From IMG/VR virus record IMGVR_UViG_3300028591_000090, positions 119,631 to 183,630 of that record: DNA of 64,000 bases; one strand, 5' to 3'. The position numbers were made by a program, and so were the translations under genes. Under the pieces are notes generated by a model. The model saw nothing but the letters and a program-made list of their open reading frames with translations, was not told the DNA's origin and searched no databases. Position 1 is the stretch's first letter; each line of letters opens with the position of its first letter. Below are positions 1 through 64,000 of this stretch, piece by piece. This stretch comes from a virus (taxonomy: Duplodnaviria; Caudoviricetes).

Positions 1-802
1 CATTTGGTGTTGAAGTAATGATAATTCTACTACCTGGTGTACCAGAAATTGTAGGATATGTTGAACGCCAAAAGTCATCAATAAAGTTTGCAGAAATATG
101 TGCAAACTCATCCATATATAACAAGTCAATACTCAAACCGATAGCAGATTTCTTTGTTGTTGAACGACCAATTATACGACAACCATTATCCAATTTCATT
201 GATTGTACGTTGTTAATCAATATACCCGGCTTCATAAAGAACGGTAAATTGTTCATAATCTGCTTTACCTTATCAATAATTTCTTTTGTCGTATCCAAAA
301 TATCACCCAACATCAATACGTTCTTTTCCTTATGGAACAATACAAACCATAAAATAAAGATTGCAGAAGTTGTTGTATTATGTGATAAAACATCCCCTGT
401 ATAATAAGAATGCTCACCACTATCAACACTTATATCATACATATAAAACTTATATGGATGTCTTACAACCTCAAGAACAACTTTTGGCTTATCCTTACCA
501 TATAAAACTTGACCATATACTAAATCTTTAGCATATACCGTCCTTAAATTTATATCAAAAAATAAATGATTGTCTGCACACTCTATCGACGTTCCATCTG
601 AAAATTTTACCTCATATACTTGATATGGCTTCGTTATATACAAATCTGTTGCTTTATGATAACCATCTCGTGATAAAACCTCTACATCTTCAAGACTTTC
701 ATGATACACAAACTTATTATCCATAATAACAGCATTACGAAACATTAAATATTCCGTAAACTGTATCAAATATCCTATTATGGTCTTTAATATTTGCTTC
801 AT
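1..802 (-). CDS. terL: Terminase large subunit C-terminal part, preceded by a 142-aa split C-intein (runs off the window edge; not in the ORF track)
   Basis: Hand translation from ATG 802 (ATGA overlap with the endonuclease stop): MKQILKTIIGYLIQFTEYLMFRN...SIECADNHLFF...MYDISVDSGEHSYYTGDVLSHN|TTTSAIFILWFVLFHKEKNVLMLG...SAIGLSIDLLYMDEFAHI...RIIITSTPN. Walker B LLYMDEFAH and the coupling motif ITSTPN match T4 gp17-type terminases. The frame is open to the edge. Confidence 0.93.
   Translation of the reverse strand, partial: MKQILKTIIGYLIQFTEYLMFRNAVIMDNKFVYHESLEDVEVLSRDGYHKATDLYITKPYQVYEVKFSDGTSIECADNHLFFDINLRTVYAKDLVYGQVLYGKDKPKVVLEVVRHPYKFYMYDISVDSGEHSYYTGDVLSHNTTTSAIFILWFVLFHKEKNVLMLGDILDTTKEIIDKVKQIMNNLPFFMKPGILINNVQSMKLDNGCRIIGRSTTKKSAIGLSIDLLYMDEFAHISANFIDDFWRSTYPTISGTPGSRIIITSTPN
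377..802 (-). mobile_element. Split intein, C-terminal fragment (IntC, 142 aa, blocks B, F and G)
   Basis: Block B-like ECADNH, block F MYDISV, block G SHN followed by Thr+1 (codon 376-374). Confidence 0.9.
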
Positions 803-1941
803 TTCTCTAAAAACTCTTTACACTCTGCTATAACAGATTCTTTGTTTTTTTTATAATCATTTTCCCATACAACCAATACATCAAAACCTAATGACTCTGC
901 ATATTGTTTCTTTTTCTTGTCGTATGCCCACCTTTCTTCTGCTTTCATTTTATTATTTGAAAAAGAATCTTTATCTTTAAAAGTTTCTGGATTATAATGC
1001 CAAAAATCTCCATTAAATTCTATTATCTTATTTTTATAACAAAAATCATAAGCATAACATCTACTTTCTATATTATCAAAGACAAAAAATTGTCTATTAC
1101 CAACACAAGAAAAACAATTTTTTGATTCTATTTTTGTTTCATTTAATAAATTTGATATAAACTCTTTTTCTAAATTAGAAGAAAAACCATCTTGTTTTTT
1201 GGGTATTTTTGAGAATAATCCTTGTTTATACATTCCTTCTACTTTTTCAGACCATTTTCTTTGCCTTTCATAAAAACGTCTTTCTCCTTCTTCTTTACCA
1301 TATTTTTCTATACATTTATCTAATGTAAATGTTCTTTGTCTTTCTGATAATGCTTCTTTTGCGTCTTCTTCTGACATTCCCTGATTTAAATAATATTCTA
1401 TTTGTGTTGGACCAATCCTATCTTTTAATGATTCTTTTGCAAATTCATGAACTTTATTCTCTGCTTCCTCTTCGCTATATCCCCTTTTTATATAAAAATA
1501 TTTAGAAAAAGGTGAATTTTCTTTCAATTCTTGCTCCGTATGTTTTGATTTGTGCATTGGATTCTTTTCTCCTTTAAACTTTTCTGAAAACATTTTCTTA
1601 TACTTTTCATTTTTCATATGTTTTCCAGAATTTTTACTTGTATTTTTATAATCGTTTTCACAATACAAAGGAGCCTCTGGAAATTCTTTCTTATACTCAT
1701 CAAGAGTTCTGTCTGGGTGCATATTTCTCATCCAAACACCATAAATTCTTGGAGTAACTAATCCATTCCATCTATCAACAACATAATCAACCCCTTCTAC
1801 ACCTTTTCTTAACTCTTCTTGTTTCTGCTTAAAAAGATATTCCTCTCTACAAGACGGTTTACAATATAGTTGAGTTTTACATTTTTGTTCAAATTCTTTT
1901 CCGCAATTTGGACAAATAATTATTTTATGTTCTGCCTTCAT
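799..1941 (-). CDS. Free-standing homing endonuclease, Vsr-like/DUF559 (EDxHD-type), with N-terminal Zn finger and NUMOD-like repeats
   Basis: CPNCGKEF...YCKPSC Zn finger; KFKGEKNPMHKSKHT NUMOD3-like segment; C-terminal YDFCYKNKIIEFNGDFWH...DKKKKQYAESLGFDVLVVWE nuclease. It lies between the two terL halves. Confidence 0.85.
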   Translation of the reverse strand: MKAEHKIIICPNCGKEFEQKCKTQLYCKPSCREEYLFKQKQEELRKGVEGVDYVVDRWNGLVTPRIYGVWMRNMHPDRTLDEYKKEFPEAPLYCENDYKNTSKNSGKHMKNEKYKKMFSEKFKGEKNPMHKSKHTEQELKENSPFSKYFYIKRGYSEEEAENKVHEFAKESLKDRIGPTQIEYYLNQGMSEEDAKEALSERQRTFTLDKCIEKYGKEEGERRFYERQRKWSEKVEGMYKQGLFSKIPKKQDGFSSNLEKEFISNLLNETKIESKNCFSCVGNRQFFVFDNIESRCYAYDFCYKNKIIEFNGDFWHYNPETFKDKDSFSNNKMKAEERWAYDKKKKQYAESLGFDVLVVWENDYKKNKESVIAECKEFLEK

Positions 1942-1942
1942 A

Positions 1943-2497
1943 TTAACTTAATTTTTCATATATTCTATAAAGAAAATTACGTATCCTTACAAGTATATTT
2001 ATTTTCAATTTTGTTGGCATCTCGCCAAGTTTTATTTTCCTATTATTTACTTGAATATCAGTATTATAAGGGCAACACTTCCCAATTTGACGGCTTGCGA
2101 GTACAATACACTGGGGATGTTTTATAAACCCTTCCAAAAGTCCTTGTTGATAATCTCTTAATTTAATACTTTCATATCCAGTTCCAGTTTTTAATTTACA
2201 GAATTTATCAGCAAAATATATCGGGTCTGCAGCACATTTACGTAATTCGTCCATTTCTTCCCTTGTATATTCAAAGGTAATTCTTGGTTTTCTAAATGTA
2301 ATATCATTTTGTAGAAATGGGGAGTTTTTAATTCTGCTTAATTCAATAAAACCATCTTGATATTCTTTAATAACTTGATTAACTTTTTCTGTGGACCAAG
2401 CAATATCTTCGTGTCCTTGATTATTTTTATCAAAGCCATCTAATTTAGTAACGTCGATATTAGTAAATGTTCCACCTTTTTTGAAATAGTTAATCAA
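1943..2497 (-). CDS. terL: Terminase large subunit N-terminal part, fused to a 44-aa split N-intein
   Basis: DPIYFADKFCK, Q motif IKLRDYQ and Walker A ASRQIGK, followed immediately by CCPYNTDIQV (intein block A) and then a stop. TTG start. Confidence 0.92.
   Translation of the reverse strand: MINYFKKGGTFTNIDVTKLDGFDKNNQGHEDIAWSTEKVNQVIKEYQDGFIELSRIKNSPFLQNDITFRKPRITFEYTREEMDELRKCAADPIYFADKFCKLKTGTGYESIKLRDYQQGLLEGFIKHPQCIVLASRQIGKCCPYNTDIQVNNRKIKLGEMPTKLKINILVRIRNFLYRIYEKLS
1946..2077 (-). mobile_element. Split intein, short N-terminal fragment (IntN, 44 aa)
   Basis: Cys1 (codon 2077-2075) directly follows the Walker A Lys. Joining to the C-part restores SRQIGK|TTT. Confidence 0.88.
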
Positions 2498-2512
2498 AGT
2501 ACATCAATTATT

Positions 2513-3436
2513 TTATAGCATTTGAAGAATATCTGAATCATCGTCCATTTCGTCTTCGGCACGAATTGTTGTTGCATCAACATCATATTCTTCTACTAAA
2601 TCATTTTTATTTGCGTGATTTACATATCTTGAAACGTCTCCACGTTCTTTAAGATAATCGCTTCGTTGTTCTTTAATTTCTTCTTCTGTAAACTTATTTT
2701 TAGATATTTCTTCAATAAGTATTAACGGGTCTGATGTAATAAAGAACTTTTCTTCTTGATTTGTTTCTTGTGGAAGTTGTTTTGTTTGTTGTTGTGGTTC
2801 AATATCCTCTACTGGAACAGAAACATTCTTTTTACCAGAATATGTTGTTTTAAGCATATTATAATCTTGAGCCTCGATTTTTGCCTTTTTATAGGTTTCT
2901 TCAAGGAATATCATATAATTTGCTTGTGTTCTTGTAAGTTCAGACATTTGTGAATTAAGGTTACAAAATGCCTCTATAACTTTAGGATTAGTATTTCCGG
3001 CATCAATATCTTCCATTATTCTCGCTAAAACGACTTTTGTCATTTTTAATTGGAACAATGTATTAGACATATTGAGCGTATCGAAACTTTTTTTCTTTTC
3101 GATATATTCTGGCTTATCAATAACACCAAAAGCAAAATAGAAATCATACATTGACTCTATTAAGTTCTTTGCTTGTGTTTTGAATCGCTTATCTAATTCT
3201 GCAATATTAAGTGGTGCTTGTGATTGTGATGGCGTTCTATCTGATTGGCGTATTTGAGCACCAATATCAACTTTTGGTATATCAGGGATAAAGTCTTCCT
3301 TATTTTCGTCGTTTTTAGCGTCGAAATCAATTTCTTCTTGTGAATTATCGAATTGTGAAGGATTTATACCCTTCAACAATTCGTCTAATTCATTTCTTAA
3401 CTGTTTGTCTCTATCATCTGATGGTTTAGTTGCCAT
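2513..3436 (-). CDS. Hypothetical helical protein; candidate small terminase by position
   Basis: 307-aa ORF directly upstream of terL, no diagnostic motif. Confidence 0.4.
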   Translation of the reverse strand: MATKPSDDRDKQLRNELDELLKGINPSQFDNSQEEIDFDAKNDENKEDFIPDIPKVDIGAQIRQSDRTPSQSQAPLNIAELDKRFKTQAKNLIESMYDFYFAFGVIDKPEYIEKKKSFDTLNMSNTLFQLKMTKVVLARIMEDIDAGNTNPKVIEAFCNLNSQMSELTRTQANYMIFLEETYKKAKIEAQDYNMLKTTYSGKKNVSVPVEDIEPQQQTKQLPQETNQEEKFFITSDPLILIEEISKNKFTEEEIKEQRSDYLKERGDVSRYVNHANKNDLVEEYDVDATTIRAEDEMDDDSDILQML

Positions 3437-3885
3437 TATAGTTCAATTAAGCCCAATTCTATCATAATATTAAGAACGCTTGCTTCAATATTCGTATTAA
3501 CAAAATCTTCAACAGTTCTTTTTTCTTTCATTTCTGAATCAAAGTAAGTTTTCGTTAAATCAATCTTTTCAACTGTAAAATCTACTTGTTCACGGTCTAA
3601 ATCATTCAATGCTTTAACCAAACCTTCTCTATCTTCGATTTCAATATCATCTAAAGTTTGAGGGTTTTCTTTACGAGTACCATCTGCTTGTTCTACACCA
3701 ATAAAACTACCGTTTTCATCAAGAACAGCGAATTTATTGATAATATCAAGACGTTTTTCGTCATATTCCTTTATGATTTCATCTACCTTTTTAGAATTTT
3801 TAGTCAAAATGATAGAAAAAGGAACTTTTTGATCTGCAAAATGTTTCAAAACATTGCTTAAATTTAAAATTTGAATGTAATTCAT
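3436..3885 (-). CDS. Hypothetical phage protein
   Basis: 149-aa ORF overlapping the next start codon, with its own host-type -7 promoter box. Confidence 0.6.
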   Translation of the reverse strand: MNYIQILNLSNVLKHFADQKVPFSIILTKNSKKVDEIIKEYDEKRLDIINKFAVLDENGSFIGVEQADGTRKENPQTLDDIEIEDREGLVKALNDLDREQVDFTVEKIDLTKTYFDSEMKEKRTVEDFVNTNIEASVLNIMIELGLIEL

Positions 3886-3916
3886 TTTATTATAGATTAT
3901 TTTTATTATTACAACG

Positions 3917-3924
3917 CAAATATA
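3917..3924 (-). promoter_or_regulatory. Bacteroidota sigma-A -7 element (TATATTTG)
   Basis: TAnnTTTG about 30 nt upstream of ATG 3885. Confidence 0.6.
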
Positions 3925-3934
3925 CCAAAAAATG

Positions 3935-4564
3935 TTATTTTTTAATAATAAATGAGTTCACCTCTATTTTCCCATTAGGTCTTGTCATCGTTGCTGTTGT
4001 TGAATAGACAACTTTACGTGGGATAAAGATGTTTTTTAGTCTAAATTTGCCGATTTTTTCTTTGTGTGTAATAATATCTATAGTGTCTGCTGTTGATAAG
4101 TCAAAATTTAGTGTATCTTTTGATACATAGAAGAAAATATCAGTCCAAGTATCGTGATAATGTCCTGTTTTATATAAAATACCACCATTTGATAGAGAAT
4201 CTTTAAGATATACAGTATCTTTTATATAAATTTTAGTAGTTCCTGTTGCTGCACCACTAATTTTCTTCAATTTAATATTCAAATCATCTATTATTTTCTT
4301 TAAATGTGCTATTTCTTTATTGGAACTTGTCTTAAATTCTTCGAGAGTAAGTTCTGCTTGTTTCGTTTTAGCGGCATTTTTGCCACTTTCAGTCTTATAA
4401 TACACAACAGAATCACTTACAGCATAAAAATTCGTTGTGAGTCTATCTATTTCCTTACTTTGATTACAAGATTTTGTCATAAAAACGGCAACAACAACAG
4501 AAAGAGCCAATATAATTAGTTCTTTAGAGTATTTTTGCAAATATTTCAAAAAAAAGTTTATCAT
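3935..4564 (-). CDS. Membrane-anchored coiled-coil protein, spanin (Rz)-like candidate
   Basis: N-terminal hydrophobic helix LIILALSVVVAVFM, a coiled coil, then a beta-rich C-terminus with several D-[ST]-[VIL] motifs. Confidence 0.5.
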   Translation of the reverse strand: MINFFLKYLQKYSKELIILALSVVVAVFMTKSCNQSKEIDRLTTNFYAVSDSVVYYKTESGKNAAKTKQAELTLEEFKTSSNKEIAHLKKIIDDLNIKLKKISGAATGTTKIYIKDTVYLKDSLSNGGILYKTGHYHDTWTDIFFYVSKDTLNFDLSTADTIDIITHKEKIGKFRLKNIFIPRKVVYSTTATMTRPNGKIEVNSFIIKK

Positions 4565-4567
4565 ACT

Positions 4568-4642
4568 TTACATATTAGAGGTTATCGCTATAGAAACCAA
4601 TATCACAGTTATATAAACTCCAACCCAAATCGCTCCAATCAT
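4568..4642 (-). CDS. 24-aa single-TM micropeptide MIGAIWVGVYITVILVSIAITSNM (below the ORF-track cutoff)
   Basis: ATG 4642 to TAA 4568, ending 3 nt before the start of 4564. CTAAATA late-like motif at 4657-4663. Confidence 0.5.
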   Translation of the reverse strand: MIGAIWVGVYITVILVSIAITSNM

Positions 4643-4682
4643 GACATTTTTTCTTTTATTTAGTTATTTTTTTACCAAAATA

Positions 4683-4714
4683 TTTGCATTTGTTAAAAAA
4701 TATGTTTATATTTG
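4683..4714 (+). promoter_or_regulatory. Bacteroidota sigma-A promoter
   Basis: TTTG (4683-4686), 20-nt spacer, TATATTTG (4707-4714). Confidence 0.8.
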
Positions 4715-4742
4715 CATTGTTAAATTAAAAAAGATAAAGGTT

Positions 4743-5297
4743 ATGAAAAAATTAGTATTCTTATCGGCAGTTTTAATGGTAATAACATTAATGTCAAGTT
4801 GTAAACAAAGTTCTACAGTTATTAATAACATTGACCAATCAGAAAGTTATTGTGGTGAACTTGATAGTTATGAAACTAAGGATATTAAATATGAAGATGC
4901 ATACTTCAAATTTTTTATATACAAAACAGGAGAAAGGGAAATGATTGATTTTTATCAAAGAACAAATGGTAGTTCAAAAGGAATTTATCTTGGAAATTCA
5001 TCTAAAGCAGAAATTATAAATTTATTTAAATTTTTAAAAAATTTTGCAGAAAATGAATATTTATATGACACCATACGATTTGATTCAAAACTTTATTATA
5101 TAGAACATACATATAATAATTATAATAAAGTAACTATTAGAGAAATTATAAAAGACAAAAATTTTAATCCACATAAAGAATGTGGTAAAAAATTACGTGA
5201 AAAAGACACAATAAATGACTTTATTATAGATTATATAGATATAAAAAGAGTTTCTGATTGGATAGAAGATTTTGATGGTGATATTATCAACAAATAA
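4743..5297 (+). CDS. Lipoprotein (moron; possible superinfection-exclusion protein)
   Basis: True start is probably ATG 4743. MKKLVFLSAVLMVITLMSS-C is a signal peptide II with lipobox. Opposite strand to its neighbours, with its own promoter. Confidence 0.7.
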   Translation: MKKLVFLSAVLMVITLMSSCKQSSTVINNIDQSESYCGELDSYETKDIKYEDAYFKFFIYKTGEREMIDFYQRTNGSSKGIYLGNSSKAEIINLFKFLKNFAENEYLYDTIRFDSKLYYIEHTYNNYNKVTIREIIKDKNFNPHKECGKKLREKDTINDFIIDYIDIKRVSDWIEDFDGDIINK

Positions 5298-5302
5298 TAA
5301 TA

Positions 5303-5851
5303 TTATTCTTCTTTAGATTTATTTTCAATCATAAAAACATCAGAGAAATCAACGCCCATATATTCAGATGGAGGTCTTCTGTATCGGCAATTCCGAACAA
5401 GACACTTCATCTTTTCTAATCGTTCTACTTCTAGTTTAAGTTCAGATAAATCGTGAAGAAAAACATCTTTTTCATTACGTAAAGCAACTTTATCGTCTCT
5501 ATGTTTAGTGACCTCTTCATATAACATATCTATTTTTCTATCTTTTTCTTCTATTCTTCGTTCCCATTCTATAATTCTTTCATCGAGTTTCTTTTCTCTT
5601 TCATCTAATTTAGCGTATACTTTATCGTATTCTTCTTTACGTTCTGTAAGTTGTTTATCACAATCTTCTTTTGTCGTTGTAATTTGTGCTATAGCAGCCT
5701 CATATAATTTTTTCCATTCTTCCCCTTCAAATGCTTCGTTTTCTAAATGTGCATGTTTTTTTTGGTATTTATTCATAAGGAATCCTCCGCCTGCAAAAGT
5801 AACAATTATAGTTATAACTTGTGGTAATATTTCTAATATATAATCTAACAT
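5303..5851 (-). CDS. Holin-like / membrane-anchored coiled-coil protein
   Basis: N-terminal TM (VITIIVTFAGGGFL), long coiled coil, C-terminal KCLVRNCRYRRPP. ATAAATA motif upstream. Confidence 0.5.
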   Translation of the reverse strand: MLDYILEILPQVITIIVTFAGGGFLMNKYQKKHAHLENEAFEGEEWKKLYEAAIAQITTTKEDCDKQLTERKEEYDKVYAKLDEREKKLDERIIEWERRIEEKDRKIDMLYEEVTKHRDDKVALRNEKDVFLHDLSELKLEVERLEKMKCLVRNCRYRRPPSEYMGVDFSDVFMIENKSKEE

Positions 5852-5890
5852 AATAAAAATTCTTTAACAGAATTATTTATTCTAAAAAAA

Positions 5891-6592
5891 TCACCTCAAA
5901 TACTTCTCTAAATCATACAGTATCAATATATCAGAGACTGTTCGACCAAATCTTATCTCCTTATCAAATCCTGCAAAATGCAAAAATGTACCTATTTTCA
6001 TTTGTTGTATAGATAAATCGTTATCCAAAGCATAATGATAACTCCAGTTTTCTTCTAACGAATACAAGTCATCAAACACAACTTCTTGAGATAAATCTTC
6101 CACACATTCTTGTTGTGCTTTTTCATACATAAGGTCAAACATTCTATATGCTTTATCTGTTGCTCCACCCAATATACCAGAGCACATTACACAACCATTT
6201 GATAATTCTTTTGGATAATGTTTATATGGTGCTTGAGTTTTTTCCAACATTCTTATATTTTCAGAATACAAATCAAAACCATCATCTACCTTAAATGTTG
6301 GCATTACAAATATATCCAAATCAACGTGTAAAAATGGTTTTCTCTGTAATGTATATGTCTTTAGTTTTGGTATATTCCAATATCTTCTATCCCAATTCCA
6401 ATCAAAAAAATCAACGTCGATAATATCATCAAACGGTAAATGTTCAAAATCTTCCCTACAATCTGTATAAAGTATCGTGTTGTTCTTTGTATGTTTTTTC
6501 ATAGAACCAACAGCAAGAGTAGCCAATTTCATAGTTATATCTGAAATTGGTTTTAATTTATCTATTTGACAGTATGTATAAACTATATTCAC
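5891..6592 (-). CDS. Putative GT-A-fold glycosyltransferase (DUF6734-like)
   Basis: ILYTD, YWNIPKLKTY, PFLHVDLD (DxD), CSGILGG, FLHFAG. Confidence 0.65.
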   Translation of the reverse strand: MNIVYTYCQIDKLKPISDITMKLATLAVGSMKKHTKNNTILYTDCREDFEHLPFDDIIDVDFFDWNWDRRYWNIPKLKTYTLQRKPFLHVDLDIFVMPTFKVDDGFDLYSENIRMLEKTQAPYKHYPKELSNGCVMCSGILGGATDKAYRMFDLMYEKAQQECVEDLSQEVVFDDLYSLEENWSYHYALDNDLSIQQMKIGTFLHFAGFDKEIRFGRTVSDILILYDLEKYLR

Positions 6593-7350
6593 TATTTCAA
6601 TATTATTGACTTATACCAAACACCTTTCTTTCTACCACTTGAAGAAGAACTTGCATTTTCTTTCATATACATAAAGTTTATACCAACAACATTTGTTTTA
6701 TCAAAACCAGATGAGGGTAAACTTAAAGTATATGTAACAGAATCTTCTGTCTGAGGAGAATCATTGTATTTTTCATGGTTAAATGTATGATTTGCATCAT
6801 CTTCTTTATAAGTAGTTACACTACCATTTCAATCTACTAATTGTACGTATAATATTAAATTGTTGTTATATGTTGTTATTTGTGTTGTTGTTGCTGAACG
6901 TGTATTATATCCATTACGCACAAGACATGTCGTAGAAGATGTATTTGTATAATTAAATACTTTTGCTTTTATATCTAATGTAGTTATATTTGTAAAATCT
7001 ATACCACTACCAAAACGATATTCTAAATGTCCGTGCTGACCAGAACTTGCAGAAGATGGTTCATTACACATTGCATATACTTGACCAAGTTCTATATCAC
7101 AAGGGTAAGTATCTGTTGAAGCCTCTGTACCAACAAGATAATATCCGTCAGATGCCGTATTAAATTTAGATTGTGTTTTACAATCGTCATAATAATAGAT
7201 ATTATACGTAGGAACAAAAGTCCAACCGTTTGTTCTTGCCGTTGATATATACGATTGACATTGAAAATCATTAGAAGCAAGATACCAAGCAGAATCAGCA
7301 AATCTACATTCGTGTGCTGACGTTGTTGATAAGTGTGATAAAATATCTCT
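6592..7350 (-). pseudogene. 3' remnant of an adhesin/tail-fibre gene with an internal TGA at 6831-6829
   Basis: The frame continues 78 codons past the TGA (NGSVTTYKEDD...GVWYKSIILK) to a TAG at 6594-6592 that overlaps the next GTG. The first part resembles the C-terminus of 7762..8958. Confidence 0.65.
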
Positions 7351-7674
7351 TGTACGACGTTTTTTTTCAACTTCCTTTATAATTTCTTTATTTACTATCA
7401 AAGTATCGTTAGAAGCCTTAAAAATGGTATCTGTTTTAACCAAATATTTAATCTTCTCCTTCCATTTTATATAATAAACAGTATCTGCCTTTGAATAAAT
7501 ATAAACACTATCCTTCAAATAAACACTATCCTTTTCGACCTTGCTCAAATAAACGGTGTCATAATTGTTTACATATTCAACCTTTTCTACTGTTTTGCAT
7601 CCATTGAATGTCAAAAGAAATGTAATGAATGCAACAAACATCAATATCAATAATATTCTCTTAAATGTTTCCAT
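6829..7674 (-). CDS. Chimeric ORF: truncated spanin-like lipoprotein fused in frame to the adhesin remnant
   Basis: Signal and lipobox (LLTFNG-C), DSV/DTV repeats, then an abrupt change of composition after KEVEKK (about 7360). Confidence 0.6.
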   Translation of the reverse strand: METFKRILLILMFVAFITFLLTFNGCKTVEKVEYVNNYDTVYLSKVEKDSVYLKDSVYIYSKADTVYYIKWKEKIKYLVKTDTIFKASNDTLIVNKEIIKEVEKKRRTRDILSHLSTTSAHECRFADSAWYLASNDFQCQSYISTARTNGWTFVPTYNIYYYDDCKTQSKFNTASDGYYLVGTEASTDTYPCDIELGQVYAMCNEPSSASSGQHGHLEYRFGSGIDFTNITTLDIKAKVFNYTNTSSTTCLVRNGYNTRSATTTQITTYNNNLILYVQLVD

Positions 7675-7699
7675 TTGTATAAGTTAATTTTTATGTTTT

Positions 7700-7760
7700 A
7701 AAAAAAAATACGACTGACCAAAAGGCTCTCCTCGTCCTAATTTTCCCAGCCGTATTTTTT
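7700..7760 (-). terminator. Intrinsic terminator
   Basis: On the minus strand ATACGGCTG...CAGTCGTAT stem followed by a T run, directly after the stop of 7762..8958. Confidence 0.65.
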
Positions 7761-7761
7761 A

Positions 7762-8958
7762 TTATAAGTTATCGAAAATCCAACCAATCGCCTGCTTTGC
7801 AGTTACCATAGCCATCAATGCCGCATCATTACGTATCATATTTAGAACAGTGTTGTGGAATGCGATATGACATCCGCCATATGAAGTTACAACTTGCAAT
7901 TTGCTTATTACAAGCTCCACTGAATCCCTCGACAACAATCCACAATATGACAACGATATGTCGTTTGAAATATTACCGCAGGAAATTATGTCGGTAATTC
8001 TGGTATTATATCTGACAATTGCCGATGATGTATCTATACCGTTAGGCATATTAGGAATGGACATAACATTTAATTGGTAGAATGGGATATTGCCAGTGGC
8101 TGCCTGATAATTGTTATATGCCGAAGTTGAATTACATCCATACATATAGTTTACTGATGACGCTGTTGTACCAGATATGTTAAGGCAATTCAAACTATTG
8201 TATTTCAATGAGAAGCAATCCCTAAACAAACTATTATAGTTTATTGCGGATGACGGAAATGAGGATGATAGATTCCATATCACATCCTCCAAATAGTAAC
8301 AACCGTTAAATGCCCCACTGTAGTCGGTACATATGGACAAATCAACATTGCTCAAATCGACATATGTCAAATCTTCTCTATTCTGTGAGCAAATGTTTGA
8401 TATTGATGGTGGCTGTATTGGATTAGGAAACTCCAATCTTTTAATTTTTGTGTCGTTAAACATATAAGACATTATTACGTTGCCTGCTGCCCTTTGATAT
8501 AAACCACTTGTGTCAAACTCTTCCAAACTTGTACAAAGTCTGCATAATGAGTGGAAACCAGATGATTTGACTTTCCAACCCTTTACAGATTTCAAGTTAG
8601 TGCAGGCGAATGTGCCAGTTTGGTTGTTTGCATATTGACCGAATGTAGATGTGGTTGTTGCATACGCACCCTTTCCAATCTTCCAGTTGTCGCTAAACCT
8701 TACTGATACGAGTTTATCAGCTTCTGCTTGACTTTGATGAGAAAACATATATGAATATGATGATATGTAGTAACCATCTGTGTAGTATCTCCAATAGCCA
8801 TTAGCATCAGTAGGTACTGTTATTACCTGAAGCCCTGGCGTAATATAATCATTTGTGTATGTCAACTCAAAAGTCAATGTGCTGTTTGCAACATTGCAAT
8901 ACCCTTCTATGTATTGTCTTCTTGATTGAGCCATCAAATTTGTCTTCCATCCGCTCAT
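7762..8958 (-). CDS. BspA/DUF285-like leucine-rich-repeat adhesin, likely receptor-binding accessory protein
   Basis: Repeats SYMFSHQ, MSYMFNDTKIKRL, SGAFNGCYYLEDV, NSLFRDCFSLK. GC is elevated. Confidence 0.6.
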   Translation of the reverse strand: MSGWKTNLMAQSRRQYIEGYCNVANSTLTFELTYTNDYITPGLQVITVPTDANGYWRYYTDGYYISSYSYMFSHQSQAEADKLVSVRFSDNWKIGKGAYATTTSTFGQYANNQTGTFACTNLKSVKGWKVKSSGFHSLCRLCTSLEEFDTSGLYQRAAGNVIMSYMFNDTKIKRLEFPNPIQPPSISNICSQNREDLTYVDLSNVDLSICTDYSGAFNGCYYLEDVIWNLSSSFPSSAINYNSLFRDCFSLKYNSLNCLNISGTTASSVNYMYGCNSTSAYNNYQAATGNIPFYQLNVMSIPNMPNGIDTSSAIVRYNTRITDIISCGNISNDISLSYCGLLSRDSVELVISKLQVVTSYGGCHIAFHNTVLNMIRNDAALMAMVTAKQAIGWIFDNL

Positions 8959-8963
8959 AACAA

Positions 8964-10436
8964 TTATAACATTTTTACAATTACACCGTTTCCATTTTGA
9001 AAACAGAAACTATAAGTGGCGTTTGCCTCTATTGTTACGTCACCTTGCCATTTTGTAATACTACTCAAACCAGTATTATTCCTTATGTCACCACTTGTAG
9101 TTGAGGTAAATGTGCCGTTATATTCGGCAGTACCAGGATTTGCCGGAAGTGCAATAGTTGAGTAGTTAATTGTGCCCAATTCGTTAAATGAGCCTGATAC
9201 CAATGTCGCTGTTGATGAAACAGGTGGTGCTATCTGTAACCATCGGGCGTCACCATCTGACCTTTTTAAAACTTGATTATCTGCTGTTGCTGCCCCTGTT
9301 GTAATATATAATGCTCTAACCGCTAAACCATTTGTAAATACTCTTGCTAATATTAAATCCGCACTATCACCATTTGTCCTGCCAATACTTAAATTTGCTC
9401 CAAATTTCTGTAAAAAATATGTTTCGTAACCATTTGATGGGAAATTTATCTTTATCGACTCAGACATATTCAAAGCACCTGTCATAGTGTCTCCAGACTT
9501 GTTCACTTTGTTTGGCATGTCAGCAACAAGTTCCGCTATCTGACGGACTTTTGTAGCATTGATTCCGCTGTTCAGTGCGTCTATCCACTCTTGCGAGAAT
9601 TCTGTATCATTAAGAGTCATAAGCAACGCCCATACAGGGGCTGTCGTCTCTGTCTGTGCCACTGAACAAAAGTACTTTGCTGCCGGAAATATCAAGTCGT
9701 ATGTATGTTCCGGCAATGTACTATCTGCAATATCATCGATAGTATCAGTTTGCTCGACAACAAACTCCATAACTGCATCTACTTTAGAAGGCATATTTTC
9801 AAAGAATGTAACAAATATTACTCTCTTTCCTTCGTGCACTGTCTCTGAGTCATCATAGAAGTACAATGACATCTTCGTTCTGAAAGTTGTCTGAATCAAG
9901 TCTGTCTGATTGCCATCAGGAAGATTTATTTTTCCCCATCCACTTCCTGTCTTTATTCTTTGGTATTTAATGCTGTGTGCGTAGAAGAAGAACTTCGACT
10001 CATCTGCGAGAACTATAGTGGTATCATTTGTAGACACATAGACTCCTGATGCACTACCACATTCATGCACAACGCCGTCTTTTACCTTGTACCACGGACC
10101 TATTTCAAGGCATGTCACTGTTCCTCCAATCAAACTCTTGTAGGTAGATGACTGCACTGCGAATGGTGATGTAAAATCTTGATTTGCAAGAACTGGCTGG
10201 TTTGCATTTCTCTGGATTGCTTCCGACATTTGTGTGTTTGTCACAAGTTTGTCCATAGTAGATGCAGACTCTGGTATAACCTCTTGAATGTCAGATATAT
10301 TACCACGTATGTCAGAATGCGTTGAATTGTCGGTGTTATGCGTTGATATTGCAGATCCGATAGAACCACTTGTAAGTGATTTTATTTTGCTCCACACTCT
10401 TATAAGACCTTCCTCATTTAAAATATCATTTAACAT
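8964..10436 (-). CDS. Tail fibre protein
   Basis: N-terminal LNEEGLIRVWSKIK, HNTDNSTHSDIR, and KVNKSGDTMTGAL (T4 gp34/gp36-type fibre motif). Confidence 0.7.
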   Translation of the reverse strand: MLNDILNEEGLIRVWSKIKSLTSGSIGSAISTHNTDNSTHSDIRGNISDIQEVIPESASTMDKLVTNTQMSEAIQRNANQPVLANQDFTSPFAVQSSTYKSLIGGTVTCLEIGPWYKVKDGVVHECGSASGVYVSTNDTTIVLADESKFFFYAHSIKYQRIKTGSGWGKINLPDGNQTDLIQTTFRTKMSLYFYDDSETVHEGKRVIFVTFFENMPSKVDAVMEFVVEQTDTIDDIADSTLPEHTYDLIFPAAKYFCSVAQTETTAPVWALLMTLNDTEFSQEWIDALNSGINATKVRQIAELVADMPNKVNKSGDTMTGALNMSESIKINFPSNGYETYFLQKFGANLSIGRTNGDSADLILARVFTNGLAVRALYITTGAATADNQVLKRSDGDARWLQIAPPVSSTATLVSGSFNELGTINYSTIALPANPGTAEYNGTFTSTTSGDIRNNTGLSSITKWQGDVTIEANATYSFCFQNGNGVIVKML

Positions 10437-10455
10437 TTCTTATATTATGTTTTTT

Positions 10456-13248
10456 TTACACACAAATTTCGTCTATTCTTTCATTAGTAATATAAGATAT
10501 ATATCCTCCTAACGATTCATATCCGTTTTCTGTTTTAACGAAATTGGTTGACGGTGGATAAACACCTATAATAGTTTCTGGTGTAAAACCATCATATACA
10601 TCTACTGCTTCTTGTATAGAATATACATCACCAACATTAGCATTATCTGGTAAATCTTCATACGTTTGAACTTCTCCAGAAAAGTTCATTTTTTTCAATA
10701 TAGAAATTCCGTTTACTTTTACATCTGTAGAAATTAAATCTATATATCCAATAGAAGATATTGTTAATGGATTTATTGTAGATGTTATTTTTGAACTACC
10801 ATTTCCAAATTTTATTTCATCTAATACTTCTATATTGATAGATTTTAATTTATCTGTATATAAAGTATACGATTCGTTCATTGTCATTCTTCCGTGATGC
10901 ATAGCAATAGCAGCCGAATGTGTTACATTTGCATCTACAGTTGTTAATTCAGAAGCAATTATTGCTGTATAGTTTCCTAATTTATCATTCGGATTACCAC
11001 CATTTGAAGATAATATAGTATTATAACTACCTGTAATTTGTGGATTACAATTTGATGTTGAAACTAAATTATAATTACCTAATATTTGTGTGCCACCTGT
11101 TGTATTAGAAGACAACACAGTATTGTATACGCCATTTATATCTGAACCACTATTAATACGACTTGATAAAACAGAAGTATAATTACTGATTATATTCACT
11201 CCACCATCCAAAAAAGAAGATGATATTTTAACAAATTCACCAGCAATATACGGTGCAATAGTTTCTGAACTATCAATAGAAGAAAATTTTAGAAAATTAT
11301 ATGAATCATCAATATATTTACCTATATAAAGATTAGAATGTGCATAGGTTGTTGATATAGATACATATTCAGAAGACTCTTCATTATCTGTATCTTCACA
11401 TATAGTAAAAGCAGAATTAAAATTTACAGACGAAAAAGTAAAATATTTATGAAATTCTGCTTGAGAACCATTTTGATTATTTCCAAAACCTCCATTTGTT
11501 ATATTAACAGATGAAAAAGTCGAATAAGATTGTTTATAGGAACCAGCAGTAATATAAGATGTTAAAATCAATGAATTATTACCATTCATTACAAAACCGC
11601 TTGCATTTGTTAATAAAAGTCCGACTTTTTCTCCTCTCAAATCGAAAGCAGATATATCAGAACTTATTATTGCAGATTGACTTAAATCTTCTGTTGAACC
11701 ATCTGATATATTTGATGTTGTAATAAAAGATTTACTTCCATACATGCCAACAGAATGTATATCAGATGCAAAAATAGCAGAGTCATTGAAATAAAATCCC
11801 ATACCTGACGCACCTAATCTGTTTGCTGCAAGGATAGAACGAAATGCAGAAATATACGAATTTCCCTCGAAAATATTGTTAAAAAATGATGTATAAGAAC
11901 CATCATATCTTATTTGATCATTAAAGACATTGGAACTTATAAGTGTTGACTTACTTTCTGAATATGAACCAATATATGTAACAGCAGAATTACTCATCTC
12001 GTTACCTATAATAACAAGAGACTTTCCTTTTATTCTCATATGCTGTAAATCATCTGTAGAATAGTTTGCAGATATTAAACTATATGTAATATCTCCATAA
12101 TTTAACAAACCAGAAGATCCAGAACCTTGCGTTGCTGTTGACGTTATCTGTGTTTTATTTGCAATAAAAGCAGAATATGAAAAACCATCAAGTTTAATAT
12201 TTTCAGATGCTATTAATGCATCATAATTATTGTAATTACCTATATTTATATTATTACAACTTATAATAGAAATATTACTACTCCTTTCATTTTCTATAGC
12301 ATCTGGTGCAACTATGGTATTAGAAGAAAGTGCTGTTGATTCTGGTATTAATAATAAAATAGAATCTGCTCCATCTATATAACCTTGTCTTGTTGGTCGT
12401 ATTGATGTTTCAAATCCAGTTCCACCGTGTTTCCAAATTTCTTCTTTTGTAATTGGTCCTAATGATTCCCACGTACATGGAGGGGTATCATCTATACAAA
12501 CATACTCTGAAAATTCTTCGCTTCCTTCTAAACCAACAAGATACACATCTCCTTTTTCTGCATATGGTGGTAAATCTTCAACTGTATCAACTCTACCTTT
12601 AATATTAAATACACTCGGAATTTTCTTAAAAGATACATTGTGATTTTCATCAACATATAATATATCTCCGATATTCGCTGATTCAGAAGCAGTTATGTTT
12701 TTTAATGCTGTTTGTCTATCTGCAACGTCTGATAAATTGGCAGATTTTAATAAAAAAGAATTTGATAAGTTTAGCATTACAATATCAACATATCTTGTTG
12801 AACCACCTTGTGCCGTTTGTATAGAAATATCAGAACCTTCACCATCAAATTCAGTACCATCTGTAATAAATTTATATATTCTGTTTGTTCCTGAACAAGC
12901 AACAAAAGGCTCATCTTCACAAAGACATTGGTCTTCGATTACTTCTTTATTTGGATAAACGTGTATTGTGCTTATTGGTAATCCATCGTCTGCAATACCA
13001 AATTGAAACCAATTTGATTTTTGTCCCCAATCTGAATCAGCAACCGTATTTCCATAATATTGATACAACGAACCTTTAGCAACAACAATATAATTTATTT
13101 TTCTTCTACCCTCTGTAATAGATATAGGTTGAAAATCAGACCATCTTGATTCTGTAATATAAAAACCTCTTACATCGTTAGAATCAACAATAGCATAATT
13201 TTCATTTTCGTGTTTTAATATATCTGGAAATTTAACTCCGTTGCTCAT
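10456..13248 (-). CDS. Tail fibre/spike with beta-solenoid repeats
   Basis: LKSANLSDVADRQTALKNI fibre motif, GRVDTVEDLP...GDVYLVG module, S/N/G/I-rich repeats. Confidence 0.7.
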   Translation of the reverse strand: MSNGVKFPDILKHENENYAIVDSNDVRGFYITESRWSDFQPISITEGRRKINYIVVAKGSLYQYYGNTVADSDWGQKSNWFQFGIADDGLPISTIHVYPNKEVIEDQCLCEDEPFVACSGTNRIYKFITDGTEFDGEGSDISIQTAQGGSTRYVDIVMLNLSNSFLLKSANLSDVADRQTALKNITASESANIGDILYVDENHNVSFKKIPSVFNIKGRVDTVEDLPPYAEKGDVYLVGLEGSEEFSEYVCIDDTPPCTWESLGPITKEEIWKHGGTGFETSIRPTRQGYIDGADSILLLIPESTALSSNTIVAPDAIENERSSNISIISCNNINIGNYNNYDALIASENIKLDGFSYSAFIANKTQITSTATQGSGSSGLLNYGDITYSLISANYSTDDLQHMRIKGKSLVIIGNEMSNSAVTYIGSYSESKSTLISSNVFNDQIRYDGSYTSFFNNIFEGNSYISAFRSILAANRLGASGMGFYFNDSAIFASDIHSVGMYGSKSFITTSNISDGSTEDLSQSAIISSDISAFDLRGEKVGLLLTNASGFVMNGNNSLILTSYITAGSYKQSYSTFSSVNITNGGFGNNQNGSQAEFHKYFTFSSVNFNSAFTICEDTDNEESSEYVSISTTYAHSNLYIGKYIDDSYNFLKFSSIDSSETIAPYIAGEFVKISSSFLDGGVNIISNYTSVLSSRINSGSDINGVYNTVLSSNTTGGTQILGNYNLVSTSNCNPQITGSYNTILSSNGGNPNDKLGNYTAIIASELTTVDANVTHSAAIAMHHGRMTMNESYTLYTDKLKSINIEVLDEIKFGNGSSKITSTINPLTISSIGYIDLISTDVKVNGISILKKMNFSGEVQTYEDLPDNANVGDVYSIQEAVDVYDGFTPETIIGVYPPSTNFVKTENGYESLGGYISYITNERIDEICV

Positions 13249-13259
13249 TATGATACAAA

Positions 13260-15017
13260 TTATTTAAAAGTAATTTTTGTTCCTGTTCTATATGAACCTC
13301 TCGTTGTTGATTGATATAAAACATATAAAACAGAATGTCCCCATTGATTTGTAAAGTTATATGTACCAACATTTTCAAATGTATCAGCGATTGGTACACC
13401 GTGCATAAACACTTTTGTAATATTTCCCCAAGAAGCAGGATAAGCAAAATATGTATAATTTGCTACACTTTTATTCTCACTATCTGTAACAAAAGATATG
13501 CCTTTACCAATAAAATCATCAGATAAAACGTAATTAAGATTATCTATAACACTTTGTGCATTTGTACTATCATTTTTAATATCGTATACACTTGAACCAA
13601 AACGTACAGAATTTCTACCATATACAGTAAAAGTTCTTACTGTTTGTGTTATAGGTGTTACATCTATATCTTCATCTGTTGCAATAGTCCATATATAAGA
13701 ACCCTCTTCTATATTAAATGTTTTTGTTGCTTCCGTCGCCTCTATTGGACTTTCTTCATAAGCAACAGTTGAATCGAAACCATTACCATCAATATATGCC
13801 GAATCTAAATTGAAATTTGTTGAAAATACAGCATCAGAAACTGTTACTGGCTGACCAACCTCTAAACTATCACCATCTTCCGCATAAGCATTTTCAAAAT
13901 TAATATAAAATTCATCAAACATATTTGGTGAGAATATCTTTTTAACTACATCAGAAAGAGTTTCACCGTTCTTAAATACATCTCCCTCTTTGACACCACC
14001 GATAGTATAATAACTTGTTATATCAGAATTGATATAAGAATCACCACTATTAGAATCTAATGGCAACCAAACACTACCATTATATCCCATAAAGTGACCA
14101 ATGCTGGTATCAAATATTATATTACCTACCGTTTCATTATTCGATTGACCTAATATCAAACCATTTGTTACAAATAAATCGCCTTCTCTATTTGTACCAA
14201 ATACAAGAGAATTATTCTGTATTACGTTCAAATGTGCGTTATTTGTCGAATTTATTGCAAAATCATCGTCTGCAATTACCTTAATAGAAAACACATTCTC
14301 AAAATTTGAAATTTCATTATGTATTTCTTTCGCACCAAATGTATCTATTGAAGATAATACTTGTGTTGCTTTTACTGGCAACGAATTAACACCATTAGAA
14401 CCAATTGCATTATTATCAAAATAAGCATAAAAACTTAAATTTGGAGAATAATCCAAATCATTAGAAGATGCTATAATAGCAATATCTGGCGTTTGTGCTT
14501 TATTTTTTGCAGAATAGATTCTTAAATTTATATTTTTTAACGCATTATTATTAGCATCAAAGTTTCCATATTGTTGTATATCAACACTTCTACTCGTTGT
14601 ATCTTCACTTAAATATGTAGCAGAAACAAATTTTTTCCCTTCACCAACTTTAAGTAATGTTCCCTCTGTAACAAGTTTTAAATCTACTTTTGCTTGTATT
14701 TTATTATTATTAATTTCCCAATATATTGTATTTGTATTCTCTACTTTTGCGTTTTCTCTATTAACGTCAAAATCATTTACAGATAAGAAATTCTTTATTG
14801 CATCATTCAAATAAATTTTATTTACAGCGTCTAAATCATCAACTGGTGCATTTATTTTTATTCTACCATTATTGTCTCTCATTACAAGAGAATTAGAACT
14901 ATATTCTGCACTATATGTCAATCCATTTTTAATAACATTATTGTTATCTACAATTAAAATGGTGTTGGTTTTTGTGAAATCAATATTAAATTCTTTTATC
15001 TGTTTTATTCGTATCAT
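13260..15017 (-). CDS. Virion structural protein (tail fibre-associated)
   Basis: APVDDLDAVNKIYL fibre neck motif, C-terminal YTYFAYPASWG domain, late motif upstream. Confidence 0.55.
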   Translation of the reverse strand: MIRIKQIKEFNIDFTKTNTILIVDNNNVIKNGLTYSAEYSSNSLVMRDNNGRIKINAPVDDLDAVNKIYLNDAIKNFLSVNDFDVNRENAKVENTNTIYWEINNNKIQAKVDLKLVTEGTLLKVGEGKKFVSATYLSEDTTSRSVDIQQYGNFDANNNALKNINLRIYSAKNKAQTPDIAIIASSNDLDYSPNLSFYAYFDNNAIGSNGVNSLPVKATQVLSSIDTFGAKEIHNEISNFENVFSIKVIADDDFAINSTNNAHLNVIQNNSLVFGTNREGDLFVTNGLILGQSNNETVGNIIFDTSIGHFMGYNGSVWLPLDSNSGDSYINSDITSYYTIGGVKEGDVFKNGETLSDVVKKIFSPNMFDEFYINFENAYAEDGDSLEVGQPVTVSDAVFSTNFNLDSAYIDGNGFDSTVAYEESPIEATEATKTFNIEEGSYIWTIATDEDIDVTPITQTVRTFTVYGRNSVRFGSSVYDIKNDSTNAQSVIDNLNYVLSDDFIGKGISFVTDSENKSVANYTYFAYPASWGNITKVFMHGVPIADTFENVGTYNFTNQWGHSVLYVLYQSTTRGSYRTGTKITFK

Positions 15018-15076
15018 CGGACTAAAAATACTTTACGCTTTTATTTATTTATGAAAAAGCATATAGTATTTTCTAC

Positions 15077-15751
15077 CTACCAAATAACATTCAAAGGTAA
15101 TCTTTTTTTTACTCTCGCTCTCCAAGCATCAAGAGGTATTCGCTTTTCCTTGTCAAAATGACCATTTAATCTTATTTTCCAATATATATCACAAGTTAAT
15201 CCTAAATGAAAACAAACATCACCTAAATGTACATCTTCTACACCCCAATAACCCTCAATAGATGTATCAAAAAGTTCCCCTTGGAAATCTAATACTCGAT
15301 TTATTGCAGAACGTCTCATATATAACCCACAAGAATAAAATCCATTATGTAAATGACCATACACTTGGTTATATTTCTTAAACCATTTTGGATCGTCTCT
15401 TTCGTCGTCTTCAACAGGAAATAATACAATATCTTTTTTTATTTTTGTAAACCCATTACAAAATGTTTTAATAAAACGGTCTCCGTCCATAAAAATCACA
15501 TCTGATTCAGAACGAGTATTTTTCAATCCTAAATTTCTGCAAGAAGAAACCTTTCTACCATCTTCTTTATTAAAATCAGTTGTTACAAAAAATTCATTAA
15601 GTGATTCTAATATTTTATCACTTCCGTCTGTACAACGGTCCAATACCCAAACTCTACGAGCATTTGGTAAGCACCGTTTTAAACTCGATAGCATTTTTTG
15701 TATACTATCCTTTTCGTTTTGCCCTATAATTACAATATCAATCATATTCAA
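15077..15751 (-). CDS. Glycosyltransferase family 2
   Basis: IDIVIIGQNE, VLDRCTDGS, RNLGL, IFMDGD (DxD), YWGVEDVHLG. ATG 15745 is an alternative start. Confidence 0.85.
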   Translation of the reverse strand: MNMIDIVIIGQNEKDSIQKMLSSLKRCLPNARRVWVLDRCTDGSDKILESLNEFFVTTDFNKEDGRKVSSCRNLGLKNTRSESDVIFMDGDRFIKTFCNGFTKIKKDIVLFPVEDDERDDPKWFKKYNQVYGHLHNGFYSCGLYMRRSAINRVLDFQGELFDTSIEGYWGVEDVHLGDVCFHLGLTCDIYWKIRLNGHFDKEKRIPLDAWRARVKKRLPLNVIW

Positions 15752-18700
15752 CTAAAATGGCGTTCCTTGTGCTTGAACATATTTAGTAGAACTTAACCAC
15801 CATTCTTCTGAATCCCAAATAAGAGTCACCATGCATCTTTCTAAAGAATTTCCTATAGTAAAATCTACATTATCTGGGTTGTTTACTGGTGCAAAATCTT
15901 CTGATTCAAACATCAAGTCTCTGTTCCCTATATTATCTTGTATTACTTTTACGTTTATAGTTATTGATTTGTTATTTGGCATTGTCGGCAATGTTACAAC
16001 TGTCATATTTGATGTTAAATTAACAATCAACATTTCAGTTAATTCCTCTAATGTTGGTGCAATATTATCATCATTAGAAACAATTACATTTGTATATTTT
16101 TTATCTGTAATTATCTCATTTGTATCTATATTACGAATATAAGTAACATCAGATTTTTCTGCAACTTTATTGTTACAATTTATCATTACAACATTATCAA
16201 ATGTATTCGTATTACCACAACCAGAAATTATTGCAGAATTATTACCACGATTTAATGAATTCAACGAGAATACATAAGAATAATCTGCATTGTTTATATT
16301 TCCACAACCAGATGTATACGAACAATTACCAAATGTTATATTTGATTTACCTTCTGTATGAGAGGCATTTCCTGATGTAGAGTTTGTTATACCCTCAGTA
16401 TGGATTCCAATTCCTGAATTATAACTTAATACATACCAAGTTTTAGTCAAATCAATTGGCTTATTGGTAGTATAAGTTTCAGTAAGAGAATCATATCCAG
16501 TTATCTTAATGATATTTGATTCATTACCGTTGAATCCAAGATCTATATTGTCAGGATCGTCTGTAATAAATGCAATATCTTGAATGAATAAACCATGTTC
16601 ATGTAATCCAACTGGAACTATATAATAGCCACCTTGATTTTCTGATATATTCAATTCAAATGAAACACCAAGACCTTCTATACTAGATGCAGTTACATTT
16701 ATAGAGCGATTTCCAATACCGGACATAGAAATACTTCTTGAATTATTCAAAATATTTTCTTCACCAGACATAATAAATCTAGAAGAACCGTCAAGAGATT
16801 TATTAACACACCCAAATATAGCGGCACCTGTAACATTTTCAATAGTATGACCGTATCCAGATATTGTAGATAGATTATTCCACCCAGAAAATCTAAAATC
16901 TGTACCAACAATTATACTTGTTAAAATTGATATATCTTCATTTTCATCTATCTTTCCAAAGTTATATCCAATTAAACATGCACCAGTTATAGACGTTATG
17001 TTATTATTATAACCATTTACAACAGATTGAATTATACTATTTATCGTATTATTAGATCCACTAAATAACGCCTGGCTTGCAGAGTCAATCGTATTATTAT
17101 TACCAGATAATACAGAACCACTAACAGATGTTGTAATTGTATTTGTTTGACCAATAACTAAAGAAGAATACAAGTTATTCGTTGTATTATTATTACCAGA
17201 TAATATAGAAGAGCCTGCAAAATTGTTTATTTTATTTAAAGTACCTGATACAAAACTACTTTGTGTATTATACACAACATTATTACTACCTGATACTAAT
17301 GACGCACCATTTGAAAAATCATTTCCAGTATCCCTCATAGTATTGTTTTCACCACAAATAAGGTTATTACTCATATAATAACTTGATTCGTTTGTGTTTT
17401 CTAACAAGTTATTATGACCAAACATAGCACACCCTCTTAAATCAGTATGCTCCCAATCTGTTGCACGAGAATTCATGTCGTATCCAACAATAGCATTACC
17501 AGAACCTCTAACTTTAGAATTACTAGAAACAATCAATGAAGATGACGTATATTGAATGTTAAGATTGTAACCTACAACAACTGAATAATTAGAACCATAT
17601 GATATAGTTGAATTACCAATATTCAATATTGACTTATAAATAGAATTAGATGTCTGACTTCCCTCTTTAAATTTTATATAATTTAAAGCTGCAAAACTAT
17701 ATACTATTTCTCCATAAACTCTATACGTATCTTCCGGCTGTCTATATACATCAGAACTACCAGTTACAAAACTACCAACAAATTTATTTGCATATAACTC
17801 GATACCGGTTACTACAGAAGACGTTACATTGTTTATCTTATTTCCAGCACCAGAAACAACAGATTGAGATATTTGACCTAAAGGATCATCTATATTAGAT
17901 AATGTATGACCATAACCTGTAATTAAACTATGATTAGCATTATATACCTTACAAGAATTTCCCAATACATACGTTTCAGGAGAATTATATACCCTATTTA
18001 AACTTCCTGCAATTAACGTACCGTTGTTCGGATAATAAGTAGGCTTTGTATAATTTAATTTATTATTTATACCAAATATAGCAATACCACCAAACCATTG
18101 CCTATTATTAGAATCAAAAGTCTGATTTAATTCATGTTCTGAACCAACAACAATACTACAATTAAGTATAGTGTTATTAAAATTAGATGCTTGATTATTA
18201 TAACTTTGACCAACGATAACACTAGAATGAGAAGTAATCCTATGATTACTTCCAACAGAAATTGTAGAATACGCATATTCAATTGTTGGATTATAACAAT
18301 TTAATAGAGAATTTTCAATACCAGTTGTTGTTGCGGTAAACATATAATAACAACCAAGTAACGCACTAGATGTTATATAAGGGAAGTTATTATCACCTCC
18401 ATATGTTAATAATACAAGTCCTCCATTTATAGTGTTATCTGTCTTAAAATAATTTGATGATATAATTGAACTTATCGAAGATCCAACTTCATTAAAAGAA
18501 CCTGTTATAATACTATTTGATGCCGAGTTTATTGTGTTTTCTGAACCTTCAACAAAAGAACAACTTATATTTTGTGCTTTATTTTTATAACCGGTCAACA
18601 TAGAACATGTTGATTGTGCAGACGTAGAATTTCCTATTGGTTCTACAGAATTTTTCTTTCCAAACAAGAAAGTATTATCTATAGAAGCAGATATAATTTT

Positions 18701-21700
18701 ATTATCATCTCCAAATAAGAAATTTGATTCTGAACTAGTATAATTAGTTGATTGTAAACTTATTGCTTGATTTCCATAACCAAACATATATAATCTTTCT
18801 CCACCAGATGTATAAGATGAATTACAATCACCAAATATTATCTGCATTCTACCATTATCAACATTATTACCAGTACCACTAATAAATCCGTATGAAGTTC
18901 CGTAAATATTATTTGCTGTTCCAAATACTGTTGTTAAGTAAACACTATTACTTGGATTTCCAACATAGTTTGTAGTACCAAATATATTTGAATATGATAC
19001 ATTTTCAATATAATGGTTTACACCCATTATTGAACTGAATGAAATATTCTTAATATAGTCTCCACTACCAGCATAACCATCACCCCATATAAATGAATAT
19101 GCAGAACTATCTATTTCCAATCCAACACCAAAAACAGATAAATTATGACATGAACCAGTAATCGTATTTTTTGTACCAAAAACAAATTGATAATTTCCAC
19201 TTGTATTTAAAGTATTTTCAATACCAAATACATATTGTGCCTCATAATTTGTTGTATTTTTACATCCAACAACCAAAGAGTATTGACCACCTACATAGTT
19301 ATGGCTACCAAAAATAGTAGACATTTGTGACGTATTTGTGTTCTTACAACCATACACAACACCTAATTCACCATAATTGATATTATTTTGACCACTAACA
19401 TGACCCAAAAATGCAGTATTCCAGTTTCCTTGCCCCTCGATATGAGCAATATTACCATAATTAACATTGCTAACACCCTCTATATGTGATGCATATGCAG
19501 TACAAGCTTCAAGCAAGCACCATTCTTTAGTTACATCAATTTCTTTACTTAATTGTACAGTATAAAATGATCTTTGATTTTCACTTCTCCAATAAGGATG
19601 AGTTTCTATTTTTACAGCACTACCACTACCAGGATCTATAACACTTGTTCTTCCTATGGCAATATACATACCTTCCCTAATAAGATAATTATAAGAACTC
19701 ATTGTAATATCGCTATTAGAAGAATCATAAAATTCTATTTCATATACATTATTGTTTACATCATACTCTTTGAATTGTAATCTTAGACCACCAACACCTT
19801 CTATATGACTAAACGACGTATATATTGATTTATGACCAACACCTTCAATATGTAAATTTCTTGTAGAACCAATAATATAATTATCTTCACCCTCAACAAA
19901 CGTACTTCTTGTTGTTCCACTAAGATAATTACAAGCACCAAGTACAACAGAATTATGAGTATTTTCACCTATATGATTCCCATAACCAGCAATTATTGCT
20001 GAACGATATGAACCATTAGTAATTATATTGTTTATACCAGATAAAATAATATTATTTTGGCTACCATTATTAATTGTATTGTAACAACCGTTAATAATTG
20101 TAGAATAACAAACACCATCTGTTATATTATTAGTACACCCATTAATTATCGTAGCAGTTCCAGCATTTTTAATTTTATTACTAATACCACCTACAATTGT
20201 ATTATATCCTATATCTGTACCACCCCAAGTTTTTTTCCATTCAGACAAATCTATTTCGTTTGAACATCCTGTTAATATACTATTAAATTGAGAATAATAA
20301 GAACTATTATTTAAATCTTCTTCTTTATAATAATATCCTTTAATTCTTGAAGAAGATGAATTTAATATATTAGAATACATTGTTTCGCCAGAAACATCAC
20401 AATATGATGATGTAACAATTGCATTAAATTGAAAATGATTACCTGGATGAAGTGTATCTAGAGTATCACCAATACGAGATTGTGTTGTAGAAATTAATGT
20501 AGAATAATTACATTTTTGATAAATGTCAATAAAATTAGATGTTAATACCGTCGACCAATCACTCTCATTTGTAGCAATAGCAAATCCGTTTATAAAATTA
20601 TAACTACCATTTATTTTGTTTCTATAGTTTCCATTATCAATCCAACCAGATGCAAATATAACATTATGTCCTACCGTACTACCATTTAAAGGTTCGATTT
20701 TATTATAATCACCAAAAATAAAATTTGAAGCATCATAATTCGTTGGATAATTACCTCTAATAATATTACTATTACCACTTATAAAATTTAATGTAGATGT
20801 TTGAATTTCACTAGAAAAAGCATTTATCATAATAGAATCACATGCAGCATTTGTAATTTGATTTGTAGCACCACCAAAAATCAAACTTCTATGTGAACCA
20901 TTAGTTATTAAATTATGATTACCTAAAAATATTCCACTTATATCTACGCCATTATTAATTCTATTCCAATTACCATATATTATTACTGCGTTTGTTGCAC
21001 CTGAATCTATTTTATGATTACTTCCTCCTAATATTGTATTAAATTGTCCAGCACTATCTGTAATATTACTACTATCAGAAGAAATTATAGAATGAAAATT
21101 ATTGTTATTAGACAAATTCTTTATATTACAACGATTAGAACCCAATATTAAATTAAAGTGATGACTGCCACTATCTATATTTGATGAAGCAGATACAATG
21201 ATACTAGAAAACCTTACTGCTGCTTCTATATTAGAATTTACTGAATTAAATACATTTGAATATTCACAACTACCACTTATAACGATATTTGAAGATCCTA
21301 AAATATTAGAAAATTGAACACCATCTTTTATTTGACTTGAATAAGTATTTAATACACTATTAAAACCACCGGTAGATGTTATCTTTATAGTATTACCATG
21401 AAAAAAACCATTATGACCATATACAGTATTTCTATTTCTACTGTCTGCTGTCAAAAGAGAAAATGTTCCATCTCCATTTGGATAAAAATCAGTATGTCCA
21501 CTAATGAAAAGGTTATATGCATTTCTACCACTACAATAAACATTATTATTAGAACCAGCAAGAATACTAGATTGTATTTCTCCATATACTGTATTACTTA
21601 TACCAGATATTATATTATTATTAGAAGAATATGTTGTTGTATAACCTTGCTGTGATACAGTAGATTTATATGTTTTATTATATGTACCAAAAACAAAATT

Positions 21701-22495
21701 AACATAACCATTTATCTCATTTCCAATACCATGAACTGCACTACTATACGAATCAACGGTATTTTGTTGACCTGTTACAGTTGTTGCTATTGCACTACCT
21801 TTAATTTCATTATTAATACCTTCTACATGAGATGCGTATGCTCCCTCACTTATCTTATTATTTATACCCTCTGCATGAGAATATTGTGTTCCACCACTTA
21901 TTGTATTACCATGTCCCTCTGCGTGTGAACCATATGCTCCATCTTCAATTGTATTCAAAAAACCTTCTGCGTGTGAACCATATGCTCCATCAACTATCTG
22001 ATTTCCACCACCTTCAACGTGTGATTCGTGACAATCTCCACTATCATCAGCATTTCCAATTGTGTTTCTTGCTCCCTCTGCAAAAGATTCTGGTGCTGTT
22101 GCATTTATTGTATTCAAATAACCAACATTTACAGAACGTCTTGCTTCTGTATAAGAGCCAAATTCTTTAGCATTTATAGAACTTACCCCTTCTCCTCTTT
22201 CAAAAAGTTCTTCTTTTTGAACAGGACCTATATTTTCAAACTTGACAGGATTATCTTCTAAACAAACATATTCATCAAATTCTGCACTTCCTTCTAAACC
22301 AACAAGATAAGTATCTCCGATTTTAACATTTTCTGTAGGCAAATCATCAACAGTATCAACCCTACCTGATATTTGCATAGGATTCGTTATATTGTCAAGT
22401 TTTATTTTGTATTCATCAGTAAAAACATTAGAAGAGATAAGTTTTGGCTTACCATTTTCTATTATATTAGTTAAAGCAGATTGTTTCTTTGCCAT
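15752..22495 (-). CDS. Giant (2247 aa) tail fibre/adhesin with beta-roll repeats
   Basis: SHAEG/SHVEG/HIEG repeats, long runs of S-x-I-x-G-x-x-N-x-I units, N-terminal GRVDTVDDLP module, C-terminal QDNIGNRDL domain. Confidence 0.75.
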   Translation of the reverse strand: MAKKQSALTNIIENGKPKLISSNVFTDEYKIKLDNITNPMQISGRVDTVDDLPTENVKIGDTYLVGLEGSAEFDEYVCLEDNPVKFENIGPVQKEELFERGEGVSSINAKEFGSYTEARRSVNVGYLNTINATAPESFAEGARNTIGNADDSGDCHESHVEGGGNQIVDGAYGSHAEGFLNTIEDGAYGSHAEGHGNTISGGTQYSHAEGINNKISEGAYASHVEGINNEIKGSAIATTVTGQQNTVDSYSSAVHGIGNEINGYVNFVFGTYNKTYKSTVSQQGYTTTYSSNNNIISGISNTVYGEIQSSILAGSNNNVYCSGRNAYNLFISGHTDFYPNGDGTFSLLTADSRNRNTVYGHNGFFHGNTIKITSTGGFNSVLNTYSSQIKDGVQFSNILGSSNIVISGSCEYSNVFNSVNSNIEAAVRFSSIIVSASSNIDSGSHHFNLILGSNRCNIKNLSNNNNFHSIISSDSSNITDSAGQFNTILGGSNHKIDSGATNAVIIYGNWNRINNGVDISGIFLGNHNLITNGSHRSLIFGGATNQITNAACDSIMINAFSSEIQTSTLNFISGNSNIIRGNYPTNYDASNFIFGDYNKIEPLNGSTVGHNVIFASGWIDNGNYRNKINGSYNFINGFAIATNESDWSTVLTSNFIDIYQKCNYSTLISTTQSRIGDTLDTLHPGNHFQFNAIVTSSYCDVSGETMYSNILNSSSSRIKGYYYKEEDLNNSSYYSQFNSILTGCSNEIDLSEWKKTWGGTDIGYNTIVGGISNKIKNAGTATIINGCTNNITDGVCYSTIINGCYNTINNGSQNNIILSGINNIITNGSYRSAIIAGYGNHIGENTHNSVVLGACNYLSGTTRSTFVEGEDNYIIGSTRNLHIEGVGHKSIYTSFSHIEGVGGLRLQFKEYDVNNNVYEIEFYDSSNSDITMSSYNYLIREGMYIAIGRTSVIDPGSGSAVKIETHPYWRSENQRSFYTVQLSKEIDVTKEWCLLEACTAYASHIEGVSNVNYGNIAHIEGQGNWNTAFLGHVSGQNNINYGELGVVYGCKNTNTSQMSTIFGSHNYVGGQYSLVVGCKNTTNYEAQYVFGIENTLNTSGNYQFVFGTKNTITGSCHNLSVFGVGLEIDSSAYSFIWGDGYAGSGDYIKNISFSSIMGVNHYIENVSYSNIFGTTNYVGNPSNSVYLTTVFGTANNIYGTSYGFISGTGNNVDNGRMQIIFGDCNSSYTSGGERLYMFGYGNQAISLQSTNYTSSESNFLFGDDNKIISASIDNTFLFGKKNSVEPIGNSTSAQSTCSMLTGYKNKAQNISCSFVEGSENTINSASNSIITGSFNEVGSSISSIISSNYFKTDNTINGGLVLLTYGGDNNFPYITSSALLGCYYMFTATTTGIENSLLNCYNPTIEYAYSTISVGSNHRITSHSSVIVGQSYNNQASNFNNTILNCSIVVGSEHELNQTFDSNNRQWFGGIAIFGINNKLNYTKPTYYPNNGTLIAGSLNRVYNSPETYVLGNSCKVYNANHSLITGYGHTLSNIDDPLGQISQSVVSGAGNKINNVTSSVVTGIELYANKFVGSFVTGSSDVYRQPEDTYRVYGEIVYSFAALNYIKFKEGSQTSNSIYKSILNIGNSTISYGSNYSVVVGYNLNIQYTSSSLIVSSNSKVRGSGNAIVGYDMNSRATDWEHTDLRGCAMFGHNNLLENTNESSYYMSNNLICGENNTMRDTGNDFSNGASLVSGSNNVVYNTQSSFVSGTLNKINNFAGSSILSGNNNTTNNLYSSLVIGQTNTITTSVSGSVLSGNNNTIDSASQALFSGSNNTINSIIQSVVNGYNNNITSITGACLIGYNFGKIDENEDISILTSIIVGTDFRFSGWNNLSTISGYGHTIENVTGAAIFGCVNKSLDGSSRFIMSGEENILNNSRSISMSGIGNRSINVTASSIEGLGVSFELNISENQGGYYIVPVGLHEHGLFIQDIAFITDDPDNIDLGFNGNESNIIKITGYDSLTETYTTNKPIDLTKTWYVLSYNSGIGIHTEGITNSTSGNASHTEGKSNITFGNCSYTSGCGNINNADYSYVFSLNSLNRGNNSAIISGCGNTNTFDNVVMINCNNKVAEKSDVTYIRNIDTNEIITDKKYTNVIVSNDDNIAPTLEELTEMLIVNLTSNMTVVTLPTMPNNKSITINVKVIQDNIGNRDLMFESEDFAPVNNPDNVDFTIGNSLERCMVTLIWDSEEWWLSSTKYVQAQGTPF
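21920..21991. repeat. Intragenic direct repeat (tgcgtgtgaaccatatgctccatc x2, encoding DGAYGSHA)
   Basis: Two identical 24-mers 48 bp apart in the fibre gene. Confidence 0.7.
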
Positions 22496-22522
22496 AGTTA
22501 AATACTCGTTTTTTATTATTTA

Positions 22523-24598
22523 TTATATTTGATCCCTCAATATCACAGGCTCATATATGTGAATATAAAGTTTATCAGAATCTACAATTGAAGCAACATT
22601 TTGCAAAACACGATTTGTATCTGCGTCAAAAATAGAACTATATCCACCATCTTCTTGTAAATAAACATAATCGCCTACATCTCCATTAACAGACGGAACT
22701 TCCAATACACCACTTAAATATACAGTTACATTTTCTCCCTCTGCAACACTATCCAATATAAATCCATCTGCCTCATTATCTGTTTGTGTTGAATCGGCTT
22801 TATATACTTTTCTATCATTTACAATATGAACAAAAGAATTGGCAGTAAGATTTTCTCCTGCAACCAATTCAACGGTAACACTTCCACCACCAGGTGTTGG
22901 TGTAGGACTTGGTGATACTCCACCACTATCTCCATCGTTTACAAGATAATCAAATGTTATAACATCATCTTCGTCAAGAATAAACCCAGCATTTTGTGTA
23001 TTCCAAACAAGTTCGTCACCTTGTTCTATATTTTCAAATGTTTTTGCAGTATTTACTTTATTGAAATAGCAGTCTTTTGTTTTCCCAACAACAACAGATA
23101 CTCCATTAACTTTTACAACAAAATCACTTTTCTTTCTTGGTTCTTCACTAACAATAATACCAGTTAAGAACGGAACATTTGGATTTCGTCTCATATTGTT
23201 TGCGATAGAACTTGATATATGTCTTTCATTATCTGCATAAGATAAACGAACAGATGTTGATTTAACAATATCATTAACAGTTTTGCCAATATAAGCATAC
23301 AGAGAAACTTTTGTTGGCGTTATATCTTCTGGTAATTCTTTTGTGAAATAAATTACACCAGAAGCATATTGTAAAGAATAATATTTAGGTTCTATTTCAA
23401 CACCATTTTGGTCATAAACTTTTATACGATAATTTTCACCATAATACGGACTTACAACATTTGTTATATATTGTTTTTGACCTGAAACTCTTTTGTATGC
23501 CTTATAAGAAGAATCTTTATCTTTTTGTATTAATTCAAGAGAGCCATTACTTATATACTCAACAACACCATCTTCGATAGCAATACTTGGTTCTGCATTT
23601 ATATAACCAACCAAAACGTGACTACCGTCTAATACAATACCACCACCAATTGCTTCATCGTATTCTTCTGTATAATTAGATGTGCTTGCAACACCCATAA
23701 TGTTTTTGTATGCAATTAGATTTTTACCATACAAATATTCTATTTCTTTATTAAATCTATCAACAGCAGTACCTATTGTTGTTTTTTCTGTAAAATCGGT
23801 ATTGAATCCATCATTATATCCGTCTTTATTTTCGCTTTCACCGATACCCAATGTAGATTCTACTTTCCAATTATTTTCTTCGGAATTATATACATAAGTT
23901 GTTCCAGTCTCCTCGTCAACAATATATGTACCGTCGTCTGGTGTTATAAACTCATATCCTTGTGTCAAGAAATTATATTGTGCTATTTGTCCATTATGCT
24001 CACCATCTGTTATAACATATCTACCATATCTTTCTGCTGGGTTTGGCAAATCATCTTCTGTAACAAACTTTAATACTGCTCCATTCCAATTAACTACTTC
24101 GGAAATAGAAGGCGTACCACCTCCACCACGACCAGTTAAAGATAACCAACCAAGATTTTGGATATATCCATATAAATCAATCTCTGGATGGTCTGAATTT
24201 CGACCATAAACAACATCGCCTGGATTACCAAATTTAGGGAATCCTTCATAATATACGTGTCTATGTATCAAAGCAGAATTAACTGTTCCTGCATAAATAT
24301 TTTTAGCAAATAATTTACCGTTTGAATCAACAGTAAACATATCAGTATCATTAATAGTAAGTTCTATTTTAGAATTTAATTTTACTACATTAGCAGTAAC
24401 ACTACCCAAAGAAATGCTTCCCAAATTTTTTAGATTTTCGTCATCATCTCTATCAAATTCTTCAAAACCAATCTGATAAGCCAAAAATTCATACAATGCT
24501 TCTGAAATTTTTTCAAAGTTATTATTCGATAACTCTGTAATTCCAGTTGTTGAATTTGCACTTATATTCGCTAAACTATTTATGTTGTTTATTATCAT
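22523..24598 (-). CDS. Multi-domain virion protein (DUF2793-like module; C-terminal cement/decoration-like domain)
   Basis: DLPNPAERYGRYVIT...GQIAQY...TYVYN module, SPSPTPTP linker, ELVAGENL...VYKAD...GFIL...VTVYLSG domain. Confidence 0.5.
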   Translation of the reverse strand: MIINNINSLANISANSTTGITELSNNNFEKISEALYEFLAYQIGFEEFDRDDDENLKNLGSISLGSVTANVVKLNSKIELTINDTDMFTVDSNGKLFAKNIYAGTVNSALIHRHVYYEGFPKFGNPGDVVYGRNSDHPEIDLYGYIQNLGWLSLTGRGGGGTPSISEVVNWNGAVLKFVTEDDLPNPAERYGRYVITDGEHNGQIAQYNFLTQGYEFITPDDGTYIVDEETGTTYVYNSEENNWKVESTLGIGESENKDGYNDGFNTDFTEKTTIGTAVDRFNKEIEYLYGKNLIAYKNIMGVASTSNYTEEYDEAIGGGIVLDGSHVLVGYINAEPSIAIEDGVVEYISNGSLELIQKDKDSSYKAYKRVSGQKQYITNVVSPYYGENYRIKVYDQNGVEIEPKYYSLQYASGVIYFTKELPEDITPTKVSLYAYIGKTVNDIVKSTSVRLSYADNERHISSSIANNMRRNPNVPFLTGIIVSEEPRKKSDFVVKVNGVSVVVGKTKDCYFNKVNTAKTFENIEQGDELVWNTQNAGFILDEDDVITFDYLVNDGDSGGVSPSPTPTPGGGSVTVELVAGENLTANSFVHIVNDRKVYKADSTQTDNEADGFILDSVAEGENVTVYLSGVLEVPSVNGDVGDYVYLQEDGGYSSIFDADTNRVLQNVASIVDSDKLYIHIYEPVILRDQI

Positions 24599-24603
24599 CT
24601 CGC

Positions 24604-25893
24604 TTAATTATTTAACGTCTCACTCTTTTCATCTATATAAGATACTAAATTAACTGGTCCTTTTACTATCGACTTTCTAATATCTGCTTCAATAAGTTTA
24701 TCGTCTGGATTACATACAAAGCAACCCTCTATCGTATTACCAGTTCCGTGAAAATATGTATTGTATACCTCACAATTCTTTAATGAATTACAATGAAATA
24801 ATTCACTATTTTTAATAACAGAACTACTTATTTCACATTCGTAAAACTTACAGTTTTCAAAATTACCGTTTATATGTGAATAAAAGAACTCAATATCAGA
24901 AATATTATTACCATTTGTTATAACAGCGTCTCTAACTTGGAACATATTTCTTTCCGGGTCATAGTTTACGCTTCCACTATCAAATCCACAATAACTAATC
25001 AAATCAAATAACTTATCTTTAATAATATTGTAATAAGTTTTGATAACATCATCTTCTGATTTTAGGTCTGCCAACACTTCTATCTTCGGATAATTTAATC
25101 TCAAAGCGTCAATAGTTCCGATAGTATTCATTATTTTCTTTTGTAGTCCCAAAACTCTTTTAATTTTAGCCATTTCATCGTCAGTATAACTAAAATTATT
25201 CTTTAATACATTAACAACAACACTCAATAGTTTAACCAAATACTTATTAAATGTCTTTTTTGCCTTTTGATAGTCTTTATGAAGAGCATATTGAACTGTT
25301 ACAATGTTTGATTGAATATCTTTTGAATATAAATTAAAATTTTTATTATTTGGATAACCAAAATTCTTATCATTCAATAGTTGATTCATTCCACCGTCGG
25401 TTAAAACAGCAACTTTTGGATAAATGTACAGCAAAGAATTGATATACATTCTTTCATGTTGGTTTTTATACATTTTTTGAGATTGAGACATATTATCTAT
25501 TGAACTAATCAATTTTAATAGATTTATATCACTAATTTTAGGCAATTTTAGGTCATTATTGCCAATCTTTAGAGATACAATTGCTTTACATTTTGCATTT
25601 GTAAATCCGTATGTATCAATAATATCAAAAACCTTAAACGCAACATTTATTGCCTCAAAATATGGTAAAAAACCAATCTGTATTTGAGACATTTTACTAC
25701 CACCTATATCATTTCTGCAAATGTTTATACCAGTTTGTTTCGGCTTAACGTATTTATCACAATACGTAACTCTCTGATTAGTACCTTTAATAATATATTC
25801 AGCGATTTTCTTTCTGTTTATCTCCGAAAAAAAATCGAAACAAAAGGCAAACTGTGTACAACCCATTAACGCAATAGACTCTTCCTTCGTCAT
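24604..25893 (-). CDS. Hypothetical late protein; possible degenerate amidoligase fold with a C-terminal beta-helix
   Basis: ATG 25893 fits the late-promoter spacing better than GTG 25917. C-terminal pentapeptide-like repeats (FENCKFYECEISSSVIKNSEL). Confidence 0.4.
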   Translation of the reverse strand: MTKEESIALMGCTQFAFCFDFFSEINRKKIAEYIIKGTNQRVTYCDKYVKPKQTGINICRNDIGGSKMSQIQIGFLPYFEAINVAFKVFDIIDTYGFTNAKCKAIVSLKIGNNDLKLPKISDINLLKLISSIDNMSQSQKMYKNQHERMYINSLLYIYPKVAVLTDGGMNQLLNDKNFGYPNNKNFNLYSKDIQSNIVTVQYALHKDYQKAKKTFNKYLVKLLSVVVNVLKNNFSYTDDEMAKIKRVLGLQKKIMNTIGTIDALRLNYPKIEVLADLKSEDDVIKTYYNIIKDKLFDLISYCGFDSGSVNYDPERNMFQVRDAVITNGNNISDIEFFYSHINGNFENCKFYECEISSSVIKNSELFHCNSLKNCEVYNTYFHGTGNTIEGCFVCNPDDKLIEADIRKSIVKGPVNLVSYIDEKSETLNN

Positions 25894-25919
25894 TATTGTA
25901 AAATAATTATTATACACCT

Positions 25920-25939
25920 TTATTTATTAAAATAAATAA
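25920..25939. promoter_or_regulatory. Back-to-back divergent late promoters (TTATTTATT-AA-AATAAATAA)
   Basis: ATAAATA on both strands, 26-28 nt from each divergent ATG. Confidence 0.65.
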
Positions 25940-25963
25940 CGATAGAGTAAAAGTTTTCTACTT

Positions 25964-27619
25964 ATGGCATTTAATATTTTCAAACACGATAGAATAAGAG
26001 CAACAGAGATATTGCAAGATACAATAAATTTTGTTGTCGATAAATTTAAACAATCTAAAAAAGTTTTCACCGTATCATCTGTATATGGACAAATATTATA
26101 TGTATTGGAAAACCTTTCAAATTTTATCTTTTACTACATCGAAGATTCTACAACAGAATTTTCTATCAGAGAAGCATCTCGTGCTTCTTCTATTTATAGT
26201 ATTGCTTCTTTAGCAGGCTATAATCCCTCTCGTTCTATTGCCGCAAGTGGTCAAATTTGCCTAAAAAGAAAACAAACAATAGATGTTGATATAGCAGGAG
26301 ATATTATAAGCATACCGAATTATCTAAAAATTACGTGTAAAAACACTAATAAAGACTATATTTTAGACCTTGGTATGGACGATATGAGAATAGACACTAC
26401 AAGTACAGAACCAATATACATTAACATCCTACAAGGTAAAATGGAAACACAACAGTTGGCAAGTGGTACTGGTATGCCATTTGCTTCATACTCTATGCCG
26501 TTCAAAAAGAACTTTTTTGTAGATAATAAAATGGTTAAAGTATATGTAAACGATGAATTACAGCCTGCATATGATAATCTATTAAAGATTCCACAAGGTG
26601 AGCCTGGTTGTATGATTCGAACTGGTATCAACTCTGGTGTAGATATATTCTTTGGAAACGGATTCTTCGGTAAAATGCCACCTTTAGGTGCTGATGTCCG
26701 TGTTGAATATCTTGTAACCGACGGTTTTTCTGGAAATATGCACGTAGAAAACGCAGAAGATATAAATTGGGAATTTACAGAAACTGGATTTGATAATGCT
26801 GGTGTTGAAGTAGAACTAAATGATGTGTTTGATATTTCAACAACAATAGTTCCTAACTTTGGTTCAAATGCAGAACCAGGAAAACTAACAAGAATGTTGT
26901 TGTCAAAAGCAAACGATAGACTGATGATTGACGCTGATTACGAATTGTTATTTAGACGTATGCAAGCATTCTCAATAATTCGTGTTGGTAGAGATAAAGA
27001 TAATGATAGAATCTTTAATGTAATGTTAGTGCCTGATATTAAACGATACATTACTGGAAATATAAACTATTTTAATATTGACACAAATAGATTTATACTT
27101 TCTGCTTTACAAAAAAATGAAATTCTAAAATACATTAAAAGAATGGGTACAGAAACAATATCGACAGATATAAATTTCGTTGACCCTGTTATGAAAAAAT
27201 ATGTAATTAACGTAAGTTTGGTTATTTTCTCTGGTTATGACGAAAATGTAATAAAAAATACTATTGTATCTCGTATTAGTGATTACTTTATAAACTGTTC
27301 ACGACAAGATAGAATACCTCGAAGTGATTTGGTCAAAATCATTGAAGAAGTTGATGGTGTAGATTCTGTAAATGTTATATTCGTTTCAAAAGAAAATGAA
27401 GATTATCATATGAGCATTGGTTCAAATCCAAATATTCTTAAAGGACTTGATGAAATTAATGATATTATCATAGATAAACACGATTTAGTTGTAATCCGTG
27501 GTGGTTGGAGAGATAGAAACGGAAACTATTATGCAGAAAATTATCAAACTGACCAAACACTTGGTGCAATAAATATATATATAAAGGATATTAATCCTAA
27601 CGTACAACAAAAAAATTAA
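25964..27619 (+). CDS. Baseplate wedge subunit (T4 gp6-like)
   Basis: EASRASSIYSIASLAGYNPSRSIAA, DIFFGNGFFGKMPPLGADVRVEYLVTDGFSGN, IPRSDLVKIIEEVDGVDSV. Confidence 0.85.
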   Translation: MAFNIFKHDRIRATEILQDTINFVVDKFKQSKKVFTVSSVYGQILYVLENLSNFIFYYIEDSTTEFSIREASRASSIYSIASLAGYNPSRSIAASGQICLKRKQTIDVDIAGDIISIPNYLKITCKNTNKDYILDLGMDDMRIDTTSTEPIYINILQGKMETQQLASGTGMPFASYSMPFKKNFFVDNKMVKVYVNDELQPAYDNLLKIPQGEPGCMIRTGINSGVDIFFGNGFFGKMPPLGADVRVEYLVTDGFSGNMHVENAEDINWEFTETGFDNAGVEVELNDVFDISTTIVPNFGSNAEPGKLTRMLLSKANDRLMIDADYELLFRRMQAFSIIRVGRDKDNDRIFNVMLVPDIKRYITGNINYFNIDTNRFILSALQKNEILKYIKRMGTETISTDINFVDPVMKKYVINVSLVIFSGYDENVIKNTIVSRISDYFINCSRQDRIPRSDLVKIIEEVDGVDSVNVIFVSKENEDYHMSIGSNPNILKGLDEINDIIIDKHDLVVIRGGWRDRNGNYYAENYQTDQTLGAINIYIKDINPNVQQKN

Positions 27620-27624
27620 GTATA

Positions 27625-28458
27625 ATGGACTATATTTCAGATTTTTATACATATTTGACAGAAAATGCTAATGGTGCAAACAACAACCAAGACCTTCACG
27701 AATGGACAAAAGAAGAAGTTCAAATGGCAGGACAGCATCTTGGTATCAATTTGAGTAAATATGATTATAATGAGGTTATGCTCGGTATGAAAATCGAATC
27801 AAAACACGGTTCACAATATGGTAACGATGTCAATGTAACTGGAGACCAAGCAGAACCAACACTTAAACTTGTAATCGGAAATTTACGAAGCAATAATCAT
27901 TATTATTCGCAAATGCAACAACTTGAAAATCAGCAGAATAAACAACAAGTAATGGAGTCTGTATATGCTCTAAACGATTTCGGTAAATATATCGACGTTG
28001 TAAAAAAAAAATCTGAACCAATAGACGCTGTTGTAGCAGCAGGCGTTCTTCCTATCTGTAAAGAAACTGGTAGAATATTACTCGTTAAACGGTCGGACAA
28101 TTCATCTGAACCAGGAACTTGGGCTGGTATTGGTGGTAAAATAGAAGAAAAGAATGGTGAATCAGAAGAACGTGTTATTGATATTGTAAAAAGAGAATTC
28201 TTTGAAGAAACGGCTTGTAAAGAACATTATAGTTTAATTCCGTCATACGTTTATATTACAAAGAAAGGAAAATTCAAATATTATAACTTTATAGGTATCT
28301 TCGACGAAGAATTTATTCCAGAACTTAATGAAGAAAATTCAGATTATCAATGGATTTCGTTAGAAGATTTTAGAAATATTGACTCAAAAGATGTTCACTT
28401 CGGTATAAAACTTTTATTCTTACACGACCCGAATATAATAAAAAAATACGCAAAATAA
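27625..28458 (+). CDS. NUDIX hydrolase with an N-terminal DUF5661-like domain
   Basis: RILLVKRS...GTWAGIGGKIE...KREFFEETAC Nudix box; PELNEENSDYQWI. Confidence 0.8.
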   Translation: MDYISDFYTYLTENANGANNNQDLHEWTKEEVQMAGQHLGINLSKYDYNEVMLGMKIESKHGSQYGNDVNVTGDQAEPTLKLVIGNLRSNNHYYSQMQQLENQQNKQQVMESVYALNDFGKYIDVVKKKSEPIDAVVAAGVLPICKETGRILLVKRSDNSSEPGTWAGIGGKIEEKNGESEERVIDIVKREFFEETACKEHYSLIPSYVYITKKGKFKYYNFIGIFDEEFIPELNEENSDYQWISLEDFRNIDSKDVHFGIKLLFLHDPNIIKKYAK

Positions 28459-28703
28459 TGTTAAAAAATAGCGTCTTTTATAAACCAATACATAGAAAAG
28501 AATCTAAAGCATATAGAGGTTATGACTATAAAGGTAAGATTCTTAAAAATACTATGTCAGAAGCAATGTTCAATAATGGTGAATTTCTATACAATTTCCT
28601 TATGAAAATTGACGATTTTGTATATAATCTTATTGAGGGTGTAAAGACAATACACGTATTCAATATGATTGCCGTTGATAAAAATGATAGAAGCATAAAT
28701 TAG
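28458..28703 (+). CDS. Hypothetical protein
   Basis: 81-aa ORF coupled to both neighbours. Confidence 0.6.
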   Translation: MLKNSVFYKPIHRKESKAYRGYDYKGKILKNTMSEAMFNNGEFLYNFLMKIDDFVYNLIEGVKTIHVFNMIAVDKNDRSIN

Positions 28704-28704
28704 T

Positions 28705-29280
28705 ATGATATTAGATTCAAAAAATAATCAGTTTGTCTTTTATTTTTCTCCAGATTTCTGGTGTGAAAAAGTATTGGATTTTTATAAGTCTTTTTATAAA
28801 TATCTATTGCTACCTTATGAAAACGTAGATGATTATGTTTTATCTACTCTACAAACGGTAGAATTTCCGGGAATTACAAACCAAACAGTATCACAAACAA
28901 GATACTTGGGAAAAGAAATGATATATAAAGGTGCACAACCAGTAAAAGACCTACAAGATAAAAAATTTTCCTTGTCGTTCAAAATGACAGAAGGGTTTAT
29001 GAATTATATGATGATATATCATAACTATCTCGAATTTATGGACCACATGAATAAAAAACAAAACTATGATTGTTTTACTTTGGGTGTACTTAATAATGAG
29101 GGATTTCTAATGTATACTATTGATTTCTTAAAAGTATTACCTGTTAGTATTTCAAGTTTTAATTTGGACTATACAGCAGTTGATAATAATCTAAATAAAT
29201 TCACCGTAGGATTTAAATATGTCGATTGGAATATTACATTACAATACGATAAAATGCTTAATCTATACGAAGAAAGTTAG
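28705..29280 (+). CDS. Tail tube-fold protein (T4 gp3/gp54/gp19-like)
   Basis: LQTVEFPGI, FSLSFKMTEGFMNY, PVSISSFNLDY...FTVGFKY pattern. Confidence 0.65.
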   Translation: MILDSKNNQFVFYFSPDFWCEKVLDFYKSFYKYLLLPYENVDDYVLSTLQTVEFPGITNQTVSQTRYLGKEMIYKGAQPVKDLQDKKFSLSFKMTEGFMNYMMIYHNYLEFMDHMNKKQNYDCFTLGVLNNEGFLMYTIDFLKVLPVSISSFNLDYTAVDNNLNKFTVGFKYVDWNITLQYDKMLNLYEES

Positions 29281-29286
29281 ATTTTT

Positions 29287-29317
29287 TTTGGATTATACAT
29301 TTTTTTTACTATTTTTG
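29287..29317 (+). promoter_or_regulatory. Bacteroidota sigma-A promoter
   Basis: TTTG, 19-nt spacer, TATTTTTG (29310-29317). Confidence 0.75.
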
Positions 29318-29335
29318 CACCAAAAATAAACAATA

Positions 29336-30064
29336 ATGGGACTTAATGAAGAATTAAAGGCGGCTCAGGAGATACAGAAAATAAACATCAAGGTCAGAAG
29401 AGCTTGGGGTACTATTTTCTCATCGTGGGCGAAAAAATTTTGGATAATGATTAAATGGCAAAGGAAGCAATTATTCAAAAATATTTTAATAATTGGTCTT
29501 GGCATTTCAACGATTTGTTTGGTTTATCATACATTATACAAACCAATGGAACAAGAAAGAACCATTGCACAAATCGAAAAATCATTAGAATCGGATTCTC
29601 TTAATCAGTTATTGCCAAAAGAAAACATTGAGTTTATGCTTGCTGTTGGTATGATTGAATCTCGTTGTAAATGGAATGCTATTGGTGGTAGTGGTAATGC
29701 CTATTGGGGAGCATTTCAATTTGGCAAATCTGCATTATCTTCTGTTGGATTATCAAATGTACCACAAAAAGTATTCTTGGGTGATACACTATTGCAAATG
29801 TGGGCAATGAATAGTCTAATGAAAAAGAATTACTATATTCTACAGAACGATATAGAAAAATATAATATCCCAATGAAAGGTGGTGTACTAATAGGTAGAT
29901 ATATGTGCACGGTATCTGGGCTTTTAGCTGCAAGTCATTTAGTAGGTGTTAATGCCGTTAAAAGATTTATCGAAAGTAACGGTAAAGAAATTGCACACGA
30001 TGGTAACGATGTACCTCTAACAGATTATTTAATGTTAAACGGATATTTTCTTAATCTACAATAG
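29336..30064 (+). CDS. Lysozyme-like / lytic transglycosylase with an N-terminal TM segment
   Basis: VGMIESR (catalytic Glu), AYWGAFQFG, SGLLAASHLVG; TM ILIIGLGISTICLVY. Confidence 0.75.
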   Translation: MGLNEELKAAQEIQKINIKVRRAWGTIFSSWAKKFWIMIKWQRKQLFKNILIIGLGISTICLVYHTLYKPMEQERTIAQIEKSLESDSLNQLLPKENIEFMLAVGMIESRCKWNAIGGSGNAYWGAFQFGKSALSSVGLSNVPQKVFLGDTLLQMWAMNSLMKKNYYILQNDIEKYNIPMKGGVLIGRYMCTVSGLLAASHLVGVNAVKRFIESNGKEIAHDGNDVPLTDYLMLNGYFLNLQ

Positions 30065-30084
30065 TTTTTTTCAAAAAAAATTAT

Positions 30085-30092
30085 TATATTTG
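30085..30092 (+). promoter_or_regulatory. -7 element TATATTTG, 4 nt before the ATG
   Basis: TATATTTGCAGT-ATG; no canonical -33 box. Confidence 0.55.
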
Positions 30093-30096
30093 CAGT

Positions 30097-30906
30097 ATGG
30101 GTTATAAGAGAATTACAATAAAGAAAACATTTGAACCAAATTGGTTCTTATCCGAAAAAGAAGAGGATATGTATGACTTTGAATATCAACAATTAAAAAT
30201 GTTGGCTATTCAAAGAGATTCATACAAAGAAATAAACAAGCAAAACCACGACATTTTTATGGAACTTATGTTCAATGGTTTAAGAATGAATACCCTCATT
30301 TCGGATAACAAATACTATGACGAATTTTATAGTTCATACGACAAAGATTATAAAATCAATAACCTTATTCGTAATATAAGAGAAAGAAACTATAACGGGA
30401 AAAGATTTATTGACATCGCTTTATATTTCCAACAAGTCATAAATAATTCACTCTATGACGAAACAATGTTACTATACGAAGATGGCGGAATCATTGATGT
30501 CTATAAAAAGAATAAATTTCTTCATACTATCAATGGAATATATGTTATCGTATATGAGAAAGAACATATTTATCTATATAAAGTAGTTTCTTCAAATGAA
30601 TCACTATATTGCGTTCACATATACAAACTAATGGAAGAAAGGAAATCACCCAAACAAATAAAACGCTTTGAATTATTTGTAAGAGAATTTAACAGTATGA
30701 ATAACGATATTATTGACGAAAGTAATGTTGTTGCTCTGGATAATTCAGAAGAAAAAATTGACGCTCTCAATGTTGTTAAATGCTTCCGTAATATATATAT
30801 AACAAACAAATGGTTCAACAAAAATGGAGAATTTAACATCCAATTGCCTTACCATTTGTTTTGTGAAAATTTTATACTTGACGATAAGTTTAAGTATAAA
30901 TTCTAA
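30097..30906 (+). CDS. Hypothetical protein
   Basis: 269-aa ORF with no recognisable motif. Confidence 0.6.
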   Translation: MGYKRITIKKTFEPNWFLSEKEEDMYDFEYQQLKMLAIQRDSYKEINKQNHDIFMELMFNGLRMNTLISDNKYYDEFYSSYDKDYKINNLIRNIRERNYNGKRFIDIALYFQQVINNSLYDETMLLYEDGGIIDVYKKNKFLHTINGIYVIVYEKEHIYLYKVVSSNESLYCVHIYKLMEERKSPKQIKRFELFVREFNSMNNDIIDESNVVALDNSEEKIDALNVVKCFRNIYITNKWFNKNGEFNIQLPYHLFCENFILDDKFKYKF

Positions 30907-30945
30907 AGCACTTTCATTTTCTATAAAATAGAACATATATTTATA

Positions 30946-33642
30946 TTAATATTCAAATGATTGACACATATCATTATAAATTTTATCAACACTACTGCCG
31001 CTTATAGAAATATTAATAACAATAGATAATTCTCCTTTTTTAACTTTTCGTTGAACCAAACCAACAGGAACGAACAAATCAATATCTGTATTATTATAAA
31101 GACATTTCATAGAAATATCACCTGTTGTGGCAAGAGTAGTATCTGCACAATGAATTGTAAAATCTTGTATTGGTTTTGATAAAATATTTAAAGAGCCAAC
31201 ATTATATATAAACGCAAAAGAAAATAATAAAGATCCTCTAATATCAAATGCTGCGAAAACTTGGAAAAATTTTTCATCTATTCCAATATAAAAATCACCA
31301 TCTTTTGTAAAATTAATAATAGGTGGTTTTATGAAATAACTATACACGTTTACATTATTCACAAATTTATAACCTATATAATCATCACCACCATCTCCTT
31401 CGAAATTAAGACAATACCAATTAAAAACTTCTCTACCTCCATTCTTTTTTATTAGATACGGTCTTCCTGCGTTACCAGCAATATTTACAACAGAATTAGC
31501 ATCACCTATTTCAATAGAACTAGCAGTAATAGAAACTTTACTATTTGAATTTATTTTTAAATCTGCACCAGAATATAGTTCTAATCCATAATTTGTATAA
31601 ACCTCTTTTGTTTGGTTTCTTAAATTTTTTCGATTTATTTTACTTGAATCAGAAGAAGGAATTAAATACAAACCACCAACCCATTGGGTTTTTACTTCTT
31701 CCGACACACTAGTATCATAAGTTCTAAATTGTACAAACGCTTCTCTCTTTACTGTCGGTCTATCTGTTGGAATTAAAGGATAAACTAAATTTAGCACATC
31801 TCCACCATAAACATTTGTAATTGTCAAATTTTTATTATATGTATTTAACCAATAAGAATATGTTAAATCTCTTTTATACAAGCCTTCATTATCCAACCAT
31901 ACAGTACTATTAACATATTTACTTTTATCTAATATATAAGGGTTGAATTGACTTGTAATATGCAATGGTGAATAAATAGTCTCAAAATATTGAGATTGAG
32001 GATTATCGTTCTTATCTACCTTAATATCATAAATATTAATTCTTAAATCATATATATCATCATTTCTATTTGTTTGAATAACAGTACAAACATCATTATT
32101 AACACTATTTGTTATTGTTCTGTTTGATATTTTACATTCAGCATTATTATTAACACTATTTGTTATAGAAGCATTAGAAGCAGTAACATTATTTTTTATT
32201 CCTTGATGAAAAACTTCTGTTTTTGCTGTATTATCTCCTTTTTTAACTTCTTGAGTTATTTGTGTATCTAATTTTATATTGCACGATGCCTCATTTTCAT
32301 TTGTCAATAATATGCTTTTATCATTGTTGATATATAAACCACGTTCTATTGAACCATCTACAGAATAAATTTTTATGTTTTGATTTTTAGTATATATTTT
32401 ATTACCGTCAGTATCATATGAAAAAGTTAAAAAAGTATCATAACCTCCAACTACTAAATCACCAGTCTTTACTTTTACCTTTTCTCCTACTCTAGATTCT
32501 GTACGAATAAAACCTTTTATCTTATCATTACCATTAATATCCTTATCATATTCTGTACCAATAGAAAAGAATCCACCAAATTGATTATCTGTTACTGGTT
32601 CTGCATTACCTCTTGCAAATGTGATAGCATTTTCTACATTATCGCCACCATATCCATTCATTAACATACCATTAGTAAATTTACCATCGCCAATGGTAAC
32701 TATATTATTCTTTTTAGTATTAGAATTTATATCTGAATCTTTTTCAGCTTTTGATATAAATCTAAAACCTGATGTCATGTTGTCTCTATTACTAGAACTT
32801 GTTTGTGGTGCAACAACAAATAAACCTTCAACATAATCTATTTCATCTGTATTATTTTTGTCTTTTCTTATACTTCTTTGTGTAATACGAAATTCTCTAT
32901 CTTTATCTTCAACATTATAATCTCCATTCAAGACATAGATTGAATTTAACGATATACCAGATTGATAACTATAAATATCATTAATATTACTACTACCAAT
33001 ATGAGAAAAAATATTTAACGGTGCTTCTGCCAATTTATTAGCAACATAACCTTTTATATTCTCATTATTAATCATATCTGGTGCTAATACAATCTTTGCA
33101 TCTTCTCTACTTTTTTTATAATCTATTTTTAAATATTGTTTTAATGTAATAATATCTCTATCTTGGTCTATTCTATCCCAAAATTCCGAACTTTTTGTTT
33201 TTTCGTCTACAAAATCACTTATAATTTCAGATAAATCAACAACCAAATCTTTTTTTATATCGGGAACTTTTTCTTCATTATTAACTCCCGACTTATAGAT
33301 TGCTTCTTTATCCATAAAAAGTACTAAATCACCGTCTGTGATTCCATTTTCTTCACACCAAGAAACATATTTTTCTTTTAAATCTTTGTATGTTTTTTCA
33401 TCTGGAGAAGGAAATTTTTGTCCTTTTTCTTCATCTCCATATACAAATAAAGAATTACCTCTCTCGCCTTGAATACCTTGACGACCAGTAGCACCAGGCA
33501 TACCAACATTACCTTTATCACCCTTAATAGTTTTTACACCATTAATGTAATCAGCCAATAAATGAAAGTTATAATTTGCTTTATCAGAATATGTTTTTTG
33601 TGAATCTGATGCCTGTAGTGTCTGTAGTATTACCTTTGCCAT
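30946..33642 (-). CDS. Tail/baseplate fibre protein with a short collagen-like segment
   Basis: GDKGNVGMPGATGRQGIQGERGNS; beta-rich body. Confidence 0.6.
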   Translation of the reverse strand: MAKVILQTLQASDSQKTYSDKANYNFHLLADYINGVKTIKGDKGNVGMPGATGRQGIQGERGNSLFVYGDEEKGQKFPSPDEKTYKDLKEKYVSWCEENGITDGDLVLFMDKEAIYKSGVNNEEKVPDIKKDLVVDLSEIISDFVDEKTKSSEFWDRIDQDRDIITLKQYLKIDYKKSREDAKIVLAPDMINNENIKGYVANKLAEAPLNIFSHIGSSNINDIYSYQSGISLNSIYVLNGDYNVEDKDREFRITQRSIRKDKNNTDEIDYVEGLFVVAPQTSSSNRDNMTSGFRFISKAEKDSDINSNTKKNNIVTIGDGKFTNGMLMNGYGGDNVENAITFARGNAEPVTDNQFGGFFSIGTEYDKDINGNDKIKGFIRTESRVGEKVKVKTGDLVVGGYDTFLTFSYDTDGNKIYTKNQNIKIYSVDGSIERGLYINNDKSILLTNENEASCNIKLDTQITQEVKKGDNTAKTEVFHQGIKNNVTASNASITNSVNNNAECKISNRTITNSVNNDVCTVIQTNRNDDIYDLRINIYDIKVDKNDNPQSQYFETIYSPLHITSQFNPYILDKSKYVNSTVWLDNEGLYKRDLTYSYWLNTYNKNLTITNVYGGDVLNLVYPLIPTDRPTVKREAFVQFRTYDTSVSEEVKTQWVGGLYLIPSSDSSKINRKNLRNQTKEVYTNYGLELYSGADLKINSNSKVSITASSIEIGDANSVVNIAGNAGRPYLIKKNGGREVFNWYCLNFEGDGGDDYIGYKFVNNVNVYSYFIKPPIINFTKDGDFYIGIDEKFFQVFAAFDIRGSLLFSFAFIYNVGSLNILSKPIQDFTIHCADTTLATTGDISMKCLYNNTDIDLFVPVGLVQRKVKKGELSIVINISISGSSVDKIYNDMCQSFEY

Positions 33643-33646
33643 TTCC

Positions 33647-36600
33647 TTATATTAATTTCATTACTGCAACTAAATTTATCAATGAATTATAATTCTGTTT
33701 TACACTATATTCAAATGATATGACATAGTTGTCTTCTTTATTTATTTTTACGTTCCTATCAACGATAAAGTTACTTATTTTTTTAGATTCAAAGTCTTCA
33801 TCACTTATCTCTACCGTTTGTTTTGATTGAACTCTTTCATAATATACATAAATTGAATTTATATCATATAAATTAAGTATATTCTTTGTTATATATTCAT
33901 TGATATAATCCATTTTAGGCATACCATAATATGTGTAATAATCGTCAGAAGAAACATCTAAATAATCAAATGCTTTTTCAATTCCAAGTTTTAATAATTT
34001 TGAAATCATTACATTATTCATATTAACTCGAACAGATACTTTACCGTCGTAAATACTATAAACAATTTCTTTATCTTTCATATCAACAACGGAAACATCA
34101 TTAACTAATTCTGTTTTGAATTTAGTTAAATTAACCTCATCTGGTAACACAATAACATTGTTTATCATTGTATTATCTTCTTCTATTCTTAATGTACCAG
34201 GAACATTTTCATAAGAATTTTTATCCGTATATTTCATATGAAAATCCAAATCCCAACTTGTATGTAATACATTCAAATCCTTTTTACCAATTGGTGTTTC
34301 TCCAACAAGTTCATACTCAAGATTATATCTCTTATCATTCAAGAAAGAATAAATATCTCCATCAGATACTTTCATATGACCAAAGTTCTCTATCGTCGCA
34401 AACTTACCAAGAGAAGAATTAAATACCGTATTATAACCAGTATTACTATTATTAGACATAGATATTACATTGTTAAACAAAGGAATATACTTTCCTGAAT
34501 ATCTATAAATATAACTGTCATTTACTTCTTTTGTATCATAATTATAACCAATAACGGTATTTGAATTATCCATTATAGGTGTTGTTATTACACTACTACT
34601 TTTCTTTATTTCTGTTGATGGCTCAATGTACAATGCACATTTTGTATTCCCCATATACGATACCGTAAAATCTCTATTGTTTATAAAAGAGAATATTGTT
34701 CTTGTTGTTATATTTTTAAAAAAATGTTTATAATATTCCTTACCACCAAAAATTTGCTCTACTTCTTGCAATATAATATCAGAAACAAAATTTCTATCTA
34801 AATCAACAAGACTTATATTTCCAAGTTCATTATTTAATCTTACATAATTAATTGTCGAATCTTCTAATATTTTAGTATCTATTGGTATTTTATTTTCTTT
34901 TGAACATAAATGAGTAAATAATTTATCTTTATTGCGATTAACACCACAAATTATATTTTCTGACTCAAAATTAAACACCTCATTAGATAAATCATAATCA
35001 ATATAACTAAATGTTTGCATTCCAGTAAGATACATACCATTCAAAATCAAATTTGTTGGTATTTTTATCGTAGAAAAATCATCTTCTCCCTCATAAAATT
35101 TCTTATCTGTAATTTTATATAAATCAGTATATGTTATGTTACATAAGTTATCTTCAAAGATAAATCTATAATCTCCACTTATACAAATATCTTTATCTTC
35201 ATATAAATGTTTTTCTAAATCATAAAAGACATCTTTGTTTACAATAAATTTATCACCTTTTTTATAAATAGAATCACCTTTGTATATTGTTTCAACTTTA
35301 TTACCATCTTTATCTTTAAAACGAGTTTCGTCGTCATTTACTCTTATATAATTATCATTAAAAATAACGTATTGATTTTCTGATAAAGATGATAATTTAT
35401 CTATAGAATCAACAAAGCCAACAAAATTTGCATGTTCAAATATGTTTTTACGAACATTTGGTTTTTGAATTTCTTCTTTATTAGCATCATTTATTACCTT
35501 TTCTTCTTTATTTTTCTTTTGTAATTTTATTCTCGAAACACTACCAATTTGTACGGTTACATAAAAAATAATATATTTCTTTTCTTCGTTTTCAATGACT
35601 TTCATTTCATACACATTATCAGCATTACCATCAACCTCTTCGACAGGCTCTAATATTGCACAAAATTTATAACCGTCATATTTTCTACTCTTTTCTACAT
35701 ATTTAACATTATCTGTCGAATAAAAATCAAGTCTGTCTGTAGATAATTCTCTTATCTGTAATTTCAATCCTCTAAAAAATGTCTCACAACAGCCAGACGC
35801 TGAATTATATTTGATAATACTATATCTATAATACGCAATACCACTATTTACATATACCAAATCTTTATCAAAATCAGCATTATAAACATCAAAGTATCTA
35901 TTCAAATAGCAATAATTTTCGTCACTTATTGCATTTGAAAACATATACATCCACTCCAAATTCATTGCGTTCACATCTATATCAATTTTAGATGTGTTTG
36001 GTGACATATTATATTTTCCAAAAGCAAAAGACGTATTTAATCGGTATGGATTACCTCTCAAATCATTACCACAATCATAACCCCATTTACAAATATATGG
36101 AATTGTTTTGCTAACTGTTTCATACGTTGGATAATAATTTTCTTTATTATAATCATATTCACAATCAACGTCACCATTCAATGTAGGTATATTATCAACA
36201 TCTATATCAATATCAGGAACTAATAAAATATCATAGTCTTCTTTTTCTTCATTAAAGTTTATACCACCAACAAGATATGTTCCTTCTTCTTTATACACAT
36301 CAGAAATCGTATAATCAACTTCACCATAAGAATTTACAAAAGCATATTTTTTTGCTTCTCCTTGTGTTATATAATTATCATCTTCAATAACATAGAAAAG
36401 ATAATCATCAATCCACTTAACTTCTTTTTCAAAAGTTGGTCTTTCTGTACAACTATAAATATATTTTTGACTTAATTTTTCGTTTGGTCGAATAAGATTT
36501 TTGTTTGCGTCAAAATCATTTTTAACGTCATATCTTTTTGAATAAAAACTAAAATCAAAATCTTTTATGTTATAAATTGACATATAAGACATTGGTATCT

Positions 36601-38854
36601 TGTACTCGTGTGTTATTGCGACTTTTTTTGACGACAACAAAGCATCATAAGTTGTTTCCAATATAACAGCAACATAATCTGATATTGCAGTAAACGCCTT
36701 ACCAAGTTCTTCATCTGTCATATTTCTATGGAAATAACCAGCATATTTTTGTGTTCTTGCAACCATTGAATAGCCATCTTTGGTTCTTACAACACAAGTA
36801 TTATCTATATTATCTGTCAATCTATAATCCAACAACAATACATTAGGACTATCACTACCACCTATTGCATTATATCTGTCATAGCCATCAAACTCGCCAT
36901 ATACTGAATATGATTTTTCATTATCTATATCTATCGAAACAGACAATCTATCATCATAAGAACCACTCGCATTGTATACGATTGCAAAGAATCTACCATA
37001 ACTGTATGCAGTAAATTGTCTTTGTGGCATTTCATTTATACAATCTGCCAACCCTTGTGTAAATTTACTAATATTTGTTTCATTACCCTCTACACCAACA
37101 TAATACGAATTACAATATTGTTCTGAATCAATACCAACAATACGTTTACCGTCAATAAAAGCGACAACTTTTCCTTCCTCTATTGTGTATATATCTTCTT
37201 TTACCAACTCACCGTTTTCATCATAATGATAAATACCGTTTTCATCATTATATCCGTCTATTTGTTTAACAACATTAACATAATCACCCTCTTCAAATAC
37301 ATTATCAATAATTTCTTGTTGTGTTGTTACATTTGCTCGATAATATAAATCTGGTGTGTAAACCAACTCATAATTATCATAAGTTACTATATCATAATAA
37401 TATTCTGATACATCACCATAAATCTTTTCTTCACCAAAACCAGTAAAAAAGTTTATTATATCATATTTTTCACCTCTCGCATTTACGTGTGAGCCACCAA
37501 TATGATAAATAATCATTTTTTCACCGTCTTTTGGTAACTCATTAAAATCTATTCTAATAAATGTTTTACCAGGATTTTCTGGTATTTCTGCAAAATCGTT
37601 TATAGCAACAACATCGTCACTACCAAGAAAATTCTTTACATTTATCTCTTTATTTGTTACTTGAATAGAAGTAATATTTCTACCGTCACCCTCTAATCCT
37701 TTAATTCTGTAAAAATCACCTTTCTTATCTTTTAAAACAGAAATAACTTGATTATCTTCTCTTAAAAGAATATTATCGTAACTTTTACTTGTATCTGTAT
37801 CTTCAACACTACCTATAGCCAACTTACAACCATCTTCATTATTAATGAATAAATCAGATGTTGGTAATCTTTTTATTTGATTATAAAAATGTGGTGTGTT
37901 TTTAAAATAATCTTGATAATCTTTTTGACCTCTATAATCAACCATCAATTTAGAAAATTCAACCTCATTAAGATAGAAACCAATATATCTATTATGGTCA
38001 AAAATTTCAGCAGAATCATCGTTAAACAAGAACTCAAAATTTATTATGTTTGGATATAAAAGTCCGTGTCTCTGAAATCCATTAGTAATATATTCTTCAA
38101 AAACCTTTAATGGCATATCTTTAGAATAAAAATCTTCATACATTAGTTCAGAAGCACTACTATATACGCCACTTTTAATATTAAGTCCAGAGAAAACAGT
38201 TTCCATTCCCTCATTGAAATTAACACTCAATGGAGACTCTGGAAAATCATCGCTACAAACAATCTTTCTAATATATCTACCAATTCTTGTATCTGTTTTC
38301 AAAGAAACTGTTTTTATTATAGTCGAATTATTGATTATATCAAACATATATTTCTTTGTGTCATACAAGGCTTCTTTATTCTGAATCAAATTAGTTAAAG
38401 TTGCATTCAGTGGTCCATCAATTCTTAATATGACAAAATACTCTGGTATATCTTTTCCTCTAAAATAAAATGGAGCAAAATAAGAAAACTTCTCTGTATA
38501 ATTTACATCTTGTAAATATCTTGCACCAGAAAAGTACAAAGAAAAATCATATTGTTTTGAATAATCAAGATTAGTTACGGCAGACGTTTGGTCTACATCA
38601 CTCTTAATATCAAAAAATACATTTACAATAGAGTCATTTCCTGATATAAGTTTATTAACATTAGCAGGATACGTCCACTCATCAACGATAGGACTATGTT
38701 TATAAGAAGCGTTTGCCAACTCATCATTACTATCAATAGTGTTGAGCCAAATATCTCCTTTTGTGTCAACAGTTAATTTTATATTTCCCGTAAGTCTTAC
38801 ATCTGTTCTTACTAATGCAAAACTTGAATTTATATCAGAATTATTAGTCTCCAT
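33647..38854 (-). CDS. Large virion structural protein (1735 aa)
   Basis: Within the late structural operon; acidic, Y/D/N-rich. Confidence 0.55.
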   Translation of the reverse strand: METNNSDINSSFALVRTDVRLTGNIKLTVDTKGDIWLNTIDSNDELANASYKHSPIVDEWTYPANVNKLISGNDSIVNVFFDIKSDVDQTSAVTNLDYSKQYDFSLYFSGARYLQDVNYTEKFSYFAPFYFRGKDIPEYFVILRIDGPLNATLTNLIQNKEALYDTKKYMFDIINNSTIIKTVSLKTDTRIGRYIRKIVCSDDFPESPLSVNFNEGMETVFSGLNIKSGVYSSASELMYEDFYSKDMPLKVFEEYITNGFQRHGLLYPNIINFEFLFNDDSAEIFDHNRYIGFYLNEVEFSKLMVDYRGQKDYQDYFKNTPHFYNQIKRLPTSDLFINNEDGCKLAIGSVEDTDTSKSYDNILLREDNQVISVLKDKKGDFYRIKGLEGDGRNITSIQVTNKEINVKNFLGSDDVVAINDFAEIPENPGKTFIRIDFNELPKDGEKMIIYHIGGSHVNARGEKYDIINFFTGFGEEKIYGDVSEYYYDIVTYDNYELVYTPDLYYRANVTTQQEIIDNVFEEGDYVNVVKQIDGYNDENGIYHYDENGELVKEDIYTIEEGKVVAFIDGKRIVGIDSEQYCNSYYVGVEGNETNISKFTQGLADCINEMPQRQFTAYSYGRFFAIVYNASGSYDDRLSVSIDIDNEKSYSVYGEFDGYDRYNAIGGSDSPNVLLLDYRLTDNIDNTCVVRTKDGYSMVARTQKYAGYFHRNMTDEELGKAFTAISDYVAVILETTYDALLSSKKVAITHEYKIPMSYMSIYNIKDFDFSFYSKRYDVKNDFDANKNLIRPNEKLSQKYIYSCTERPTFEKEVKWIDDYLFYVIEDDNYITQGEAKKYAFVNSYGEVDYTISDVYKEEGTYLVGGINFNEEKEDYDILLVPDIDIDVDNIPTLNGDVDCEYDYNKENYYPTYETVSKTIPYICKWGYDCGNDLRGNPYRLNTSFAFGKYNMSPNTSKIDIDVNAMNLEWMYMFSNAISDENYCYLNRYFDVYNADFDKDLVYVNSGIAYYRYSIIKYNSASGCCETFFRGLKLQIRELSTDRLDFYSTDNVKYVEKSRKYDGYKFCAILEPVEEVDGNADNVYEMKVIENEEKKYIIFYVTVQIGSVSRIKLQKKNKEEKVINDANKEEIQKPNVRKNIFEHANFVGFVDSIDKLSSLSENQYVIFNDNYIRVNDDETRFKDKDGNKVETIYKGDSIYKKGDKFIVNKDVFYDLEKHLYEDKDICISGDYRFIFEDNLCNITYTDLYKITDKKFYEGEDDFSTIKIPTNLILNGMYLTGMQTFSYIDYDLSNEVFNFESENIICGVNRNKDKLFTHLCSKENKIPIDTKILEDSTINYVRLNNELGNISLVDLDRNFVSDIILQEVEQIFGGKEYYKHFFKNITTRTIFSFINNRDFTVSYMGNTKCALYIEPSTEIKKSSSVITTPIMDNSNTVIGYNYDTKEVNDSYIYRYSGKYIPLFNNVISMSNNSNTGYNTVFNSSLGKFATIENFGHMKVSDGDIYSFLNDKRYNLEYELVGETPIGKKDLNVLHTSWDLDFHMKYTDKNSYENVPGTLRIEEDNTMINNVIVLPDEVNLTKFKTELVNDVSVVDMKDKEIVYSIYDGKVSVRVNMNNVMISKLLKLGIEKAFDYLDVSSDDYYTYYGMPKMDYINEYITKNILNLYDINSIYVYYERVQSKQTVEISDEDFESKKISNFIVDRNVKINKEDNYVISFEYSVKQNYNSLINLVAVMKLI

Positions 38855-38859
38855 TAACT

Positions 38860-41800
38860 TTAATTTTTATATTTACAAGTAGCAATAACATCAAAAGAAA
38901 TTATATCTTTTATAGAAGAATTTCTTGCAACAACATCTAATCCAATGATTTTCTGATAAGTAATATTTTCTCTTTCTGTATTACCATAACCACCAACAAC
39001 GCCTAATACATCTGTGCATCTAAATTGGAATACAATAGGTATCTGAATAGAAACTCCGTGTTCTAATTTTCTAACAGAAGAAGCAACATTACCTGATACA
39101 GATATTGCAGAATAACTTGATGGTCTCAAGAATAAATATGCACCACAAGTATATTTTCCACCAAAATATTTATCTTGTTCTTCAAATCCACATTTTATTG
39201 GATAATTTGCTGTTTTTTTATCTGATTCTGTCGATGCTGTTCCTGGAACAAAACTTTGTTGTTGGTAATATTGTATAGTTGTTTGTGTTCCTTCTATTAC
39301 TTCGCTTCCTTCTTCTTTACAAATATGCATAGCATAACTATGTGAAAATAACATATAATCTTTACTTGCTGTTCCACCATCTGTTTGCATTGAATCTGCC
39401 CAACCTGTTTTAGTATTTTTAAAAGTATGAATTATAGCATTGTTGTTATTCGTTTTTACAAAGAAATTTGATTTTAATCCATAATCACTACCTTTATCTG
39501 CACCAACAGGGAAGCATAAGATATAACTTGGTTGTGTATCTGGACTCTTTCCTGAATAAGGGAATGTCTTTAATCTATCAGTACAATTAGTTGAATATTG
39601 ATCTGATATTGAATCTACACTATCAGTATATAAAGTTTTAGAACCACCATAATTAGTATTTCTACAATAAATAAACTGACTCCTTGCTTGTCCAGATTGG
39701 AAACTTTGTTGTGCTTGTAAACTTGCCCACGAGGTATCACTATTTCCCTCTATACTAATGCTTCCTTTATCATAAGGTGCTTCTGCTTGAATGTCAGATA
39801 ACGGACTACTAAAATAAGAAACAAGTTCAAGTATAGAAGCAGAAGTATTTTCAAGTTTTAGAGTATAAATCTTTTCAATTATATCTCCATCTGTTTCTAT
39901 ACTGTTCTTATAGTATTCAACAGGTAATTCAATAACATTACCTGGAGATACTTTTATAATCGTTCCATCTTCACATACAATAGAGATTTTCAAGTTTGCA
40001 ACCTCTTCTTTTACTTGTGATTCTAATAATGAAATTTTATCATTTAAAATTTTTAAATAATCGTATGCACTAATATTCTTATAATCATCTGTATAAAAAC
40101 CAGATGCAATATTATTCAAATTATGTGCATAGTATTTTTCATTTGTCCAAAAACTATCCTCTAAATGTTTGTCCAACATCATAGATATAAGTTCTTCATT
40201 AAAATTACTCAATGCATTTTCAATAAGCAATTGCTCTGCTAAAAATGCACTTTCGTTTGTAGTTTCAAATTCTTCTGGAAAACTCATTGTTATCGTATTA
40301 GACCAATCCGATTCAAGTGGGTTAATCGGATAACCAGCCTCTGATACAGATTTAACACGAATTTCAACCAATTCTCCTCTTGTTATAGGAATATCTACTT
40401 GGTTAATGTTTATAACATCTGCATTAGAAATATCTTCTGTATCCCAAACATATATTCCTTTAGATTTGTCATAAACTTTTTTACGAACATGAGAATATAC
40501 ATCAGTCCACGGTGAAAAATATGCACTAACGGTTTCTCCATTAGAATCAATATGGTTCAATGCGTTATTCGTCGTAGCGTTGTTGCTTGGCGATTTATAT
40601 CTATAAGATACACACATTTGAATTATTTCTTGCTTACCATATTCTGTTTGTTTTGCTGTTGGAATATCAACAAAACCTCTAATGCGATATTTTGGTGAAA
40701 CTAATATATTATTTTCACTATTTATCATTGTAGTGATTTGATTCAACGTAGTATTTAATTGGTGTTGCAAACCACTTTTCTTATTTGTTAAATTGTTTAT
40801 TTCTGTTTGTGTAGCAGCAGTTTCTTTTGTTGTTGCATTATTTCTACCAATATCTTCTTTTGCATTGTTTATCTTCTTTTCAATTTCTGAAATTTGAGAT
40901 TTCAAATTATTCTTTGTTGCAATAAGATTTGCAAAATTACTTGTTTCATTTGAATTTGCCAAGTGACTATTGATACAAACAACTTTTAGATTTGCTTCAT
41001 CTAATACAGGTGCGTCTGGTTTTACACCAATAGCAGACGGAACTTGTTTTTCTTTTGCCATATTAAGCATAACAAGACCGAAATCCGATACATAGTTTTC
41101 ATAATAATCTTTCAAAGAAACAACTGTACCGTCATTCAAAGTTGTATTCAAATTACAAGTATAAACACCAAAACCTTTTGACCACTCATCTGTCGTCATA
41201 TCCATTTGTGCAGAAATAGGTTTAACAAATACTATTTCATATTCATTATAACCAACATTTACTTGCAATTCTGGTATTCTATACGCTTCCGGCTTGATTT
41301 TAAGAATATCAGCACCTAAAGTAATAGGCATAGAACCAAATATTCTTCTCAATTTTACGGCTCTCTTCGCTTTGTTTATACCCTCAACACGATATTCCGT
41401 ATTATCAGAAGTTATCAATATATCTCCGTATTCCAACAATGAAGAACCACCAGAATTTTTAACTGTATTTGCATAAGAAAGTTTATCAAGTGTGTAATAA
41501 TCAACAAGTTCTTCCACACCGTCAACTGTTTCTGATACGGTATCCATTGCAATAACGCTGAAAGAACCTCTCTTGGAATTAACACACGCTGATAACTCAT
41601 ACTCTGTATCATCAACATTATAAACAATACCTTGTTCATTCAACAAACGAACTGTTGTATCATAGTCAAGAGTATTGATATTATTAAAACTTGCATCAAA
41701 AAATGTTATATCGTCACTACTTGGTGAATTTAAGATAACACGTCTAACAGAAAATTTCTTAATATCATTATCTTTATTCAAAAACTGACTAATATTAACT

Positions 41801-42225
41801 GGCATATAAAGCAATGGATTCAAATAAGATTCAAACATCCAATTTGTTTTTGCCTTAAATTCGGAAGGGTTTTCAAACGAAACATCTTTTGTAGAATTCA
41901 GAATATCAAGAAGTTCTGATATTTTACGCATTTCAAAACTTCTAACACTACCATCAGCATATTCCAATGATAACTTGTCGTCATTATCATTTATCAATGT
42001 TTCAATAGTATCGTGTAAGTTTTTAATATCTGTTTTGATATATCCCAAAGATGGAATATTCATTGATTCAACTTGTCCGTCGTTACCATACCATTGTGCA
42101 GTTACATTTTGTGCGTATGATGTATTTGATGCTAAAGCAAATTTTGTCAATATTTCTTGTAGAGAATCATAAATTAAAACAAGATTCGCCATTAATTGAC
42201 TTTGAGTAACCTTTCTTTCTGCCAT
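38860..42225 (-). CDS. Large virion structural protein with a coiled coil and FN3-like domain
   Basis: Central coiled coil (KNNLKSQISEIEKKINNAKE); IRVKSVSEAGYPINPLESDWS FN3-like end. Confidence 0.55.
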   Translation of the reverse strand: MAERKVTQSQLMANLVLIYDSLQEILTKFALASNTSYAQNVTAQWYGNDGQVESMNIPSLGYIKTDIKNLHDTIETLINDNDDKLSLEYADGSVRSFEMRKISELLDILNSTKDVSFENPSEFKAKTNWMFESYLNPLLYMPVNISQFLNKDNDIKKFSVRRVILNSPSSDDITFFDASFNNINTLDYDTTVRLLNEQGIVYNVDDTEYELSACVNSKRGSFSVIAMDTVSETVDGVEELVDYYTLDKLSYANTVKNSGGSSLLEYGDILITSDNTEYRVEGINKAKRAVKLRRIFGSMPITLGADILKIKPEAYRIPELQVNVGYNEYEIVFVKPISAQMDMTTDEWSKGFGVYTCNLNTTLNDGTVVSLKDYYENYVSDFGLVMLNMAKEKQVPSAIGVKPDAPVLDEANLKVVCINSHLANSNETSNFANLIATKNNLKSQISEIEKKINNAKEDIGRNNATTKETAATQTEINNLTNKKSGLQHQLNTTLNQITTMINSENNILVSPKYRIRGFVDIPTAKQTEYGKQEIIQMCVSYRYKSPSNNATTNNALNHIDSNGETVSAYFSPWTDVYSHVRKKVYDKSKGIYVWDTEDISNADVININQVDIPITRGELVEIRVKSVSEAGYPINPLESDWSNTITMSFPEEFETTNESAFLAEQLLIENALSNFNEELISMMLDKHLEDSFWTNEKYYAHNLNNIASGFYTDDYKNISAYDYLKILNDKISLLESQVKEEVANLKISIVCEDGTIIKVSPGNVIELPVEYYKNSIETDGDIIEKIYTLKLENTSASILELVSYFSSPLSDIQAEAPYDKGSISIEGNSDTSWASLQAQQSFQSGQARSQFIYCRNTNYGGSKTLYTDSVDSISDQYSTNCTDRLKTFPYSGKSPDTQPSYILCFPVGADKGSDYGLKSNFFVKTNNNNAIIHTFKNTKTGWADSMQTDGGTASKDYMLFSHSYAMHICKEEGSEVIEGTQTTIQYYQQQSFVPGTASTESDKKTANYPIKCGFEEQDKYFGGKYTCGAYLFLRPSSYSAISVSGNVASSVRKLEHGVSIQIPIVFQFRCTDVLGVVGGYGNTERENITYQKIIGLDVVARNSSIKDIISFDVIATCKYKN

Positions 42226-42231
42226 TACAAA

Positions 42232-42289
42232 AATCGTTTTTTCGTTCCCTTTTATTTATTTCTTATAATAAGGTAACGAAAAAACGATT
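42232..42289 (-). promoter_or_regulatory. 15-bp perfect inverted repeat with a late promoter in the loop
   Basis: AATCGTTTTTTCGTT (42232-42246) / AACGAAAAAACGATT (42275-42289); ATAAATA at 42253-42259 on the minus strand. Confidence 0.75.
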
Positions 42290-42306
42290 GGTTATGTTGG
42301 TGTTGT

Positions 42307-44478
42307 TTACCTAATTTTGTCAACTTCAAAAATAAAGTTTACTGGGTCAATACAAACTATTTCAAATATAGGCATAAAATCAGAAGATTTAAAGTCATCT
42401 TCTGTCAATTGACAAATAGGTACATCATATGCAGTACCAAATACGGCACTTGCATCTGTATAAATATTCACGGTGTTATTTGCTGGTGAAAATTCTTCTC
42501 CAAAAACAATACGGAACGATTGCCCTGCAGTCCATTTATCTACACTATCATCAATAAAAAGATTCAAATCTTTAGATAAAATTGTTCTTTTTATATCTAA
42601 ATCATCGCTTTCGTGTTTGATATAATTAGAATATTTGTTTAATGGAATAACTTTTTCTCTCTTTGAGAAATCAAACTTATATTCAGAACTTTTAATGTTA
42701 TATGCTTGATTATGAGTAATAACGCTATTTATAACGCCTTTATCTATCTTATATTCAAGTGTTATTTTTTGGTCGCTCTCAATCATTTCAATCAATTCTT
42801 GATAATCGTCATAAACATTATTAAGTAATTTCATAAATTCATCAGAAGAATTGAAATATGCCTTTGAAGCAACAATAGCATTTTCTACTTTATCAAGTCT
42901 CTTTTCAAGTTCTGTATAATTTGTTGAATCAATAAACAATCTTCTTAATCCTTTTACATCTTCGTATGTTTGTTCTATAAATTCTCTATTTCTATTATAA
43001 GAATCTACCATTGTTTGCATTGCTGTTAAAGCGTCAACGAATAAATCCATAGAAAATGTGTTATAGTTTCCTGCAACTCTTGTATTTATAGTTCTTTGAA
43101 CGCCAGCATTTTCAAATGATGTATCTGTCTTAAAATTAATCTTATAAGCAAGTGCAGTACCATTTTGCGAAATGTTATTTGCAACCGATGGTACATATTT
43201 AACATCATTGATAATTCTTACAACACCGTCACTTGGAACTTCAAGTTCGTTTACAAAATAAACACCATACAAGTTTGTAACAGTATTGTTCGGATTTTTC
43301 ATATCCGTCAAATCATAATAAATTAAAATTGCATTAAATTTAAAATCTGTTGCAAAACGTGAACTGTTTATATCATTAAATGTTGTATTTGGTAAACCAT
43401 CTTCTTCTGTATATCTATAATCTTCTATATTCCAGTCAATTGAGATACCATCCAAAGTATTTCTTACATATTCGATTTCAATATCATCACCTATACTACT
43501 TTTATAAGTTTTCTTTATAAGTTGGTTTGTAGGTTTCGAGAAATTAGATTTCTTATCTGTAAAATATGCATTTCCTGACGGGTCAGTAAACCAAAATTTA
43601 GTATCTCCGTCAGAAGAAATAACTTCACTTACAACATCTACAGATTGGTCTGAATCATTATCATAAAAAGGAGATGCTTTCAATCCCTCTGGATGATAAT
43701 CAGAAGTTCTACCACATAAGAAATTTTCAAAATTATCTTTATTATATGGTGTTGTATATTCATTATAACCATTTTCAGGATCATAACTATGATAGTTTTC
43801 ATCTTCTATTGAATCAAACAAAACTTTTTGTGTAGAACCTTGGTCTGTAGGAACATAAATATAAATTTCTGTTGAAACTACATCTGTCGTGTTTGAATAT
43901 ACTGCTTGAATATCGTTGATATATTTTACAACAGTATCATAATTGATAACATTAAGACTTTCGTCATTAATTACTTCTGTAAATTTCTGTGTATCAACAT
44001 TTGTTGCAACATACGTTTCTGGTGCTTCTTGAAAACGCATACAACCCATTTCCTTTAACCATTTGAAGAATACACGTTCTGCAACTGTTCTTGAACCAAC
44101 CGTCGGCTGATATGTTTCTTGTGACAAAAGCGTTGCCTCTAAATTCAAACAATAATTTTGGAAACTTTCAGCAAGATATTCTGCTTGTTTGTTTATTCCT
44201 GCCGTTGGTGAATAATCCTCACCTTCCCCTAAAACGGAATTACCTAATGCTCTAAATTGTAGAGCATTTTCCATATCAAACTCATTATTCTCGTTTTTTG
44301 CTATACAATTTGAAGCCTTGAAATCTGGAATCTTCAAAAGTGCATATTTTGAAAACGTAAAACTATAATTATCTATCGTACTACATAAATCAGAATCATT
44401 TATACCACTTTGAAAAGCATAAAATATACCAGAACGGTTTCCTGCTTGTAGTTTTTTAATTAGAGGTGTTATTGCCAT
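42307..44478 (-). CDS. Virion structural protein
   Basis: 723-aa ORF in the late operon, with a coiled-coil segment. Confidence 0.55.
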   Translation of the reverse strand: MAITPLIKKLQAGNRSGIFYAFQSGINDSDLCSTIDNYSFTFSKYALLKIPDFKASNCIAKNENNEFDMENALQFRALGNSVLGEGEDYSPTAGINKQAEYLAESFQNYCLNLEATLLSQETYQPTVGSRTVAERVFFKWLKEMGCMRFQEAPETYVATNVDTQKFTEVINDESLNVINYDTVVKYINDIQAVYSNTTDVVSTEIYIYVPTDQGSTQKVLFDSIEDENYHSYDPENGYNEYTTPYNKDNFENFLCGRTSDYHPEGLKASPFYDNDSDQSVDVVSEVISSDGDTKFWFTDPSGNAYFTDKKSNFSKPTNQLIKKTYKSSIGDDIEIEYVRNTLDGISIDWNIEDYRYTEEDGLPNTTFNDINSSRFATDFKFNAILIYYDLTDMKNPNNTVTNLYGVYFVNELEVPSDGVVRIINDVKYVPSVANNISQNGTALAYKINFKTDTSFENAGVQRTINTRVAGNYNTFSMDLFVDALTAMQTMVDSYNRNREFIEQTYEDVKGLRRLFIDSTNYTELEKRLDKVENAIVASKAYFNSSDEFMKLLNNVYDDYQELIEMIESDQKITLEYKIDKGVINSVITHNQAYNIKSSEYKFDFSKREKVIPLNKYSNYIKHESDDLDIKRTILSKDLNLFIDDSVDKWTAGQSFRIVFGEEFSPANNTVNIYTDASAVFGTAYDVPICQLTEDDFKSSDFMPIFEIVCIDPVNFIFEVDKIR

Positions 44479-44490
44479 TACCTACTATAA

Positions 44491-45324
44491 TTATTTTTCT
44501 TCTACGAAAATCTTATATACCGATGCTGTACCTACTGCGTCTCCAACAACCAAGACATCAATTTCTTTTCCGTAATCTTTTTCTCCTAATTCAAAAGTAT
44601 TATCTATTCCATTAACGATTTCTGCATTAGCAAAAGAAATTGTCAATTTTTTACCAACAGGAAGATAATTAGCAAATTGACCTGCAATAAATCTGAAAGA
44701 AGCACCTTGTTTTACTGGAAATTTTTGTGCTGGTGTTGCCACATCGTCCATAAATTCAATAGTAAGATTCAAATCGTTATTGATTTGTTCTCCCAAATTA
44801 ATAAAATAAATTGCATTTGACAATCCACTTATCTGTAATGTGTTATTAGATAAAGCATCTGCATTTACGAATCCTGGTGTTGTTGCAAGATTTCCCTTAA
44901 TTTCTACAGGACCAACAACAGTCAAAGAATTTTCACTTCCTTCACTACCTAAAGTAAAGTCTCCCTCTACTGTTAGATTTTCATCAAGAATCAACTTGCT
45001 AAAGCGAGCCTCAAAATTACCAGTCTCTGTTTCTTTAATATAAGCAACACGGTTTGAAACATTTCCATTATTAAGCGAATGGAAGAAAATACCACCGTCA
45101 GAATTCTTTGAATATACATTAAAGATTTCTGAATTTACACTATTGATAACCTCATCATAAGTAGTTCCACCAATAGATTTATTATCAGTATCAAGTCTTA
45201 AATTATTATATAAACTCAATATTGCATCTCTCAATTTATCATTTGTTTCATTTAATTTATCAACCCAATCTGGTAGATAATCAGTCTGTTTCAAGCTTTC
45301 GTAAATAATCGTTTTATCTGTCAT
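44491..45324 (-). CDS. Virion structural protein
   Basis: 277-aa ORF with a late motif at 45350-45356. Confidence 0.5.
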   Translation of the reverse strand: MTDKTIIYESLKQTDYLPDWVDKLNETNDKLRDAILSLYNNLRLDTDNKSIGGTTYDEVINSVNSEIFNVYSKNSDGGIFFHSLNNGNVSNRVAYIKETETGNFEARFSKLILDENLTVEGDFTLGSEGSENSLTVVGPVEIKGNLATTPGFVNADALSNNTLQISGLSNAIYFINLGEQINNDLNLTIEFMDDVATPAQKFPVKQGASFRFIAGQFANYLPVGKKLTISFANAEIVNGIDNTFELGEKDYGKEIDVLVVGDAVGTASVYKIFVEEK

Positions 45325-45348
45325 TTGCTTAAATTTTTTAATTCTTTA

Positions 45349-48300
45349 TTATTTATTCGTTAGATTAAGTTCCTTTTCGACGTTATCTATATATTCGTCT
45401 TTTTTAACAACGAAAATAGTCTTCTCATTTGTTATTTCATATTCATTACCACACGCATCTTTTGTGTAGTAAGATAAATCATAAGTTCCCTCATAATCAA
45501 AATGCCAAATAAAATACGGACAACCTCTCGTCATCATTAAAATCTTTCCAGTAACACTATCTTTTAACGTCCATCTAAATTCAACTTTTCTGTCTATATT
45601 ATCTACAAAGAAAATAAGATTCTTAAATGTCGGAACAACTATATTTTCTCTCTGAAATTTACTTGTTTGAAAATTTAAGAAATTTTCGTTGAATAATATT
45701 GGTAATCTTTTATCATAACCTTTTTCTACCATTGATTCATACGTTACGCTATCAAGATTAAGTATCTCATTAAAAGGAATATCCAAAGATAACAATGGAA
45801 TATATTTAGACAATCCCTCTTCTTTTAATCGTCTCTTTGCATATTCTCTCGAATCTCTCTGATATAAGAAAGTATAATCTTTATCAAGTTCACCGTTTCC
45901 AATAAGTTCTATAAACTGACAAGCATCTGCCGATACTGAATTTGCTGCGGCAACAATAACATTTGGTTCTGGATTAAATTTCTTCTGCTCGAAATCTACA
46001 TTATCACACAATGGCACATCATCGTAATCTGTTATACCCCAACTATGACAATAACTCAAATCAAAATGATATAAACCAAGAACTTTCATTATATTTTTCG
46101 GCAATATATCTTTCTTACCATTCAAATATTTAACAATATCCTTTGGTTTATCGTATTTTATTTCTATTTCTGTAGAACCAATCTTTAGAATATCACCCTT
46201 TTTAATGCCTCTCATTGCAAAACCGGGAACAAAATCGTGTGCAAAATAAGTATCACACGCTCTCAAATGGAACAAATCTCTTATTTGTGCATTTTTATAA
46301 ATGTTTGCTTGCATAGAAACACCATCACCGAATCCATATTGTTCTCTATTTACATTTGTTGTTTGTTTGTAATCTTCCCATTGATTTGTTTCAAAATTAT
46401 AAACTTCTGTTTTGTCAATCCAAGGAACGATTTTAAATGTATCTATAAGAGAATGTTGAATATCCAAATGTTTAGAACCGTCATTATTTAAAATATTAAC
46501 AACTGGTTTTTCTGCTGTTGAAAAAGCAAAGTCTTCAATTTTTACATTTGCTAAATTTTCAATAGTAAAATCAAACTTATCATCACCAATATAACCAACG
46601 ACAATTTCTGGATATTCACCTTTTACTTGTATTACATTATTCTTTGTTCTCTTTGTCATGTTTCCACTCATATCATATAGTTTAGCAGAAACACTATAAT
46701 AACCAACATATTGTAAGAATACTGGAAAATATAATCCATTCCAAATATTTGTTCTATAAGAATACAAAAATGTCTCTGGTCTCTTTGTACCATCAAGACA
46801 ATTACCAGGAACAAATTTAACAGACCATTCAATTTCAAGGAAATCCTTAAATTTTGCCGTGTTTACTCTCGAATTGTTTTCTACCTCTCTTGGTCTTTTG
46901 GCATAATCAGCCATTGAGGTATATTGTAAATCACTAATCTTCAATTCTGGAACATCTAATGAAAATACTACAGGACAACCAAATGATTTATGATTTTGAT
47001 ACATATTTTTCTTGAACTCTGTCAATGGTTCTTTCATTAAATCTGCAAAATCATCTGGGTATCTATCAAAATCTTGAGGCATATTCCATCTATCATTCAA
47101 ATTATAAGAATAAAAATCCTCAATCATTGCTTTATATTTTGGAATAGTAGAATCATCTAAATAATATCCCTTGTCAATATTTGGCAAACCTTTTATTCCA
47201 TAAGGATTTATGATTCTTGACGGAACATCTATATTTTCTTCATTTTCTTTCGGATAAAATGGATATAAATCTTGAACATACATTTGAATATCATTTGGAA
47301 ATACATTTATTCCGATATTATTATGCATAGAATCCACTTCATACGATTCAATTTGAATATCATCAACCCAAACTATCTTTGCAAAAGAAATATAATAAGT
47401 ATATTCACCAATAACATCTTTAATCTGTACATTTACTGGTAAAAATTGTTTTTGTAACAACTTTTTCAGTTTGTGTAGTTTATAAAACATTTCATTTGAC
47501 GTAAATTCTGTCGTTCTTTCAATTATAGGACATTCATTTTCGTCATATTCGCCAGTTTTTCTCGTAAATTCATAACAAAGAGCCAAGAAACCAGTTTTTC
47601 TAAAATATTCTGAATTTTTAACGCTTTTATTTTCACCCAATACGTTAAAATCATTAATTTCACCATCTTCCAACATAGAAGATACGCTCGTTATAATATA
47701 TTTTCCGTTATACAATGAAGATTTACGAATATCTTCCCAATACTCCTTTACATCAAGAACATCATTATATCCCAATAAAGAAATAAAGTTCTTCAAACCA
47801 TAATAAGTACCAACATAAGGGAATATTTCTTCTTGATTTACAACAAGTTCTTTTCGGATTGCATTAATTTGCTCCCAATCTGGCAATGCCTCGTTGATAT
47901 TATAATCTTTTAAACATAAAGAATCCGTTCTATTGAATTTTATACCAAAATTTTCAATGTGAACCCTAAATCTATCATCTTCTTCAAGACCTTCACCATA
48001 GAAATAGAACTGCCAACATAAAATTTTATCTCCATCGGCTGTATTGTAATAAATATTAAGTATTCTTTCGTATATAACCTCTTCCGATGGTGTAAAAGCA
48101 ATGTTTAACTGATAAGGAACTTTACCTACTTTTGTTCCTGGTATTCTTTTAAAATATCTTTTATCGTTTTCATACGATAAAACATCTTTTTTCTTTGGTT
48201 CAATATATGGATATTTTGTTTCTACGTCGGTTAAAACGTCAAATAAGAAGAAATTTTCTTCTTCATCATCTCCTGTTAAATCATTCCACTTAAATTCTAT

Positions 48301-48507
48301 ACTTTCACCGTCTTCTAATTGTGGAAAATAAAATCCGTCAGAAAATTCTTCAAGTAAAAAGATATTTAAACTATCATATAATGAAACAGAAAGTGGTTGA
48401 AGATATACTTCTGTATAGTTATATTCCTTACCATCATCTGTTTTCTTTTTTGTAAATTCAAATGGAAAACCCTCTTTGTCGTAAAATTTTATATTATCTA
48501 TAACCAT
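45349..48507 (-). CDS. Baseplate wedge protein (gp7/P2 gpI-like) with PKD-like domains
   Basis: VGTYYGLKNFISLLGY...VKEYW and LKKLLQKQFLPVNVQI; WHFDYEGTYDLSY PKD-like segment. Confidence 0.55.
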   Translation of the reverse strand: MVIDNIKFYDKEGFPFEFTKKKTDDGKEYNYTEVYLQPLSVSLYDSLNIFLLEEFSDGFYFPQLEDGESIEFKWNDLTGDDEEENFFLFDVLTDVETKYPYIEPKKKDVLSYENDKRYFKRIPGTKVGKVPYQLNIAFTPSEEVIYERILNIYYNTADGDKILCWQFYFYGEGLEEDDRFRVHIENFGIKFNRTDSLCLKDYNINEALPDWEQINAIRKELVVNQEEIFPYVGTYYGLKNFISLLGYNDVLDVKEYWEDIRKSSLYNGKYIITSVSSMLEDGEINDFNVLGENKSVKNSEYFRKTGFLALCYEFTRKTGEYDENECPIIERTTEFTSNEMFYKLHKLKKLLQKQFLPVNVQIKDVIGEYTYYISFAKIVWVDDIQIESYEVDSMHNNIGINVFPNDIQMYVQDLYPFYPKENEENIDVPSRIINPYGIKGLPNIDKGYYLDDSTIPKYKAMIEDFYSYNLNDRWNMPQDFDRYPDDFADLMKEPLTEFKKNMYQNHKSFGCPVVFSLDVPELKISDLQYTSMADYAKRPREVENNSRVNTAKFKDFLEIEWSVKFVPGNCLDGTKRPETFLYSYRTNIWNGLYFPVFLQYVGYYSVSAKLYDMSGNMTKRTKNNVIQVKGEYPEIVVGYIGDDKFDFTIENLANVKIEDFAFSTAEKPVVNILNNDGSKHLDIQHSLIDTFKIVPWIDKTEVYNFETNQWEDYKQTTNVNREQYGFGDGVSMQANIYKNAQIRDLFHLRACDTYFAHDFVPGFAMRGIKKGDILKIGSTEIEIKYDKPKDIVKYLNGKKDILPKNIMKVLGLYHFDLSYCHSWGITDYDDVPLCDNVDFEQKKFNPEPNVIVAAANSVSADACQFIELIGNGELDKDYTFLYQRDSREYAKRRLKEEGLSKYIPLLSLDIPFNEILNLDSVTYESMVEKGYDKRLPILFNENFLNFQTSKFQRENIVVPTFKNLIFFVDNIDRKVEFRWTLKDSVTGKILMMTRGCPYFIWHFDYEGTYDLSYYTKDACGNEYEITNEKTIFVVKKDEYIDNVEKELNLTNK

Positions 48508-48546
48508 CGAAAAAAATGCTTTTCAAATGTTATTTATTTCTTTAAC

Positions 48547-49194
48547 CTATATATTGAAAATTTCACTATCATCATCTGTCTGGTCCAACTTAATAAACTC
48601 TACACCGTTGATATAGTCAAATTTAACTTCCATAAATTTAACATACGTAAAGTCTTTTTCTAATTCGTGCAAGAAAGATGTATCTCCCATTTTAATCTGT
48701 TTCCACTTACAATATCTACTTCCCTTAAAACGAATTTGAACCTTTTTTATATCTTTTTCTTTTACCTCATCAAGAATAGACATATAAACATTATTCAATT
48801 CTTTTGTAATATTCTCAATGTCAAATTCACAATCAAAATCAACACGATATAGTTTTGAAGACTTTACAAATCTATGTTTATGAATCATTTTGAATTGATT
48901 CGCATAACCATTGAAAACGAAACTTGAAAAGAATGAAAACGGGTCCGTATATAAATTTTCATCAAAATTTTTCCAATGTTTTAACATATCATATAAAGCA
49001 GCTTGAATACAATCCTCTTCATCTCTATAATCTGGATAATGTAAATTTCCATGACGTACTCCGTGTACCGCCATTTTAATAAAATAATCTACTGCCTTTT
49101 TTGTTAAACAATCTTGCTCTTTCGATTTTTTTATCTCATTATAAAAATCTTCTTTGTTAATGTTTAACTTGCTACCAATATGCTTGTATATCAT
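48547..49194 (-). CDS. Late-transcription sigma factor (T4 gp55-like)
   Basis: INKEDFYNEI...EDCIQAALYDMLKHWKNFDENLYTDPFSFFSSFVFNGY parallels the gp55 region-2 pattern NFDxxxYxNP(H/F)AYxTxxxFNAF. Confidence 0.75.
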   Translation of the reverse strand: MIYKHIGSKLNINKEDFYNEIKKSKEQDCLTKKAVDYFIKMAVHGVRHGNLHYPDYRDEEDCIQAALYDMLKHWKNFDENLYTDPFSFFSSFVFNGYANQFKMIHKHRFVKSSKLYRVDFDCEFDIENITKELNNVYMSILDEVKEKDIKKVQIRFKGSRYCKWKQIKMGDTSFLHELEKDFTYVKFMEVKFDYINGVEFIKLDQTDDDSEIFNI

Positions 49195-49214
49195 GCTGAA
49201 ATATTTTTTGTAAA

Positions 49215-49910
49215 TTACTGCAAACTATTGTATATCTTCAATAGTGGCAATGTTGAATCTATAATGTCATTAAAAGGTGAACCTATATGTACTTCCCCTT
49301 TACTATTTACTTGTTTAATATAAGTTTCATATTCACAATTCTTTTTAATATAATTATAGAAATCATCTTCGGCTAATGATGGAATAATTGGCTGTTTAAT
49401 AAATGCTTCAAATATCTTATCTTTTTTAGCATTACCCTTACAACCTATTGCATTTTTTAATTCAGAAGGTGAAAATATGAAAAGTCTATTAACATCTGAT
49501 TTTAATAAATCAATCAAAATATCTCTTCTTATAATTCCAGTAAGAAAAGGTATATCAAAAGTAGACATACCTTTTGAACCATAACTCATACCTTCTATCC
49601 CTACTATACAATCAGAATCAAAACCTATCCTTTTACGAATAGAATTTATAAGTTTAGAAGAAACTTCAATATAATTTATTAATTTTTCTCTTTCATTCTC
49701 TGAATAACTATTATTACTATCCTTTTTTGAACGATTAGTATACTCTACTTCAAAATTAAAAACAGTACTCATCATATCATCAAAAAAATCCTTTTTTTTC
49801 GATGACAGTCCAGTATCATTGATTATCGAACCAAAATAAAAATCATCAAAATCTTTTGTAATAGTATACGAAGAATAATTTACTGATAAATCTAATCCTA
49901 TATAATACAT
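49215..49910 (-). CDS. ruvC: RuvC-like Holliday junction resolvase
   Basis: IGLDLS, VGIEGMSYGS, PSELKNAIGCKGNAKKDKI, NDIIDS. Confidence 0.85.
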   Translation of the reverse strand: MYYIGLDLSVNYSSYTITKDFDDFYFGSIINDTGLSSKKKDFFDDMMSTVFNFEVEYTNRSKKDSNNSYSENEREKLINYIEVSSKLINSIRKRIGFDSDCIVGIEGMSYGSKGMSTFDIPFLTGIIRRDILIDLLKSDVNRLFIFSPSELKNAIGCKGNAKKDKIFEAFIKQPIIPSLAEDDFYNYIKKNCEYETYIKQVNSKGEVHIGSPFNDIIDSTLPLLKIYNSLQ

Positions 49911-49964
49911 TTTTTGAATTCTATTTTTTTTATTTTACGTTTTATTATAATTTTATGTTTTAAT

Positions 49965-49999
49965 AAAAAAATTTCGCTTTAAAGGCGAAATTTTTTTTT
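49965..49999. terminator. Bidirectional terminator-like hairpin
   Basis: AAAAAAATTTCGC-TTTAAAG-GCGAAATTTTTTT. Confidence 0.6.
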
Positions 50000-50002
50000 A
50001 TG

Positions 50003-50197
50003 TATTCTATTTTACATTTTTTATATATAATAATAGAAAAATACAAAAAAAAGTAAATATTTACATTTTATTACTTTTTTATATATATATAATAAAAAAA
50101 TACAAAAAAAAGTAAACATAAATAAAAATATATCTTTCTCTATTATTCTATTTACATTTTTTATATATAATAACAGAGAAATACAAAAAAAAGTAAA
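50003..50197. repeat. Three ~46-55-bp AT-rich direct repeats, each self-palindromic; candidate replication origin
   Basis: Units 50003-50057, 50071-50116 and 50144-50197; consensus TTTAC(A/T)TTTTTT-ATATATAATAA...AAATACAAAAAAAAGTAAA. Confidence 0.8.
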
Positions 50198-50203
50198 AAC
50201 TGG

Positions 50204-50234
50204 TTTGTGGTTTGCAAAAAATTTTGTATTTTTG
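50204..50234 (+). promoter_or_regulatory. Bacteroidota sigma-A promoter
   Basis: TTTG, 19-nt spacer, TATTTTTG (50227-50234); abuts repeat unit 3. Confidence 0.75.
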
Positions 50235-50262
50235 CAAACAGATTGCATTAAATTTTAAAAAT

Positions 50263-52041
50263 ATGAATAAAAGTATAGAATGGATTCCTATTTCAGGAGA
50301 AGATAAAAAATATATTTCTGAAATTTCTTTTATAAAAGAATCTGGATTACCAAAAGGAATTATTAATAAAAAGTTAGCTGATGTTGGTGCTACATTTTTT
50401 ACAGCAAACTGTAATAGTAATTACATTATTGTTTGTCCCACTATTGATTTATTAAAAAGTATTTCTTCTGATAAAAATAATCTTTATCCAATTTTTGAAT
50501 GTTATTCAGGAATTTACGAAAAAGATTTTAATGACTTTATAGAAAAATATAATCCAAAATATATTAAAATTGCTGTAACATATGATAAATTTGAAAAAGT
50601 ATCTTCTTGGATAAATCCAAAAGAATTTAAAGTATTAGTAGATGAATATCATTTATTATTACAAACAGTTGATTATAGAGAAAGTGCAATTAGTTCTTTA
50701 TTTCAATCACTAGAACAATATGATTATGTAAGCTTTATAAGTGCTACACCAATTAATCCAAATTATGAGGTAAAGCAATTGTCAAAATTACCTCATTATG
50801 AAATACAATGGAATAAAACAGAAAATATAATTCCTTATAGAGCAAATACAACAAATGTGTTAAAAACATTAAAAAATTTTATAAAATCTTTTTTATCTCA
50901 AAAACTAAAAGCTATGAATGTTAATGGAGAATTAAAAGTTCCAGAAGAACTTTTTATTTTTCTAAATTCAGTCAATTCGATAAAACAAGTATGTGAAGAT
51001 TTACAATTAGATAAAGAAGATGTTAAAATATGCTGTTCTAATAAAATATCAAATAAAAAAATGTTAGACGGTTATGATATTCAAAATGTAATTGATAAAA
51101 ATAAAAAAATTAATTTTTTCACAAGTAAATGTTTTCAAGGTTGCAATTTATTCTCAAATAGTGGATTGATAATTGTTTGTTCAGATGGAGGAAGAAAATC
51201 AATGATGACTGATTTATCTTCTGATTTAGTACAAATTGCAGGAAGGCTTCGTTTTAATGATGAATATCAAAATGAGTTTAGAAATACAATGATTCATATT
51301 TTTAACACAAAAAACGACGTTGAAAGCGATGAAGAATTCGAGGTTCATATGTTAGAATTAAAAAAAGTGTGTAATGATTTAATAACAATTCAAAACAATA
51401 ATCCTGAGCAAGCACAATCTATGATTTCAAGATTAAATCTTACTAATGATATTGTTGTTGTTGACGATTCAGGAAAATTAGTTTATTCTGAAAATAAAGA
51501 AATGTATTTTAGATATTTTCATGATTTAAAGAAAACTTATAAAAATGGCATAAACATAAGAAAATCATATAATAAAGAAAATTTTGAAATAATAAATCAG
51601 GTTAAATTTATTGAAAACAAAAAAACATTTGAAGATGATATAAAAAGATTTTCTTCTGTAAGTTATAAAGATTTATTGATTGATTTTTATGAAGCAACAA
51701 ATAAAGAGCAATATATTGTAGAAAATCCAGAGTTTGCAGATTATTATAAATATTTAACACTAAAAGAAGTTCATTCTATGCAGTATAGTAAAGAAAGGTT
51801 GACTATTGCTGTTAATGATAAAAAAAGATTAGCTTCAATTATAGATAGATCATTAAAAATAGGTTTTATGCCTGCAAGTGAAATTAAACAACGATTAAAA
51901 GAAGAGTTTGAAAAAGAAGGCATTACTATAACACCAAAAGCAAGTCTTGTAGAAAAATCAGATAATTATACTGCAACTTTATTAAATAAATTATACAATG
52001 GAAAGGTAGTAAAAGGGTATTTTATTGTCGAAAAAAATTAA
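50263..52041 (+). CDS. SF2 (DExH) helicase with a C-terminal putative DNA-binding domain; origin-binding-protein candidate
   Basis: Start re-assigned to ATG 50263. Atypical motif I NKKLADVGAT, IIVCPT, LVDEYH, ISATP, FQGCNL, QIAGRLR. Confidence 0.8.
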   Translation: MNKSIEWIPISGEDKKYISEISFIKESGLPKGIINKKLADVGATFFTANCNSNYIIVCPTIDLLKSISSDKNNLYPIFECYSGIYEKDFNDFIEKYNPKYIKIAVTYDKFEKVSSWINPKEFKVLVDEYHLLLQTVDYRESAISSLFQSLEQYDYVSFISATPINPNYEVKQLSKLPHYEIQWNKTENIIPYRANTTNVLKTLKNFIKSFLSQKLKAMNVNGELKVPEELFIFLNSVNSIKQVCEDLQLDKEDVKICCSNKISNKKMLDGYDIQNVIDKNKKINFFTSKCFQGCNLFSNSGLIIVCSDGGRKSMMTDLSSDLVQIAGRLRFNDEYQNEFRNTMIHIFNTKNDVESDEEFEVHMLELKKVCNDLITIQNNNPEQAQSMISRLNLTNDIVVVDDSGKLVYSENKEMYFRYFHDLKKTYKNGINIRKSYNKENFEIINQVKFIENKKTFEDDIKRFSSVSYKDLLIDFYEATNKEQYIVENPEFADYYKYLTLKEVHSMQYSKERLTIAVNDKKRLASIIDRSLKIGFMPASEIKQRLKEEFEKEGITITPKASLVEKSDNYTATLLNKLYNGKVVKGYFIVEKN

Positions 52042-52047
52042 GCAAAT

Positions 52048-52752
52048 ATGTTATATTTTATAGAAAGTTTTGGCTATTATAAAATAGGTTTTACGAATAA
52101 CTTAAAAGAAAGAATGAAGGCATATTCTTCTATGACACCAAAATTTACACTTATAGGAATAAGAAATGGAAATAAAGAAGAAGAACATATGTTTCATGTT
52201 TATTTACACGAATTTCGTCTTGGTAATAAAGAATGGTTTACAGGATTAAATAATGAAACAATTGAAAAACTTACCAAATTATTTAGCACTAACGAAAATA
52301 CTGATTTTTATTATGAAATAAAAGATATTGCTTATAAAAAAGAACATGAAGAACTTATAAATATTGGATTTCAGAATAAAATAAATTTATATTATGAAAG
52401 TAACTTTGATGAAAAATATGAAGATGATGATTTAAAAATATTTAAAGAATATTTAACACTTAAAGAAATAAATTCTTTAAGATATAATAAAGAAGAAATG
52501 AAAAAAGTTTGTGAAGATAAGAAAAGATTTGAAGATATTATTAATAGTGTTTTAGAAGAAGGATTTATGTCTTCTGCAAATATTAAACAAAAAATGTCAG
52601 TCGTTTTTTCTGAAAATAATATTTCTATTGCACCTAAAGCAACATTAATAGAAAAATCAACAACTTATGATATAAAGAAAACGAAAAAAATGAAAAACGG
52701 AGAAGTTATACATGGTTATTTGATTACAAAAAAACAAGATTCTTTATTTTAA
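52048..52752 (+). CDS. GIY-YIG (T5orf172/MUG113-type) nuclease fused to a copy of the helicase C-terminal domain
   Basis: LYFIE...YKIGFTNNLKERM...EEHMFH...KEWF. The C-terminal 92 aa align without gaps to the helicase C-terminus. Confidence 0.8.
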   Translation: MLYFIESFGYYKIGFTNNLKERMKAYSSMTPKFTLIGIRNGNKEEEHMFHVYLHEFRLGNKEWFTGLNNETIEKLTKLFSTNENTDFYYEIKDIAYKKEHEELINIGFQNKINLYYESNFDEKYEDDDLKIFKEYLTLKEINSLRYNKEEMKKVCEDKKRFEDIINSVLEEGFMSSANIKQKMSVVFSENNISIAPKATLIEKSTTYDIKKTKKMKNGEVIHGYLITKKQDSLF

Positions 52753-54158
52753 TGGGAAAAATTATTCAAACATATACACCGAAAGTAAAGAGAGGGAAAC
52801 CAAGATTTTTTGATTATTTTCCACCGAAAAAGAAACATGCTGTTCTTCGAGATTTATATGCAAGACGAAAAAAGATAATAAACATAAGAAATCTTCGCCC
52901 TTTTAGAAAAAGGAAAATCTATAATGCTTTTTATAGAGGGTGTTATTTTTTTGCAAAAGGTAAGGAACATTTAATTAAAGAAGAATATTCTTATATACAA
53001 GAATTTTCTGTTTTCATTGAAACAATTAAAAACATAAAAGAAGATGCAAAGAGAGTTGATGTTATAAAAGAATATATTTCAAATCCTTTGGTAAATTACT
53101 ATCTTCGTTTATGTTATGATCCACATTCAATGAAAATCATTTTTACTTTCAGTAAGTATTTTTATGATGTCAATTACAAAAGTTGTGTTAGTAAATTTTT
53201 TGTTCCGTCTTTTACAGAAGTAGAAGAAAAATTTTACGATGATACAATAGGGAAATACGACAAAAAGAAATATATTATGACTTATGTCGTATTCTATGGT
53301 AAGAAGCATGAAATGAGAGAAATTTTATTAAAACTTACAGACAATTCTGGTTTTTGTTCTATTAAAAAAGAAAAAATAAACGAAGCAATTGGAAGTACCA
53401 TTATCAATGAGTTTAAGATTCGTAGTGGAGAAAAAATGTTACCGAGAGAAATATTACGGAAATTAGATACAATAGAAAATTATTTTGTCGTAAAAAGACC
53501 ATTAGGTGTTAGGGCTTTTGTCGTTATAGATGGGCTTGGTCGTTTAAATGTATTTGCTCAATCTATGAGAAAAGGCGAATTTGTTAGATTAAAACAAAAG
53601 TATATTGATGCTATTTATAAGCAATTTTTTGTGTTTAAAAATGTCGTTTTTGAATGTTTTGTTAGTACAATCGATGAAGAAAATAATATTACCAAAAATA
53701 TAAACGCTCAATATTTGAGTAATCAAAGACGATTGAAAAAATATAATCTTGATAATGTTCATTTCTTTGTATATGACGTATTAACATTTAACGAATATAA
53801 ACAAGGATATAGTGAACTTACATATGCAGAAAGAAGAGAAAAATTAGAATCTTTATTTCAAGACAAAGAACTCCCAAATATGCATTTATGTGAGGGTACA
53901 CAATTAAAAGATAAACAACATTTAATTTCTTTTGCTTCTTTGGCACAAGAATTTGACGGTAAGGATTATTGGGACGGATTGCAATTTATTCCAAATGGTG
54001 AGTATGATATTAAAGATAACATTCCAGAGATTTTTACTCGTTCATATATCGAAAAAACGTATGATTATAATATCCATGCTCGTGAAAACAGAGAAAAACG
54101 ACTAAATAAAATAATAGAAGGATACAGAAAAAAAAGACAGTCTCTAACGTGCCTATAG
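52752..54158 (+). CDS. ATP-dependent DNA ligase-like protein, degenerate
   Basis: YLRLCYDP, KINEAIGSTII, VVKRPLGVRA (motif I), VFECF (III), HFFVYDVL (IIIa), YAERREKL, WDGLQF (IV). No OB domain. Confidence 0.65.
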   Translation: MGKIIQTYTPKVKRGKPRFFDYFPPKKKHAVLRDLYARRKKIINIRNLRPFRKRKIYNAFYRGCYFFAKGKEHLIKEEYSYIQEFSVFIETIKNIKEDAKRVDVIKEYISNPLVNYYLRLCYDPHSMKIIFTFSKYFYDVNYKSCVSKFFVPSFTEVEEKFYDDTIGKYDKKKYIMTYVVFYGKKHEMREILLKLTDNSGFCSIKKEKINEAIGSTIINEFKIRSGEKMLPREILRKLDTIENYFVVKRPLGVRAFVVIDGLGRLNVFAQSMRKGEFVRLKQKYIDAIYKQFFVFKNVVFECFVSTIDEENNITKNINAQYLSNQRRLKKYNLDNVHFFVYDVLTFNEYKQGYSELTYAERREKLESLFQDKELPNMHLCEGTQLKDKQHLISFASLAQEFDGKDYWDGLQFIPNGEYDIKDNIPEIFTRSYIEKTYDYNIHARENREKRLNKIIEGYRKKRQSLTCL

Positions 54159-57100
54159 ATATTAATAACTATATTGATATAAGAGTAGATAAAAAAACAC
54201 CAGAGGATATTGCTTCCGATATTGAAAGGATGCAAAATGACCTTATTAACGAATATAACGAAAACACAACAACACAATGGGATTGTGATAATGTAAGAAA
54301 AGAGGCTTTTTTTTCACAAGATATTACAGATAATGTTTGTGAACCGCCACAACCTGATTTTGCAGAGCCAGAGCCATTAGAAGAACCAGAAATAACAGAT
54401 TATGCTGAATGTGCTAGTGATATGGCTAATGCAGTAGAAGAAATTGGTGAAGAATTGTCTGAAAAGGCACAATTATATGCAAAAACAATAGAATGTGTAA
54501 ACTATCTTGACGAATGGCTTAAAAACCTTGAGCCTGTATATGAATATAATAAAACAAAAATATCACAAAACAAAAAAGTATACAACAGTTTAGACGAAGC
54601 AACAGGACTTGCTTTATTAACAGACTTACAAACAAGAGGTGCAGGAAAGATTCTTATTGCACTAAAAGAATGGTCTCAATTATTGGGACTTGATATGGAT
54701 ATAAGATATAGAGGTAAAGTTATTTTTGGATTCAAATTCAGATACCAATACAAGAAAGAATTACAAGAAAAGATAACAGATATTCAAAAGGTATATTCTG
54801 ATATTGGTTTACCAGATTTTTTGAATGATTCGAGAGACTTACGATATGAAAAATATGTACAAGAAAATGCCGTTGGATATTTGTATGATAAGTATTATGC
54901 TCTAATGCAACACCCGATAGATAATTTCTTTACACCAGCAGAACGAGGTTTGGTTAAAAACACGAAGAATGCATATCATATGCCAATCAACGAAGATATG
55001 AAAGAATATATCAAAGATGATAAGGTTGCCGTTGAGGTATATGGAAGTAATGGAGAATCTTCAACGTATTATGTTGGTGACGATGAAAAAATTGTAAACG
55101 GTAAAACAAATTATAAAAGATACCAAGAGTTTTTTGAATCGACATTTAAGAATGAATTTGAAAAAAGATGTGATAAGAAATATGAAGAAATAAAGAAAAA
55201 ACTTGCATATAAAACAATACTCGCTTTATTAAAAACAGCTGCTGTAGAAGAAGCGACACTTATTTCTAAAAGTTCTGAATCATTTAAATCTTCTCAAACT
55301 TTTGTAGAAAAATACGAAAAGGTTGCTAAATTACAGAAAAGATTAAAAGACATAAAAAATGAAATTGCAGAATCTTTTTCTCAAGAAAAAATAAAAGAAC
55401 AAGTTGCTAATGTTGATTGTTTTAAGGCAGGAAATATCGAAGAAGCACCTTTTGTAGAACCAGATTTTTCTTATGGATTAAATGACCCGACATTACCAAA
55501 TATTAAAAAGATTTGTTATTGGATAAAGTTTTGTGAATGTGCAACAATATACAATTTAACATCTCCATATATCGAACTTGTTTCTACTGATATAGATAAG
55601 AGAAGTGGATTACCATATCTTATGAACAGTATGAGATATTGGGCTGTTGGTTTTATATGTCCGTCTCCTGCTGGACTTGTAAAAGTTCCATTGCCTGCAA
55701 TATTTGTTCCTTTGTATTGTCTTGCAACACCAATGGGAATACTTGTTTTGTTCTTACAAATGAATGGAATATTCCCAACTTTGTCTCTTATGTTTATTGC
55801 TAATGATATGTCTATATCTATGGCTGCTACAGCAAGTTGTCAAGGATTAACATACGGTAATGACCCATTTAATTTTACTGATGATGATGAAACAAACCTT
55901 TTGTCTATAATTGGAATGGATAAAAGTTATAAAGTTCCTTTTATGACACCAGATGAGTTAAAAACTTTTATTCCAGATAGAACAAATGCACTTATTGCAT
56001 ATGCAGAAAAAAAAGCCGAAAATGGATATGCAAGAATTTATGATTTTATAGAAGAAAAAAATCTTGAACTGTGGGAAAAATATGAAATGCTTAAAAGAGC
56101 ACAAAATGGTGATTTTGATATAGAAGACGAATTAAAGAAAATAAGAAATATCTTTAATGACGCTCTCGATATGGTAAACTTTGAGGCAATAGAAGATAAG
56201 GCATTTGAAAGTATTGATGATGTAAGAAAATTTGTAAGAGATATTTTGTACAGTTTTGATTTACCAACAATAACTCTACCTGATAATTTATGTGAAGTAG
56301 ATCCTCAAAATCCACTAACAGAACTTGTTAAAAGAGTTACAGATTTGTTAAATTCAAAAGTTGGCTTACAAGTAAAACCGTCAGATTTAAGAACTGTTGT
56401 TGTTCAAATATTATATGATTGTTTATACAATCCAAAGATAAACAATTTATTAAGAAGATTACCAGAAAAATTAAAGTTTATCAATACACCATTAAGCAGA
56501 TTACAAGAACTTGCTGCTAAAGGTGGTGAACTCGGTGAAAAAGCAAAAATATCTATTAATGAATTTCAAAAATGTGAAGGTGAGTTTGCAGAACTTAAAA
56601 AGGTTTTATGTGAAATTATTGATACAGCAACTCTGTTGATAGACCCAAATATTTTCTATTCTGATGAAAGATTTTTGAAATTACTTGGATTCTTATCAAT
56701 GGATTTCAATGCTTATAATTGTAGAACAGAACTTGATAATCCAAATATACCAGCATTGGATTTTCTATTTGCTTTAGCACAAATAATTAAAGCAACAATA
56801 GAATCAATGAAATTGGCTGATTTCTTACAAATGATTTCAACAATCAATATCGAAAATAAAGAACTTGAAGCAGTAGAATTTGCAAGACGGTTCGTTCTTT
56901 CTCTTCTTACCGATATTGTAAAAAAATATGTCCCAGAAATTCCAATTATAGACCCGACAACATTACAACTTATGTTAGGTTCTTTAACACAATCATATAA
57001 AAAGATAGCAAAAATCTGCGTTCTATTAACTCAAGTTGATTTGAAAGATGCAAGGGATTTTATTCTTAATATGTTGCCAAAGATTGTTATTGATTTGAAT

Positions 57101-57733
57101 ATGTATAGAGATTTGCTTGTAGAACCTATTATGCAATTTATAGAAGAATATCTTCAAAAAACAGAACAAGCAATATCAGATTTAAGTCCAGTATATTACC
57201 GTGAAATGATACGTAAAGAAATTAATATGTTTTTCGACGAAACAAATGTTTTACTTAAACCAGTTATCGAAACATATAATATGGCAGTTAATACATTTAA
57301 GTTATTAAAGAAATTAAAAGACTTAAAACTTAATTTTAATACTGTTGATATGGCATTAAGACCAAAAACTGTTGCTAAAAAGTTAGCAGAAGCAATGCAG
57401 AATGTAAATTGGAAAAATGAAGTCCTTAAAATGTTAGGTCTTGATGGTATTCCCACTATTGACTTAAATTTGGCTGAACTTGCTATCTTGGCTATGAAAG
57501 TATTTGGCGTTTCATTTAATCACTTTGTTGTGTCTGCTGTATGCTGTTTGTCTGGTGAGCCGGGAAAACAAATGATTCGTGTTTTACATCCAATTGCTTT
57601 TTGTGATGATTTACCACCATATGAAAGATTAAATTTACTTAATCCTTTATTTTGTTTGTTTTTGGATAGTTTTTGTTATGAATCGAAGAAATATGGTGGA
57701 TATTGTTCTAATTTTTTACCAATCGGCACGTAA
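54149..57733 (+). CDS. Large hypothetical protein (1194 aa) with a central hydrophobic, Pro-rich segment
   Basis: GTG start; helical; WAVGFICPSPAGLVKVPLPAIFVPLYCLATPMGILVLFL. Confidence 0.6.
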   Translation: MPIDINNYIDIRVDKKTPEDIASDIERMQNDLINEYNENTTTQWDCDNVRKEAFFSQDITDNVCEPPQPDFAEPEPLEEPEITDYAECASDMANAVEEIGEELSEKAQLYAKTIECVNYLDEWLKNLEPVYEYNKTKISQNKKVYNSLDEATGLALLTDLQTRGAGKILIALKEWSQLLGLDMDIRYRGKVIFGFKFRYQYKKELQEKITDIQKVYSDIGLPDFLNDSRDLRYEKYVQENAVGYLYDKYYALMQHPIDNFFTPAERGLVKNTKNAYHMPINEDMKEYIKDDKVAVEVYGSNGESSTYYVGDDEKIVNGKTNYKRYQEFFESTFKNEFEKRCDKKYEEIKKKLAYKTILALLKTAAVEEATLISKSSESFKSSQTFVEKYEKVAKLQKRLKDIKNEIAESFSQEKIKEQVANVDCFKAGNIEEAPFVEPDFSYGLNDPTLPNIKKICYWIKFCECATIYNLTSPYIELVSTDIDKRSGLPYLMNSMRYWAVGFICPSPAGLVKVPLPAIFVPLYCLATPMGILVLFLQMNGIFPTLSLMFIANDMSISMAATASCQGLTYGNDPFNFTDDDETNLLSIIGMDKSYKVPFMTPDELKTFIPDRTNALIAYAEKKAENGYARIYDFIEEKNLELWEKYEMLKRAQNGDFDIEDELKKIRNIFNDALDMVNFEAIEDKAFESIDDVRKFVRDILYSFDLPTITLPDNLCEVDPQNPLTELVKRVTDLLNSKVGLQVKPSDLRTVVVQILYDCLYNPKINNLLRRLPEKLKFINTPLSRLQELAAKGGELGEKAKISINEFQKCEGEFAELKKVLCEIIDTATLLIDPNIFYSDERFLKLLGFLSMDFNAYNCRTELDNPNIPALDFLFALAQIIKATIESMKLADFLQMISTINIENKELEAVEFARRFVLSLLTDIVKKYVPEIPIIDPTTLQLMLGSLTQSYKKIAKICVLLTQVDLKDARDFILNMLPKIVIDLNMYRDLLVEPIMQFIEEYLQKTEQAISDLSPVYYREMIRKEINMFFDETNVLLKPVIETYNMAVNTFKLLKKLKDLKLNFNTVDMALRPKTVAKKLAEAMQNVNWKNEVLKMLGLDGIPTIDLNLAELAILAMKVFGVSFNHFVVSAVCCLSGEPGKQMIRVLHPIAFCDDLPPYERLNLLNPLFCLFLDSFCYESKKYGGYCSNFLPIGT

Positions 57734-57757
57734 TTTTTATTTTTTTAAATTTTTAAG

Positions 57758-57765
57758 TATGTTTG
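57758..57765 (+). promoter_or_regulatory. -7 element TATGTTTG
   Basis: TAnnTTTG 28 nt before ATG 57794. Confidence 0.6.
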
Positions 57766-57793
57766 CGTTGTTAAACTTTTAAATTTTTATAAA

Positions 57794-58975
57794 ATGAAAT
57801 ATGAAGATATTGTAGGTCACAGTCTTGAACCTAATCCAGATTATGAATACTTATTCTTAATGCCATCTGGAAAATACAATGACACGGTAAAATTAACCGA
57901 TGAAGATAAAAAAAGTGTAAAAATCCTATGCAAAGAACCTTATGCACAAGAATATTACAATACGTATGTTTCTAGTGACAAATGTAATATTGCTTGTAAG
58001 GATTTAATGTTGAATCAAATCTATGATGTTCGACCAGTTTCAATCAACAACCAAGACAAACTTATTCATTGTATTGAAGTTGAATCAGGCTCATCTGTTT
58101 TTGTTCCAATTTCAGATGTTAAAAACAAAAATGAACTTACAACAGGTACAATTCTTAAAGTTCTTTTGCAGAAAAACGACAATGGATTCAATTTTGCTTC
58201 TATGAAAAAAGCAGAAAAAGTGATTTGCTTTAAAACTTTGCAACAATATCTTGAAAATGGAACAGATTTCGATGTTATTGTAAAAGAATTGGTAAGAGGT
58301 GGTTTTATTGCTTCTTTTGAAAACACAATAGATTGTTTTATTCCTGGTGCTCACGCCGCAGCAAATATTATTTACGATTTTGAATCTTATTTGGGTAAAA
58401 CGATTCACGTTGTTGTTGATAATTATGATTCAGCAAGCAATATGTTTATTGTATCACATAAGAAATACATTAAGAAAATTTTACCAGAACGAGTTAAAGA
58501 TATTAACTTTGGTACAAAATATAAAGGTGTTCTTACAAGTGATCCAACAAAATTCGGTATATTTGTTGAATTTGCAATTAATCCTAAATACGGACCAATC
58601 TATACTGGTTTGATTCATGTATCAGAACTTGTAGACAAGTATGCAAATTTAAAACAAGGTAATGAAGTAGAATTCTATGTATCTCGTGTCCTTTATGATA
58701 GAGAAAAGAAAAATTTCAAAATAAATCTTACTTTTGACGCTTCTAAAATAGATGAAGAAAATCTATTTTGGCAAGATATGAAGGATAACAAAGAGGGAAA
58801 AGAATTTAATTTTATGATTGAAGATAAAAAATTAATTATTTCTGACGGTGTTGAAGACGGTTTTTCTATAAGTGTTAGTGCTTATGGTTTCGAGAATGAG
58901 GCTCTTGGTAAAACAAAAGTTGTTCTATCTTATGTAGACCATATAAACAAACAAGTAGGATTAAATTTTGTGTAG
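57794..58975 (+). CDS. Ribosomal protein bS1-like multi-S1-domain protein
   Basis: VKELVRGGFIASFENTIDCFIPG and KFGIFVEF...YTGLIHVSEL are S1-domain signatures. Confidence 0.8.
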   Translation: MKYEDIVGHSLEPNPDYEYLFLMPSGKYNDTVKLTDEDKKSVKILCKEPYAQEYYNTYVSSDKCNIACKDLMLNQIYDVRPVSINNQDKLIHCIEVESGSSVFVPISDVKNKNELTTGTILKVLLQKNDNGFNFASMKKAEKVICFKTLQQYLENGTDFDVIVKELVRGGFIASFENTIDCFIPGAHAAANIIYDFESYLGKTIHVVVDNYDSASNMFIVSHKKYIKKILPERVKDINFGTKYKGVLTSDPTKFGIFVEFAINPKYGPIYTGLIHVSELVDKYANLKQGNEVEFYVSRVLYDREKKNFKINLTFDASKIDEENLFWQDMKDNKEGKEFNFMIEDKKLIISDGVEDGFSISVSAYGFENEALGKTKVVLSYVDHINKQVGLNFV

Positions 58976-59019
58976 GATGATATGATGTTTATTATCATTG
59001 TTCATGATTTTTTTAGTGG

Positions 59020-59050
59020 AGAGGTAACAGTAATGTTACCTCTTTTTTTT
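59020..59050 (+). terminator. Intrinsic terminator
   Basis: AGAGGTAACA-GTAA-TGTTACCTCT followed by a T run. Confidence 0.85.
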
Positions 59051-59155
59051 GTGTTAATCAAATCGTTAAAGTTTTTGATAATATCAAACAAAAACGATAA
59101 ATAACAAAAAGTTTAAATATAATTTTAGGAATGTTTAAAATTTTTTACAGAAAAC

Positions 59156-59187
59156 CTTGTGGTTAATAATAAAATTTAGTATTTTTG
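59156..59187 (+). promoter_or_regulatory. Bacteroidota sigma-A promoter for nrdD
   Basis: CTTG, 20-nt spacer, TATTTTTG (59180-59187). Confidence 0.65.
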
Positions 59188-59266
59188 CTTAACAATTTTT
59201 TACTCAATTACGGTTTCTATAAAAAGAACCTTTTGGGGCTTTTCGACTTATTAAAAAATATTTTTT

Positions 59267-61636
59267 ATGGTTACAACAACAGTTATTAAAAGAGACAATT
59301 CAACAGAAAAATTCAATCAGAAAAAGATTGAAAACGTATTAAAAAAAGTATTTAAGAATACACATCATAAATCTCCATCTAAAAGTGCTAAAGTAGTAAC
59401 AACATTAGTATTGGAGAAAATAGAAGAACTAAACGTAGAAAAGATTAAAATAGAAAAAATTCAAGATATTATAAGAGATTCCCTTATTGAAATGAATTAT
59501 TCAGAAGAAGTAAAAGAATTCGTTATTTTTAGAAACGAAAGAGCAAAAGTAAGAGAATTTGTAAATAATAAAATCAAATTTATTGAAAACTATAAAAAAG
59601 CAAGCAATACTGCCAATGCAACGGTAGATGACAACTCTAATGTTGGTAATAAAAACATTGGTGTACTAAATGCTGAAATCCACAAAACAGACAATATCCA
59701 AATTAATCGTGGTATGGTTCTACATAAATTAAAAGAATTATATCCAGATTTTGATTCTAAAAATTATCTGCAAGATATTGAAAATCATATAATTTACAAA
59801 CATGATGAAAGTTCATTTGCAGGTGCCATTGTGCCATACTGCTGTAGTATAAGTATGTATCCATTCTTGCTACACGGATTAAAACAAATTGGTGGATTAA
59901 GTGCTTCTCCTAAAAACTTGGACTCTTTTTGTGGTATGTATATCAATATGATATTCGCTGTCGCTGGACAATTCGTCGGGGCTGTAGCTACAAGTGAAAT
60001 ACTTGTTTACTTTGATTATTTTGCTCGTAAAGATTGGGGAGATGATTATTATAAAGACGCAAACGGATTTTATAAAATCGGTTATAAATTAAGAAAATTA
60101 TTAAATGCAACTCATTATTGGACAAATGATGTTCAAGAATTATCTCAACACGACTTTGGTAGCATACCATTAAATGAATTAAGAGATGAAATTGTTTATG
60201 AAAGTAATCGACCATTAACAGAAGAAGAACTGAAAGAATATGCAGAAAAAATTAAAGAAAATCCTGATTTTGTATTAAATCTTGGTGACGGAACAAGAAC
60301 AATCAAAGGTCAGATTCACCAATATTTCCAACAAATCGTATATTCAATAAATCAGCCAGCTGCTTCAAGAGGTCAGCAAGCTGCTTTTGTTAATTTTAGT
60401 TATTTTGATAAAGCATTTTTCGAAGGAATGTTTGGTGGATTTACATTCCCAGATGGAACAAAACCACAATGGAAATCATTGTCTTGGTTACAGAAAGATT
60501 TTATGATGTGGTTTAATGAAGAAAGAACTAAATGTTTGCTTACATTTCCTGTTGAATCGTTTGCTTTAGTTAATATAGACGGTAAATGGGTTGATGAAGA
60601 TTCTGTTAAATTTGTTACAGAAGAATATGCAAGAGGTCATAGTTTTTTTACCTACATTAGTGATACTGTTGATAGTTTGAGCTCATGCTGTCGTTTGAAG
60701 AACAAAATTCAAACAAAAGAATTTAACTTTACTAACGGTAATATGGGTATTATGACTGGTTCAAAATCAGTAATAACATTGAACTTAAATCGTATTATTC
60801 AAGATTCTCATGCTAAATGGATAGAAGAATCTCCAGATTCTATGGCATTCTACGATGCATTAAAAGAAGATTTGATTGAAATTCTTGAACGTGTTTATAA
60901 GTATCATACAGCATATAATTCTTTGCTTGAAGATGTTTATAATGCAGATTTATTACCTGTTTATAAGGCAGGATTTATTGACTTGAAAAAACAATATCTT
61001 ACTATTGGTTTGAATGGTTTGAATGAAGCTGCTGAATTTTTAGGTATGGAATGTAATGATAATGCAGAATATTCACATTTCTGTCAATTGATATTCTCAA
61101 CTATTAAAGAACAAAATCTATTACATAAGACAAAAGATTTAACATTTAATACAGAACAAGTTCCTGCTGAATCTCTTGCAATTAAAAACTATAATTGGGA
61201 TAAGGCAGACGGTTATGTTGTTCCAGAAGATAGAAATTTGTATGCTTCTTATATCTATATTCCAAGTGATAAATCTATAAGTGTTCTTGATAAGATAAAA
61301 CTACACGGTTCTAATTATATCGGAGAATATCTTGATGGTGGTTCTGCTGCTCACATAAATCTTGAAGAACATTTATCAGAAAAACAATATAGAATGATAT
61401 TAGATTATTCAGTAAAAGTCGGTTGTCAATATTTCACTTTCAACATTCCTAACACATGCTGCGATGATTGTGGCTATATTGCAAAACATCCTTTTGATGT
61501 TTGTCCTAAATGTGGAAGCAAGAATGTGTCTATGTATGATAGGGTAATTGGCTATTTAACTAAAATAAAGAACTGGTCAGAAGGTAGACAAATAGAACAG
61601 AAAACAAGGGTTTATTCTAAATTAGAAAACGAATAA
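59267..61636 (+). CDS. nrdD: Anaerobic (class III) ribonucleoside-triphosphate reductase
   Basis: ATP cone VIKRD, IYKHDE, PYCC, SCCRL, EQVPAESLA, CDDC..CPKC, glycyl-radical motif RVIGYL. Confidence 0.96.
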   Translation: MVTTTVIKRDNSTEKFNQKKIENVLKKVFKNTHHKSPSKSAKVVTTLVLEKIEELNVEKIKIEKIQDIIRDSLIEMNYSEEVKEFVIFRNERAKVREFVNNKIKFIENYKKASNTANATVDDNSNVGNKNIGVLNAEIHKTDNIQINRGMVLHKLKELYPDFDSKNYLQDIENHIIYKHDESSFAGAIVPYCCSISMYPFLLHGLKQIGGLSASPKNLDSFCGMYINMIFAVAGQFVGAVATSEILVYFDYFARKDWGDDYYKDANGFYKIGYKLRKLLNATHYWTNDVQELSQHDFGSIPLNELRDEIVYESNRPLTEEELKEYAEKIKENPDFVLNLGDGTRTIKGQIHQYFQQIVYSINQPAASRGQQAAFVNFSYFDKAFFEGMFGGFTFPDGTKPQWKSLSWLQKDFMMWFNEERTKCLLTFPVESFALVNIDGKWVDEDSVKFVTEEYARGHSFFTYISDTVDSLSSCCRLKNKIQTKEFNFTNGNMGIMTGSKSVITLNLNRIIQDSHAKWIEESPDSMAFYDALKEDLIEILERVYKYHTAYNSLLEDVYNADLLPVYKAGFIDLKKQYLTIGLNGLNEAAEFLGMECNDNAEYSHFCQLIFSTIKEQNLLHKTKDLTFNTEQVPAESLAIKNYNWDKADGYVVPEDRNLYASYIYIPSDKSISVLDKIKLHGSNYIGEYLDGGSAAHINLEEHLSEKQYRMILDYSVKVGCQYFTFNIPNTCCDDCGYIAKHPFDVCPKCGSKNVSMYDRVIGYLTKIKNWSEGRQIEQKTRVYSKLENE

Positions 61637-62106
61637 TGAAATATACAGATACTATGGTTACATTTAGCGAGGTTCCTGACGAAATCTCGCTTTGTATTAA
61701 TATAAGTAATTGTCCGATACATTGTAAAGATTGTCACTCAAAAGAATTATGGGGTGATGTTGGTTCGTTCTTTAATTTAGAAGTGTTGGTATCATTAATA
61801 CAAAAGAATGATGGTATAACTTGTATTTGTTTTATGGGTGGAGATTTATGTCCTACTGAAATAATGTTTTTCTGTCAATATATTAAGAAACATTTTCCAG
61901 AGTTAAAAACTGCTTGGTATAGTGGTAGAGATAATCTTTCCGATGTAAAGCATGTATTTAAATATCTTGATTATATTAAGATTGGTCCATATATTGAAAA
62001 ATATGGACCGCTTAATAAAGAAACTACTAATCAGAGAATGTATAAAATTGAAAACAACGGAGATACACTAACTGATATAACTAAAAATTTTTTAAAAAAA
62101 AATTAG
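61636..62106 (+). CDS. nrdG: NrdD activating enzyme (radical SAM)
   Basis: CPIHCKDCHS, LDYIKIGPY, TTNQR; coupled to nrdD. Confidence 0.94.
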   Translation: MKYTDTMVTFSEVPDEISLCINISNCPIHCKDCHSKELWGDVGSFFNLEVLVSLIQKNDGITCICFMGGDLCPTEIMFFCQYIKKHFPELKTAWYSGRDNLSDVKHVFKYLDYIKIGPYIEKYGPLNKETTNQRMYKIENNGDTLTDITKNFLKKN

Positions 62107-62112
62107 TAAATA

Positions 62113-62143
62113 CTTGTTTTTTAGAAAAAAATGAGTATCTTTG
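62113..62143 (+). promoter_or_regulatory. Bacteroidota sigma-A promoter
   Basis: CTTG, 19-nt spacer, TATCTTTG (62136-62143). Confidence 0.75.
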
Positions 62144-62167
62144 CAACGTGTTTAAAAAATAACAGTT

Positions 62168-63382
62168 ATGGATAATAATATGATTAATTGGGACTTTACA
62201 AATCTTGCAAATGTTGAGATTTCAAGTCAACCTCAAGCAGACCCATTTTTGTTGCGTTGTAAACCTCAAGATGGGCAAAATGGTGTGTACGAGATGAATC
62301 TTCGTTTCTTGTACTATCCTAAAAATCAGAGTTTAACGAAGTATCAAAAAAATCAAGTGTACATTAAAAATCCGATGAATGAAAACGAATCGGTTATGTT
62401 TGATTGTCCTAGATCTTTAGGCAAACCATCTATTTTTAGTGACTTGAATTTCTTATTGAAGGATAAGAAAAAGAAAAATCAAATTGATGATGCAACACTC
62501 AATGCAATTAATGCAAATTTCAGACATTGGATGGGGTGTTATTCACCGGTTTACGTAATTGCAGACCCACAACACCCAGAAAACAATGGACAATGTAAGG
62601 TTTTGAGTTACGGTTACACTATAAAAGGTTTGATTGAAGACGAATTGAAAGATAGTAAAATTAAGCCAAAATGTCAAGTTTTTGATTTCTTGACAGGTAA
62701 AAATTTCTACTATTGTGCAAAGAAAGGTAGTAAATATGGTGCTGATTATGATAGTTGTAAATTCTTTGATACACCAACAGCATTTGAATTTATTACTGAA
62801 AGTGGTCAAACAGATGTTGTAACAATGGCAGAATTGCAAGCAATGGCACAAGGTCAAGATACACCATTAAAACAACTACTTATGACAAAGTTGCCTGATA
62901 TGGAAAATTATATGGCTAAAGAAGTTGATATTCAAAAGAAAACTACTGCTTTGCAATATTTGAGAATTATTTTGGCACAGTTTCCAGCGATTCTAAATGA
63001 TTTATTGGCAGTTACAACAGACTTTGAGTCAAAGGCTATTTTGATGCAAAATGGACAACCACAACAAATGGCTGCACCTCAACCACAACCTCAACAAGTT
63101 ACGGTTGCACCTCAACCACAAGTTGTAAACCAAGCACCTCAAGGTAATGCTTTTCAACCACAGCAAGCGACTGCTCCACAAGCAAATGCTTTTCAACCTC
63201 AACAACAAGTTGTAAATCAAGCACCTCAAGGTAATGCTTTTCAACCACAGCAAGCACCTCAAGGTAATGCTTTCCAAGCACAACAAACACAACAGTTGGT
63301 AGACGCTGGTTTTCAACCGACACCAAATGATATGTCGCAAGAAAACAAAGATGCATTTGAGAATTTAATGAAGACATTATAA
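62168..63382 (+). CDS. Single-stranded DNA-binding protein (T4 gp32-like) with a Q/P-rich tail
   Basis: LRFL, VYVIADPQHPENNGQCKVLSYGYTI, FDFLTGKNF, DYDSCKF. Confidence 0.8.
   Translation: MDNNMINWDFTNLANVEISSQPQADPFLLRCKPQDGQNGVYEMNLRFLYYPKNQSLTKYQKNQVYIKNPMNENESVMFDCPRSLGKPSIFSDLNFLLKDKKKKNQIDDATLNAINANFRHWMGCYSPVYVIADPQHPENNGQCKVLSYGYTIKGLIEDELKDSKIKPKCQVFDFLTGKNFYYCAKKGSKYGADYDSCKFFDTPTAFEFITESGQTDVVTMAELQAMAQGQDTPLKQLLMTKLPDMENYMAKEVDIQKKTTALQYLRIILAQFPAILNDLLAVTTDFESKAILMQNGQPQQMAAPQPQPQQVTVAPQPQVVNQAPQGNAFQPQQATAPQANAFQPQQQVVNQAPQGNAFQPQQAPQGNAFQAQQTQQLVDAGFQPTPNDMSQENKDAFENLMKTL
63055..63290 (+). repeat. Tandem Q/P-rich coding repeats (QAPQGNAFQ x3)
   Basis: caagcacctcaaggtaatgcttt occurs three times. 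Confidence 0.8.
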
Positions 63383-63409
63383 TCTAAATTCCTTGCATAT
63401 ATTCTCCTT

Positions 63410-63445
63410 GGGAATGTCAATAAAAAAATTGGCATTCCCTTTTTT
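63410..63445 (+). terminator. Intrinsic terminator
   Basis: GGGAATGTCAA-loop-TTGGCATTCCC-T6. Confidence 0.8.
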
Positions 63446-63464
63446 AAAAAAAAATATTGTAATT

Positions 63465-63734
63465 ATGGCAGAAGAAAAAGAAATAAAAGAAGATAGATTT
63501 TTTATGATTTTTAACCATTACAAGGTTAAAGAAAGTGATATGTCTCATTTTATCGATGATATTGGACCAGAAGAAGCGGTTGTTCTGTTGGTTCATGCAA
63601 CAATGAAAGCAGGAAAAGAAGGATGTTATACAAGAACAGAATCAGAAGTTCTACAAAAATGCTTAAAAACTCTTATTAAGGGAGAAAATAACATAGAAAA
63701 TAATAACGAAAATAAATCAAAAGATGAGTTGTAA
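63465..63734 (+). CDS. Hypothetical protein (start re-assigned to MAEEKE)
   Basis: ATG 63465 lies downstream of the terminator. Confidence 0.6.
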   Translation: MAEEKEIKEDRFFMIFNHYKVKESDMSHFIDDIGPEEAVVLLVHATMKAGKEGCYTRTESEVLQKCLKTLIKGENNIENNNENKSKDEL

Positions 63735-64000
63735 ACTACTTATAGATGGGAATAGTATGATTAATACGGTTGCTTGTGCCTCTTTGTACAATGCAACAGA
63801 TACTGATTTTGCTCGACCATTCTATAAGGAACTTGATAGATATGTAATTAAAGGAAAAGCAGAAGAATATTACAAAGAAATTATTTTCAAATATTTTTAT
63901 AATATTCTTCATTCTTTAAATTATATTGATAATGTATATTTTTGTTTCGATAAAGTATCTTGGAGAAAATTTTATTATAAGAAATATAAAGATTTGTTCA
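63724..64000 (+). CDS. 5'-3' exonuclease / T4 RNase H-like (PIN/FEN), partial; not in the ORF track
   Basis: Hand translation: MSCKLLIDGNSMIN...DNVYFCFDKVSWRKFYYKKYK; open to the window end. Confidence 0.75.
   Translation, partial: MSCKLLIDGNSMINTVACASLYNATDTDFARPFYKELDRYVIKGKAEEYYKEIIFKYFYNILHSLNYIDNVYFCFDKVSWRKFYYKKYKDLF

Follow-up and report, generated by a model that had tools for sequence, protein, structure and literature searches.

Organization of the locus

The DNA analyzed here (the window) is a 64,000-nt stretch of a 183.6-kb record of a large Bacteroidota phage. It contains a helicase-like gene (50263-52041) followed by a T5orf172 nuclease gene (52048-52752), with a repeat array, a promoter-like site and a hairpin on the upstream side (Table 1). 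The two proteins end in a common C-terminal domain, hereafter the tail, which is present in only these two copies in the record. A gapless comparison from the YLTLKE stretch onwards (51751 and 52450) gives 41 identical residues of 92, exactly the number reached by hand count in the original prediction for this DNA, and the whole proteins match each other in BLASTP with an E-value of 8e-25. A profile search also gave 10 matched stretches in a tape-measure protein (P0143), which we discounted as probable coiled-coil noise.

Table 1 Features of the helicase-nuclease locus (positions in the window)
Feature	Position	Strand	Basis or remark
Hairpin, AT-flanked, terminator-like in both directions	49965-49997	.	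Separates the repeats from the leftward RuvC-like gene
Three direct 47-nt repeats (50011-50057, 50070-50116, 50151-50197)	50011-50197	+	Candidate origin/operator
Bacteroidota-type promoter-like site: TTTG (50204-50207), 19 nt, TATTTTTG (50227-50234)	50204-50234	+	Read from sequence
Helicase core, two RecA-like SF2-type domains	50263-51627	+	AlphaFold model, Foldseek, motif alignment
Helicase C-terminal domain, type X: helical bundle and winged helix	51652-52041	+	Homologue coverage, model
T5orf172 (GIY-YIG superfamily) nuclease domain and linker	52048-52447	+	Pfam PF13455, PF10544
Nuclease C-terminal domain, type Y	52448-52752	+	Collinearity with the 3' end of the L123 helicase gene
Ligase-like gene, first shared-backbone gene right of the swapped module	52752-54158	+	PHROG 114, 5.6e-8

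The N-terminal parts of the two proteins had been described as unrelated, with the catalytic Arg and Glu of the nuclease apparently intact, and both the Pfam matches and the conservation among homologues agree with this. The nuclease matches MUG113 (PF13455; 1.7e-7, 32.2 bits, cut-off 22.3) and T5orf172 (PF10544; 6.7e-6, 27 bits, cut-off 20), in each case over the curated cut-off. The Arg (K-E-R-M) and the Glu (E-W-F) are invariant in 12 aligned homologues, all of which keep the GIY/YIG-like strands. No other T5orf172 gene was found by a genome search of the record (29.6 bits for this one), and in a word-based homologue search the protein matched only itself. Elsewhere, a T5orf172 gene directly follows the helicase gene in L009, in L010 and in 8 of the 80 metagenome loci; there are phages in which the gene at this place has no tail at all, and phage contigs L017-L019 carry T5orf172 with the tail but no such helicase nearby.

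An SF2-fold helicase-like protein with a winged-helix tail

The AlphaFold model of the helicase (pLDDT 85.6) matched DEAD-box, WRN and T4 UvsW SF2 helicases in Foldseek (E about 4e-9, probability 1.0), and the motifs DEYH (II, DExH), SAT (III) and QIAGRLR (VI, QxxGRxxR) are invariant in the alignments. With two RecA-like domains and motifs II, III and VI, the protein belongs by fold and motifs to SF2, as originally predicted. However, the canonical Walker A GK(S/T) is absent: throughout the family the position reads D-V-G-(G/A)-T (D-V-G-A-T in the window), without the lysine, and an invariant Lys lies six residues upstream in the alignments. Because of the missing Walker A lysine we refer to the protein as SF2-fold helicase-like, and the motor activity attributed to it earlier is uncertain.

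Pfam and PHROGs gave no match for this protein, and sequence and profile searches against the PDB yielded chance-level matches only. The family comprises more than 1271 homologues of about 560-600 aa, and since these cover 97-99% of the protein, the tail is native to the helicase family. Homologues in Bacteroides and Prevotella chromosomes adjoin integrases and are not accompanied by the nuclease.

The shared domain had been expected to be a winged helix, and both its model and its structural matches agree. The tail was modelled with a pLDDT of 94.9 as a helical bundle plus a winged helix with a beta-alpha-alpha-beta-beta ending (strand 71-74, helices 75-89 and 97-102, strands 106-115 and 118-127). 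Nearly all of the structural matches listed for it are winged-helix domains, although the scores are weak (Z 3.7-5.3); the best are Cdc6/Orc1 on origin DNA (2qby, Z 5.3) and the origin-binding domain of phage P4 (1ka8, Z 4.5). Foldseek against the PDB returned nothing for the tail at E <= 0.001 (E at least 0.48), and Pfam, RepA_N included, gave no match. Tails of different type hardly differ in the predicted recognition helix (P-K-A-S/T-L-I-E). We infer that the tail is a DNA-binding domain.

Repeats, hairpin and promoter-like site

The copies of the 47-nt repeat are 77-96% identical to the reference copy. Each unit runs from TTTAC(A/T)T6 through an AT-rich core to A8-GTAAA, and the array ends 66 nt upstream of the helicase start. 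The repeats are unique in the 183.6-kb genome and form the sole cluster of the half-site. The three repeats noted originally are real, but their supposed palindromy is weak, amounting to 5-nt inverted ends plus the T and A runs, and they fold no better than shuffled sequences (z -0.8 to -1.5). The hairpin that had been placed on the far side of the repeats is also real, with a DNA fold of -12.2 kcal/mol (z -5.46) and as the single site found in a terminator scan (0.0 expected); no counterpart is evident in the intergenic sequence of L003.

With its three direct repeats, an AT-rich stretch and an adjoining candidate initiator gene, the locus has the layout of an iteron-type origin, and from the sequence an origin or operator role of the repeats is plausible. 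The minimum of the cumulative GC skew also falls at the repeats, but as the same point is the switch between divergent transcription units, this is not independent evidence for an origin. That the repeats are binding sites of the resident helicase tail, serving as origin, operator or both, is a proposition to which we give slightly less than even weight.

The promoter-like site is a candidate promoter of a helicase-nuclease operon, and its composition fits the Bacteroidota promoter consensus. A TAnnTTTG motif precedes the helicase start in L003, L004, L023 and L123 as well. A sigma-70 scan of the region was at chance level (7 sites found vs. 7.5 expected), and a search of the intergenic region against Rfam gave nothing credible.

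Similar arrays lie upstream of the helicase in L003 (2 x 59 nt) and L014 (4 x 60 nt), and the half-site core TACATTTTT is common to these and the window. In L004, L023 and L123, which belong to the other helicase-tail clade, the unit ending is different (TATGTA and a homopolymer run), and each of these contigs ends 175-177 nt before the helicase gene, which is what a repeat at that point would lead one to expect. No array was found near the helicase in about 100 integrative-element loci, where the half-site TAC(N)TTTTT shows hardly any enrichment in front of the gene (0.45 vs. 0.17 per kb), or in the small phage L022. The suggestion that homologues would lie beside such repeats thus holds for L003 and L014 but not for these other loci, and the array is a trait of the jumbo-phage group only.

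Origin of the nuclease tail

The counterpart of the nuclease tail lies in L123, a sibling phage that has no nuclease. Positions 52448-60649 of the window are collinear with 1640-9838 of L123 (94.6% over 8204 nt), the collinearity beginning exactly at the start of the tail, at base 52448. The last 100 aa of the nuclease are 97% identical to the L123 helicase tail, whereas the tail of the neighbouring helicase is only 38% identical to that of the nuclease. The helicase cores of the window and L123 are 55% identical as proteins, and the ligase-like protein is 95-98% identical to those of L123 and L023, neither of which has a counterpart of the T5orf172 domain. By this comparison base 52448 is a recombination junction and the nuclease tail is, by descent, the 3' end of the helicase gene of a sibling phage; sequence identity thus shows that it belongs to another helicase allele and did not arise by local duplication of the resident tail. 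On the other side, the window does not match L123 from at least 177 nt before the helicase start, which places the helicase-proximal end of the array within the swapped module. We infer, rather than observe, the direction of the exchange (invasion or loss). L023 was rejected as the nuclease-free counterpart in favour of L123, its tail being only 59% identical and its 91.7% match to the window being due to the ligase-like gene. No close sibling was found when IMG/VR was scanned with the product of that gene.

Two further pairs of genomes follow the same pattern. In L003 and L004 the nuclease tail of one is the helicase tail of the other (98% at the amino acid and 94% at the DNA level), and the reverse pairing of tails gives 68%; judged by these identities, this is a reciprocal swap. 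In L016 and L022, whose flanks are 97-98% identical, the reading frame of the T5orf172 domain continues into the resident helicase tail, and most of the upstream intergenic region is common to both, so that a nuclease-bearing phage may keep sites for the tail it captured. As with homing genes, the nuclease domain is thus polymorphic for presence or absence at the edge of an exchange, in window/L123 as in L016/L022. The junctions fall at the conserved YLTLKE stretch, where the tail-coding regions share 31 nt of near-identity.

The tail tree is in line with these comparisons. In all four genomes that have both genes the nuclease tail groups with a foreign helicase tail, and none is paired with the tail of its own helicase. 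The eight nuclease tails require at least 6-7 label changes on the tree, and the sister pairs are supported by 100/98, 100/99, 98/88 and 93/86; the sequences thus show that the nuclease-helicase-tail arrangement arose repeatedly in other phages. Between the window and L123 the tail has 11 synonymous and 3 non-synonymous changes (dN/dS 0.055), with a dS equal to that of the next gene, and for L003/L004 the dN/dS is 0.019. By these ratios (0.02-0.06) the tail is shown to be under purifying selection on either protein.

Proposed mechanism and alternative explanations

We propose that the locus is a swappable replication module made up of the repeat array, the SF2 helicase with its winged-helix tail and, at the right edge, a homing-type T5orf172 nuclease. 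The tail would direct the nuclease to the sites of a rival helicase allele, probably the repeats adjoining the helicase gene of that allele, and the nuclease would cut near them. In repair from the nuclease-bearing genome, the invading module would then take the place of the rival repeats and helicase core; the shared tail would act as the right-hand homology arm and so keep the fusion in frame. Since the phage's own repeats and helicase tail belong to a different type, its genome would be spared. Either sibling phages would be excluded or the module would spread in super-Mendelian fashion, following the logic demonstrated experimentally for ICP1 Odn. We hold this explanation as a whole with a little more confidence than doubt. 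One point weakens the sparing of the own genome: with a near-invariant recognition helix and TACATTTTT in common, different tail types might read similar sites. The upstream region shared by L016 and L022, the weak structural matches of the tail, the array-less integrative-element loci and the lack of the Walker A lysine also count against the explanation.

That a domain duplicated in place addresses the helicase and the nuclease to the same sites is not supported by the identities (38% to the own tail vs. 97% to that of a nuclease-free sibling) or by the foreign grouping in 4 of 4 genomes. Among the roles that the original prediction offered for the nuclease, a homing endonuclease spreading the cassette and an exclusion factor fit the comparative data. 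The role it named first, in which the shared domain reads the local repeats and the nuclease takes part in the phage's own replication as initiator nickase or origin-processing enzyme, appears unlikely. The genes are indeed adjacent and co-oriented behind one putative promoter next to the repeats, both tails have almost the same recognition-helix motif, and the half-site core is kept among relatives with different tails; nevertheless, L123 and L023, close siblings with the same backbone, lack the nuclease, which is therefore dispensable for replication, its tail always groups with a foreign one, and other phages have a tail-less T5orf172 gene after the helicase. The tail-less genes would also suit a passenger fusion, in which an ordinary homing endonuclease landed in the 3' part of a helicase gene and the tail, whether a remnant or a domain for protein contacts, does not aim the nuclease. 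Some of the winged helices among the structural matches do bind proteins, and the near-identical YLTLKE stretch could be a mere recombination hot spot. Such a passenger seems improbable in view of the strong purifying selection on the nuclease-attached tail (in both window/L123 and L003/L004), the combination of T5orf172 and tail without a nearby helicase (L017-L019), the free-standing gene of T5orf172 plus winged-helix design in cultured crAss-like Bacteroides phages, and the T5orf172 part itself, which at about 100 aa has no other DNA-binding domain.

The conservation of the Arg, the Glu and the GIY/YIG-like strands in 12 of 12 homologues speaks against a domesticated regulator, that is, a non-cutting T5orf172 protein acting as repressor or competitor at helicase-type sites, and so does the fact that the gene marks presence/absence polymorphisms and exchange boundaries in the manner of active homing genes. 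A precedent exists in the PLE protein CapR (PMC8096241), described as a repressor derived from T5orf172 homing endonucleases, and the gene lies in an operon beside a repeat array that overlaps the promoter region; we nonetheless regard this possibility as very unlikely.

The proposed aiming of the nuclease at a rival allele can be taken further, to a replicon-level gene drive among sibling jumbo phages, in which each helicase allele travels with a nuclease that has the origin-binding tail of the allele to be displaced and so cuts rival replicons at their origin, and the captured tail is the homology arm by which repeats, helicase and nuclease are copied into the rival. We put this forward tentatively, as possible rather than probable. 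If it is true, each member of a reciprocal pair such as L003/L004 would have a drive directed against the other. The swappable module, if real, would provide a concrete mechanism by which large uncultured phages replace modules at their replication loci, natural pairs of a programmable nuclease and a binding domain, and a way to predict which phages exclude which. The locus also points to a candidate origin and to a large uncharacterized helicase family without the Walker A lysine (the more than 1271 members mentioned above) in Bacteroides and Prevotella mobile elements.

Comparison with known systems

Herpes simplex UL9, P4 alpha and archaeal Cdc6/Orc1 are, as the helicase may be, replication motors or initiators with a C-terminal origin-binding domain, and P4 and Cdc6/Orc1, among the best structural matches of the tail, use a winged helix for origin binding. 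The matches are, however, weak (Z 4.5-5.3) and without sequence similarity, and the window helicase lacks the Walker A lysine.

The Seg proteins of T-even phages are free-standing GIY-YIG homing endonucleases that cause intron-less homing and marker exclusion. Seg proteins and I-TevI consist of a catalytic domain, a linker and a C-terminal DNA-binding domain, and cleave at a distance from the binding site. The nuclease studied here has the same modular build, its tail being the predicted DNA-binding part, and its gene likewise lies beside an essential gene, is present or absent among close relatives and marks the edge of a co-converted segment. In contrast, Seg proteins and I-TevI have DNA-binding modules of their own, not the C-terminal domain of a rival allele of the neighbouring gene.

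It had been stated that no described system has such an architecture, but ICP1 Odn (gp88) comes close: it is a T5orf172 nuclease fused to the origin-binding RepA_N domain of the initiator of a rival satellite (PLE), and its cutting of the PLE iterons was demonstrated by experiment (Barth, Nguyen & Seed, eLife 2021, PMC8263062), with E180A as the published catalytic mutant. Its relatives include gp5 and proteins of the coliphages Inny, Muut and Mt1B1_P17 (bioRxiv 10.1101/2023.03.23.533998). As precedents for our explanation we count Odn and the occurrence of T5orf172 genes at genetic-exchange boundaries. In both systems a T5orf172 nuclease domain of homing-endonuclease descent is joined to a domain, proven or predicted to bind DNA, that was taken over from a competitor's replication protein (here the L123-type tail, as well as those of the parallel pairs), and rival replication modules are swapped in response. 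Odn cleavage is proven, whereas targeting at the present locus is predicted from sequence comparison. By analogy the nuclease may work like Odn, but having no RepA_N it is not a member of the Odn sequence family. Odn borrows from a satellite, while the apparent rival here is the allele that a sibling phage has at this locus, in one case as a reciprocal pair. The analogy suggests that the Odn trick is used between sibling phages of gut Bacteroidota; what differs is the winged-helix tail of an SF2 helicase as the borrowed domain, the placement of the nuclease gene next to that of the resident helicase, and the swaps between co-circulating alleles.

Origin of the nuclease tail

Relatives for comparison were fetched by protein identity. 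One of them, the sibling phage L123 (Logan SRR29277934), carries the ligase-like gene directly after its helicase gene and lacks the nuclease. From base 52448 rightward the window and L123 align unbroken over 8204 nt at 94.6% identity; left of that base the two helicase cores share only 71% of their DNA and 55% of their protein sequence, and nothing in L123 aligns with the nuclease N-domain. The nuclease thus shows a presence/absence polymorphism, at the border of a segment that was exchanged. Base 52448 lies two bases ahead of the YLTLKE codons, where the original prediction placed the start of the domain shared by helicase and nuclease, and the matching position in L123 falls within the helicase gene. 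The final 100 residues of the nuclease show 97% identity with the end of the L123 helicase and only about 40% with the tail (the shared C-terminal domain) of the window's own helicase. The nuclease and L123 tails differ by 11 synonymous and 3 non-synonymous changes (dN/dS 0.055, dS 0.23), and dS for the next gene is 0.21; the tail is therefore part of the shared backbone, under purifying selection in both proteins.

Coordinates of features in the window (unless a relative is named) and groups of proteins with the shared domain
Feature	Location	Description
RuvC-like gene, start	49910	last of the leftward genes
Hairpin	49965-49997	
Helicase gene	50263-52041	first of the rightward genes
Walker A loop region of helicase	50365-50400 (residues 35-46)	N-K-x-x-x-D-V-G-(G/A)-T (alignments)
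Nuclease gene	52048-52752	
Backbone shared with L123	52448-60649	L123 1640-9838
One tail, nuclease-borne and helicase-borne	L016:4720-5109; L022:3754-4143	nuclease-borne in L016, helicase-borne in L022
Chromosomal islands with helicase	L005:2411-9711	also L105-L117
T5orf172 protein gene, phage contig	L017:3106-3807	also L018, L019
Free-standing T5orf172 gene	L120:5001-5546	Kehishuvirus 'tikkala'
Domain group 1		helicases, ~580-607 aa, domain at C-terminal end
Domain group 2		T5orf172 proteins, ~180-250 aa, domain at C-terminal end
Domain group 3		one T5orf172 protein, second half of domain twice
Domain group 4		short forms, stand-alone or fragmentary

The shared domain and the two proteins

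Homology of the two C-terminal domains is clear (BLASTP E 8e-25), and a recount of the ungapped alignment from YLTLKE gave the same 41/92 identities as the earlier hand count. The 183.6-kb record holds only these two copies, and a profile built from both matched just 54 proteins among 1.84 billion representatives. The tail model (26-row alignment, pLDDT 94.9) shows a helical bundle and then a winged helix of beta-alpha-alpha-beta-beta topology; a winged helix was originally expected. A Foldseek search with this model found no significant match; in an exhaustive structural scan, the matches of tail residues 58-129 were nearly all winged helices, headed by Cdc6/Orc1 on origin DNA (Z 5.3), with the phage P4 origin-binding domain at Z 4.5, scores that fix the fold class of the modelled tail and nothing beyond. 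The predicted recognition helix is near-invariant between tail types and the wing is variable. In the L016 and L022 copies of one tail, 100 identical residues are followed by 12 differences in 17 wing residues, which may represent either a conversion patch or fast change at the likely DNA-contacting element.

The nuclease (234 aa), the only T5orf172 gene product in the record, exceeds the Pfam thresholds for T5orf172/MUG113 of the GIY-YIG superfamily, and the Arg and Glu previously read as intact are kept in an alignment of 12 homologues. The helicase (592 aa, ATG start, same as database gene call P0002) had no match among Pfam, PHROG or PDB sequences. Its core model (pLDDT 85.6) has the SF2 two-RecA fold, with Foldseek E ~4e-9 to DEAD-box, WRN and UvsW proteins, and DEYH, SAT and QIAGRLR motifs were found. 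The proposed SF2 motor is thus borne out in its fold but not in its canonical Walker A lysine, which is missing from every family member aligned, including the distant L016 type (G-C-G-L-T-T); an invariant Lys lies six residues upstream of the Walker A position throughout the family. Either ATP binding is unusual in this family or the protein is no motor.

More than 1271 homologues cover 97-99% of the helicase, so the tail is native to it. Members occur in Bacteroides and Prevotella chromosomes without the nuclease, some beside integrases. In the chromosomal islands L005 and L105-L117 of these genera, the helicase adjoins tyrosine integrases as well as a DUF3871 protein and is close to alaS; the islands look like an uncharacterised integrative-element family that may use this helicase as its replication gene. 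Single in-frame TAG codons occur at Gln/Leu positions of relatives in the helicase tail (L009, L010, L011, L014) or core (L006, L008), and in-frame TGA in two others; stop codons are probably recoded in these phages from IMG/VR and the rumen.

Genome setting and repeat array

The window is the final 64 kb of the IMG/VR virus record (CheckV completeness 69%). It is AT-rich (29% GC), and its gene products include a T4-like late sigma factor, a RuvC-like resolvase, a ligase-like protein and a family-B polymerase. The locus is a divergence point between leftward and rightward genes. The hairpin predicted beside the repeats is real, strong and terminator-like in both directions. It lies within the divergent promoter region, 55 nt upstream of the RuvC-like gene start, an odd site for a terminator, and may serve as an insulator between the leftward and rightward transcription units or be part of the origin.

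The repeats precede the helicase start by 66 nt and adjoin a site that we take to be promoter-like, of Bacteroidota type. They are real, but as three direct 47-nt repeats with short inverted ends and not as hairpin-forming palindromes, unique in the genome and the sole half-site cluster in 183.6 kb. In the alignment, at least the 177 nt that precede the helicase fail to match L123, so this region moves with the helicase allele. Arrays of similar design (TTAC-A-T run, spacer, A run-GTAA) also stand ahead of the helicase gene in two relatives, with 2 copies in L003 and 4 in the 212-kb phage L014. In the other tail clade (L004, L023, L123) the repeat unit ends differently, in TATGTA plus a homopolymer, and all three contigs, from independent Logan assemblies, end 175-177 nt before the helicase start, probably because of a repeat array there, as assemblies break at repeats. 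The unique cluster, its proximity to the helicase and the promoter-like site, the co-movement with the helicase, the L003 and L014 arrays, the other-clade unit and the contig breaks all count in favour of a candidate origin or operator role with the resident helicase. Three points were counted as neutral or against such a role: the GC-skew minimum (48.4-50.4 kb) falls where transcription changes direction, no such array was found in ~100 integrative-element loci with this helicase, and the predicted recognition helix hardly varies between tail types.

Recurrence in other phages

Tails have been captured repeatedly and independently. L016 and L022 represent one small phage (flanks 97-98% identical), and L016 has a distant helicase and a T5orf172 N-domain where L022 carries 88 bp of upstream DNA and helicase residues 1-465, a replacement that joins the T5orf172 domain in frame to the resident tail. 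L003 and L004, both syntenic with the window, share 98% identity in the ligase-like protein but only 58% in helicase cores. The L003 nuclease tail is the L004 helicase tail (98% aa, 94% DNA; 20 synonymous and 2 non-synonymous changes, dN/dS 0.019), and the L004 nuclease tail in turn is nearest to the tail of the L003 helicase (68%). A maximum-likelihood tree of 34 tails requires at least 6-7 label changes for eight nuclease tails, each paired with the helicase tail of another genome (support 100/98, 100/99, 98/88, 93/86) and none of the eight with that of its own.

Tail-less T5orf172 genes directly follow this helicase in L009, L010 and 8 of 80 metagenome loci, which marks the 3' end of the helicase gene as a regular landing site for nucleases of this kind. 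T5orf172 domains with the tail also occur apart from any such helicase. A phage contig with a terminase and without this helicase (L017, also L018 and L019) encodes a T5orf172 protein whose tail clusters with the helicase tails of Bacteroides/Prevotella integrative elements (L005 type), and which might be used, like Odn (below), as a weapon against a satellite or integrated element. A free-standing 181-aa T5orf172 plus winged-helix gene, annotated 'hypothetical', sits in the structural module beside another GIY endonuclease in cultured crAss-like Bacteroides phages (Kehishuvirus 'tikkala', OQ198717.1, and PhiCrAssBcn14-18), and its product is a relative amenable to experiment.

Proposed mechanism and comparison with known systems

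We infer that the tail binds DNA, which would direct the nuclease to the tail sites of the rival helicase allele (the one whose tail it carries) and lead it to cut nearby. Recombinational repair from the nuclease-bearing genome would then replace the rival's upstream region and helicase core, with the homologous tail serving as right-hand arm; such an arm would account for every junction being in frame and at the conserved tail start, where a 31-nt near-identity joins both tail-coding regions. Of the original interpretation, the winged-helix domain stands, and a role in homing or exclusion fits; the view that this architecture was undescribed falls, since the origin-directed nuclease Odn of ICP1 is a clear precedent. 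Odn joins a T5orf172 nuclease to a RepA_N domain that was copied from a satellite, PLE; it cuts the iterons of PLE and selects for exchange of the replicon (PMC8263062); the logic proposed here equals that proven for Odn. The locus also agrees with the observation that T5orf172 genes mark exchange boundaries and swap DNA-binding domains (bioRxiv 10.1101/2023.03.23.533998). New relative to Odn are the helicase-derived winged-helix tail, competitors that would be sibling phage alleles, including one reciprocal pair, and a junction that reveals how the chimera arises.

What the first reader, a model, noticed from the sequence alone, without database searches (positions are those of the whole stretch)
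50003..50197. Each repeat is an inverted box-AT core-box unit at the main strand switch
Seen: each unit opens with TTTAC(A/T)TTTTTT and closes with its near reverse complement AAAAAAAGTAAA around an ATATATAAT core. Units 1 and 3 are 140 bp apart and differ at few positions. An extra half-site is at about 50060 and an ATAAATA motif at 50118-50124. Genes to the left are mostly minus-strand and those to the right are all plus-strand. Known: HSV oriS has two inverted initiator boxes flanking an AT spacer. Inference: this is a replication origin or an autoregulatory operator array for the helicase.
Basis: partly seen in the sequence, partly recalled or inferred. Interest (0 to 1): 0.7.

Follow-up and report, generated by a model that had tools for sequence, protein, structure and literature searches.

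The report
Helicase-linked dyad repeat array in phage
Three copies of a 47-base, very AT-rich, two-fold-symmetric DNA element lie just before a helicase gene of a large Bacteroidota phage, and relatives keep the same kind of element before the same gene, so it is a real control site, either a start signal for transcription or a replication origin, and sequence alone does not settle which.

Summary
There are three ~47-nt units at 50011-50057, 50070-50116 and 50151-50197. They share an exact 19-mer found nowhere else in the 183.6-kb contig, and the array is the most AT-rich, least stable DNA of that contig.

The units are not an isolated oddity. They align with a dyad-symmetric element (box + T-run, TATA-like core, A-run + inverted box) found next to homologues of the same SF2 helicase. 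These homologues occur in large phages, small temperate phages and integrative elements of Bacteroidales, with one to four copies of the element.

- **For a promoter:** in most relatives a sister form of the element follows an intrinsic terminator, lies about 66 nt before the helicase start, and also heads short non-coding units.
- **Origin case weakened:** GC skew mainly follows gene orientation. In a complete 212-kb relative the array stays with the helicase, about 6 kb from the main strand switch.
- **Origin case not excluded:** the array is a single locus in two large contigs, melts easily, has conserved inverted boxes, and the helicase carries a C-terminal winged-helix domain.

My reading is a regulated promoter/operator array (0.4), an origin (0.3), or both. 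This is a new variant of known kinds and of moderate interest.

The parts
49965..49997 (.). Terminator-like hairpin with an A-run on one side and a T-run on the other, so it could act in both directions. It lies between the divergent gene and the array.
   Evidence: 15-pair stem followed by a T-run, 1 found against 0.0 expected.: -12.2 kcal/mol, z -5.5.
50011..50057 (+). Repeat unit 1: left box + T6, AT-only core with a TATAAT-like centre, then A8 + right box.
   Evidence: Aligns with type-A dyad elements of relatives (A2).
50060..50069 (+). Extra left half-site directly before unit 2.
50070..50116 (+). Repeat unit 2, 77% identical to unit 1. Its 3' 19-mer is identical to those of units 1 and 3.
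50117..50126 (+). Match to this phage's late-promoter motif (ATAAATAA), between units 2 and 3. It lies 139 nt before the start codon, whereas the usual distance is 25-35 nt.
   Evidence: define the motif and its usual position. A chance match in this AT-rich DNA is not excluded.
50151..50197 (+). Repeat unit 3, 96% identical to unit 1.
50204..50234 (+). Host-type (Bacteroidota) promoter: TTTG, 19 nt, then TATTTTTG. It ends 29 nt before the helicase start codon.
   Evidence: 39 such sites in the contig against 2-14 in shuffles, with 23 lying close upstream of a same-strand ORF, this one included.
50210..50239 (.). Perfect 11-nt inverted repeat overlapping the host-type promoter. The palindromic 8-mer TTTGCAAA occurs twice. 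It may be an operator, or only a by-product of the two promoter elements.
   Evidence: -10 kcal/mol, z -3.4.
50263..52041 (+). SF2 helicase of 592 aa. The motor core spans about residues 10-460, followed by a helical linker and a C-terminal winged-helix-like domain at about 522-592.
52048..52752 (+). GIY-YIG (T5orf172/MUG113) nuclease. Its residues 44-229 match the last ~180 residues of the helicase.
   Evidence: 33% identity, E 8e-25.
49215..49910 (-). Divergent neighbour, a RuvC-like resolvase.
   Evidence: phrog_159, E 8.5e-8.
48547..49194 (-). gp55-like late sigma factor gene.
   Evidence: phrog_234, E 3.2e-8.

Best explanation
The array is three tandem copies of a lineage-conserved control element that travels with this helicase gene.

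Each unit is an AT-rich, TATA-like promoter-type core bracketed by a T-run and an A-run and by inverted boxes. The boxes are read on double-stranded DNA by a two-fold-symmetric protein.

The units most likely act as regulated transcription start or entry sites for the helicase/replication-gene unit. They sit upstream of, and add to, an ordinary host-type promoter.

**Shown:** the repeats, their uniqueness, their homology to elements of relatives, and the promoter-like context of the sister elements in relatives.

**Inferred:** that the units of this phage fire as promoters, which polymerase or factor reads them, and that a protein binds the boxes.

A transcription-primed origin of the T7 or T4 type, built on the same promoters, is compatible with this reading.
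For: 1. **Position in relatives.** 78 of 87 relatives' loci have the sister 'type B' element within 400 nt of the helicase start. In 72 it lies 40-110 nt away (median 66), always on the helicase strand.
2. **Terminators.** 47 of 60 distinct contexts have a strong hairpin plus T-run within 75 nt upstream, against 16 of 400 random positions.
3. **Non-coding units.** Two or three further copies at intervals of about 110-350 nt head ORF-less, nucleotide-conserved stretches, several of which end in a terminator.
4. **No other promoter.** In the relatives' leaders that I read, I saw no -7 motif (TAnnTTTG) between the terminator and the helicase start. A regex scan found no full host-type site there in the 22 loci printed, although such promoters occur elsewhere in those loci.
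5. **Homology of the units.** The units here align with the 'type A' form of the element (A2). Unit 3 lies 42 nt upstream of a leader motif shared with the commonest group of relatives, which is the same distance as their element (read by eye).
6. **Same design elsewhere in this genome.** Two other sites have T-run/A-run inverted arms enclosing a predicted late promoter, at 42232-42289 and 59066-59116.
7. **Dyad symmetry.** It is kept through changes in both arms: 81.6% paired against 73.6% in shuffles, covariation score 0.218 against 0.096, 0 of 500 shuffles as high. There is no excess of G-T over A-C mismatches, which points to recognition on DNA rather than an RNA fold.
Against: 1. The units match none of the promoter classes readable in this genome. 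These are the host -33/-7 type, the ATAAATA late type and the type B profile.
2. The element occurs at one locus only, both in this 183.6-kb contig and in the complete 212-kb relative. That is odd for a promoter class.
3. In two relatives (L051, L061) a type A copy is followed within about 10 nt by a terminator. That makes little sense for a promoter.
4. The helicase here already has a good host-type promoter.
5. No transcript data exist.
Confidence: 0.4

Rival explanations
1. Replication origin. The dyad units would be iteron-like binding sites for an initiator, most simply the adjacent SF2 helicase through its C-terminal winged-helix domain. Their AT cores would be the unwinding element. Helicase plus element would form a rep-ori cassette that moves among Bacteroidales phages and integrative elements.
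For: - The element occurs at a single locus in two large contigs.
- The array ranks first in the contig for AT content (93% over 100 nt) and for lowest duplex stability at 100 and 200 nt.
- The helicase and the element are co-inherited across very different genomic backgrounds. These include small elements where the helicase lies next to an integrase.
- The box core is conserved between this phage, G001 and a Mariniphaga element.
- The last ~70 residues of the helicase fold as a winged helix. The best match is the Orc1/Cdc6 domain on origin DNA (Z 5.5), and the P4 origin-binding domain scores Z 4.4.
- At four-fold sites, genes oriented against their block lose the G excess: -0.058 against +0.258.
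- A type A copy followed at once by a terminator fits a binding site better than a promoter.
Against: - The sign of GC skew follows gene orientation. The four-fold-site test rests on only 223 sites.
- In G001 the array is about 6 kb from the main switch and skew minimum.
- Sister elements in relatives sit where promoters sit.
- The winged-helix matches are weak (Z < 6). RecQ-type SF2 helicases carry non-specific winged helices.
- The motor is a generic SF2 fold, and the HSV origin-binding protein is only one of at least 500 similar hits.
- Most relatives have a single copy rather than iterons.
Confidence: 0.3
2. Operator array only. The boxes would bind a regulator, either the helicase itself or another phage protein. 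That regulator would tune the host-type promoter at 50204-50234 and perhaps the divergent genes, with no start site and no origin function in the units.
For: - The dyad symmetry shows changes in both arms.
- The array lies between divergent transcription units.
- It is a single locus.
- Three tandem dyad sites between divergent genes recall lambda's right operator (from knowledge).
Against: - The half-sites are 36-42 nt apart centre to centre, which is far for a simple dimer.
- The conserved TATA-like core and the T/A runs would go unexplained.
- In relatives the type A copy can lie 0.3-1.8 kb from the helicase start, with terminators in between.
Confidence: 0.12
3. Transcribed hairpins. The units would work as RNA stem-loops, as processing, stability or attenuation signals, or as extruded single-strand DNA hairpins.
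For: - Relatives' units fold well as single strands, with z -4 to -5.7.
- In some relatives the type A copy lies between a stop codon and a terminator.
Against: - The units of this phage fold no better than shuffles, with z -0.3 to -1.5.
- There is no excess of wobble-type mismatches on the sense strand, 8 G-T against 16 A-C.
- Here and in G001 I saw no upstream same-strand gene or promoter that would transcribe the array.
- No Rfam family matches.
Confidence: 0.05
4. Another unique cis site, such as a packaging (pac) site or a recombination/resolution site, or a recent local duplication with no added function.
For: - It is a single locus.
- A RuvC-like resolvase and a GIY-YIG nuclease are neighbours.
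- Units 1 and 3 differ at only 2 of 47 positions, so the duplication is recent.
Against: - The linkage is to the helicase, not to terminase or recombinase genes, across relatives.
- Copy number above one arose independently in several lineages: G001 has 4 copies, L001 has 2 and L010 has 2.
Confidence: 0.06

Closest known systems
Iteron-type origins placed just upstream of their rep gene (plasmids F, P1, pSC101), and the dyad-symmetric iterons of lambda ori and of SaPI/PICI origins
   Same: Several direct repeats, each with internal symmetry, in very AT-rich DNA. They lie next to a replication protein gene whose own promoter carries an inverted repeat.
   Different: - The units are 47 nt, with half-sites 36 nt apart and a TATA-like core.
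- Most relatives have one copy.
- The neighbouring protein is an SF2 helicase, not a Rep/O-type initiator.
- Binding and replication are untested.
Herpes simplex virus oriS with the UL9 origin-binding SF2 helicase
   Same: Inverted boxes flank an AT spacer between divergent genes. An SF2 helicase carries a C-terminal DNA-binding part.
   Different: - The box sequences share nothing.
- The helicase core is only generically SF2-like; the HSV protein ranks 30th among near-equal hits.
- The C-terminal domain here is a small winged helix.
- Homology is not shown.
Promoter-based phage origins: the T7 primary origin (two tandem promoters plus an AT-rich stretch) and T4 oriF/oriG (middle promoter plus an unwinding element)
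   Same: Tandem promoter-like units in the most easily melted DNA, at the head of replication genes. Both of my leading readings would hold at once.
   Different: No phage RNA polymerase was found (PF00940 search empty, with a silent control). No transcript or R-loop data exist.
Tandem early promoters at the start of an early region (T7 A1-A3; the N4 hairpin promoters P1-P3)
   Same: Three closely spaced, co-oriented, locus-specific units. In N4 each has inverted-repeat character.
   Different: N4 hairpins are 5-7 bp stems with 3-nt loops read by a virion polymerase. Here the arms are 11-13 nt and 23-31 nt apart, and this phage otherwise uses host-type and gp55-type promoters.
Phage P4 alpha protein (primase-helicase with a C-terminal winged-helix origin-binding domain) with the repeats of ori and crr
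   Same: A helicase with a C-terminal winged helix and repeated short boxes in direct and inverted order near its gene.
   Different: P4 alpha is an SF3 helicase fused to a primase. The structural match of the domain is weak (Z 4.4).

Membership tests
Iteron-type replication origin | Three or more direct repeats of a candidate initiator site | tested here: met
   Three units share an exact 19-mer.
Iteron-type replication origin | Adjacent or embedded AT-rich unwinding element | tested here: met
   The array ranks first in the contig for AT content and for lowest duplex stability at 100 and 200 nt.
Iteron-type replication origin | Cognate initiator binds the repeats and supports replication | not testable with these tools
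   Only a winged-helix-like C-terminal domain on the neighbouring helicase is seen.
Iteron-type replication origin | Strand-composition inflection at the site, independent of transcription | tested here: inconclusive
   - The skew minimum is at the array, but its sign follows gene orientation.
- Four-fold sites hint at a block-level effect, on only 223 sites.
- In G001 the array is about 6 kb from the minimum.
HSV oriS / UL9 type origin | Inverted boxes flanking an AT spacer | tested here: met
   Symmetry is kept across relatives.
HSV oriS / UL9 type origin | UL9 recognition sequence in the boxes (G+C-containing box, recalled from the literature) | tested here: not met
   The boxes here are TTTACA plus a T-run. 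Each box holds a single C or G and has no such sequence.
HSV oriS / UL9 type origin | Helicase specifically related to UL9 | tested here: inconclusive
   9hgj_B appears at rank 30 with an E-value like those of hundreds of other SF2 proteins.
Bacteroidota primary-sigma promoter (-33 TTTG, -7 TAnnTTTG) | Both motifs present, 19-21 nt apart | tested here: not met
   None lies inside the units on either strand. The only site in this intergenic region is 50204-50234, downstream of the array.
gp55-type late promoter of this phage (ATAAATA, 25-35 nt before the start codon) | Exact motif at the usual distance | tested here: not met
   The unit cores differ from the motif at 3 positions. The exact copy at 50118-50124 lies between units and 139 nt from the start codon.
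Type B helicase-proximal element of relatives (profile built here) | Match to the profile (T-run + TTCA, TATA, GAAAAA blocks) | tested here: not met
   nhmmer finds no hit at the array, and only E > 0.6 hits elsewhere in the contig.
Type A dyad element of relatives | Inverted boxes of the ACATTTT type around a TTATA-like core, alignable over the full length | tested here: met
   In alignment A2 eight columns are invariant across 23 units from 18 loci.
Intrinsic terminator (hairpin 49965-49997) | G+C-containing stem followed by a T-run | tested here: met

The most novel reading that the evidence does not exclude
The SF2 helicase with its C-terminal winged helix would be a sequence-specific origin-binding initiator, and the dyad units its binding sites. 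The two would form a portable rep-ori cassette shared by large virulent phages, small temperate phages and integrative elements of Bacteroidales. This would be a bacterial-virus counterpart of the herpesvirus UL9/oriS system. The neighbouring GIY-YIG nuclease, which carries the same C-terminal module, would be aimed at the same DNA.
Probability: 0.22. Interest if true: 0.75.

Novelty: new variant of a known kind. Interest (0 to 1): 0.45.

Why it matters
How the abundant phages and integrative elements of gut Bacteroidales begin replication and early transcription is almost unknown.

This locus supplies a defined cis element of about 50 bp that travels with one helicase family across many such elements. 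It gives a concrete target for transcript-end mapping, binding assays and origin mapping.

If it is an origin, it could seed replicating vectors for Bacteroidales and would add an SF2-type initiator to bacterial viruses. If it is a promoter, it defines a promoter class outside the -33/-7 rule of this phylum, one that also drives a set of unstudied small RNAs.

Tried and rejected
- **Database similarity**
  - DNA-level similarity to deposited phages: none.
  - A single-protein scan of IMG/VR found no close relatives. An alignment-based scan was needed.
  - An exact 17-mer scan of IMG/VR gave 99 single, unrelated chance hits and no second array.
- Contigs of the closest helicase relatives (P0002 at 56%, P0003 at 51%) could therefore not be fetched.
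- **Known RNAs:** Rfam shows nothing at the array or in the relatives' non-coding units.
- **Phage polymerase:** the PF00940 search of the contig was empty, but the control was silent too, so this says little.
- **Neighbouring large proteins:** the 1194-aa and 1052-aa proteins have no PDB or Pfam match. The atlas look-up of the 1194-aa protein alone gave nothing usable.
- **E. coli-type promoters:** the sigma-70 scan of the region is at chance level, 11 found against 13 expected. This was rejected because the host uses other promoters.
- **Hairpin or cruciform:** rejected as the main property of this phage's units, which fold no better than shuffles.
- **Type B genome-wide:** a strict pattern search in five virus records gave one chance hit and was uninformative. 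Metagenome records could not be searched whole.
- **crAss-like virion-polymerase promoters:** considered early and dropped. The phage has myovirus tail genes and a gp55-like sigma, and the paper consulted reports no motif for such early promoters (doi 10.1101/2020.03.07.982082).

Full report
**What the window is.** The window is the last 64 kb of a single 183,630-nt virus contig with 29% G+C. The contig is classed as linear and about 69% complete.
- It encodes baseplate and tail-tube proteins, a gp55-like late sigma factor, a RuvC-like resolvase, NrdD/NrdG and a gp32-like SSB. It is therefore a large myovirus.
- Two promoter classes can be read from the sequence.
  - The Bacteroidota -33/-7 type occurs 39 times, against 2-14 in shuffles, and 23 of these sites lie close upstream of a same-strand ORF.
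  - ATAAATA(A) lies 25-35 nt before many late genes.
- The host is therefore a member of the Bacteroidota. This agrees with earlier notes e1-5779774 and e1-5779778.

**The observation.**
- The shared 19-mer is exact three times. It has no other match with up to 2 mismatches in the window (0.02 expected), and none with fewer than 3 mismatches in the contig.
- The 352-nt intergenic region is 86% A+T, and the array itself is 90% A+T.
- The array ranks first in the whole contig for AT content over 100, 200 and 350 nt, and for lowest nearest-neighbour duplex stability at 100 and 200 nt.
- Upstream lies a strong hairpin flanked by an A-run and a T-run.
- Downstream lies a consensus host-type promoter at 50204-50234, ending 29 nt before the helicase ATG at 50263.

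**The helicase.**
- The 592-aa protein matches no Pfam or PHROG family itself. It has more than a thousand homologues, some of which carry PF00270.
- An AlphaFold model (pLDDT 83.7) has a generic SF2 core, with Z 17-18 to DEAH, DinG and DEAD proteins.
- The last 115 residues, modelled alone (pLDDT 88.8), give only weak matches. These are uniformly winged-helix domains: the Orc1/Cdc6 domain on origin DNA at Z 5.5, and the P4 origin-binding domain at Z 4.4. This fixes the fold class, not the function.
- The last ~180 residues are shared with the adjacent GIY-YIG nuclease (33% identity, E 8e-25). This confirms and extends note e1-5779767.

**Relatives.** Alignment-based scans fetched 10 viral, 80 metagenomic and 36 genomic loci.
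- The helicase family occurs in three settings.
  - Large phages, such as G001 (212 kb, complete). G001 reads TAG as a sense codon, which raises its coding density from 52% to 91%.
  - Elements of about 28 kb carrying terminase, prohead protease, and serine or tyrosine recombinases.
  - Bacteroides, Prevotella and related chromosomes, in one case beside a tyrosine integrase.
- Almost everywhere the helicase is preceded by an element of one design: a box, a T-run, about 25 nt with a TATA-like centre, an A-run, and the inverted box.

**The proximal 'type B' form.** I built a profile of this form.
- It hits 78 of 87 loci within 400 nt of the start. In 72 of them it lies 40-110 nt away, with a median of 66 nt.
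- Many of these loci are near-identical. They amount to about 60 distinct contexts.
- Of those 60 contexts, 47 have a strong hairpin plus T-run just upstream, against 4% of random positions.
- In several lineages two or three more copies, all on the helicase strand, stand about 110-350 nt apart. They are followed by conserved, ORF-less stretches, several of which end in a terminator.
- In the relatives' leaders that I read, no -7 motif lies between the terminator and the helicase start, and a regex scan found no full host-type site there in the 22 loci printed. The relatives do use host-type promoters elsewhere.
- This is the context of a promoter.

**The 'type A' form.**
- It has well-conserved inverted boxes and is single-copy in many relatives, lying 0.3-1.8 kb upstream of the helicase.
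- The units of this phage and the four units of G001 align with it (A2).
- Across 23 units the two arms stay complementary through changes on both sides: 81.6% paired against 73.6%, with 0 of 500 shuffles reaching the observed covariation score.
- Mismatches show no wobble bias on the sense strand, and this phage's units do not fold better than shuffles. The symmetry is therefore more likely read on duplex DNA by a symmetric protein than as an RNA stem.
- In G001 the units occur only at the one locus, as they do here.
- A Mariniphaga element at 39% helicase identity has the same box 87 nt before its helicase. Relatives at 26-28% identity keep the design with other boxes.

**The skew argument.**
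- The cumulative GC-skew minimum of the contig falls in the 1-kb bin that holds the array.
- Plus-strand genes inside the minus block nevertheless have positive skew (+0.119 against -0.257 for their neighbours). The sign is therefore set by gene orientation.
- At four-fold degenerate sites, genes oriented against their block lose the G excess (-0.058 against +0.258). This hints at a block-level asymmetry, but it rests on only 223 sites.
- In G001 the helicase is a lone minus-strand gene with the array just upstream at 131.4-131.8 kb. The main switch and the skew minimum lie at 124.5-125.5 kb.
- The conserved partner of the array is the helicase gene, not the strand switch.

**Weighing the readings.**
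- Promoter and operator:
  - It is backed by the comparative context of the sister elements.
  - It is also backed by two other sites in this genome where the same T-run/A-run arms enclose a predicted late promoter (note e1-5779775).
- Origin:
  - It is backed by single-locus occurrence, extreme meltability, conserved boxes and co-inheritance with a helicase that ends in a winged helix.
  - It is also backed by relatives in which a type A copy is followed at once by a terminator.
- The two readings are compatible, as in the T7 and T4 promoter-origins.
- I give 0.40 to a regulated promoter/operator array, 0.30 to an origin, 0.12 to a pure operator, and the rest to RNA hairpins or another unique cis site.

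**Limits.**
- No transcript, coverage or binding data were available.
- The contig is incomplete.
- The split into types A and B is my own, and intermediates exist (L002, L004).

Noticed in passing
L044:200-1190, L058:1-785, L079:1500-2300, L083:2230-2930: Upstream of the helicase, several relatives carry two or three cassettes. Each is a type B element followed by about 150-300 nt of nucleotide-conserved, ORF-less sequence, and several end in an intrinsic terminator. They look like a cluster of unknown small RNA genes, and none matches Rfam.
   Followed up: partly
L009:9163-9566 (minus strand): A GOLLD RNA-like match (84.8 bits, E 1.6e-20, below the family's gathering score of 150) in the 212-kb relative, 1.4 kb beyond the end of the helicase gene. 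tRNA genes lie on the other side of the array.
   Followed up: no
G001 (L091-L101), and L001, L003-L006, L044-L053: Many relatives have in-frame TAG (some TGA) codons in the helicase. G001's coding density rises from 52% to 91% when TAG is read as sense. The window's own phage uses the standard code.
   Followed up: partly
L202:459-4746 and L203-L205, L210 (Bacteroides chromosomes): Helicase homologues at 41-44% identity sit in Bacteroides chromosomes. In B. faecis the gene lies directly after a 597-aa tyrosine integrase that abuts the host IMPDH gene, and a DUF3871 gene follows. This looks like an integrative element whose only visible replication protein is this helicase.
   Followed up: partly
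window 42232-42289 (minus strand) and 59066-59116 (plus strand): Two more sites where inverted arms with a T-run and an A-run enclose the late-promoter motif. They lie before the 1121-aa gene and before nrdD, and follow the same design as the array units.
   Followed up: partly
window 50210-50239: The palindromic 8-mer TTTGCAAA occurs twice, 20 nt apart, and forms a perfect 11-nt inverted repeat over the helicase's host-type promoter. It may be an operator or a by-product of the -33 and -7 elements.
   Followed up: no
window 50263-52752: The helicase (residues 410-591) and the neighbouring GIY-YIG nuclease (residues 44-229) share a C-terminal module ending in a winged-helix-like domain. It may be a shared DNA-targeting part, or a partial duplication left by nuclease-gene insertion.
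   Followed up: partly
window 54149-57733 and 45349-48507: Two large ORFs flank the locus, of 1194 and 1052 aa. The 1194-aa ORF has no match in Pfam, PHROGs or PDB sequences. The 1052-aa ORF matches only an uncharacterised PHROG, phrog_28177.
   Followed up: partly
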